A stretch of DNA of 35,459 nt from Candidatus Parcubacteria bacterium (GTDB lineage Bacteria; Patescibacteriota; Minisyncoccia; Phycocordibacterales; UBA918). The translations under genes were made by a program, and so were the position numbers. The stretch covers positions 1 to 35,459 of the forward strand of contig JBEDID010000003.1 in assembly GCA_041173745.1 (NCBI GenBank), in the 5' to 3' direction. Below the pieces are notes generated by a model. The model searched no databases and was not told the DNA's origin. It saw nothing but the letters and a program-made list of their open reading frames with translations. Shown piece after piece: positions 1 through 35,459 of this stretch. Numbering within the stretch: the stretch's first letter is position 1; every line of letters starts with the position of its first letter.

Positions 1-535
1 TCTTTATACCGACTGGTTTATAACTACTGGTATTGTCAAAATATCTGAGACAAATATCTTCTACTCTTGTTTTAAAATCATCACCCTTCAAAGTCGGCTC
101 ATCATAAGCAAGTTTGGCCCCAATCGCTTCTTTCTGTCTAGCTCGTTCGTCTGTAGTAATCCAAAAGAAGTTATGATTCTTTTCTATATAATTCTCCAAT
201 ACTTCACATTGTTTAAAATATTGATTTAATTGATCATATTCATCATTATTCATCTTTTTGATAAACAGGTGAGAATATTTTTGCCAACCTTTATATGGCA
301 AAACTTTAATAAGATCATCACATTCAACATTTTGTCGACTCACTTCTTTAAAATATTCAATAACTTTTTCCGACTCCCTAATTTCAAGAACTAAAATCCT
401 CGCAGCATTTTGCAAAATATCATCTTTTGATTTTTCATATAAATGATAAGCAACCCAAGCAGTGACAATTGTTGTCAATGCAGCAGTCTGGGACAACAAT
501 ACTGTCACCCAATTTATTTCAATAAGATCAAACAT
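1..535 (-). CDS. Hypothetical protein with N-terminal hydrophobic helix, partial (runs off the left edge)
   Basis: Translated by hand because it is absent from the ORF track: ATG at 535, MFDLIEINWVTVLLSQTAALTTIVTAWVAYHLYEKSKDDILQNAARILVLEIRESEK..., open for 178 codons to the edge. TGG-TACAAT lies 6 nt upstream of the ATG. Confidence 0.75.
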   Translation of the reverse strand, partial: MFDLIEINWVTVLLSQTAALTTIVTAWVAYHLYEKSKDDILQNAARILVLEIRESEKVIEYFKEVSRQNVECDDLIKVLPYKGWQKYSHLFIKKMNNDEYDQLNQYFKQCEVLENYIEKNHNFFWITTDERARQKEAIGAKLAYDEPTLKGDDFKTRVEDICLRYFDNTSSYKPVGIK

Positions 536-571
536 ATGGCGATTGTACCATTTGAGATTAGTTAGAACAAT

Positions 572-604
572 AAAAATCTCCCTAGGAAACCTAGGGAGTT
601 TTTT
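572..604. terminator. Intrinsic terminator after typA (possibly bidirectional)
   Basis: CTCCCTAGG-AAA-CCTAGGGAG hairpin (578-598) flanked by A and T tracts. Confidence 0.8.
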
Positions 605-616
605 ATTTAAATTGTT

Positions 617-2401
617 TTACTTACTCTTTCTTCGGTCGCTTTCTGTTAGGCCTTGTTTTCGTAATCGAATTGATTTAGGACAAACTTCTAGGTATTCGTC
701 TTCTTGCATGATTTCGAGGCCAATTTCGATTGAAATAGCTCGGTGTGGTACTAGAGTGACAGCGTCATCACTACCAGACGCACGCATGTTGGTAAGCTGC
801 TTGCCTTTAGTTGGGTTTACAGTCATTTCTTCGCCCTTACTTGTGTTACCAATCACCATTCCTTCGTAAACTTCTGTTCCAGCGCCGATGTATAGTTCTC
901 CACGATCTTGCAAACTAAATAGTGCAAAAGCGAGCGCTTTACCACTAGACATTGAAATCATTGAGCCAGTTTGACGCTTCTTGATTTCGCCTGCGTACTT
1001 ACGGAATTCGATGAAACGTGAAGCTAGGATTCCTTCACCTTTAGTATCAATCACAAACTGGTTTTTGTAACCCAGAAGACCGCGTGTTGGCCCCTCAAAG
1101 AGTAGCCGTACTTGGTTTTCGTGCATAATCATGTTTTGCATGATAAAGCCACGATTTGATAGACGCTCGATTACAGAACCTTGGAATTCACTAGGAACAT
1201 CAACTGTTACCTCTTCAAATGGTTCTGACTTTACGCCTTCAATTTCCTTAATAATTACTTTCGGTTGAGAAACTGAGAGCTCGTAACCTTCTCGGCGCAT
1301 GTTTTCAAGCAGAATAGCGATGTGCATTTCTCCTCGTCCTCGTACGTCATAAGCATCACCACCGGCTGACTCAACTTGTAAACCAACGTTGATTTCCATT
1401 TCCTTTTCCAATCGGTCACCAATCTGACGTGAAGTTACATACTTTCCTTCTCGACCAGCAAATGGTGAAGAGTTAACTAAGAACTGAAGTGCTACTGTAG
1501 GCTCATCAATTGAAATAGCGGGCAAAAGCTCTGCGGCTTCATCGGTAGTGATAGTTTCACCAATATTGATATCTGCTAGACCGGCAATCAGAACGATGTC
1601 ACCAGCAAAAGCATCTTCATGTTCAACCTGACGCACACCAACGTAACCAGAAAGTTTTACAATCTTTCCTTTACGAGTTGGTTCACCTTCAGATTTAATA
1701 AAAACTTGTTGACCTTTAGTGATTTTTCCGTCGTAGATACGAGCAACTGCAAGACGTCCGAGGAAGTTGTCGTAACCAAGGTTGAAAACCTGAGCGCGCA
1801 ACGCTTCGCCTTCCACATACTCCTTAGCTGGTGGAACATGTTCCAATACAACATCTAGTACTGGTGAAAGGTCAACCATTTCATCTCCCAGCTTGCGCTT
1901 AGCTAGCTTGTCCCGTCCTACTGCGTAAACAACTGGAAAGTTTGACTGCTCATCGGTAGCGCCTAGTTCTAGGAAAAGTTCCAAAACCAATTCCTCACAA
2001 TGATCAGGGTCAGCTGCTGGCTTATCAATCTTGTTGATAACCACAATTGGCTTAAGACCGAGTTCGAGTGACTTTTTGAGTACAAAGCGAGTTTGTGGCA
2101 TTGGACCCTCTTGGGCGTCTACCACCAAAAGCACACAGTCGATAGAACGAAGCACGCGCTCTACTTCTGAACCGAAGTCCGCGTGGCCTGGAGTGTCAAC
2201 AATATTTATTTTAGTACCTTTATATTCCACCGAAGTGTTTTTGGCATAAATTGTAATACCGCGTTCTTGTTCGAGCGCGTTGTTATCCATTGATTCGTTA
2301 CCCTCGCGAGAACCAGTGAATTCCATCAAGCCATCGGTCAAGGTAGTCTTGCCGTGGTCTACGTGAGCAATAATAGCGATGTTGCGAATTTCTTGTGACA
2401 T
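617..2401 (-). CDS. typA: Translational GTPase TypA/BipA
   Basis: [52 protein letters not shown] and C-terminal [11 protein letters not shown] motifs; 594 aa. Confidence 0.97.
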
Positions 2402-2546
2402 AAATAAAATACTAAAATAATAAGGTTGGGCGTTTGAGTAAAGTTTAGAAAGGTGCGCCAGCGGAGCAGACGCACCTACGAACTTACGACCTAGTTTTAT
2501 AAGAGGCGACAGCCGGTTATTAAAACGGAAGTACTCTTGTGGTGAT

Positions 2547-2575
2547 AGAATACTGACTTTTTTCGGTTTTGTCTA
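2547..2575 (-). promoter_or_regulatory. Putative sigma70 promoter for typA
   Basis: TAGACA-N17-TATTCT on the minus strand, about 145 nt upstream of the ATG. Confidence 0.45.
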
Positions 2576-2645
2576 CATCTCCCCGAGAAAAGCGAGGTTT
2601 GCGAAGTATGCAAAGGCTAATCCCGCTATGACAATAACGATGAAT

Positions 2646-3302
2646 TTAAGCATATTTTAACGCTTTGCGATAGCGATGAACTCTGAAAAAGCCATACAAC
2701 AATAAGAGAATCCCGATTGGATAATACACATATGATGACAGCAACATCGACAAGAACGACAAACCAAAGAATTTTTGCATGGTTCGAACCTGTCCAAGCG
2801 TGGCAAAATAACCATCAGTTTCAGCATTATCACCCAATGTTAATACATAATGCCCTTGATTAACCGCAGTACTAACTTCTACTCGATACGTTCCCGGCTG
2901 AATTTCACGACTAGCAACAGAACTCTCCCAGAAGCTCATACCAAAAACAGAATCTTTGCGCACTGACCAATCTTCAGTCTTTGGATTGATTCTAGCCACT
3001 TCGGTCACTCCCCCGTCTTCATCATTTTGTCTCACTATAATTAACGAAAGCGGTAATGGCACAGCGTCACTTTCGTAACGTTGTGCTAACTGAGTAATTA
3101 ATGTCGTGGTGGTGGCAGCAGTAAGCTCATACATAATCGGGAAATTATCTAGAGTACCGAGCAAAACATGTTTCTGCGAGATTTCACCAGCAATCGGAAC
3201 TATTTCATAAGGAACAGCAATCGTCGCCACTGAAAATTCATAGGCTTGCACAAGTGAAAAATTAGCAAAAAAACCTAAAAACACCGCAAAAATAAATTTC
3301 AT
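2646..3302 (-). CDS. Hypothetical exported protein with C-terminal membrane anchor
   Basis: Start moved to ATG 3302 (MKFIFAVFLGFFANFSLVQA, signal peptide-like) directly after TGC-TATGAT; hydrophobic C-terminus. Confidence 0.7.
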   Translation of the reverse strand: MKFIFAVFLGFFANFSLVQAYEFSVATIAVPYEIVPIAGEISQKHVLLGTLDNFPIMYELTAATTTTLITQLAQRYESDAVPLPLSLIIVRQNDEDGGVTEVARINPKTEDWSVRKDSVFGMSFWESSVASREIQPGTYRVEVSTAVNQGHYVLTLGDNAETDGYFATLGQVRTMQKFFGLSFLSMLLSSYVYYPIGILLLLYGFFRVHRYRKALKYA

Positions 3303-3319
3303 AGCAGTATCATAGCAAA

Positions 3320-3351
3320 AACAGCGCGTTGCCGTAAGGCACCGCACTGTT
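3320..3351 (-). terminator. Putative intrinsic terminator
   Basis: Imperfect stem AACAG..TGCC-GTAA-GGCA..CTGTT followed by a T tract on the minus strand. Confidence 0.55.
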
Positions 3352-3372
3352 TAAGAAAATTAATAAAGTATG

Positions 3373-3984
3373 CTATCTACCCATCATGTGGTGTTGAGGA
3401 TAAAGATCAACTCCGGCTTCATCAAGAATAGCCTGCATGGTACTTCGGTCGTTGGCCTGACGAGCGACTGAAAGCGCTTCTCGTTGATCATCGGTCAAGC
3501 TTTCTAGAAAGTAAGTGCGATGCATTCCCCCTCCGAACATGTTTCGGTGTCCTTCAACCCCAAGTTCATCCATAATTTCCTCTGCTTGCTCGATTTCACC
3601 AGACTGACGGAGGTCGTGAGCTTCTTTGAACTGCTTAAAGTCCTCTGGAGAAGTGATTATGTCAGCCAACGGTGAATCAGCTATTGCCAATTTGAAGGCT
3701 TCATAGTCATTGTTCTTAAGAGCCTCATTAATGGCATTTTTAGCCTCTGACGCCACTCGGTGGACCGAAAGTAAAGTATCCTCTGTAATTCCAGCCTTCA
3801 CGAGCTTGTCGCGCGCGGCAGTATAATCGCCTGACGCCCTCAAACCTCGCGCCTCTTCCATCGCAGTGACTTGATCCTCACTGAGACCAGCTCGGTCTAA
3901 TAATTTAGTACCACTATAAGCGTGCACTCCGGTTGCTGTTACTGCAAATGCTGCTATAGCAATTAGTAATGATTTTGAATACAT
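3373..3984 (-). CDS. Hypothetical secreted helical protein with LTxxQ-like motifs
   Basis: Signal peptide (..ATGVHA); internally similar helices LSEDQVTAM and LTDDQREAL. Confidence 0.65.
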   Translation of the reverse strand: MYSKSLLIAIAAFAVTATGVHAYSGTKLLDRAGLSEDQVTAMEEARGLRASGDYTAARDKLVKAGITEDTLLSVHRVASEAKNAINEALKNNDYEAFKLAIADSPLADIITSPEDFKQFKEAHDLRQSGEIEQAEEIMDELGVEGHRNMFGGGMHRTYFLESLTDDQREALSVARQANDRSTMQAILDEAGVDLYPQHHMMGR

Positions 3985-4025
3985 AGTAAAAATAATTTAA
4001 TTTTCTTTCGAGTCTAAAATAAGAT

Positions 4026-4056
4026 TAAGGGCAGAAGCGTTTCGCTCCTGCCCTTA
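4026..4056 (-). terminator. Putative intrinsic terminator
   Basis: TAAGGGCAG-x-AGCG-loop-CGCT-x-CTGCCCTTA hairpin with a T-rich tail on the minus strand. Confidence 0.65.
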
Positions 4057-4142
4057 CTAATACGGATAAGTAACCGCATCATTTCACAAAATCATAGTCG
4101 AGGACAAATAAATTGGCTGACAAGAATGTACGCAAGTACTTT

Positions 4143-4658
4143 TTAATTATTTCCACTGGTTTCAAAATGGTCCCATATTTCACCCAAAGTAGTCCACAAA
4201 GCACCATTGTCGTCAACCGTGGTACCACAAGAATCGATATTGTATTCAACTCCATCAAGGGTAATTTTGTACTTTACATCAATACCATCTGAAAACGAAT
4301 TACAAACGGAAGGTTCAATTTTATTAGACTGTTTAGCCAGAGCAACCGGTGTTACAGCGGCACGCAGTTTACGCAGTAGTAGCGACGGTAGAGACCCTTG
4401 TCGAAGCACAGATTCGGCTCCAGCGGCGGGTGTTCGATAATAACGATATGAACCATCACTTAAGACCTGAAACGACGGGCAAGCATCGCGACAGCCACCG
4501 TATACATCGCCCACGATGGTGAATTCAGATAATTTTTCCTCAACTGGAACTTGAGTTTTTTTATCCACCTCCGCGCCGCCAGTTACGTACAGAAAAACTC
4601 CCACAAAAAAACCAAATAGAAAAGTAATTAAGACACTCAATAAATCTTGCTTCTTCAT
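4143..4658 (-). CDS. Membrane-anchored extracytoplasmic protein (CxxxCP motif, DUF6438-like)
   Basis: Start moved to ATG 4658 after TATACT; N-terminal TM helix; GGCRDACPSFQVLSDGSYRY; four Cys. Confidence 0.6.
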   Translation of the reverse strand: MKKQDLLSVLITFLFGFFVGVFLYVTGGAEVDKKTQVPVEEKLSEFTIVGDVYGGCRDACPSFQVLSDGSYRYYRTPAAGAESVLRQGSLPSLLLRKLRAAVTPVALAKQSNKIEPSVCNSFSDGIDVKYKITLDGVEYNIDSCGTTVDDNGALWTTLGEIWDHFETSGNN

Positions 4659-4686
4659 ATTTAATAGTATACGGCAAAACCAAAAC

Positions 4687-5793
4687 TTAGCGATTAAATC
4701 TATCTTCAATATCCTCAACTAAGTGCAGAACGTGGAGCAAGGGCAAACAAATACTTTCAAGATAAGACTTAATTTCATCGGGACTAATATTAGCTACTGT
4801 CGCATCAAAACGTAAGCGATTATCAGGAAACAGCATATACATGCGATTATCGACAAAGGACAGACGGACGTGATCTTTTTTATCTAGCCACCAACCGTAT
4901 AAATCACTCATAAAATCTGGTGTTAAAATATACCTGGCTTCGGTTGGATTATCTGACATTACGCGCAACAGGTTTTCAAAGTCGTTCCACTCTAGTTTTG
5001 TTTCTTCCACTCCGCGGTCAAGCAATGAATTTATAAACGATTGATGCCCGAAACCATTATTATCACCTTCAGATGAAACAAAGGTCTTGCCACTTAAAGG
5101 TTTTAAAAGTTCAAAGGCCACAAAATAGCCTGTAAAAATTCGCTTGGTGTGACGATTTTTTCCACTACCAGTAACATGTTTGGCATCGAGCTCTGACACC
5201 AACAATACCCTTCCCTCAATATCAATTTGAAAAATATTATCAACTACAACCATATTTCTAGGTTCGGTAATTAACTCAGAATGGTCAAGTAATTCTATAA
5301 CCTGATTATATTGAGGAACAACGGGAAACTTCATTATTGAAAACAAAGTCCACCATAGTCGCCAAGGTGATTTATTTATTATTTCATCAACTTTTAATTC
5401 CCGCTCTTCAGTTTTTTTAGCCAAAGTAGCTGCCAATGAAAAAATCTGAAATACAATAGGGTAAAGTGCGTTATTAAAAGCAATATTAAATGCTTCAATT
5501 GCCTGTTTAGTGCCTGCAATCTTATACAAACCAGCTATTACAAAAGCAAAACTGCTACTCAGCAGAACAAATTGAATCCAAGGATTAATGAGCTCAAGCA
5601 CAGCAAATACAGTCCATATAACGATTCCTGTTCCAATTAAAGTTATTCCCCAGATACGTTGTCTGGATTTTTTGATATAGTCAACTTCCAAATCTCCAAC
5701 TGAGTCTTTGATAGTTTTAGTAAAACTATCAATCTGTTCAGCAATAAAAAACTTGAGCGCTTCTTCATTGGGAAATTGTTGCTTAATATTCAT
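4687..5793 (-). CDS. DUF3137-like membrane protein
   Basis: Two N-terminal TM helices; TGSGKNRHTKRIFTG, KLEWNDFE and EARYILTPDFM motifs typical of DUF3137. Confidence 0.7.
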   Translation of the reverse strand: MNIKQQFPNEEALKFFIAEQIDSFTKTIKDSVGDLEVDYIKKSRQRIWGITLIGTGIVIWTVFAVLELINPWIQFVLLSSSFAFVIAGLYKIAGTKQAIEAFNIAFNNALYPIVFQIFSLAATLAKKTEERELKVDEIINKSPWRLWWTLFSIMKFPVVPQYNQVIELLDHSELITEPRNMVVVDNIFQIDIEGRVLLVSELDAKHVTGSGKNRHTKRIFTGYFVAFELLKPLSGKTFVSSEGDNNGFGHQSFINSLLDRGVEETKLEWNDFENLLRVMSDNPTEARYILTPDFMSDLYGWWLDKKDHVRLSFVDNRMYMLFPDNRLRFDATVANISPDEIKSYLESICLPLLHVLHLVEDIEDRFNR

Positions 5794-5913
5794 ACCGATT
5801 ATTTACAGACCTTTAAAATATTTAAAAACTGATTTTGCATGCTCATAGTATAGCGTACAACTAACATAAGTTATTCCACCCTTCCCTCACCTCGATTAAG
5901 ATCTGGCATAAAA

Positions 5914-5940
5914 TCAGCCCGAGATATTGTCTCGGGCTGA
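5914..5940 (-). terminator. Intrinsic terminator of the pyrD-like gene
   Basis: TCAGCCCGAGA-N5-TCTCGGGCTGA followed by TTTTAT on the minus strand. Confidence 0.8.
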
Positions 5941-5954
5941 ATAGAGAGCCACAA

Positions 5955-6884
5955 TTAGTGGCCTGATCTTATCAACATACTACCCTTCGCTCTCTCGATG
6001 GTGGTATTTTTTTGTTTAAGAACCGTTTCAAACTCAACTGCTAGCCGGTGCAAACAAGACAAACCTTCACTTTCTAATAAAGAACCAACTTCTACAACAT
6101 CGGCGCCGGCAATCATTAGATTGTAAACATCCTTACCTGATTGTACGCCTCCTGCACCAATAATTGACACCCCTGTACCGCGCAATAATTTATGATAATT
6201 ACACACCTCATGTAAAATGTAATATCGAACGCAAGCACTATCGACACTATTTTGTAAACTGTCATAATGAAATATTGATGCCTCTGTTTCAACGTCAATA
6301 TCTAATCCCAATATGCTACTTGAACAAGTTACAAATTTTACCTTATGTTTTAAGAGCAATTTGACTACTTGTCTTTGTAATTCAACATTTCCGTAATAAG
6401 GCAATTTGACGCCGATAGGCTTATTTCCAATATTTGATATTTCAGACAGCAATTTATCTAAAGCTGGTAAATCGCAAGCGATTGGCTTACGGAAAAATCG
6501 ACTTTGGCAAGTAACATTAATCTCAATCAAACTTACAGGACTTGCCTGAAACGCAGACATTAGAGCCAGACATTCGTCTGAATTATTACCGGATATATTT
6601 GCTTTGATCACCAGACCTGTATGATAATGAGTGTTAATCCATCGAATCGTTTCCAGAATGCCCATGTTAGGTAAACCGGCAGTTTGAATCGAACCGTACA
6701 AAAGAGTTGCCTGACATGGCTCAGGATTACTCAAACGGGGCTTAATTGTTGTTGATTTTAACGTTATGAAACTGGTTACAGCCATTAATTCATTCAATTG
6801 TTCGGAAGTCGTATCAAAGACTCCTGATGCATTTCCTATATATGTTGGAATTGTAATACCTGCGATTTTAGTCGCGCTAGTCAT
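5955..6884 (-). CDS. pyrD: Divergent dihydroorotate dehydrogenase class 1A-like FMN protein
   Basis: NASG, KSTT..PR..NPEP, GLPNMG, EINVTC, GVKLP, GAGGV.SG.D and AGA..V.VGS motifs; likely start MTSATK at 6884. Confidence 0.75.
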   Translation of the reverse strand: MTSATKIAGITIPTYIGNASGVFDTTSEQLNELMAVTSFITLKSTTIKPRLSNPEPCQATLLYGSIQTAGLPNMGILETIRWINTHYHTGLVIKANISGNNSDECLALMSAFQASPVSLIEINVTCQSRFFRKPIACDLPALDKLLSEISNIGNKPIGVKLPYYGNVELQRQVVKLLLKHKVKFVTCSSSILGLDIDVETEASIFHYDSLQNSVDSACVRYYILHEVCNYHKLLRGTGVSIIGAGGVQSGKDVYNLMIAGADVVEVGSLLESEGLSCLHRLAVEFETVLKQKNTTIERAKGSMLIRSGH

Positions 6885-7027
6885 AAATAACTGTCCTATA
6901 GTAAATATTGTTTTGTAGAAAAAACCTCTCCTTAAAGACTCTATCACAAAAAGAATTACAGTAAAATATTAACAATTGAATATAAACAAAAAACCACTGA
7001 TTTTTCAGCGATTTTTAACTTATTTTA

Positions 7028-7244
7028 CAAATCCGTACAAACGCATCCCCGATGCGTTTTCTCGTCCTTACTTCGTTTCACTCGTTGCGGAAGAGACAGG
7101 ATTTGAACTCTACGAGTTCAGTACAGGTTGTCGCTATTTTTTCAAAATAGCTGGCAACCTCTTCAAATCCGTACAAACGCATCCCCGATGCGTTTTCTCG
7201 TCCTTACTTCGTTTCACTCGTTGCGGAAGAGACAGGATTTGAAC
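7028..7244. repeat. 81-bp perfect direct repeat (7028-7108 and 7164-7244, period 136) including the last 21 nt of tRNA-Ser
   Basis: CAAATCCGTACAAACGCATCCCCGATGCGTTTTCTCG...GCGGAAGAGACAGGATTTGAAC occurs twice. Confidence 0.95.
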
Positions 7245-7308
7245 CTGCGAGAGCTTTCACTCAACACGCTTTCCAAGCGTGCGCCATAAACCACTCGGCC
7301 ACTCTTCC
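7224..7308 (-). tRNA. tRNA-Ser (GGA)
   Basis: GGAAGAG/CTCTTCC acceptor stem, D arm GCCGAGTGGTTTATGGC, anticodon loop TTGGAAA, long variable arm, T loop TTCAAAT; CCA not encoded (followed by CAA). Confidence 0.96.
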
Positions 7309-7442
7309 TTATTGTCAGCGCTTAGGCGACGACGGATTTTAATTTGTCTTCAATAACAGCTTTATTAAAACCAAAACTTAAGAACGACCTATCATATCAT
7401 AAGTCAGAGCCTCTATCACTTAGAGCCTTGCCGACTAAAAGT

Positions 7443-8030
7443 TTACCAAACTTCAGAGACTGTTAGTTTACAATTTACATCCACCCAAGCACTATTGAAC
7501 TCACTCAACTCATGTCGCACTCCCTGATAAATATAATAATCTCTAGCTGGCACATTACACTCATCTGGCGACACATCATATGCACAAGGCTCACTATTAC
7601 GAATCAATTCATCGGGACAAACTTCTCCCAATGATTGATTTTTAGTTACTGGAGCGGTAGCGGGAGCGGAATTGGGAATTGTCCCTGGATAAACCTCAAT
7701 AAAACCTTTTGGTAGAGAATTGTCTGTAGTGGTCGCATCTTCAGCATTAGAATCAGGTACTTGAACAGGCGAAACTGCTGAGGATTCAGGTACAAACTGT
7801 TCAGTATTTTCTGTTTTTGACTCGATATAAACTTCATCATGAAGTGAACTTTCTGCCCATTGTGCACCCAACCAAAAACCTAGAAATGGCAAAACAATAA
7901 ATACCACCATCGCTAAATATTTTGAGAGCGGAGTTACTGTAGACAATCTCAAAGATAAAGCACTTGGCTTAGGTAACACTTCCATAGACTCAACATTTAA
8001 AATGTTTTCGTCTGATATTTCGGTTTTCAT
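7443..8030 (-). CDS. Single-pass membrane protein with low-complexity linker and Cys-containing C-terminal domain
   Basis: VTPLSKYLAMVVFIVLPFLGFWLG TM segment; four C-terminal Cys; TATAAT 6 nt before the ATG. Confidence 0.7.
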   Translation of the reverse strand: MKTEISDENILNVESMEVLPKPSALSLRLSTVTPLSKYLAMVVFIVLPFLGFWLGAQWAESSLHDEVYIESKTENTEQFVPESSAVSPVQVPDSNAEDATTTDNSLPKGFIEVYPGTIPNSAPATAPVTKNQSLGEVCPDELIRNSEPCAYDVSPDECNVPARDYYIYQGVRHELSEFNSAWVDVNCKLTVSEVW

Positions 8031-8082
8031 CTTTAGATTATACTATAATCAAAATTCTTTATTTACTTTATACCAACTTATT

Positions 8083-8979
8083 TTATATATCCATTCCTCT
8101 TAAAATCCGAATTCTATCAGCGGCGGGCGGATGGGTAGCAAATAAACCGCTGATTTTTTCCATCATGCCTTTTTTTTCAGATTTAAAAGGGTCGGAGATA
8201 AATAAATGAGCGGTAGCGTGAGACATCTTCCGCATTGGAACACCGCTTTGACTAATTTTTTCTAGAGCCGAAGCTAATCCTTCTGGGTAACGCGTCAGTA
8301 ATGCTCCGGTTGCATCCGCTAGATACTCGCGCTTCCGTGAAATCGCCAACTGCATCATTTTGGCTGCTATCGGCGCCAAAATAATTCCAATTATACCAAC
8401 AATCAAAAAGACCGGACTACGATCGCGGTCGCGATCGCCACCAAACATTAGTGAACGACTGAAGAAATCAGCCAAAATTGCAATAAAGCCAGCCAACACC
8501 ACAGCCACTGTCATGACTAACATGTCTCGGTTACCAACGTGCGATAGTTCATGAGCCACGACTCCTTCCAACTCTGTACGGTCAAGAATCTGTAATAAAC
8601 CAGTAGTCACGGCCACTACGGCATGTTCAGGGTCACGTCCGGTTGCAAAAGCATTTGGTGAAGGGTCTTCAACAATATACACCTTAGGCATCGGAAGACC
8701 CGCTGTAATCGATAGGTTTTCTACTATATTATAGAGGTCAGGCGCTTGCTCTTTAGCTATCTGACGGGCACCGGTCATACTGATAACGACTTTGTCGGAG
8801 TACCAATAACTACCAATACTACTCGCCATCGCAAATACGGCTCCAATATAAAGTATCGCGGGGTTATTTAGATACCATGATACGTAGTAACAAATAGCAA
8901 TCACAAACATCATAAAAGTACCCATCAAGATGAAGGTTTTTGTGACGTTATTTGATTGTTGAGTATAAAGTGTAGCCAT
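8083..8979 (-). CDS. htpX: Zinc metalloprotease HtpX (M48)
   Basis: PNAFATGR, HELSH, SRKREYLAD and LFATHPP motifs. Confidence 0.95.
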   Translation of the reverse strand: MATLYTQQSNNVTKTFILMGTFMMFVIAICYYVSWYLNNPAILYIGAVFAMASSIGSYWYSDKVVISMTGARQIAKEQAPDLYNIVENLSITAGLPMPKVYIVEDPSPNAFATGRDPEHAVVAVTTGLLQILDRTELEGVVAHELSHVGNRDMLVMTVAVVLAGFIAILADFFSRSLMFGGDRDRDRSPVFLIVGIIGIILAPIAAKMMQLAISRKREYLADATGALLTRYPEGLASALEKISQSGVPMRKMSHATAHLFISDPFKSEKKGMMEKISGLFATHPPAADRIRILRGMDI

Positions 8980-9021
8980 GAAATTAAAGCAAGCCAGTAG
9001 ACTTGAATTTTATATTACGAA

Positions 9022-9405
9022 TTATAGAGGAATTCCTTGCACGCTCTCGTTAGAACGATAATCGACATCATCCGACCAACGTAAGTAATAACCTTTTTTA
9101 TAACCGCCTTTAGTAATAAGATTATTCCGACGTGCTTCTATTAATTCCTCTTTAGGAATTTCTAACTGGCGAATTAATGTCTCAATTACCACCATTAAAT
9201 CACTATACTCCTCAAGAAACATTTCTTTTGAACGACACATAGACAAAGAAGCGGCTTCTTCTTGAATCTTTTTGAATAACTCTTGTTGTAACTCCTGCAC
9301 ATCGACGATATTCCGCACCTCGCACTTTTTATGCTTAGCCTCAATTTTACCCGGTACGTTATCTCGCACCAGTTTGTTGTAATAGATCCGATTAATTTCT
9401 GACAT
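9022..9405 (-). CDS. MazG-like all-alpha NTP pyrophosphohydrolase (KLVRD family)
   Basis: YNKLVRD, KIQEE, EEYSD and KGGY motifs. Confidence 0.7.
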   Translation of the reverse strand: MSEINRIYYNKLVRDNVPGKIEAKHKKCEVRNIVDVQELQQELFKKIQEEAASLSMCRSKEMFLEEYSDLMVVIETLIRQLEIPKEELIEARRNNLITKGGYKKGYYLRWSDDVDYRSNESVQGIPL

Positions 9406-9450
9406 AGTGAGATAAGTATAGCAAATAATTTAAGAATCCTAGCATCACTT

Positions 9451-11274
9451 CTACCAAGACCCGCCTCCCCCGCCGCCAGAACCACCACCAGACGAGCCGC
9501 CGCCAAATGAACCAGAACCACCTGAAGATTGGGGAGATACTGACATTCCGCTTGATATCGCTCCTGTAAACATTACCAGATGTTGACCAAATGAAATAGT
9601 ATCAAAAGTACCATAATTACTTGTATACCATTGGGGAGAATCTATAATCACATCTTTAAATATCTCTGCCCACTGAGACTCAACACCTAAAGCAATTGCA
9701 TAAGGTAAATATTCCATAAACTTTTCGGGATTCAAGGATGGTGCATTATGGAACTCAAAACGCTCCTTATCAGTCACTGACAAAAAAAGTTTAAAGCCCT
9801 TGAGATGATTTAGTGCTTCAAAACCCAATTTAGTTCTTCGTTCAGAGAAAATTGTTATCGTTATAACTACTGCAACAATGAAAATAATTACAAATATAAA
9901 AGCGTACGGTACATTAATTAAAAGAGCGTTCAAAAAAACCATTACCATTACCGCAATAAAAATAAAAGAAATAACCGTCTCAGACTTTATCACTTTGTCT
10001 AGAAATCCTTTTGTCACCATCTCATTTTTTACCTCATTTTTTAAATCTTTGATTAGGGAATAGTTACTGCGTAACAATTCTTTATTTGATTTAACTTTAG
10101 ACAACAAAACTGTCTTAGGCACAGTATTGAGCACGACGTCTTGATATTTTGAATTAAAAGCACGCATAAAATCAGAAGACAGGGATTCTTGCGTCGCACC
10201 GCCTGTATCGCGAAAAATGAGCCTTAGCAATTTTCGATAAGGCACAGAAGCACTTTCATTCTCTGATTTGAGTAGCGTTATTTCATAATCATCAACCTCA
10301 AACAACAACCAAGCCTTTCTGGTCACCTCCTTGATTGAAATAAAACCATTTTGCGCCAAAAATATTAGTCCGGCGGTAATATCTCTTGCGTGCAATTTAT
10401 TATCAAACAAAACACCGGAAAACAAAGGATTAATATTCTGATATGGCTCATATTGCGGGACAACAACCGTACTACTTCTATTTTTGGTTCGCCAGTTATA
10501 AGCAAGATAAATAAACACACACAATAAAGCTGTGATTAAAACAAACAAGACAACGATAGTTTTAATTCTCTCTAATTTTAATATTGGGCTCGATAGAAAA
10601 AGCTCTTGAGCAACTGTAAGATTATCTCCCGGAATCAAAACCCGCTGTTTGAAAAAGGTTCTTCCGTACGAAGTATAGGAGTCATCACATTTATCCACCA
10701 CTCCAAATACACCTGCATAACAATCAAAATGTTCACCCTGCATTTTTTTAACACCACCAGAGACAATTGTTACCACTTGTAAAATCGGAATTTCCCACTC
10801 ATTTCCGGTCACATTCCAATACAGCTCTGTTCCATTCTTATTTTCTGACAAAGCCCCGCGGGCGCGGTAGGTAATTTCGTAGACATGTTGGCCGGTGATT
10901 GTGTTGTTTGGGTTACCGATTTTTACTGATAAGCCTGGGTAACTTTCTAGAGCATAAGGTTCTGCAACGCCGTCACGAGTGACAGAAATAAGTTCATATT
11001 CAACATACCGTTCTTTATACCAAGCTGAATCCGGCTGTGCGTGTTTTTCTGAAATACTACGATAAATACCGTGTTTCTGTACTCCTTCAAAATCGTAGGT
11101 GATGGTTTCAGTAATATCTAAAGAGCTGTCGGATTGGATTGTAATATCACTAACGAATGAGGTGATTTGTTCGGCCGAAACTGTTCCTACCCACAAAAAC
11201 CAGATGGTCACAACAAAAAACAGCCACTTTGTAGAAGGGGTTAGTCTGTCTACAAAAGTGGCTGTATTCAACAT
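9451..11274 (-). CDS. DUF2207 family membrane protein
   Basis: AEQITSF, ELYWNVTGNEW, YLPYAIALGV and the Gly/Ser-rich GGGGGGSW terminus. Confidence 0.9.
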   Translation of the reverse strand: MLNTATFVDRLTPSTKWLFFVVTIWFLWVGTVSAEQITSFVSDITIQSDSSLDITETITYDFEGVQKHGIYRSISEKHAQPDSAWYKERYVEYELISVTRDGVAEPYALESYPGLSVKIGNPNNTITGQHVYEITYRARGALSENKNGTELYWNVTGNEWEIPILQVVTIVSGGVKKMQGEHFDCYAGVFGVVDKCDDSYTSYGRTFFKQRVLIPGDNLTVAQELFLSSPILKLERIKTIVVLFVLITALLCVFIYLAYNWRTKNRSSTVVVPQYEPYQNINPLFSGVLFDNKLHARDITAGLIFLAQNGFISIKEVTRKAWLLFEVDDYEITLLKSENESASVPYRKLLRLIFRDTGGATQESLSSDFMRAFNSKYQDVVLNTVPKTVLLSKVKSNKELLRSNYSLIKDLKNEVKNEMVTKGFLDKVIKSETVISFIFIAVMVMVFLNALLINVPYAFIFVIIFIVAVVITITIFSERRTKLGFEALNHLKGFKLFLSVTDKERFEFHNAPSLNPEKFMEYLPYAIALGVESQWAEIFKDVIIDSPQWYTSNYGTFDTISFGQHLVMFTGAISSGMSVSPQSSGGSGSFGGGSSGGGSGGGGGGSW

Positions 11275-11281
11275 AGATTAA

Positions 11282-11854
11282 TTAGAAACCGACTTTTACT
11301 GGTTCTCGTTCGGTGCTGTTTTCGGCTAGTTCGAAGAATTCCTGAGCCACAAAATTGAACATGCTCCCAATAATGTTTGATGGGAATGATTGGAGAGCGA
11401 TATTGAGGTCGCGGACATTGCCGTTGTAGAAACGACGAGCAGCTTGAATTTTGTTTTCGGTATCGGACAATTCGCGTTGTAGTTCGAGGAAGTTAGTATT
11501 AGCTTTCAAATCTGGGTAAGCTTCAGCTACAGCCAAAAGTTTTCCGAGTGAGGCAGTTAAGCCTGATTCGGCACCAGCCATTGCTTTCATTTGTTCTGGC
11601 GTCATACTACCAACATCAACGTGTACTTGCGTTGCTTTAGCTCGAGCTTCGGTTACAGCATCAAAAGTCTCACGCTCATGTGAAGCATAACCCTTAACAG
11701 TCTCTACTAAGTTAGGAATAAGGTCGTAGCGACGCTTTAGCTGTACATCAATATCTGCCCAAGCTTCCTTAGCCTGTTGCGTCAGCTTTACGAATCGGTT
11801 GTACAAAGAAACTCCATACACCGCTAGCACCACAAATATAATTAAAGTCCACAT
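11282..11854 (-). CDS. lemA: LemA family protein
   Basis: AWADIDVQLKRRYDLIPNLVETVKGY, EAYPDLKAN and ENKIQAARRFYN; ATG at 11854 (alternative TTG at 11863). Confidence 0.95.
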   Translation of the reverse strand: MWTLIIFVVLAVYGVSLYNRFVKLTQQAKEAWADIDVQLKRRYDLIPNLVETVKGYASHERETFDAVTEARAKATQVHVDVGSMTPEQMKAMAGAESGLTASLGKLLAVAEAYPDLKANTNFLELQRELSDTENKIQAARRFYNGNVRDLNIALQSFPSNIIGSMFNFVAQEFFELAENSTEREPVKVGF

Positions 11855-11940
11855 AAAATCCAAATTTACTTTTATAATGATTAAATTTAATTAATGATAC
11901 CACACAATATACTTATTTTTGTCTATTTTTGCTGAAAAAC

Positions 11941-11969
11941 AAAAAGGGCTCGCGCAGCGAGCCCTTTTT
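11941..11969. terminator. groEL intrinsic terminator
   Basis: AAAAAGGGCTCGC-GCA-GCGAGCCCTTTTT perfect hairpin. Confidence 0.9.
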
Positions 11970-11983
11970 CATCTAATTAATCT

Positions 11984-13639
11984 TTAGTACATTCCTCCGC
12001 CCATTCCTCCCATGCCGCCCATATCGGGCATGCCTGGTTTGTCGGCTTCTGGAGCGTCAGCAATCGCTGCTTCAGAAGTTAGAAGAATCGCAGCGGCTGA
12101 GACAGCGTGCTGTACTCCGGCTCGCTCCACCTTTACTGGGTCGATAATTCCCGCCTTAATCATGTCATCAATCATTTCAGCTTTAGCAGCATCATAACCA
12201 GCATTGCCGCCTGCTTCCTTAACTTTCTGCACAATCACCGCTCCGTCATGCTTACCTGTATTATCGGCAATTTGTCGCAAGGGCATTTCGAGCGCCTTGA
12301 GCACAATGTTGTAACCAATCAGTTCTTCTCGTTCAAGATTTTTCTTACTTGAAAGTCCTTTTTCAACAATACCGGCTGCACGAGCAAGAGCAGTTCCTCC
12401 ACCGGGCACAATCCCCTCTTCAATCGCAGCCTTGGTAGCGTTTACTGCGTCTTCAATCTTAAGTTTAAGATACTTCATTTCGGTTTCAGTGGCGGCTCCT
12501 ACTCGGATTACGGCCACTCCGCCAGCCAATTTAGCAATTCTTTCCTCTAGCTTGTCTTTGTCGAACTTTGAAGTTGCTTGTTCAAGCTGAGACTTAAGCG
12601 CATTAACACGATCAGTGATAGTCGCTTTTTTACCAGCGCCGCCAACGACAGTAGTAGCTTCTTTAGTAGCGACGACTCGGTCTGCTTTACCGAGTTGAGC
12701 TAATTCAGTATTTTCTAGCTTCAAACCAACATCTTCAGAAATAACTTGAGCGCCGGTTGTGACTGCAATGTCAGCTAAGATTTCTTTCTTTCGATCACCA
12801 TAGCCTGGAGCCTTTACTGCCAACACTGAAAATCCACCTTTAAGCTTATTGACCACCAAAGTTGCCAACGCCTCGCCATCAACATCATCAGCAATAATTA
12901 TCAATTCTTTTTTACCGGTTTGAGCCACCTTTTCCAATAACGGTAGGATTTCTTGCACTGAAGAAATCTTCTTGTCAGTAATTAAAATATGAACATCTTT
13001 ATATTCTGCTTCCATTCGTTCAGGGTTAGTCACCATGTATGGAGAAACATAACCTCGGTCAAATTGCATGCCTTCGGTAAATTCAGTTTCAATACCAAAT
13101 GATTGAGATTCCTCAACCGTCACTACACCGTCCTTACCGACTTTATCAATAGTTTCAGCAATTTTTTCACCCAATTCAACACTTTCGGCTGAAATTGTCG
13201 CTACTTGCTTAATCTCATCAAGTGAAGAAATTTGCGTTGCCATTTTTTGTAAAGTAGCGACCACATCTTTAGCCGCGTGTTCCATTCCAATTCGCACAGC
13301 CATTGCATTCACACCCATAGTGGTCTGCTTAAGACCTTCATTCACAAGGGCTTGCATCAGAACTGTTGCAGTAGTTGTACCATCGCCAGCTAATTCATTA
13401 GTTTTGTTGGCCACTTCTTTAACCATTTCAGCGCCCATGTTTTCAAATTTGTCTTTGAGTACAATTTCTTTAGCAATCGTCACGCCGTCATTAGTGATTA
13501 ACGGTCCACCGTAACCTTTATCAATAATCACATTCCGTCCCCGGGGGCCTAAAGTAACCTTAACTGCGTTCGCTACAGTATCAACTCCGCGCTGCAACTT
13601 TTTCTTTACGTCCTCTCCAAACAATACTTCTTTTGCCAT
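11984..13639 (-). CDS. groL: Chaperonin GroEL
   Basis: VTLGPRGRNV, AGDGTTTATVL, GMQFDRGY and GGM tail. Confidence 0.99.
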   Translation of the reverse strand: MAKEVLFGEDVKKKLQRGVDTVANAVKVTLGPRGRNVIIDKGYGGPLITNDGVTIAKEIVLKDKFENMGAEMVKEVANKTNELAGDGTTTATVLMQALVNEGLKQTTMGVNAMAVRIGMEHAAKDVVATLQKMATQISSLDEIKQVATISAESVELGEKIAETIDKVGKDGVVTVEESQSFGIETEFTEGMQFDRGYVSPYMVTNPERMEAEYKDVHILITDKKISSVQEILPLLEKVAQTGKKELIIIADDVDGEALATLVVNKLKGGFSVLAVKAPGYGDRKKEILADIAVTTGAQVISEDVGLKLENTELAQLGKADRVVATKEATTVVGGAGKKATITDRVNALKSQLEQATSKFDKDKLEERIAKLAGGVAVIRVGAATETEMKYLKLKIEDAVNATKAAIEEGIVPGGGTALARAAGIVEKGLSSKKNLEREELIGYNIVLKALEMPLRQIADNTGKHDGAVIVQKVKEAGGNAGYDAAKAEMIDDMIKAGIIDPVKVERAGVQHAVSAAAILLTSEAAIADAPEADKPGMPDMGGMGGMGGGMY

Positions 13640-13662
13640 ATTTTTAAATTAATTACTTTAAA

Positions 13663-13995
13663 CTAGTTGACAAACACACCTAAAATACTCGCTTCTGAAA
13701 CGATGTAATACTCTTCATTTTGATATTTCAATTCATCAAATCCGTATTTTGAAAATATCACCCGGTCGCCAATTTTTACTTCTAAAGGAATCCGCTTGGT
13801 GCCTGATTCATCCCACTTTCCTGGTCCAGTCGCAATCACTATGCCTTGTTCTGGTTTTTCCTTCTTGGCTGTATCTGGAATAATAATTCCCGAGGCGGAA
13901 ACAGTTCCTAACTCTAGCTCGGTTAATGGTCGAACGATAATCCGATCACCCAATGGCTGAATCGGACTTATGGTTTTCTTTGTAGTCCCTGACAT
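13663..13995 (-). CDS. groS: Co-chaperonin GroES
   Basis: PLGDRIIV, SGIIIPDTAKKEKP and VKIGDRVIFSKY; directly upstream of groL. Confidence 0.97.
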   Translation of the reverse strand: MSGTTKKTISPIQPLGDRIIVRPLTELELGTVSASGIIIPDTAKKEKPEQGIVIATGPGKWDESGTKRIPLEVKIGDRVIFSKYGFDELKYQNEEYYIVSEASILGVFVN

Positions 13996-14059
13996 AACTT
14001 TTCTCTATAATTAAAAACAACAAATAATTCTCTTCTAACAACAAATGTGACTAGCGACG

Positions 14060-14175
14060 TACCCCAGGGCATCTTCTCTCGCTACGCGATTCACCTTATA
14101 CCCCAGGGCATCTTCTCTCGCTACGCGATTCACCTTATACCCCAGGGCATCTTCTCTGGCTTCGCCATTCACCTC
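14060..14175. repeat. Three tandem 39-bp repeats upstream of groES
   Basis: TACCCCAGGGCATCTTCTCTCGCTACGCGATTCACCTTA twice (14060, 14099) plus a variant third copy at 14138. Confidence 0.95.
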
Positions 14176-14209
14176 ACCAAAAAACATCCAACATCCCCGT
14201 CGTGACGCT

Positions 14210-14237
14210 ATTATACGACAGCCGAGTCTGAAGTCAA
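14210..14237 (-). promoter_or_regulatory. Putative sigma70 promoter of groESL
   Basis: TTGACT-N16-TATAAT on the minus strand. Confidence 0.6.
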
Positions 14238-14246
14238 AAAATACTA

Positions 14247-14274
14247 TTGACATAATCTGTTAAAGTTATAGAAT
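14247..14274 (+). promoter_or_regulatory. Putative divergent sigma70 promoter
   Basis: TTGACA-N16-TAGAAT upstream of the gene at 14367. Confidence 0.55.
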
Positions 14275-14366
14275 CCCAAACAGCCGACATTTTTATTTGT
14301 TTTAGCTAAACTTTTAACAAAAAACCTAAATGTTGTTCTTTCACATATTAAATAAGGAGCTTTCTA

Positions 14367-15269
14367 GTGAATAAAACAGAAGCAAGTAAAAACACATTTT
14401 ATCTTAGCGTCAAAGGTTTTAATGTACGTATAGAACAATGTTACCAAAAGGCAGCCTCGATGATGGCTAAATTCCTTAAAAAGGAAACTGCTATTGATGT
14501 TGAATTTTTAAGACATTTCTTTACTGTCTTAATGACAATGTTAATTTCCATCTATCTCTCAATTACGTATATGGGTTGGATTATTGATAATATCGATATT
14601 TCGATGCCGTTAGCAATAATGGCTTCTGTATACATTATTTTATTCATAGCCTGGAGAAAGCTTTATGTGCTAAGCAAGGAATATATTAACGACAACAACC
14701 GAGCATCATTAAACGTTCTTGAAAAATGGTTTGTACCGTTAAAAACCACCACCCTTACCCTGGTCTTTTTTACATCAATAACACTGATGATTTTAATTTA
14801 TAACTATTTGTTCGATTCAATAAGTCTATTGGAGCTAATTGGACTACCAATCTCAACTTTAGTACTCATGTTTATTGTCCATTTACTTATCAGGGATTTA
14901 GAACCAAATTTTGTTAAGATTGTTAGAATAGCGGACAAAGAATTCTGTTGCGAAAAAGCCCATATTTCGACCTTAGCAAGAAACTACTGGGTTCAATCGC
15001 TAGACGACCCAAGGGAAGTCATCGACAAACTATTAACCTTTATTGATTACTGGCTGTACAATCAATCGACAGCAGCCAGCAAGTTCCTGAGGAAGATTGG
15101 GCCGGAGGGTTATGAATTATTGGATGATTACGATAAATTCTTCGAAGGGTATTCTAATTATTCTATTCCGCAAGCCATGATAAAAAAACTTTGCACCTAT
15201 GCAATTAGAGGTATTTCAGTCAAACAAGCATTAAATCTGATAATTGAGAAGAAAAAATATAAATCATAA
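14367..15269 (+). CDS. Hypothetical membrane protein (about 4 TM), AT-rich
   Basis: 300-aa ORF with AAGGAG before the GTG start, four hydrophobic segments and a downstream terminator. Confidence 0.7.
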   Translation: MNKTEASKNTFYLSVKGFNVRIEQCYQKAASMMAKFLKKETAIDVEFLRHFFTVLMTMLISIYLSITYMGWIIDNIDISMPLAIMASVYIILFIAWRKLYVLSKEYINDNNRASLNVLEKWFVPLKTTTLTLVFFTSITLMILIYNYLFDSISLLELIGLPISTLVLMFIVHLLIRDLEPNFVKIVRIADKEFCCEKAHISTLARNYWVQSLDDPREVIDKLLTFIDYWLYNQSTAASKFLRKIGPEGYELLDDYDKFFEGYSNYSIPQAMIKKLCTYAIRGISVKQALNLIIEKKKYKS

Positions 15270-15300
15270 CACTCAAGCAAGCTCTTTACTTTAACCAGCC

Positions 15301-15342
15301 AACCTTCTACTTAATCTTAATTATAGTAGGAGGTTGTTTTTA
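15301..15342 (+). terminator. Putative intrinsic terminator
   Basis: AACCTTCTACT...AGTAGGAGGTT followed by GTTTTTT. Confidence 0.6.
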
Positions 15343-15390
15343 TGTTGCACCGCTTGCCTCTCGCCTATTTTTCTGCTATGCTCTCGGGGC

Positions 15391-15630
15391 ATGAATATTA
15401 TCGATTCGGTGCTTCCAGCACTGCCGTACATCCAGATAATCCTCTCCGTCCTTCTCGTTGCAGCAATTTTGCTTCAGCAGCGTGGTTCTAGTTTGGGAGG
15501 AGCATTTGGTGGCGACAATTTTAGTTCAGCTTTCCATAAGCGTCGTGGCGCTGAGCTGTTTCTATTCAAGTTTTCTATTGGAATTGCGGTACTGTTTGTA
15601 CTAGCAACGTTCTTGAACATCCTCGCGTAA
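15391..15630 (+). CDS. secG: Preprotein translocase subunit SecG
   Basis: ILLQQRGSSLGGAFGG...RRGAE..L with two TM helices; ATG 15391 after TGC-TATGCT. Confidence 0.9.
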   Translation: MNIIDSVLPALPYIQIILSVLLVAAILLQQRGSSLGGAFGGDNFSSAFHKRRGAELFLFKFSIGIAVLFVLATFLNILA

Positions 15631-15756
15631 TTCGCGGTTTTTTCTTAAACTCCAATACTCTTGCTCTAGATTTGCAGGCCATTTTGTTTGCGTGTTTTGA
15701 AACACAAGATCTTAGTTTGATCATTTACTTCACCTCTTACTTATCTATATATTTAT

Positions 15757-17499
15757 ATGGAAACACACTCTGGATCATCGGCCCGATTACTCGACCGATT
15801 CCTTAGCCTCATCGAGGTTACTCATGGTAGTAGCGATCGCCTGATACTGCGTTTGGCTCTATTTGCTGTGGTTGGAACGGCCATCTGGTTACTTTTTTCG
15901 CTCAATCAGCATTACTCAGCTGTTACTCCTACTCGGGGCGGCTCTATTTCTGAAGGAATTGTTGGAACACCACGATTTGTAAACCCAGCACTAGCGGCCA
16001 CCCGAGCCGATCAAGACGTAACCGCTTTGGTTTACAGTGGACTAATGAAAATAATGCCTGATGGCACGCTAGCTAACGACGTAGCTGAATCAATCACTGT
16101 TTCTGATGATGGCCTTACTTACAACATAGTTTTACGTAAGGACGTTAGTTTTCACGACAATACACCACTAACTGCACATGATGTTGTTTACACAATCCAA
16201 CTGATTCAAGATGCAAATCTCAAAAGTCCGATTCGAGGCAACTGGACTGATGTTACTATTCAAGAAATTGGTGAGTATGAATTAAACGTCATCCTCGAAG
16301 AGGCTTACGCTCCTTTTATTGAAAATTTTACGCTCGGCATTATGCCGGCTCATGCTTGGAGCAGTCTTCCGATTGAACAATTACCATTTAGTGCACTTAA
16401 TACTGAACCAATTGGATCAGGACCGTTCGCCATCACATCCGCTAAACGTGACACATCTGGTTTGATTAATCATTACACCCTACAAGCTTTTCACAACAAC
16501 GGCTATGATCCAAAAATCGACCAATTTGAACTAGCCTTCTTCCAAAATGAAGATTCGTTAATGACAGCATTAATGAACAAAACTATAGATTCAACCACTT
16601 ACGCACCACCGGAACAAATTCAAGCAGTCTTGGACACTGGCAAGTATCAGTTAGTAGAAGAACCTCTACCTCGTACTTTTGGCATTTTCTTTAACCAAAA
16701 TCGCTCCGTTGCTTTACGAGACAAATCAGTACGTGAAGCCTTGACAGTTGCCATAAATCGCGATGAATTAATAGAAACCGCCCTCCATGGCTACGGTGTC
16801 CCCATAAATGAACCTACCGCTTTTCTTTCGACTGAGTTAGAATCAAAGGACGCCATTCAAAATATAGCGACTAGCTCGCTCGACCAAGCCGCTACCATCC
16901 TTGAAGCTGGAGGTTGGTCAAAGAATGATCTGGGGTACTGGGAGAAAGAAATTGATAAAGAGACAGTCACTCTCAGTATCACCCTTAAGACCGGCAACGC
17001 TCCTCTATTTGAATCTCTCGTCAGCAATATTTCTGCACAATGGAAAGAGCTGGGTGTTGAGGTTACCACAGAGCAGTTTGAACAAACCGGATTAGTACAG
17101 TCAGTTATCCGGCCGCGAGACTTCGAAGCCTTGTTGTTTGGATTAGACATGAGTCGATCTTATGAACTATATCCTTTTTGGCATTCGTCTCAACAAAATG
17201 ACCCGGGGCTAAATATCGCCCAATACGCCAACGTTGAAGTAGACAATTTATTGCAAAAAGCTCGTTCCGAACAACTTGTACCAACCAGAATTGCCTTACT
17301 ACAAGCAGCCAGCGAAATAATTGTTAAGGAGCGGCCGGCCATTTTTCTCTTCCAGCCAACCCTGACATATTTAGTAAGTAACGACATGACCATACCAGAC
17401 ATACATTCTCTCGGAAGACCGGCCGACCGCTTCAGCAACATTACCCAGTGGCACACCGAAAAAGACTCCCTTTGGCCAATGTTCCGAGACAATATATAA
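15757..17499 (+). CDS. Family 5 (OppA/DppA-like) ABC substrate-binding protein with N-terminal membrane anchor
   Basis: GG...EG.VG.P.F.NP, DGLTY...LRKDV.FHD..PLTA.DV.YT, PIGSGPF and VREAL..AINR motifs. Confidence 0.9.
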   Translation: METHSGSSARLLDRFLSLIEVTHGSSDRLILRLALFAVVGTAIWLLFSLNQHYSAVTPTRGGSISEGIVGTPRFVNPALAATRADQDVTALVYSGLMKIMPDGTLANDVAESITVSDDGLTYNIVLRKDVSFHDNTPLTAHDVVYTIQLIQDANLKSPIRGNWTDVTIQEIGEYELNVILEEAYAPFIENFTLGIMPAHAWSSLPIEQLPFSALNTEPIGSGPFAITSAKRDTSGLINHYTLQAFHNNGYDPKIDQFELAFFQNEDSLMTALMNKTIDSTTYAPPEQIQAVLDTGKYQLVEEPLPRTFGIFFNQNRSVALRDKSVREALTVAINRDELIETALHGYGVPINEPTAFLSTELESKDAIQNIATSSLDQAATILEAGGWSKNDLGYWEKEIDKETVTLSITLKTGNAPLFESLVSNISAQWKELGVEVTTEQFEQTGLVQSVIRPRDFEALLFGLDMSRSYELYPFWHSSQQNDPGLNIAQYANVEVDNLLQKARSEQLVPTRIALLQAASEIIVKERPAIFLFQPTLTYLVSNDMTIPDIHSLGRPADRFSNITQWHTEKDSLWPMFRDNI

Positions 17500-17537
17500 A
17501 CCTTTGCCATACTATAAACAACATTATCTGAAATTTT

Positions 17538-19550
17538 ATGAACACAAACGAAAATACCCAACCAACTACTAATAGTAGTAACAACAACAATCGACCACAA
17601 CGTAATCGCTTCCCTCGCCGCGCTCCCGCCCACGCAGGAACACCTGGCACAAGCACCGCAAACGCCCACCGTCGACCCTACACACCAAACACTAATCATG
17701 CACCACATCGTCCAGGTGCAGCGCCTGCGGCTCGTCCTGGTGCCAAACCGGCCAAGCGTAACAATCGTAATCGTCGTGGCAATCAACAACGCCGTCGCCC
17801 AAACACAGCCCCAGCCTTAACTCACCGACTTGATATTACTGATGACAAGATGCCGTTCATTCCAGAAATCACTGATGAGGACACAGTTCGAATCATTACC
17901 GTGTCTGGAGTAGAAGAAATTGGTCGGAACATGAACATCATCGAAACTAAAGATGACATCTTTGTGGTTGATGCTGGTTTCCAGTTCGTCTCACCTGAAA
18001 GTAATGCTCCAGGTATCGATTACATTTTACCAAACACTCAATACCTCGAAGAGCGTAAGGATAAAATTCGCGCTTTAATTGTGACTCACGGTCACCTCGA
18101 CCACATCGGTGGAATTCCTTTCATCATGGAACGAATTGGTAATCCTCCAGTATATACTCAATACCTGACTTCACTGATGATTCTGAAGCGTCAAGAAGAA
18201 TTCCCACACATGGAACCAGTTAAAATGAACGTCATCAAAGAAGGTGAGACATTCACAATTGGAAAAACTCGAATCAAAACTTTCCCAGTTACTCACTCGA
18301 TTCCAGACGCTATGGGTGTTTGTATTGAGACAAAGCATGGCGATGTAGTCATTACCGGCGACATCAAGTTGGTACACGAAGGCGGTGAAGTGGTCGTTGA
18401 AGAACGTGCATCATGGGAGAAAGTTGGACTAAACAAAAACCTCGTTCTACTTTGTGACTCTACCAACGCTGACCGTCAAGGTTTCTCTGCCACAGAAGCT
18501 CTAGTATTTAAAACTCTCGAAGAGATTATCCGTAATTCAAGAGGACGACTTATCATCGGAACTTTTGCTTCCCAGTTTGACCGTCTAATTAGTGTTATCA
18601 AGGTTTGTGAAGAACTAGGCAAAAAGGTTGTCATGGAAGGTCGCAGTATTAAAACCAACATCGAAATTGCGATTCAAGCTAAATTGATGGAAGTTAAACA
18701 AAGCACCTTCATTAATGCTGGTGACATGAGTGACTATCCTAACGACCGAATCGTTATTCTTTCTACCGGTGCTCAAGGCGAACAATTTGCCGCGTTGATG
18801 CGGATGGCCACTGACAAGCATAAGTTTCTAACACTGACCGAACAAGACACAATCGTGCTTTCTTCTTCAGTGATTCCTGGTAACGAAATTGCCGTTCAGA
18901 AGCTCAAAGATAATATTTACCGTAAAAATGTAAAGGTTATCAACTACCAAGGTTCTCACGTTCACTCATCTGGACACGGTAACGCTGGTGAATTAGTCTG
19001 GGTCCACAAAGCCGTCAAGCCAACCTTCTTGATTCCTGTCCATGGTCACCATTACCACCTCAAGAGCCACATGTACGCAGCCATTGAAAACGGTTTTCCG
19101 CGCGCCAATATCGCTGTGCCAGACAACGGAACTATCATTGAAATTAAAAATGGTAACGAAATGAAAATTCTGCCAATGAAGATTCCTAATGAATCAGTTA
19201 TGGTTGATGGCTTCACAGTTGGAACTCGACAAGAGGTCGTACTCCGGGATCGTCAGACTCTAGCCGAAGACGGTATGTTCGTTATCATTGCCACTGTTAA
19301 TACCAAAAATGGTAAGCTGCGCAAGTCACCAGATATCATCTCTCGTGGATTTGTCTACCTACGCGAAAACCAACAACTACTATCTGAAGCTCGCGTACTG
19401 ATTAAAAAGACAGTTGAACGACAAACTGAAAACATGAATCCTTTGGATTTGGAAATTGTAAAAGACGAACTAGCCGATGTAATGAGCGGCTTCCTCATGC
19501 AAAAAACCCAAAAGAACCCAATGGTTATCCCGGTGCTAATCGGCATATAA
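17538..19550 (+). CDS. rnj: Ribonuclease J with N-terminal low-complexity extension
   Basis: GVEEIGRNM, THGHLDHIGG, HSIPD, DSTNA, HSSGH and PVHG metallo-beta-lactamase/beta-CASP motifs. Confidence 0.96.
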   Translation: MNTNENTQPTTNSSNNNNRPQRNRFPRRAPAHAGTPGTSTANAHRRPYTPNTNHAPHRPGAAPAARPGAKPAKRNNRNRRGNQQRRRPNTAPALTHRLDITDDKMPFIPEITDEDTVRIITVSGVEEIGRNMNIIETKDDIFVVDAGFQFVSPESNAPGIDYILPNTQYLEERKDKIRALIVTHGHLDHIGGIPFIMERIGNPPVYTQYLTSLMILKRQEEFPHMEPVKMNVIKEGETFTIGKTRIKTFPVTHSIPDAMGVCIETKHGDVVITGDIKLVHEGGEVVVEERASWEKVGLNKNLVLLCDSTNADRQGFSATEALVFKTLEEIIRNSRGRLIIGTFASQFDRLISVIKVCEELGKKVVMEGRSIKTNIEIAIQAKLMEVKQSTFINAGDMSDYPNDRIVILSTGAQGEQFAALMRMATDKHKFLTLTEQDTIVLSSSVIPGNEIAVQKLKDNIYRKNVKVINYQGSHVHSSGHGNAGELVWVHKAVKPTFLIPVHGHHYHLKSHMYAAIENGFPRANIAVPDNGTIIEIKNGNEMKILPMKIPNESVMVDGFTVGTRQEVVLRDRQTLAEDGMFVIIATVNTKNGKLRKSPDIISRGFVYLRENQQLLSEARVLIKKTVERQTENMNPLDLEIVKDELADVMSGFLMQKTQKNPMVIPVLIGI

Positions 19551-19573
19551 GGAGATTAAAGTGACGAAACACG

Positions 19574-19605
19574 AAAACGGCCGGCCCTTTGGGCCGGCCG
19601 TTTTT
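19574..19605 (+). terminator. rnj intrinsic terminator
   Basis: AAAACGGCCGGCCC-TTT-GGGCCGGCCGTTTT. Confidence 0.9.
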
Positions 19606-19678
19606 GCAATACTTAAATTAATCAAATCTGTTAACAGCCTTCATAAATCCAGTTTATAAAGGCTATAATGTAACCACT

Positions 19679-20881
19679 ATGCCCCGCCCCTCACACCACT
19701 CACTTACCCTCCATAAAAAACCTCGCCGCCACCTCTTTCCCATCTACGCTGCTTCCCTACTCCTTATCTTTCACACAGCATTAGTAAATTACATCAACTC
19801 TTCTTTTTTAGAGCAATTTGTCACAACTGCTGCCATCGGAACTATTTATACTATTGGCTCGGCCCTGAGTGTTCTTATTTTTTTGTTTATATCGCGCGTA
19901 CTGCATCGTGTGGGCAATTACCGCCTAATGCTTTACTTGCTCTTACTCGACTTTATGGCCGTCTCAGGGATGGCTTTTGCTGAGACTTTGCGGGTGGCTG
20001 TACCACTGTTTTTATTGAACTTAGTGTCTGTACCTCTGATTATATTCAATTTAGACGTATTCCTCGAAGAGCAAATCGGCACTAATGAAGACAGCACCGG
20101 CAGTCGACGCGGATTATTACTCACACTACTAAGCTTAATCGGTGCCGTTTCTCCGCTCATTGGCACCATGCTTATCAATGAGACAACTGGTAGTTTCACC
20201 TATTCTTACCTTCTGAGTGCTTTCACATTAATTCCAATTATGGCCATTTTGATTTTTTCCTTCCGTGATTTTTCGGATCCAAAGTACAATCAAATCGACC
20301 TTTTCTCTGCCTTGCGTACCTTTTGGAGAAACAGTAATATTCGCAATGTATTTTTAACCAACTTTACCTTACAGATGTTTTTCTTATTGATGGTGGTCTA
20401 CACCCCACTTTATCTGACCCATGAAATCGGCCTATCTTGGACCGACTTTGGAATCATAATGTTCTTTGCTCAATTGGCTTATGTGGTACTTGAGTACCCT
20501 ATCGGCATAATAGCCGACAAGTACATCGGAGAAAAGGAGATGATGGCCTTCGGTTTCTTTATCATGATTATTTCTACCTCTTGGATGTCATTTGTAACCG
20601 TTCCTGATATATTAGTCTGGTCTTTAATTCTTTTCGTCACTCGCACCGGCGCCAGCTTTGTTGAAGTGACTACCGAAAGTTATTTCTTTAAGCAAATTAA
20701 AAGTAGCGATGCTCAGGTCATTAGTTTTTTCCGTCTCACTCGCCCTCTCTCGTACGTAGTCGGAGCCTTAATTGCAAGCTTTGCTTTGCTCTATCTGCCC
20801 TTCAACTTACTATTTACAGTGTTTGCCATTCTGATGGTGCCAGCCCTCTTTTTCACCCTCAATATTGTAGACAGCAAGTAA
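19679..20881 (+). CDS. MFS transporter
   Basis: About 12 TM helices; GIIADKYIGEK loop motif. Confidence 0.85.
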   Translation: MPRPSHHSLTLHKKPRRHLFPIYAASLLLIFHTALVNYINSSFLEQFVTTAAIGTIYTIGSALSVLIFLFISRVLHRVGNYRLMLYLLLLDFMAVSGMAFAETLRVAVPLFLLNLVSVPLIIFNLDVFLEEQIGTNEDSTGSRRGLLLTLLSLIGAVSPLIGTMLINETTGSFTYSYLLSAFTLIPIMAILIFSFRDFSDPKYNQIDLFSALRTFWRNSNIRNVFLTNFTLQMFFLLMVVYTPLYLTHEIGLSWTDFGIIMFFAQLAYVVLEYPIGIIADKYIGEKEMMAFGFFIMIISTSWMSFVTVPDILVWSLILFVTRTGASFVEVTTESYFFKQIKSSDAQVISFFRLTRPLSYVVGALIASFALLYLPFNLLFTVFAILMVPALFFTLNIVDSK

Positions 20882-20927
20882 ACCAAAAAGAGTCCCAATT
20901 CAAAGAATTGGGACTCTTTTTGGTTTA
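20879..20927. terminator. Bidirectional terminator, 23-bp perfect inverted repeat
   Basis: TAAACCAAAAAGAGTCCCAATTC-AAA-GAATTGGGACTCTTTTTGGTTTA between convergent genes. Confidence 0.9.
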
Positions 20928-20957
20928 GTGTTAAGTTACGTTTAGTTTAAAGATTCA

Positions 20958-21185
20958 CTACTCTACCACCTCATAATCTACCTGTTGTTCATGCCTACCC
21001 TTTCGTGACATGACCAGCCAAGCTGCAATGTAAATTAAAATTCCAGGAAAGATTCCAGTCATTATCAAAAAAGTAATCGCTAGTACTCGAAATAAAACAG
21101 GGTCTTTGCCAAAATATTTAGCTAAGCCGGCCAATACACCACCCATAACAGCCTTCTCTTCGTCACGTTCTAGTTTCTTTTTCAT
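20958..21185 (-). CDS. pspC: PspC domain protein
   Basis: KKLER......GGVLAGLAKYFG.DP...R...YIAAWLVM. Confidence 0.88.
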   Translation of the reverse strand: MKKKLERDEEKAVMGGVLAGLAKYFGKDPVLFRVLAITFLIMTGIFPGILIYIAAWLVMSRKGRHEQQVDYEVVE

Positions 21186-21205
21186 GAGCTATAGTGTAAC
21201 AAATA

Positions 21206-21907
21206 TTATCCATTATCTAAATGGTAAATAACGTCTTTACGCTCAATCACAATCTTCCATCCCATGCGTTTGGCATGAGCATACAGAACTTTGTTAGGAT
21301 TGAAGCAAATAGGCTCATTCACTGACCCCAAGAGTGGGATGTCGCCGCCTGTATCACCCACCGCCAAAGAAAGTTCAGTAGTCAAATGTGGATTTTTATC
21401 AAACACTCGTTTGACGATATTGGCTTTATTTTGAATCAAATGCTCGTCTGATATCAAGCCCGTAAAACAATCTTGCGGACCGATTTCATATACCCGGCCA
21501 TATACCTTATCAAACCCATACTGAGGACAAAATTCATCCAGAATAGTTTTGGGTGACTGAGAGATAGCCACCAAAAAGTAGCCGTCTTGTTTTAAGCGTT
21601 TAATCAAATCTCGGGTGTAACGATAGACGTGCTTACTTTGCACAGCTACCACTCTGCGTCCAATATCAGCAAACTGTCCGTAATGGACACCTTTTATATG
21701 TCGCAAAAAAGTTTGCACCACTGCATCGATATATTCTTCATAAGAACCTTCACGTCCACGCCAAGCCAGAAACTCCGAACTATATTCATCAGCCGCATCA
21801 GCCGGAAAAACTCCCTCGGCGACAAACTGCTTCACCAGTTCAATCAGAAGACTGGACCGGAACAGGGTGCCATCAATATCAAAAAATGCGACTGGTTGTT
21901 GTTTCAT
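21206..21907 (-). CDS. HAD-IB family hydrolase (SerB-like)
   Basis: FFDIDGTL motif I, ISQS motif II, K, and GDTGGD motif IV. Confidence 0.88.
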   Translation of the reverse strand: MKQQPVAFFDIDGTLFRSSLLIELVKQFVAEGVFPADAADEYSSEFLAWRGREGSYEEYIDAVVQTFLRHIKGVHYGQFADIGRRVVAVQSKHVYRYTRDLIKRLKQDGYFLVAISQSPKTILDEFCPQYGFDKVYGRVYEIGPQDCFTGLISDEHLIQNKANIVKRVFDKNPHLTTELSLAVGDTGGDIPLLGSVNEPICFNPNKVLYAHAKRMGWKIVIERKDVIYHLDNG

Positions 21908-21982
21908 AATTAGCGGTTACATTAAAATATTTCTAATTTAATGGTCAAGAAGTTACTGTTCTCAAACTAGAAAGTGGCGAAA

Positions 21983-23104
21983 TTAGGTTAATTTTGGCTT
22001 AACGACAATGTCCACCAGTGATCCGATAGTCACCAGTACAGCAGCGATAATTAAAACCAGACCAATTACTGGCAGCATCAGCAATAAAGTAAAGACGAAA
22101 ATGCCAAGCACAAGTGATAGTAAAGTAACTACCGGGGTTGTTTGCTTTTTAGCAGCAATGAGTAACAATGAGCCTGCTACCGCCACTGAACCTACCACAC
22201 CGAGTACAGTGAGCAATAAAAACAATAATAAGGCTACGAAGCCTACCACTGTACCGATGGCACTAAATAAAAGTATAGCGGTTGCAAAAGGAGCGACCGT
22301 AAGCACCACGAACCCGATTATTACTGATCTCAAACTGTGAGAAGTTGCCCTCACCACCATTTTTTGCAAAGTCTTTCGAGACACTAGATACCACGCTAGC
22401 ACTGAAAACAACAGGATTAGACCCATCACAAACAAAGGATTCCAACCGTTTGAACTAGCAGCTAACGGTGGATCACTACGCATTAGGTCGCCACCAACAT
22501 TAGCGTTAAGAGACTGGACGACCACTACACCACTAACATAACGTACTGACCCTTCAATGGCAGCATTATCACCCAGAGTTAATTGATCAGTAGTCACATC
22601 AACGTCACCACCGACTGGAGCATCGATTCGTAATGAACCAGTTCTACCAATGACATCACCACCGACCGAACCTTCAATCGTTGCATCACCCGCAAAAATA
22701 ATTACATCGCCAGCCACTGAAGCGGACGATAGAATGTTGACCGAACCGCCAATTACCAGCAAATCACCCATAACTGGTTCGGCAATAGTCACCTCTCCGG
22801 CCACAATCCGTAAATCATCACCGACAGTGCCGTGAATATCAACTCGACCACCAACCATAAAAGCATTAGCGCCGACTGACCCATTAAGAGTCGTTTGACC
22901 GCCTGCTGTTACAATATCCTCCTTAATTTCTCCGGAGACGTTTATCTTAGAGCCAGCAGCGTAAAAATCACCTTCGACTATCTGATCTTCTGCAATAGAA
23001 ACTGTGTCACCAGAACGAAGCACTGATTTTGCTTCAACCGGCACAACTAATACACCTGAAATTATAGTTGTAAGTAAAAGGATTCCTAAGATTTTTTTTC
23101 GCAT
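21983..23104 (-). CDS. Bactofilin-like beta-helix membrane protein (polymer-forming cytoskeletal family)
   Basis: Signal peptide, repeated (G/V)xGD..GG.V.I units and a C-terminal multi-TM region. Confidence 0.75.
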   Translation of the reverse strand: MRKKILGILLLTTIISGVLVVPVEAKSVLRSGDTVSIAEDQIVEGDFYAAGSKINVSGEIKEDIVTAGGQTTLNGSVGANAFMVGGRVDIHGTVGDDLRIVAGEVTIAEPVMGDLLVIGGSVNILSSASVAGDVIIFAGDATIEGSVGGDVIGRTGSLRIDAPVGGDVDVTTDQLTLGDNAAIEGSVRYVSGVVVVQSLNANVGGDLMRSDPPLAASSNGWNPLFVMGLILLFSVLAWYLVSRKTLQKMVVRATSHSLRSVIIGFVVLTVAPFATAILLFSAIGTVVGFVALLLFLLLTVLGVVGSVAVAGSLLLIAAKKQTTPVVTLLSLVLGIFVFTLLLMLPVIGLVLIIAAVLVTIGSLVDIVVKPKLT

Positions 23105-23440
23105 ATTAATTGATTATTGTACGTCGGCAACGGTGTTTTCTCTAATAACTTATTTTTGCTTTTAATTAAGAATATTTTTTTAGCACTCCAGACATTACTC
23201 AATTTTGTTTTAAAACATTTTATACATTTGTTTTAGTGTCAATTGAATAAATTATTCCTTCTCTGATAGAGTTACAAAAAGAAAAATCAAAGTTTAGCAT
23301 TATACTCTGAACTAATTTTCTATCAGAACAGACTTGTCTTTATCTGGCAACGCGCGAAAACGAGCAAAAACTGGCATATAATATAGCTGTATCTACAGTA
23401 TACGTGGTTTTATAAGGGGCGCAAACTAATTTAGCTCCTT

Positions 23441-23536
23441 TTAACCAGAAATATTAATTAATTCAAACCAAACATAGACCACTACACCGAGAGCAGTAAT
23501 TAGTAACAAGGAACTAATAATCAGAAAAGTTTTCAT
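23441..23536 (-). CDS. Candidate 31-aa single-TM small protein
   Basis: MKTFLIISSLLLITALGVVVYVWFELINISG; its ATG overlaps the upstream stop (ATGA). Confidence 0.45.
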   Translation of the reverse strand: MKTFLIISSLLLITALGVVVYVWFELINISG

Positions 23537-23646
23537 GCTGCTATATAAACGACGTCTGTTTGTAGAAAAGTAATGATGGTTAATGCGAGTATAACGAGAA
23601 ACAATAGTCCACAAAACAATATTAACCGTGGTCGAGACAACTCCAT
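23533..23646 (-). CDS. Candidate 37-aa single-TM small protein
   Basis: MELSRPRLILFCGLLFLVILALTIITFLQTDVVYIAA. Confidence 0.4.
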   Translation of the reverse strand: MELSRPRLILFCGLLFLVILALTIITFLQTDVVYIAA

Positions 23647-23790
23647 TTTGCCCGTATTCCAATCACGAACATATAAAAACGAAAAAGTGAATCTAAAAAA
23701 ACTCATATAAAATAGGACTGAAAACAACTACCGTATAAATGCTACAAAAAAAGTACAGCTCTTGTTTTTGTTTACTTATCATCATAATTA

Positions 23791-24987
23791 TTATAACGCT
23801 TTATCGAGCGTAACAGAAACAGTTTTTTCCTCGCCCGTTTGGATAATTTTTAAGACGATTACTTGCCCGACGGTTTTTTCTCGTAGAATTGTAGCTAAAT
23901 CTTTAGTTCTCAATTCTTCACCATCGATACTTAAAATAATGTCACTTTCTTTGATTCCCACTTTATCGGCTGGTGAGCCGGGCATAACAGCCAATTCTTC
24001 CGGAGTCTGCCCCTTCACAACCAAGGCTCCATAATCAACCGACAGTTTATTAAGTTCAGTCAATCGCGCATTAATCATTGCGTATCGCACCCCTAAAAAC
24101 GGTCTAACAATTTCACCATACTGTTTTACTGAATCAACCACTCCTTTAACAACATTGGCTGGCAAAGCAAAACCAATACTATCAGCGCCACGCGAGGTAG
24201 CGACATTAACTCCAATCACTTCCCCTTTAGTGTTTAGGAGTGGACCGCCAGAATTACCGGGATTAATAGCCGCATCAGTTTGAATCACTTGGTCTAATTG
24301 TTCACTATTACCACGTCCGTCGCTAGCCACAATTGAACGCGCTAAACCAGACACAACACCAACTGAAACTGAATTACGAAACTCGGCCAAAGCGTTTCCA
24401 ATAGCAATTACTGGTTGTCCGAGTTTAAGTTTTTCAGAATCACCAAAAGTGGCAAAAGTTAAAGCCCCTTTCAATGGTTCGCTGATTTTTAGAATAGCAA
24501 TGTCGAGCTGAGGATCGCGAGCCAATACATCGACTTTGTAGGCAGTACCATCATTAAGTAGAATTGAGTAGCGTGCTTCTTTGTCTTCAACTACATGGCG
24601 ATTTGTTACAATCAAACCATCATTACTCACAATAAAACCAGAACCGCCACCGACTTCGCGCTCTTCTGTTCCGTTCTCACGCACCCGAGGCACACTAAAA
24701 CCGCCAAAAAATCCCCACGGGTCAAACGTTTCATTATACTGTTCATACACTGGCACATCCTTTGTTATCACGACCGAAACTACCGCCGGATTCACAGCCG
24801 CAATAGAATCAACGATTTGGGTAGTTTGTTGTTCAACCAGTAGAGAGTTGGTTTCAGAACTAGCGGCTGGTTGAATTGCTAAATAAGTCACTAAGCTATT
24901 GCGTGCCACATATCCAATTCCAACCAAAACTACTAAAGTAATTAAACTACTAAGTAACGCTGTTTTTGCAACTGTCCCTGGTTTCAT
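23791..24987 (-). CDS. htrA: HtrA/DegP-like serine protease with one PDZ domain
   Basis: GSGFIV, TNRHVV, DIAILK, QTDAAINPGNSGGPL, and PDZ motifs PFLGV and GSPADK. Confidence 0.93.
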   Translation of the reverse strand: MKPGTVAKTALLSSLITLVVLVGIGYVARNSLVTYLAIQPAASSETNSLLVEQQTTQIVDSIAAVNPAVVSVVITKDVPVYEQYNETFDPWGFFGGFSVPRVRENGTEEREVGGGSGFIVSNDGLIVTNRHVVEDKEARYSILLNDGTAYKVDVLARDPQLDIAILKISEPLKGALTFATFGDSEKLKLGQPVIAIGNALAEFRNSVSVGVVSGLARSIVASDGRGNSEQLDQVIQTDAAINPGNSGGPLLNTKGEVIGVNVATSRGADSIGFALPANVVKGVVDSVKQYGEIVRPFLGVRYAMINARLTELNKLSVDYGALVVKGQTPEELAVMPGSPADKVGIKESDIILSIDGEELRTKDLATILREKTVGQVIVLKIIQTGEEKTVSVTLDKAL

Positions 24988-25004
24988 ATGTAGTGTATTA
25001 CGAA

Positions 25005-25114
25005 ATAATTACTCAGTCTCTTTCACAAACAACTCCTTCCCACGATTCCACATTTCGGGATAGCCTTGTAGCTGCAACCAATACCACCATTCAGCTCCCC
25101 AGAGATATTGGGTA
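25005..25114 (-). repeat. Orphan duplicate of the 3' end of the glycosidase gene (partner at 27749-27858)
   Basis: 110-bp direct repeat with 7 mismatches; encodes TQYLWGAEWWYWLQLQGYPEMWNRGKELFVKETE* without a start codon. Confidence 0.95.
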
Positions 25115-25191
25115 AGTTGATTTTACGATTAAGTTAAACCTACCCTGTAAATCAAATAAACCCTTTTTATATATTTATACACACATCTTTC

Positions 25192-27198
25192 CTACCAGTC
25201 TTCTTCTTGCAACAGTTTCATCCTTTGCAAAATAATCACCACTTCTTTTAAAATCCTAATAATTTCGGTTTGTTTGTATCTATTGTCACCATTAACCTGT
25301 TCAGAGTTAGTCTTCCCGCCTTCGGCAGATTGGAGAGAAGTGGCTATGGTTGGGTCGTTGTGTTTTATTTGGGCGGCTCGGCTGGTGCTAGTGGTAGTAT
25401 TTCGACTCGACAAAACAGTTAGACTTATCTCGTGGATAACAGGTGTAACAGTCGGATTGGTAGTAGTTAAAATAGCGCGCCACTGGAAAGAACGGGCTCG
25501 AGCATCTTCAGGAAAAGAACTGTTGTTGTCGATGTCGTGCCAGGTATTACCGTGATTAGTAGTATAAGAGAAAGCGACGGTGGTACCAGCAGGGGTAGTA
25601 ACATTAGCCGCGAAGGTAATGAGATCCTGGTCTTTAGTGAAGGCTTGTTCAGAGCTGGTATATGTACCAACACTCTCATAGCCGTTGGAGTAGGTGACGG
25701 AGTTGACGGTAGGAGTAGTGTTGGTGTCGGCGGTGGTGAGATTGAGCTGGTACTGCATCCAATCGTTTCCGATGAGGGCAGTAGGGTCTATAGGACATGA
25801 AGTGGGGTCGGTACAAGGAGTAGACCAACTGCTCCAGGCGGAGTCAGGGAGTTCGATTTGGATGTAGTCGATTTCGAGGGAGTCAGTGGAGTTGTTCCAG
25901 CTGCCAGGGTTCCACCAGATATCAAAACCAATCTTAGAAAAAGGAATGCTAGCGGTGGTAAAAGAGGTAGTAGTCCATTCGTTGGGGATGATATCAGGAC
26001 AACCATCGTCATCCCACCAATCTTCGTCAAAGACACATGCCCAGAGTTCAGTAGCATTAGTGTTCACTCTGAAACGGGCAGTAACTTCGGTACCGATGGG
26101 AAAATATCCGTCTGGTTTGCCAGTGTCAATCCAAGTAGAGTTGTCGTCTGCATTGGGATTAGTTAGCTTCATAGTACCACCACTTTCTTCTGCCGTCTGG
26201 AAGAAGCCTCCCCAGCCATAAAAGTCACCAGCGTATTCGGAGACACTGTTGTCATCGAAGTCATCTATCCAAGCAGCCTCGCTATCCCCTAGTCGATATG
26301 AGAGTGCGGTGGATTGTCCTGCGGTTTGAGTTGCGTCAAATGCGAACGTAGTGGTAGGAGCGGAAGTTATAGATTGTAGTCTGCTGGTGTATATTCCTTG
26401 TGGATTATATTGATTGTCGAGGTTGATGACGGTCAGGCCACCCCTTGTACTCACATACAAAAGGTTGTTGGCTAGGAAAGAGTGCAATACATAATTATTC
26501 CCCAACGCCGGTGTGGTGGCGGTGGTATATGTCTGCACCAAGGTATCGTCAGCCGGGTCGACGGTGCCTTGGGTGTTGATGACGGTCAGGCCACCCACTG
26601 TACTCACATACAAAAGGTTGTTGGCCAGGAAAGAGTGCAATACATAATTATTCCCCAACGCCGGTGTGGTGGCGGTGGTATATGTCTGCACCAAGGTATC
26701 GTCAGCCGGGTCGACGGTGCCTTGGGTGTTGATGACGGTCAGGCCACCACCCCATGTACTCACATACAAAAGGTTGTTGGCTAGGAAAGAGTGCAATACA
26801 TAATTATTCCCCAACGCCGGTGTGGTGGCGGTGGTATACCGATATTCTTGGCCAAGCGCCACTTCCCCGCCGTTCTTATCGACTATTCCTGTAATCGACA
26901 ACTCATCCAGAGGTTTCGTTCCACCTTTCTCAAATTCCTCCTTCGTCGACTCAGTATACGCTCCGGCTTTATTTGCCAGTGTCACATCACCCGGGAACTG
27001 TGTCGCGGAGGTACGGGAGTTAGTACCGGAAGCAAAGTTTGAAGCAGTATCCCAACTATAGGTCTGGGCGGCGTGACTGGTATTAGGGAGAGTAAGTTGG
27101 TAGCTGCTAACTCCAATAACAGCAGTCAAGAGAAGTCCGGCCAGGAATTGGTAGCGAAGTTTCTTAGTGACAGTCTTCGGAACATAAGAGAAATACAT
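25192..27198 (-). CDS. Large exported Thr-rich protein with three LVIVD-like beta-propeller-blade repeats
   Basis: N-terminal signal/TM (..SHA-A); repeats LYVST(W/V/R)GGLTVIN; probable start ATG 27198 (the track start 27243 overlaps the upstream gene). Confidence 0.75.
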   Translation of the reverse strand: MYFSYVPKTVTKKLRYQFLAGLLLTAVIGVSSYQLTLPNTSHAAQTYSWDTASNFASGTNSRTSATQFPGDVTLANKAGAYTESTKEEFEKGGTKPLDELSITGIVDKNGGEVALGQEYRYTTATTPALGNNYVLHSFLANNLLYVSTWGGGLTVINTQGTVDPADDTLVQTYTTATTPALGNNYVLHSFLANNLLYVSTVGGLTVINTQGTVDPADDTLVQTYTTATTPALGNNYVLHSFLANNLLYVSTRGGLTVINLDNQYNPQGIYTSRLQSITSAPTTTFAFDATQTAGQSTALSYRLGDSEAAWIDDFDDNSVSEYAGDFYGWGGFFQTAEESGGTMKLTNPNADDNSTWIDTGKPDGYFPIGTEVTARFRVNTNATELWACVFDEDWWDDDGCPDIIPNEWTTTSFTTASIPFSKIGFDIWWNPGSWNNSTDSLEIDYIQIELPDSAWSSWSTPCTDPTSCPIDPTALIGNDWMQYQLNLTTADTNTTPTVNSVTYSNGYESVGTYTSSEQAFTKDQDLITFAANVTTPAGTTVAFSYTTNHGNTWHDIDNNSSFPEDARARSFQWRAILTTTNPTVTPVIHEISLTVLSSRNTTTSTSRAAQIKHNDPTIATSLQSAEGGKTNSEQVNGDNRYKQTEIIRILKEVVIILQRMKLLQEEDW
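26422..26838. repeat. About 2.7 near-identical 153-bp coding repeats
   Basis: Units start at 26422, 26575 and 26728; identical except for one variable codon site and one synonymous change. Confidence 0.95.
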
Positions 27199-27215
27199 AT
27201 TGTTTTTTAATAATA

Positions 27216-27689
27216 CTAATAACCACGTCGGGAACGCATACATTCTCCAGGGTTTTGGTAGCCGTTTTCTTCATAAACAAAGTGACAGTCTTTGGAATTA
27301 AGGAGAGGCAGAGCTGGGTCTTCAGGGAGGGTAAAGGTTTCTAGGTTTAACGTTGGTTCGGAGGTGGTCGATTCGGTAGTGATGGTTTCTATAATTGGTG
27401 CGGTGGTTGTTGCTGTGGAAGTAGCAGTTTCTATAATTGGTGCGGTGGTTGTTGCTGTGGAAGTAGCAGTTTCTATAATTGGTACGGTGGTAGTAGAAGT
27501 TTCTATGATTGGTGCGGTGGTAGTAGCAAACAATTCTGCTGCAGCCACACCGGCTGAAGCATCAGAGATAATAGGTTTAGTATCAACCAAAATAGTGTTG
27601 GTGTTTACTGAAATAACACTAGCTACCACACCGAGGACTACGCCTAGTATAATAAATTTATAATACCGCTCAACTGAAAGTTTTGTCAT
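27216..27689 (-). CDS. Membrane-anchored Thr-rich (mucin-like) protein
   Basis: N-terminal TM, ATSTATTTAPIIET repeats and a C-terminal Cys pair; TGC-TAATAT 7 nt before the ATG. Confidence 0.75.
   Translation of the reverse strand: MTKLSVERYYKFIILGVVLGVVASVISVNTNTILVDTKPIISDASAGVAAAELFATTTAPIIETSTTTVPIIETATSTATTTAPIIETATSTATTTAPIIETITTESTTSEPTLNLETFTLPEDPALPLLNSKDCHFVYEENGYQNPGECMRSRRGY
27385..27528. repeat. 42-bp and 30-bp coding tandem repeats
   Basis: GTTTCTATAATTGGTGCGGTGGTTGTTGCTGTGGAAGTAGCA at 27385 and 27427, with shorter variants at 27469 and 27499. Confidence 0.9.
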
Positions 27690-27752
27690 ATTTCTTATAT
27701 TAGCATGAGGATAAAGCTGAAAGATGAAAGATGAAAAAAGGGGGGGGGATAA

Positions 27753-28781
27753 TTACTCAGTCTCTTTCACAAACAACTCCTTCCCACGATTCCACATTTC
27801 GGGATAGCCTTGTAATTGCAACCAATACCACCACTCGGCGCCCCAGAGGTATTGAGTAGAAAACCGTGTCTCGGCGGCGTATTTTAAAATGTCGTTGAAT
27901 TTTTCTACGTTCATGCGCGTGAACTGAATATCGAGCGGTACATCGGTGACAGGTTCAAGTAGCCAAGGCTCGGCAGAAAGTTCAATTAAGACTGATGGTT
28001 TGCGGCCATGAATTGTGGCCATGAAATTATCTTTTACCCGATAAGCTAAGGGTGGTAAAACAGTACGGAATTGTCCAAGCTCAGGATTCCAAAAATGTAC
28101 GTAGACACTAGTACCGAATACATCGCCGTGCGAGTAAGCTCCGTTCCAAGTTCCAAGATTACCACTGTCGGTTACTAAAATTTGGCGAGTAGCGTCGAGT
28201 GAACGAGTTTGAGCAATTTCTTTTTCTAGAAAATTGACGTCGAGAGCGCCACAATTTTCAAAAGCAAAGGCAGACAAGAATGGTTCATTTTCAATTTGCC
28301 ACATTACTACCGCTGAACTATTTTTGTAGCGATTAATAACTTGTTCCATGTAACGCAGCTGGGCCGCTTGTTGATCGGCCACGTTAAATGCGCGAGCCCA
28401 TTCTGGAATATGGCATTCTGGCCAACGAGGCAAACGACGTCCGACCGCCAGCACCACTGTTGCATTCACTTCTTCAGCCCGCTTGACCTGGTAATCGAGC
28501 TCTTCAAAGTTATAAACTCCCGACACTGGTTCAATCATCGGCCAATGGGCAGCCAAACGAAGGTTACGTACTTCCAGGTCATCAATAATAGCGTCGTAGG
28601 TTGCTCTCCAATCGAGCCCGAGTTCGCGTGCATAAGGAGTATTAAAAGACATTCCGTAAGTAATATGCTCCGGTACGGGTTTTTGTGCCAATACCCACAA
28701 AGTAAATAAAGCCAGCACAATAAGTCCGATTATTGAATATAAAATCGTGTGCTTAATACTGATTGTTTTATGTTTTATCAT
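27753..28781 (-). CDS. Membrane-anchored clan GH-A glycoside hydrolase (GH42/GH5-like)
   Basis: W..IEP..G.YNF..LD, WQIENEPF (acid/base) and IELSAEPW (putative nucleophile). Confidence 0.75.
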   Translation of the reverse strand: MIKHKTISIKHTILYSIIGLIVLALFTLWVLAQKPVPEHITYGMSFNTPYARELGLDWRATYDAIIDDLEVRNLRLAAHWPMIEPVSGVYNFEELDYQVKRAEEVNATVVLAVGRRLPRWPECHIPEWARAFNVADQQAAQLRYMEQVINRYKNSSAVVMWQIENEPFLSAFAFENCGALDVNFLEKEIAQTRSLDATRQILVTDSGNLGTWNGAYSHGDVFGTSVYVHFWNPELGQFRTVLPPLAYRVKDNFMATIHGRKPSVLIELSAEPWLLEPVTDVPLDIQFTRMNVEKFNDILKYAAETRFSTQYLWGAEWWYWLQLQGYPEMWNRGKELFVKETE

Positions 28782-29710
28782 GTAAAGAGAACTACGAAAC
28801 CGATCAAAATTACTACTACGTACAACAAGCGACGAAATGACACACTGGGTCGAGTATCACGATCGGTAGCAGACGCGGGTAACCATTGTGCAAAAACAAC
28901 ACTCACAAGTAGAATAAAAACATATTGTAGCCCACCGAGAGCTTGCACCACAGATACATCACCCAAATCTGTAGCTTTGAGCAACATGAAGGCTGCGATG
29001 CCAGCCAAAGCTTTGGCCGTCAAAACAATTAAACCAGCTTTTTTTGAGGTCTGTTTAGTCTGTTCACGCACTTTATCAAAATACGCTGGGACTAAGAGTA
29101 AAGACAAGGTAAACAGAACAAAACCGATTCGTGACCAGAAGAATCCATCTTGAAAACCGACCGACATAAAGAGCCCTTTCATTGTAATGTAATGCAAAGC
29201 AAAAAAGAGACCGCTATGAAATACTTGCACAATCACATCGACCTTCGGCATGGTTTGCGCCACTAACATTGTCCCGACTGACAACAAGACTAAACCAACA
29301 ATAAAATTATCGTGTATCTGAACATCAAAAAACAGATAACTCATACCAAAGGTAGACAAAGCCGACACAGAACCGATAATTGGCATCGCGTTGGACGCGT
29401 CGGAGCGTTTTAAAGCGTCATACATCGAAACTAGGGCAATGAAAAACGTGTAAGCGGTCAGAAATGACATCGCAACCACTTCAAGGGTTGGAGTTCTGAC
29501 ATTTTCAAATGATGGTATGCCCAATTCTGCAAAACCAGGTATATAACCGAGAAAATAAATCACCACCCAAAAACCAGTAAAAAGACAAGTGTAAAAAGCA
29601 TACACAAAAGGACGAGGTAACATTGTCTCGTCGGAGACGATAAATTTATCAAAGAATGCGACGATAGCATTAAGAAATTGCCCGAGGGTCGCTAAGAGTA
29701 TCCAAGACAT
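28778..29710 (-). CDS. EamA/DMT family transporter
   Basis: About 10 TM helices in two repeats; GDVSVVQAL; 4-nt overlap with the next gene. Confidence 0.75.
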   Translation of the reverse strand: MSWILLATLGQFLNAIVAFFDKFIVSDETMLPRPFVYAFYTCLFTGFWVVIYFLGYIPGFAELGIPSFENVRTPTLEVVAMSFLTAYTFFIALVSMYDALKRSDASNAMPIIGSVSALSTFGMSYLFFDVQIHDNFIVGLVLLSVGTMLVAQTMPKVDVIVQVFHSGLFFALHYITMKGLFMSVGFQDGFFWSRIGFVLFTLSLLLVPAYFDKVREQTKQTSKKAGLIVLTAKALAGIAAFMLLKATDLGDVSVVQALGGLQYVFILLVSVVFAQWLPASATDRDTRPSVSFRRLLYVVVILIGFVVLFT

Positions 29711-29714
29711 CCCT

Positions 29715-30944
29715 TTATTCTACTACAGCGTTACGTTCAATGATTTCTTTATACACGTATGCTGACGGACGAATTTTTCGTTCTAAAGTGGAATAATCAA
29801 TTTCAATCAGGCCAAAGCGTTTTTCAAATCCTAACGCCCATTCATAATTATCGAGCAACGACCAATACATGTGTCCGCGCACGTCTGCACCGGCCTGAAT
29901 TGCTTGCCACATACCTAGCACCTGCTTTTTAATATATTCAGCTCGACCGGCGTCGGTCGCATCAGCCAGTCCAGCTTCAGAGACAAACAACGGACGATTA
30001 TACTTTTTAAGCAACATCAAAGCATCATAAATATGTTCGGGAGCAAAGTTCCAGTCCATGTCGGTTTTGCGCCATTGTCGTTTATCGCCAAACTGGGTGT
30101 AAAAATAATAATTAAGTCCAATCGAATCACAATGTTTATAGGTGCGATTCATAAAAATACTGGTCCAAACATAGTTAGCAATAGCAGCTTTAAGTTTATT
30201 AAATGGATTCCAATTGGCAGCAAACACAATCACATGCTTCACCACACTAACTTCAGTCTGCGGTGAAATATTTTTTATTGCCTTATAAGCAGCGTTGTGG
30301 GACAGGGCTAGATTTTTCATGACGCGTAAATATAGGAAAAGTGGCTTAACGCCTTTTTGGGCATTGGCCTCATAAATGCGGCCGGAATTTGTTATCGATA
30401 CCAAATCTGTGACAGCAAAACGCTTGAAGGGTGGCCAAGAACCGCGTAGCCAACCGTTACTACCATAAACGTTCGGTTCGTTCATGGTAGAAAAATGATC
30501 ACACAAATCACCCAATTCTTGCACTACGAAAGCCGCGTACCGAGCAAAAATAGCCGGAGCATCAGCCCTTTCAAAACCACCAGAGTTAGCGAACCAAAGT
30601 GGCAAGGTAAAATGCCAAATAGTCACAAACGGTTTAATATTTAGTTCTTTTAAAGTCTCCAACACTGTACGGTAGTGAGCGATGGCCTGGTAATCAAATT
30701 GCCCAGCTTCGGGCTCTATCCGGGCCCACTCAACTGAGAATCGATGAGCTGTATGACCAAGGGTTTTAGCAATCGCAAAATCCTCTTTGTAGCGATTAAA
30801 GTGATCGCAGGCGTTTCCACAAAGCGGCACGCGCGCAGCGCGTGCCGCTTCCGCCCAATCAGTATTATCGATTCCACCTTCAACTTGATACGACGCCGTA
30901 GCCGCCCCCCAATAAAAACCCTCCGGAAATTTCTTTTCTAACAT
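29715..30944 (-). CDS. Glycoside hydrolase family 1
   Basis: FPEGFYWGAATASYQVEG, RFSVEWARIEP, TMNEP, VSEAG and WSLLDNYEWALG; start moved to ATG 30944. Confidence 0.95.
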   Translation of the reverse strand: MLEKKFPEGFYWGAATASYQVEGGIDNTDWAEAARAARVPLCGNACDHFNRYKEDFAIAKTLGHTAHRFSVEWARIEPEAGQFDYQAIAHYRTVLETLKELNIKPFVTIWHFTLPLWFANSGGFERADAPAIFARYAAFVVQELGDLCDHFSTMNEPNVYGSNGWLRGSWPPFKRFAVTDLVSITNSGRIYEANAQKGVKPLFLYLRVMKNLALSHNAAYKAIKNISPQTEVSVVKHVIVFAANWNPFNKLKAAIANYVWTSIFMNRTYKHCDSIGLNYYFYTQFGDKRQWRKTDMDWNFAPEHIYDALMLLKKYNRPLFVSEAGLADATDAGRAEYIKKQVLGMWQAIQAGADVRGHMYWSLLDNYEWALGFEKRFGLIEIDYSTLERKIRPSAYVYKEIIERNAVVE

Positions 30945-30967
30945 TGTGCAGTAGTATAGCAAATAAA

Positions 30968-30997
30968 AAGGCGCCCTAGCTATTGCAAGGGCGTCTT
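30968..30997 (-). terminator. Putative intrinsic terminator
   Basis: AAGACGCCCTTGC-AATA-GCTAGGGCGCCTT followed by TTTATTT on the minus strand. Confidence 0.65.
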
Positions 30998-31021
30998 GGA
31001 AATAAAAGAGCTTCTTTAAGC

Positions 31022-31495
31022 TCAAATAAATGTTACTGGTTTACCTAAACCCATGGCGACACTTATAATTAGTGCTTTATCGCCAATTAGCGGTACTTCT
31101 TTACCGTCAAAAAAACAAAAATCTGGTGTATACACACCACTACCTGAATAATGACAGGTGAACAAGTTGAATGGCTTATCACCAACTCTGACGGCGAATA
31201 AACAATTACCGTTAATTGGTTCAACTAAAAAATTAGCCTCTTTATCTCCCTCGCAATAGGTGCAAGGATGATGAGAATGACTACCTGTTGCCACTAGCAA
31301 CAACCACCTCCAGTTATTACGCCAGTTCGGATCTTCATCCATACTTTTTGCTTCCTGGTCTGGCGCTATGGATAAAGAAACAAATTTAGCAATTTCTGGC
31401 AGCGGAATTTTTTTCCAATCGTGAACATAGGACCTATCCTCACCACCTAACTTTAGGAAACTTTGGACAGGACTGTGTGTAATTTTAAGGTTCAT
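31022..31495 (-). CDS. Hypothetical protein with HSHHPCTYC motif
   Basis: 157-aa ORF with GAGGA upstream and a downstream terminator. Confidence 0.6.
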   Translation of the reverse strand: MNLKITHSPVQSFLKLGGEDRSYVHDWKKIPLPEIAKFVSLSIAPDQEAKSMDEDPNWRNNWRWLLLVATGSHSHHPCTYCEGDKEANFLVEPINGNCLFAVRVGDKPFNLFTCHYSGSGVYTPDFCFFDGKEVPLIGDKALIISVAMGLGKPVTFI

Positions 31496-31575
31496 TTTTT
31501 TATCCTCATTCAGACTTCAGAACAAAATGGTCCCAAGAAACTATACAATATTATTTAGAAAATACAAGCTTTTTG

Positions 31576-32311
31576 CTACATCTCTTTAGTATTTATAAAC
31601 GCTAGTGGCGCTAAATATTCTAGCCAGATTTTGTAGAGTTGGGTGAGAGTGGTGACGGTAGTGGCGTTTCGAGTGGCGAGGTGGGGGGGTGTTTTTTGCC
31701 CCCAAAAAAAAGCCGCCCCGAGCCCCCCAAACCGTTGGTTGATAATCCACACCATAAGCTCCGGCCAATACCGACAAAGCCGGTCGAGACTGCATAGCTC
31801 CTGAAAAAGTAAATTCATCAAGTAAATCAACGTGGGATGGAAAGGCTTGTCTAACCACCGACCGTTCGCGAGCAATCTCAACCGTTGGTTTAATTTTCTG
31901 AATAGCAGACCTGTGATACAAAAATGGCAAAGTAAAAGCTCGGCCGTTAAATGTCACGAATGTGTCGTAGGCGCCAGCGCCTTCCCAAAAATCTTCTAAG
32001 ATTTCTCGTTCGGTACGTGACTTAAAGGTAAATGAGTCTGTTATGAAGGTTTCGTTTGAATCATCAGACACGAAATAAACCGCTCCGAGATTGCGCTCAA
32101 CATCGTACATTGCCAGAGAAATAATTTGACCGGTGAGTGGAGACAGACTTAACTTATCGATAAGTTGCTGTTTATGTTCAGTGATTTTTATTTGCGCTGC
32201 GGTCGAGTCATTTTCTTTTAGCTGCTTTTTTATCAAACTTTGCTTAACAAGTTCAGAAAAAGAATTCCAGTCGTTGCCGAGGGTTTCGATTGCTAATACC
32301 AAAGTAGCCAT
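31576..32311 (-). CDS. PolB-type 3'-5' exonuclease-like (RNase H fold) protein, probably inactive, with apparent frameshift near 31681-31730
   Basis: LSPLTGQII, EILEDFW, FVTFNGRAF.LPFL..RS and HVDLLD motifs; the family-like ending LTQLYKIWLEYL is in the +1 frame. Confidence 0.7.
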
Positions 32312-32314
32312 AAC

Positions 32315-33085
32315 CTATAGAGCAGTTGGCGTTGCAGCAAAACAATTTAGAACTGTATCTCGCTGTTTAGAGAGAAAATAATGATACTGCCCAGATACTA
32401 TCGCCCCTCCACAAACGTCTGTAGCCACCTGTGAGGCCCCGTAAATAGGAAAACCATCTAGAGCATAACCAATCAGAGTATTATCGTTAAAAACTTGATA
32501 CATTCCTGCTTCGCTATTACGTATCAATGAACCATCTTGCGCAATTCCAATCACATCACTCGGAATACAATTAGTTTTATTTTTAGCGGGTATGGAGTAC
32601 ATTGGCAATTGCAATAATACGTCACGAGTCTCGGATGTAGTTGTTCCAGACACTTGATTCTCTCGATACACCAGACGAGCACCTTCAACTACAGTAAACT
32701 GCACTCCTTGCGGAGACCACGCACCAGAATAAGCAGAATAGTTTGAACATTGTTTAAGTCCCACTAGAGCCGTCTCACCAGAATCGACAACAACTACTTC
32801 AGAATCATTATTCAAAGCAGCTTCATCAATTACTAATTCAGGAGCCGATAGTGATAGTTCTCCGCCAGCGGCGATTTTACTCCGCATGGAAGCTAGGCGA
32901 TCTTCACGAGACTGAGTTTCAGGACTATAAACAACGGCTGGGTAACTGGTCTCTTCGTTTGACGTTGTCTTAAGTGACAAGTCTAACAATGAATAACCAC
33001 CGCGCGCAGAGAGAGTTACTCCAATTGCAACCAATAAGAAAACCACAGTACTAAGCACAAGAATAAAATCACGGGTACGAAACAT
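32315..33085 (-). CDS. Membrane-anchored YHYH-like domain protein
   Basis: IGYALDGFPIYG...DVCGG....GQYHY...LNCF; start moved to ATG 33085. Confidence 0.7.
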   Translation of the reverse strand: MFRTRDFILVLSTVVFLLVAIGVTLSARGGYSLLDLSLKTTSNEETSYPAVVYSPETQSREDRLASMRSKIAAGGELSLSAPELVIDEAALNNDSEVVVVDSGETALVGLKQCSNYSAYSGAWSPQGVQFTVVEGARLVYRENQVSGTTTSETRDVLLQLPMYSIPAKNKTNCIPSDVIGIAQDGSLIRNSEAGMYQVFNDNTLIGYALDGFPIYGASQVATDVCGGAIVSGQYHYFLSKQRDTVLNCFAATPTAL

Positions 33086-33099
33086 ATTACTATCATAGC

Positions 33100-33126
33100 A
33101 AAAGACGGCGGGCAAAGCCCGCCGTC
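33100..33126 (-). terminator. Intrinsic terminator of the ATP-grasp gene
   Basis: GACGGCGGGC-TTT-GCCCGCCGTC followed by TTTT. Confidence 0.85.
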
Positions 33127-33138
33127 CTCTACACACCC

Positions 33139-34431
33139 CTAGCGCACTAATACTCCCTCAGGAATATCAGTCGGGTCAACCAAGAATCCACCCATGTCTT
33201 TGCGGCCGATAATTACCGGAAACCGCAAGTGTCCGCGCGGTGTATAAGTAGCAATTGTATCAATCTCCTTCCCTTTCATCTTAAAATGCATCTTCACCGT
33301 TCGGCGTTTTTGTCGCCCACTACCTGACCGCACTTGAACCAATTTATGATGAGGGTCGAGACCTAACTCTTCCACTAAAGCACTATCAATAGACGTACGA
33401 TATGCACCGGTGTCAACCTTGGCGCGCACAGTCCGCTTTTTGTCATTACCATAAATAGTAATTCTTTCAATCACTCCCAACACAGCTGATTGTTGTTCAT
33501 TAACTGATTCAAGTGTTTCCTCAGCAAATAATTTTTTAGCCAGCTCTACCGCTCGCGTCACTGTTCCAACTTTTAAATCACCAATACGCTCAAGTCGTGT
33601 TCGCAAGGAAGCCTGATTAGCAATCTGAATCCCTAAACCAGGTCGCGCGTTAATCTCCAACACTAACGGACCAAGTTTATCATCCAACACAATATCAACT
33701 CCGGCGTAACCTAACTTTGAACACTGCTGAGCGCGTACTGAAATTTCCAAAATCTTGTCCCAATCCGGAATCCGAATACCGTGCACCTTAGTTTTTGTTC
33801 CAGGAATATGTAGTACAGGTCGATTGTACAGCACGGCAGAAGTAGTAATGCCCGTCCGAATATCTATTCCAATTCCTAAGGCTCCTAAGTGCAAGTTTGC
33901 CTTTCCATCAGAGCTTATGGTTGGCAGGCGCATCATCGCCATCACAGGCACCATATTACAAACAATAATTCGTAAATCTGGTACTCCTTTTGCAGTATAT
34001 TTTTTGAAAAAAGAATGGGGCCGAATCCGGTCTTCAATAAAAGCTGAGTCAGGTAGATTATTTAGTGAGTGCTCACCATCAAGAGCACCAAAGATGACGC
34101 GTTCTAATTCTAAAATATCACCCCTCTTCCCTCCCCCTAAAGAACCTTCTTCACCATTCCAATCACGAACAATTACAATTCCCCGACCACCATAACCATG
34201 CGCTGGCTTGATAGCAAAATCCGACGGCAAGGATTTCCAATCAAAAGCACGCACGTCATGTAGAGTGTCGAATTGAGCTAAAATCCCATTAGTCGGCACT
34301 CCTGCTTTAATCAACCGTTGTTTGGTTAGCAATTTATCATCGGCTACTAATTTCTGACGGCGACTATTAAAACGTCTTATATATAGGTAATTTCGGGCGT
34401 TCATCCCGAGTAGTGAGTTACTAACTGCCAT
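33139..34431 (-). CDS. RimK-related alpha-L-glutamate-ligase-like ATP-grasp fused to a C-terminal retropepsin-like aspartic peptidase
   Basis: LGMNARN..YI...N, DDKLLTK, IKPAHGYGGRGI, GVPDLRII, AMMRLPT..S.GKANLH.GA and LEINARPGL.IQIAN, then AKVDTGAYRTSID and IIGRKD. Confidence 0.88.
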   Translation of the reverse strand: MAVSNSLLGMNARNYLYIRRFNSRRQKLVADDKLLTKQRLIKAGVPTNGILAQFDTLHDVRAFDWKSLPSDFAIKPAHGYGGRGIVIVRDWNGEEGSLGGGKRGDILELERVIFGALDGEHSLNNLPDSAFIEDRIRPHSFFKKYTAKGVPDLRIIVCNMVPVMAMMRLPTISSDGKANLHLGALGIGIDIRTGITTSAVLYNRPVLHIPGTKTKVHGIRIPDWDKILEISVRAQQCSKLGYAGVDIVLDDKLGPLVLEINARPGLGIQIANQASLRTRLERIGDLKVGTVTRAVELAKKLFAEETLESVNEQQSAVLGVIERITIYGNDKKRTVRAKVDTGAYRTSIDSALVEELGLDPHHKLVQVRSGSGRQKRRTVKMHFKMKGKEIDTIATYTPRGHLRFPVIIGRKDMGGFLVDPTDIPEGVLVR

Positions 34432-34432
34432 A

Positions 34433-35395
34433 TTAGTCGGTAGTTACTTCACTAAATCGAAATAACTCCAACACACGTAAACCGAAGTAACGACCAATAA
34501 TAAGATTAGCCGGAATCACCAACAAGATGATTTCTGGATACAAAATAATTGTACTTTGTATCACACTGCTAGTAGCTGCTGCGTATCCAATCAGACCAAT
34601 AAAAATAGTTGTTCCGGTAATCAAAGAAGTCTCAGAAGCACTTTTGTGGAGCTGGACTGAAACAATCATGTCACCTAACAACATCAGAACCAAAATCGGA
34701 AAAATTGACACACTTAAAATTCTATCGAATCCGAGTTCAACTCCTAACCCTAGCGCGGCAAAAACCGCAATGGCCAAAAACACCATAGACAAGGAACGTT
34801 TTGGATAAAACATAATCCGTAAACTGGACAAACTCTTTTTAGCAATGTATGAAGCAACCAAAATCGCAGCCAATACTAAAAGTCCGACCGAAATACCAAC
34901 TGCCACAAGCACGAAAGAAAGCGCTATCGGCACCAACATATCGAGCGTTGGTAAACCAATCACGACTCGCACAAAACTAACAAATAGTCCTAGTAGTGGG
35001 GTAAGCAAAATCAAGAAAATCGTGTTAGCAGGCACACCGGACCGGACCGATTCCTGCACCCAGTAAGCAAAAATATTTAGAATTGATGGTTCAGTTACTG
35101 GACGATCTTCGAATAATGAAATGATAGCCACCTTCTCTGGCAGCGCTTCTGGTTGAGTCAGGTCGTTTGAGGGGGCAACTGTTTGCTGTTGATTAATAAT
35201 ACTAGCGGCGGTAGAAGAAGCGTTGTCTGTTGAAGAAGCTGTAGTAGCTATATCATCAATCAGAACTTTATCTACTACGTCGCCTTGAAAACGAAATGCT
35301 CCAGTTTCTGTCTGTGCACTTGAAAGGGCCGGCCATGACATTAGTAACAGTAAGAAATAAAAACTAGTGGCTCGGGCGATATTAAATATACTCAT
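34433..35395 (-). CDS. 7TM-transglutaminase-associated membrane domain protein
   Basis: GVP..TI.LILL.P......F.R.VIG..T....P and SIFPILV motifs; directly upstream of the ATP-grasp gene. Confidence 0.8.
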   Translation of the reverse strand: MSIFNIARATSFYFLLLLMSWPALSSAQTETGAFRFQGDVVDKVLIDDIATTASSTDNASSTAASIINQQQTVAPSNDLTQPEALPEKVAIISLFEDRPVTEPSILNIFAYWVQESVRSGVPANTIFLILLTPLLGLFVSFVRVVIGLPTLDMLVPIALSFVLVAVGISVGLLVLAAILVASYIAKKSLSSLRIMFYPKRSLSMVFLAIAVFAALGLGVELGFDRILSVSIFPILVLMLLGDMIVSVQLHKSASETSLITGTTIFIGLIGYAAATSSVIQSTIILYPEIILLVIPANLIIGRYFGLRVLELFRFSEVTTD

Positions 35396-35459
35396 ACCTA
35401 CCACTCTTTCAAAATTTCGAGCGTTTGTAAAGTCCTAACATGTCGAGATAAAAAAGGAT

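Follow-up and report, generated by a model that had tools for sequence, protein, structure and literature searches.

A recombinase-free surface-protein island bracketed by diverged copies of a glycosidase-like gene tail in a Parcubacteria genome

The window analyzed here is a 35,459-nt contig from a tiny freshwater CPR bacterium, part of a MAG of 906 kb in 78 contigs that is 93% complete with 1.6% contamination. On its minus strand, an intact glycosidase-like gene, called the anchor gene below, is followed by a 2.6-kb two-gene surface module (the cargo, 25115-27748), an orphan tail and htrA. The features are as follows, in minus-strand order.

27753..28781, minus strand: anchor gene, coding for a 342-aa membrane-anchored glycoside-hydrolase-like protein with a clan GH-A TIM barrel (open reading frame; Pfam Glyco_hydro_42, 2.3e-10, and Glyco_hydro_2_C, 1.6e-5)
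27749..27858, minus strand: repeat copy B, made up of the final 106 nt of the anchor gene including the stop codon plus 4 nt after the stop (alignment, repeat finder, genome search)
27815..27858, minus strand: 44-nt diverged part of copy B, coding for the genus-invariant TQYLWGAEWWYWLQL motif and holding all 7 silent differences from 25071-25114 (alignment)
27749..27814, minus strand: 66-nt identical block of copy B, coding for the C-terminal tail GYPEMWNRGKELFVKETE*, then TTAT; its partner is 25005-25070 (alignment)
27740..27748, minus strand: run of nine C (G9 on the plus strand) at the repeat/cargo junction, upstream of cargo gene 1 (read from the sequence)
27216..27689, minus strand: cargo gene 1, 157 aa, no Pfam family (translation)
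25192..27243, minus strand: cargo gene 2, 683 aa, predicted to be secreted or anchored, no Pfam family (translation)
26422..26883, minus strand: three tandem repeats of 153-156 nt within cargo gene 2 (repeat finder)
25115..25191, minus strand: 77-nt spacer from the cargo gene 2 stop to the abrupt start of the orphan, read as a probable illegitimate or closure junction (alignment)
25005..25114, minus strand: repeat copy A, the orphan gene tail, which continues no upstream reading frame and ends 17 nt before the htrA start (alignment, in-frame stops)
23791..24987, minus strand: htrA, coding for a trypsin-like protease with a PDZ domain (Pfam)

The two tails (25005-25114 and 27749-27858, offset 2744) are 94% identical over 110 nt, with 7 mismatches and a BLAST E-value of 6e-42. 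Pairwise alignment, a repeat finder and a whole-genome search all recovered the pair, the last finding just two copies in the 906-kb assembly; the duplicated glycosidase 3' end with silent-only changes reported in an earlier sequence-only reading of this DNA was thus confirmed exactly. In the frame of the 342-aa ORF, the seven codon differences are ACT/ACC, TAC/TAT, GGC/GGA, GCC/GCT, GAG/GAA, CAA/CAG and TTA/CTA, all of them silent, although a random single-base change in these codons has just a 16.7% chance of being so (P = 3.6e-6 for seven out of seven). The orphan copy is preceded by two in-frame stops within 6 codons of the homology start, upstream of which the sequence is unrelated to the anchor gene by pairwise alignment.

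The mismatches are confined to the 44 stop-distal nucleotides (P = 1.2e-3 for all seven falling within 44 of 110 nt), where the copies are 16% diverged, while the stop-proximal 66 nt show none and identity runs past the stop codon by 4 nt (TTAT). Comparison with 11 related species showed that the diverged part codes for the genus-invariant motif and the identical part for a species-variable tail. The final 66 nt are the least conserved part of the gene across related species, yet they are equal in both copies. From the orphan to the gene copy, the changes are C>T, T>C, A>C, T>C, A>G, G>A and C>T. They are not restricted to adenines of the non-coding copy, and a diversity-generating retroelement (VR/TR pair) was rejected on that ground. 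Elsewhere in the genome, at C1 4394/4896, there is a true VR/TR pair with adenine-specific changes.

Five further islands of the same design were found in the MAG, behind rplL (C21), a membrane ORF (C43), mgtC (C52) and genes on C17 and C51. Each has a complete gene upstream and an orphan tail downstream, and the homology stops 0 to 5 nt past the stop codon. The mgtC island consists of two nested cassettes, with 35-nt and 210-nt remnants in series. The longest identical run per repeat is 80 nt at C52, 66 nt at the glycosidase locus, 46 nt at C43, 44 nt at C21, 18 nt at C17 and 12 nt at C51. Over the six loci, 53 changes are silent, one TAA/TAG stop-codon difference included, against 13 replacement changes and one in-frame codon indel (P = 6.5e-21 against 25% silent). 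A scan for orphan ends with only synonymous differences had been suggested in the sequence-only reading; such ends do recur, in mostly synonymous rather than silent-only form. Four of the five sister islands have a corresponding empty site in relatives. Mirror-image duplicates of gene 5' ends occur on C39 and C42, as a symmetric recombination process predicts. The island-forming habit is not uniform across the genus: the complete genome of another member (G070, 952 kb) has at most one comparable orphan, and the rplL site is without an orphan in 19 of 20 loci of other species.

The simplest source of a direct repeat would be local duplication of the gene tail followed by neutral decay in place. 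The DNA between the copies is unrelated, however, and the predominance of silent changes, at this locus as over the six, refutes a neutrally decaying duplicate, leaving this origin next to no probability. Since the differences between copies are predominantly silent, both tails descend from functional, diverged alleles, as had been proposed from the sequence.

The MAG contig might also be a chimeric join of two strain haplotypes. The assembly is in 78 contigs with some contamination, and contigs from run X1 have a gap at 27779-27990 (depth 1.6) and break at both repeat copies; the linkage of the 66-nt block on the anchor-gene side comes solely from the MAG assembly. Independent X1 contigs nevertheless span three of the four junctions without mismatch, namely cargo/orphan (25114/25115), htrA/repeat and cargo/repeat, and the orphan's 5' junction has no shared k-mer able to cause a false join. 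Contig ends in the MAG overlap by exactly 127 nt, so that k was 127 and exceeded the 66-nt block. With five other loci of the same design, an assembly artefact is very unlikely. One contig from run X3 carries a 3-nt insertion at 26590, inside the tandem repeats of cargo gene 2. Runs X5 and X6, from another study, yielded mismatch-free pieces that all lie within the cargo, with none on 3.9 kb of flanking DNA, so this cargo may also occur against a different genetic background.

Among 128 genomes of the genus searched, the anchor motif QY[LI]WGAEWWYWL is present as a single copy in each of 101 other genomes and as two copies only in the present one (G000). In 6 of 11 related species' loci, compared between species only, htrA directly follows the glycosidase gene, and this is the empty site. 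Judged by this gene order, htrA is the native downstream neighbor of the anchor gene in related species. A comparison across strains for different cargo behind the same duplicated end had been suggested; between species, the empty sites were there, but the orphan tail was not found elsewhere in the 128 genomes.

The insertion left the glycosidase-like gene intact, with its full 342-aa ORF, and added two surface-protein genes, both of which had been read from the sequence; translations and the homologue family support a membrane or secreted two-gene module. The product of cargo gene 1 combines a transmembrane helix at the N-terminus with repeats rich in Thr (TTAPIIET) and a short C-terminus that contains Cys, and its homologue in one genus genome (G099; 35% identity over 82 aa) adjoins a homologue of cargo gene 2. 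Cargo gene 2 codes for a protein with three 51-aa repeats that belongs to a CPR-wide family of surface proteins of 850-900 aa. It has 66 homologues at E<=1e-10, the best with 52% identity, and PF08309 (LVIVD) is assigned to 5 of the 66 by precomputed annotation. Only 3 of 127 other genus genomes have homologues of cargo gene 2, at loci other than this one, and cargo DNA adjoining the anchor gene was not found in 127 other species of the genus. This distribution suggests that the cargo is foreign and patchy in the genus. The homologous module of G006 sits between map and ndk, and at the flank of the module the map terminator is duplicated perfectly over 37 nt.

No recombinase or transposase domain was found by Pfam in the cargo, and no recombinase in the rest of the 35-kb contig; with the insertion itself real, the claim of a recombinase-free cargo held. 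Recombinase domains were likewise not found in the sister islands (searched in 9 cargo ORFs, which belong to three of the islands, and in the C43 anchor), and the 906-kb, 93%-complete assembly gave no match to the tyrosine (PF00589) or serine (PF00239) recombinase domains. This genome-wide absence is weak evidence, because the incomplete assembly is without even an Xer-type match while 22 of 26 sampled genomes of relatives have tyrosine recombinase matches, 1 to 3 each, in open frames of Xer-like size.

These matches in relatives would allow a degraded or satellite integrative element, CIME-like or a phage remnant at a gene 3' end, to have been inserted by an integrase acting in trans, with the 66-nt block as the att core. 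Integration at gene 3' ends with a replacement tail supplied by the element is classical, as for e14 at icd and ICEs at rplL. Such an element, however, has no integrase in cargo, contig or assembly, and repeat finder and viral scan found no terminal inverted repeats or phage genes at the island. Six target genes would need several specificities, and the matches in relatives are Xer-like in size. Identity is stop-proximal and divergence gene-internal, the opposite of what a tail supplied by an element downstream of its core predicts, and at C17 and C51 any identical core would be 18 nt at most. We give this origin very little credence.

We lean instead, with moderate confidence, toward addition of the 2.6-kb surface module behind the glycosidase-like gene by host homologous recombination on imported DNA, one-sided and not driven by a site-specific recombinase. 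The conserved glycosidase gene would have served as the homologous anchor for the incoming DNA, whose far end would have been joined illegitimately 106 nt ahead of the resident stop codon. The type of event would be homology-facilitated illegitimate recombination leading to an insertion with long target duplication, and its outcome a full gene, then the cargo, then the resident tail stranded before htrA. The boundary between the 44 diverged and the 66 identical nucleotides would be a recombination breakpoint. In the most economical history, the tails would have been identical when the island formed, and a diverged functional allele from an island-free strain would later have overwritten the full-length gene; because homology ends at the stop codon, this later allelic exchange would have had to resolve within the last ~66 nt. 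The parts that we infer are the uptake of DNA, how the far end was joined and in what order the events took place, the last because neither a donor nor a same-species empty-site strain nor an allele series was found in metagenome contig scans and a viral scan. RecA is present in the genome. ComEC, present in 15 of 15 sampled genus genomes, was not found in the 93%-complete assembly, and DprA gave a weak match only. Saccharibacteria are described as naturally competent (PMC10187176, PMC10633639). Apart from detectability and selection on neighbor genes, one-sided joining does not explain the position of the joins within the final 35-220 nt of the anchor genes.

The sequence-only reading had proposed a circular cassette with the glycosidase tail of another strain, which would enter by single crossover and could excise again through the repeats. 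In such a model, the crossover would be a RecA exchange in the tail (Campbell type), and the cassette would circulate between strains. The direct repeats have the topology so predicted, and the 66-nt run is long enough for RecA, as are the runs of 80, 46 and 44 nt at C52, C43 and C21. In run X1, the k=31 contigs end precisely at the repeat, which would equally fit a cycle of repeat, diverged tail, cargo and repeat, and the cargo-only pieces of X5 and X6 fit a cargo that may occupy another background. The mosaic fits poorly, however. The circle's 66-nt part must equal the resident's while its 44-nt part differs by 16%, and since it is the least conserved 66 nt that are identical in both copies, the circle must already have carried a mosaic allele. 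RecA exchange needs a minimal length of homology, and the 18-nt and 12-nt runs at C17 and C51 fall below the usual value; they fit an anchor located outside the repeat. DNA uptake by transformation delivers linear single strands, so that a circle could arise only by re-forming after entry. As for excision, neither the empty-site junction (glycosidase-htrA) nor a circle junction was present in the contigs of four runs, which can miss rare forms, and this part of the proposal gained no support. Entry of a circle by single crossover is therefore possible but unlikely.

A broader version of cycling would make gene tails portable homology handles in CPR. Small cassettes, each with the terminal ~50-200 nt of a conserved gene, would move back and forth among diverged lineages, leaving by tail recombination, being taken up by competence and re-entering by single crossover, with the 66-nt block as a worn-in crossover zone. 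If true, ultrasmall bacteria would diversify their surface through a general, recombinase-free system of cassette exchange; we consider this reading quite improbable.

CPR (Patescibacteria) genomes are tiny, and those searched here have few recombinase genes. Their gene content varies nonetheless, that of surface proteins especially. Under one-sided recombination, this locus and its five sisters suggest that much CPR gene turnover may need only DNA uptake, RecA and a conserved neighbor gene. Each event would leave a datable scar, in which the silent divergence of the orphan tail records the distance of the partner allele and which also marks a site of possible clean cargo loss. If the pattern holds across CPR genomes, it would provide a simple searchable marker for recent gene gain. 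It would also lend itself, as a design taken from nature, to one-sided-homology insertion in those few members that are both cultivable and naturally competent.

Integrase-borne islands at the 3' ends of protein or tRNA genes have integrase-less derivatives (CIMEs). The present island resembles them in its insertion at a gene 3' end and in a duplicated tail that keeps the gene intact, but it differs in that no integrase was found, there is no fixed core, the identical part is at the wrong end of the repeat and the cargo measures just 2.6 kb. With Campbell-type integration (pop-in/pop-out) it shares direct repeats of a homologous segment flanking the insert, reversible in principle; unlike such integration, it has no circular form in contigs and a mosaic that does not come from one crossover, and two sister loci are without a long enough run.

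The kind of insertion proposed here is already known. Integrase-free insertions flanked by target duplications of 30-420 bp have been described, for the most part in species with natural competence (PMC2853133). Insertion with long target duplication is reported there for restriction-modification gene units in Helicobacter, Haemophilus, Neisseria and others, with a mechanism given as unresolved (PMC2853133, citing H. pylori work); the repeats align to a single copy in the empty-site genome, and some overlap the 3' end of a neighbor gene (PMC2853133). As in those cases so described, the present unit is small, has no mobility gene, is flanked by direct repeats longer than 30 bp (110 nt here) and has an empty site in relatives. 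Unlike them, its cargo is a surface-protein module and not a restriction-modification system, so that breakage by a restriction enzyme cannot be invoked. Its copies are diverged functional alleles, whereas the target copies in that account are near-identical; an origin of both repeats from one target would fit the seven silent differences only if a later allelic exchange is assumed. Its host, too, is different, a CPR bacterium whose 0.9-Mb genome has six such scars. Homology-facilitated illegitimate recombination has been put forward as a model for displaced gene ends at T6SS, rhs and cdiA loci (PMC5361080), the original experiments having been done in Acinetobacter, Streptococcus and Pseudomonas (cited in PMC5361080). 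As described for those loci, a conserved upstream anchor, an illegitimate far-end join and a gene end shifted downstream as an orphan would be combined here, and repeated events that build arrays there compare with the 35-nt and 210-nt remnants in series at C52. Unlike those loci, where a variable toxin end and an immunity gene are displaced and possibly kept by selection, the anchors here are ordinary genes (glycosidase, rplL, mgtC), and the displaced tail codes for the same protein sequence.

The 906-kb assembly holds just two copies of the 110-nt tail repeat (self-search of the genome, E = 6e-42), which lie in direct orientation at window positions 25005-25114 and 27749-27858 and differ by 7 mismatches. 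Copy B (27749-27858) is the 3' end of an intact 342-aa ORF at 27753..28781, hereafter the anchor gene, together with 4 nt past its stop codon. Copy A (25005-25114) is an orphan: two in-frame stops occur at most six codons upstream of the first homologous base, and in alignment the sequence ahead of that base is unrelated to the anchor gene. The repeat positions, mismatches and silent changes noticed in the sequence-only reading were all reproduced, and the feature is real. All genes of the island region are on the minus strand, arranged as follows in gene direction.

Upstream of the anchor gene, minus strand: GH1 glycosidase and EamA-like permease
27753..28781, minus strand: anchor gene, matching Glyco_hydro_42 and the GH2 TIM barrel in Pfam
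27740-27748, minus strand: run of nine C, exactly at the repeat/cargo junction, 51 nt ahead of cargo gene 1
After the nine-C run, minus strand: cargo gene 1, for a membrane protein of 157 aa that carries Thr-rich repeats
After cargo gene 1, minus strand: cargo gene 2, a 683-aa protein with three 51-aa repeats
Between cargo gene 2 and the orphan tail, minus strand: spacer of 77 nt
25005-25114, minus strand: orphan tail, followed 17 nt on by htrA (Pfam)

The nine-C tract could be prone to slippage and control the surface module, or it could belong to the junction as such. The large cargo gene contains three tandem 153-156-nt repeats (51 aa each, window 26422-26883), and a 3-nt insertion at 26590 in one contig of sequencing run X3 indicates that this repeat region is polymorphic. 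Elsewhere the 35-kb contig carries ordinary chromosomal genes (typA, groES/groEL, RNase J, pyrD, an htpX-like gene and others) and is devoid of mobile-element genes; it belongs to a MAG of 0.9 Mb in 78 contigs, 93% complete. Between htrA and the next conserved gene lies a 690-nt stretch (23105-23790) with a G+C content of about 0.31 and no ORF of at least 110 aa. We considered the orphan as a carrier of the htrA promoter and rejected this idea, as no sigma-70-like site was detected on the minus strand within the orphan, using the sigma-70 consensus, from which CPR promoters may differ.

Read in frame, the 7 differences between the copies are exactly those listed initially, and all are silent (P = 3.6e-6, given 16.7% silent among random changes). 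They all fall within the 44 nt farthest from the stop (P = 1.2e-3 for such placement within 110 nt), and the 66 stop-proximal nt, together with TTAT after the stop, are the same in both copies. The nature of the changes led us to reject a diversity-generating retroelement (DGR) as an explanation of the tail pair. The 44 diverged nt encode a genus-invariant motif, and the 66 identical nt encode the part of the tail that is most variable between species. Because divergence is found in the invariant motif and identity in the species-variable tail, the two 66-nt blocks would share a recent common origin and the two 44-nt segments would not. The 66-nt block was also examined as a nucleotide-conserved att site or promoter; this was discarded, as the tail varies in length and sequence across 11 species. 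Four silent sites could be compared with the nearest species, G067; three match the orphan and one the gene, so that neither copy is decisively foreign.

The order GH1 glycosidase, EamA permease and anchor gene is kept in 11 related loci, none of which has a tail repeat at this site. In 6 of the 11 the anchor gene is directly followed by htrA, and in the other 5 it has another neighbor. The cargo region is an insertion, and the worry raised at the outset that no relative might carry an empty site is dispelled, at the level of species, by these six loci. htrA is absent from 5 of the 11, and the gene normally beyond it then lies 0.7-1.4 kb from the anchor gene. Across 128 genus genomes searched with the degenerate pattern QY[LI]WGAEWWYWL, 101 other genomes had one match each and only the window's own genome had two.

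Cargo DNA was not found in the other 127 species, save for weak matches in G099 and G006. Homologues of the 683-aa protein (37-47% identity) were present in just 3 of 127 genomes, at other loci; the one in G099 has a homologue of the smaller cargo protein beside it. In a large protein database the 683-aa protein belongs to a CPR-wide family of about 850-900 aa (best identity, 52%), and the precomputed annotation places 5 of its 66 matches in the LVIVD repeat family. G006 carries a homologous two-gene surface module between map and ndk (locus L147, contig G006:C1), bounded by two perfectly matching 37-nt copies of the map terminator hairpin (L147 1180-1216 and 4804-4840). In a strain-level comparison, the degenerate pattern WWYWLQLQGYPEMW had no match in metagenome contigs, and no relatives of the cargo protein were found in metagenome or viral contigs, in collections that may leave out records close to the window's own genome.

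The soundness of the assembly was assessed in two ways. Six pairs of MAG contig ends overlap by exactly 127 nt, which indicates a final k of 127, above the length of the 66-nt identical block. Junctions were checked in Logan contigs (k=31 graph) from 4 runs. Contigs of run X1 cross the htrA/repeat, orphan/cargo and cargo/repeat junctions without mismatch, and they end 30 nt inside each repeat copy, as expected of a k=31 graph. The fourth junction falls in a hole in X1 coverage (27779-27990), which in itself proves nothing. Depth there is 1.6 versus 24-40 on either side, with contig breaks at 27991 and about 28300; the hole may reflect strain variation toward the 3' end of the anchor gene or a filter artifact. 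The risk of a chimeric join between strain haplotypes is lessened for the three junctions spanned by independent contigs, the fourth coming from the MAG contig alone. The k=31 data fit an integrated form and an empty site plus circle alike, and the integrated form comes from the MAG contig only. The suggested search for empty-site and circular junctions yielded neither: no contig of the 4 runs joined the anchor gene to htrA or closed a circle, and the contigs break at the repeat. X1 depth was 38-39.5 for cargo contigs versus 28-31 for the flanks, yet 23.5 for one cargo contig, and no inference is drawn from it. In runs X5 and X6, from another study, the mismatch-free pieces (5 and 3, respectively) were all inside the cargo, with none on 3.9 kb of flanks, no more than a hint that the same cargo may occur between flanks that have diverged by over 10%.

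Genome self-comparison and alignments revealed five more loci of the same design, namely, a gene 3' end, a cargo and an orphan copy.

C21 7920-8143 / 11614-11834 (L057): rplL island, tail of about 220 nt, orphan retaining the native terminator; cargo of an M23 peptidase and three secreted or membrane ORFs
C43 2377-2436 / 5114-5173 (L058): membrane-ORF island, 60-nt tail; cargo of an M20 peptidase and ATP-grasp pieces
C52 2358-2568 / 3199-3233 / 4642-4853 (L059): mgtC island, 210-nt orphan and internal 35-nt remnant; cargo of a membrane protein and an O-methyltransferase, then dnaG
C17 8833-8879 / 11401-11447 (L061): gene island, 47-nt tail
C51 2671-2725 / 6569-6623 (L062): gene island, 55-nt tail

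In all five, homology stops 0-5 nt past the stop codon. The orphan and the internal remnant at C52 indicate two cassettes in series. Relatives provided an empty site for four of the five: rplL is followed by a gap of about 300 nt in G070, G062 and G013, mgtC adjoins dnaG in G067, the C17 site has a gap of 44 nt in G067, and the C51 site one of about 21 nt in G069. When the six loci were pooled, 53 of the changes between copies were silent and 13 were replacements, with a single in-frame codon indel besides (P = 6.5e-21 versus 25% silent, with one TAA/TAG stop change counted as silent). Given this excess, the proposal that the copies stem from functional alleles holds and extends beyond the first locus: by their substitution pattern, the orphans are pieces of functional alleles from diverged lineages rather than decaying local copies. 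At rplL the gene and the orphan are 87% identical, and either is at most 85% identical to 25 sampled loci of other species; the partner lineage would thus be a close yet distinct relative, and this comparison, too, makes neither copy decisively the foreign one.

Two other repeats of this genome resemble these islands and are of different kinds. The C1 pair (4394/4896), whose changes are adenine-specific, was set aside as a DGR VR/TR pair, and the C25 repeat as a terminator palindrome. Mirror-image duplicates, comprising a gene 5' end and its upstream region, flank 1.3-2 kb at C39 (518-673 / 1873-2021) and C42 (5609-5689 / 7597-7677). On C9, two tRNA-Ser-like genes, of which one has the odd anticodon ACT, are separated by 4.5 kb and bracket several genes; similar stretches of about 130 nt come after the two (9717-9934 / 14212-14434).

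Within the genus, the habit of leaving orphans is not uniform. In G070, a complete genome, at most one orphan is comparable, and at the rplL site one of 20 loci from other species has one, a 27-nt copy in G018, the rplL orphan being otherwise restricted to the window's own genome. Across the genus (loci L065-L089), rplL and the conserved gene after it are separated by as little as 87 nt in some species and by up to about 10 kb in others, so that the region downstream of rplL is an insertion hotspot. In G070:C1, GC-rich terminator hairpins that are nearly identical (29-45 nt, 93-100% identity) occur in twos or threes at spacings of 1-6 kb (e.g., 398188/399272, 422668/425266, 685583/687700 and 314140/320561/322243) with at least one predicted ORF between copies, and G070 has two DGR VR/TR pairs (525009/525492 and 585168/586015).

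We found no Pfam tyrosine- or serine-recombinase domain in the 93% complete assembly, nor a recombinase domain in any of the 9 cargo ORFs tested from the C21, C43 and C52 islands. Tyrosine recombinase matches occur in 22 of 26 sampled relatives, in open frames of Xer-like size, and at 1-3 each they fall short of the number that six target specificities would call for. The genome encodes RecA; ComEC was not found in the 93% complete assembly and is present in 15 of 15 sampled genus genomes. Natural competence is described in Saccharibacteria (PMC10187176 and PMC10633639). Together, the lack of recombinase domains, the presence of RecA, ComEC in the genus and competence in Saccharibacteria point to host recombination acting on imported DNA. 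Linear DNA would find its anchor in the gene through homology and be joined illegitimately inside the end of the resident gene, leaving a full gene, the cargo and a downstream tail. Such homology-facilitated illegitimate recombination, put forward in PMC5361080 to account for orphan 3' ends at loci of T6SS and rhs, is compatible with all six loci.

At the glycosidase locus, neither a one-sided join nor a circle crossover alone accounts for the 44/66 mosaic. Gene conversion should require homology on both sides of its tract, and it is therefore a poor fit for a terminal block, as it could not easily homogenize a block reaching the last homologous base. The most economical history, in which the order of events is inferred, is that both tails were identical at the birth of the island and that an island-free strain later supplied a diverged allele that overwrote the full gene. 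Since homology ends at the stop, such an exchange would have to resolve before it, and the terminal block would stay unconverted. An 80-nt identical block at C52, seen in alignment, and a 46-nt identical run at C43 fit such a later overwrite. The sequence-only reading had favored a reversible cassette, a circle that enters through one crossover inside the tail. A circle with an already mosaic allele would yield the same picture here; the model fits poorly at C17 and C51, where the longest identical runs are 18 and 12 nt, and we retain it as a minority reading.

The feature is an insertion that carries no integrase and comes with a gene tail either displaced or duplicated. Among described classes it is closest to the "insertion with long target duplication" (PMC2853133), presented there as integrase-free gene units between repeats of 30-420 bp, for which an empty-site genome has a single aligning copy. 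According to the same source, some of these repeats overlap a gene 3' end, most cases are in competent species, and the mechanism was left unresolved. Among the matches listed on Patescibacteria genomic islands, direct repeats, horizontal gene transfer and integrases, and on integrase-free 3'-end duplication, no title or abstract concerned this design in CPR. The island described here differs from the class of PMC2853133 in its cargo, surface proteins instead of restriction-modification genes, in its repeats, which are diverged functional alleles, and in its host, a CPR bacterium with six scars in the genome. It is notable for this recurrence within one tiny genome and for a clean silent-site signature.
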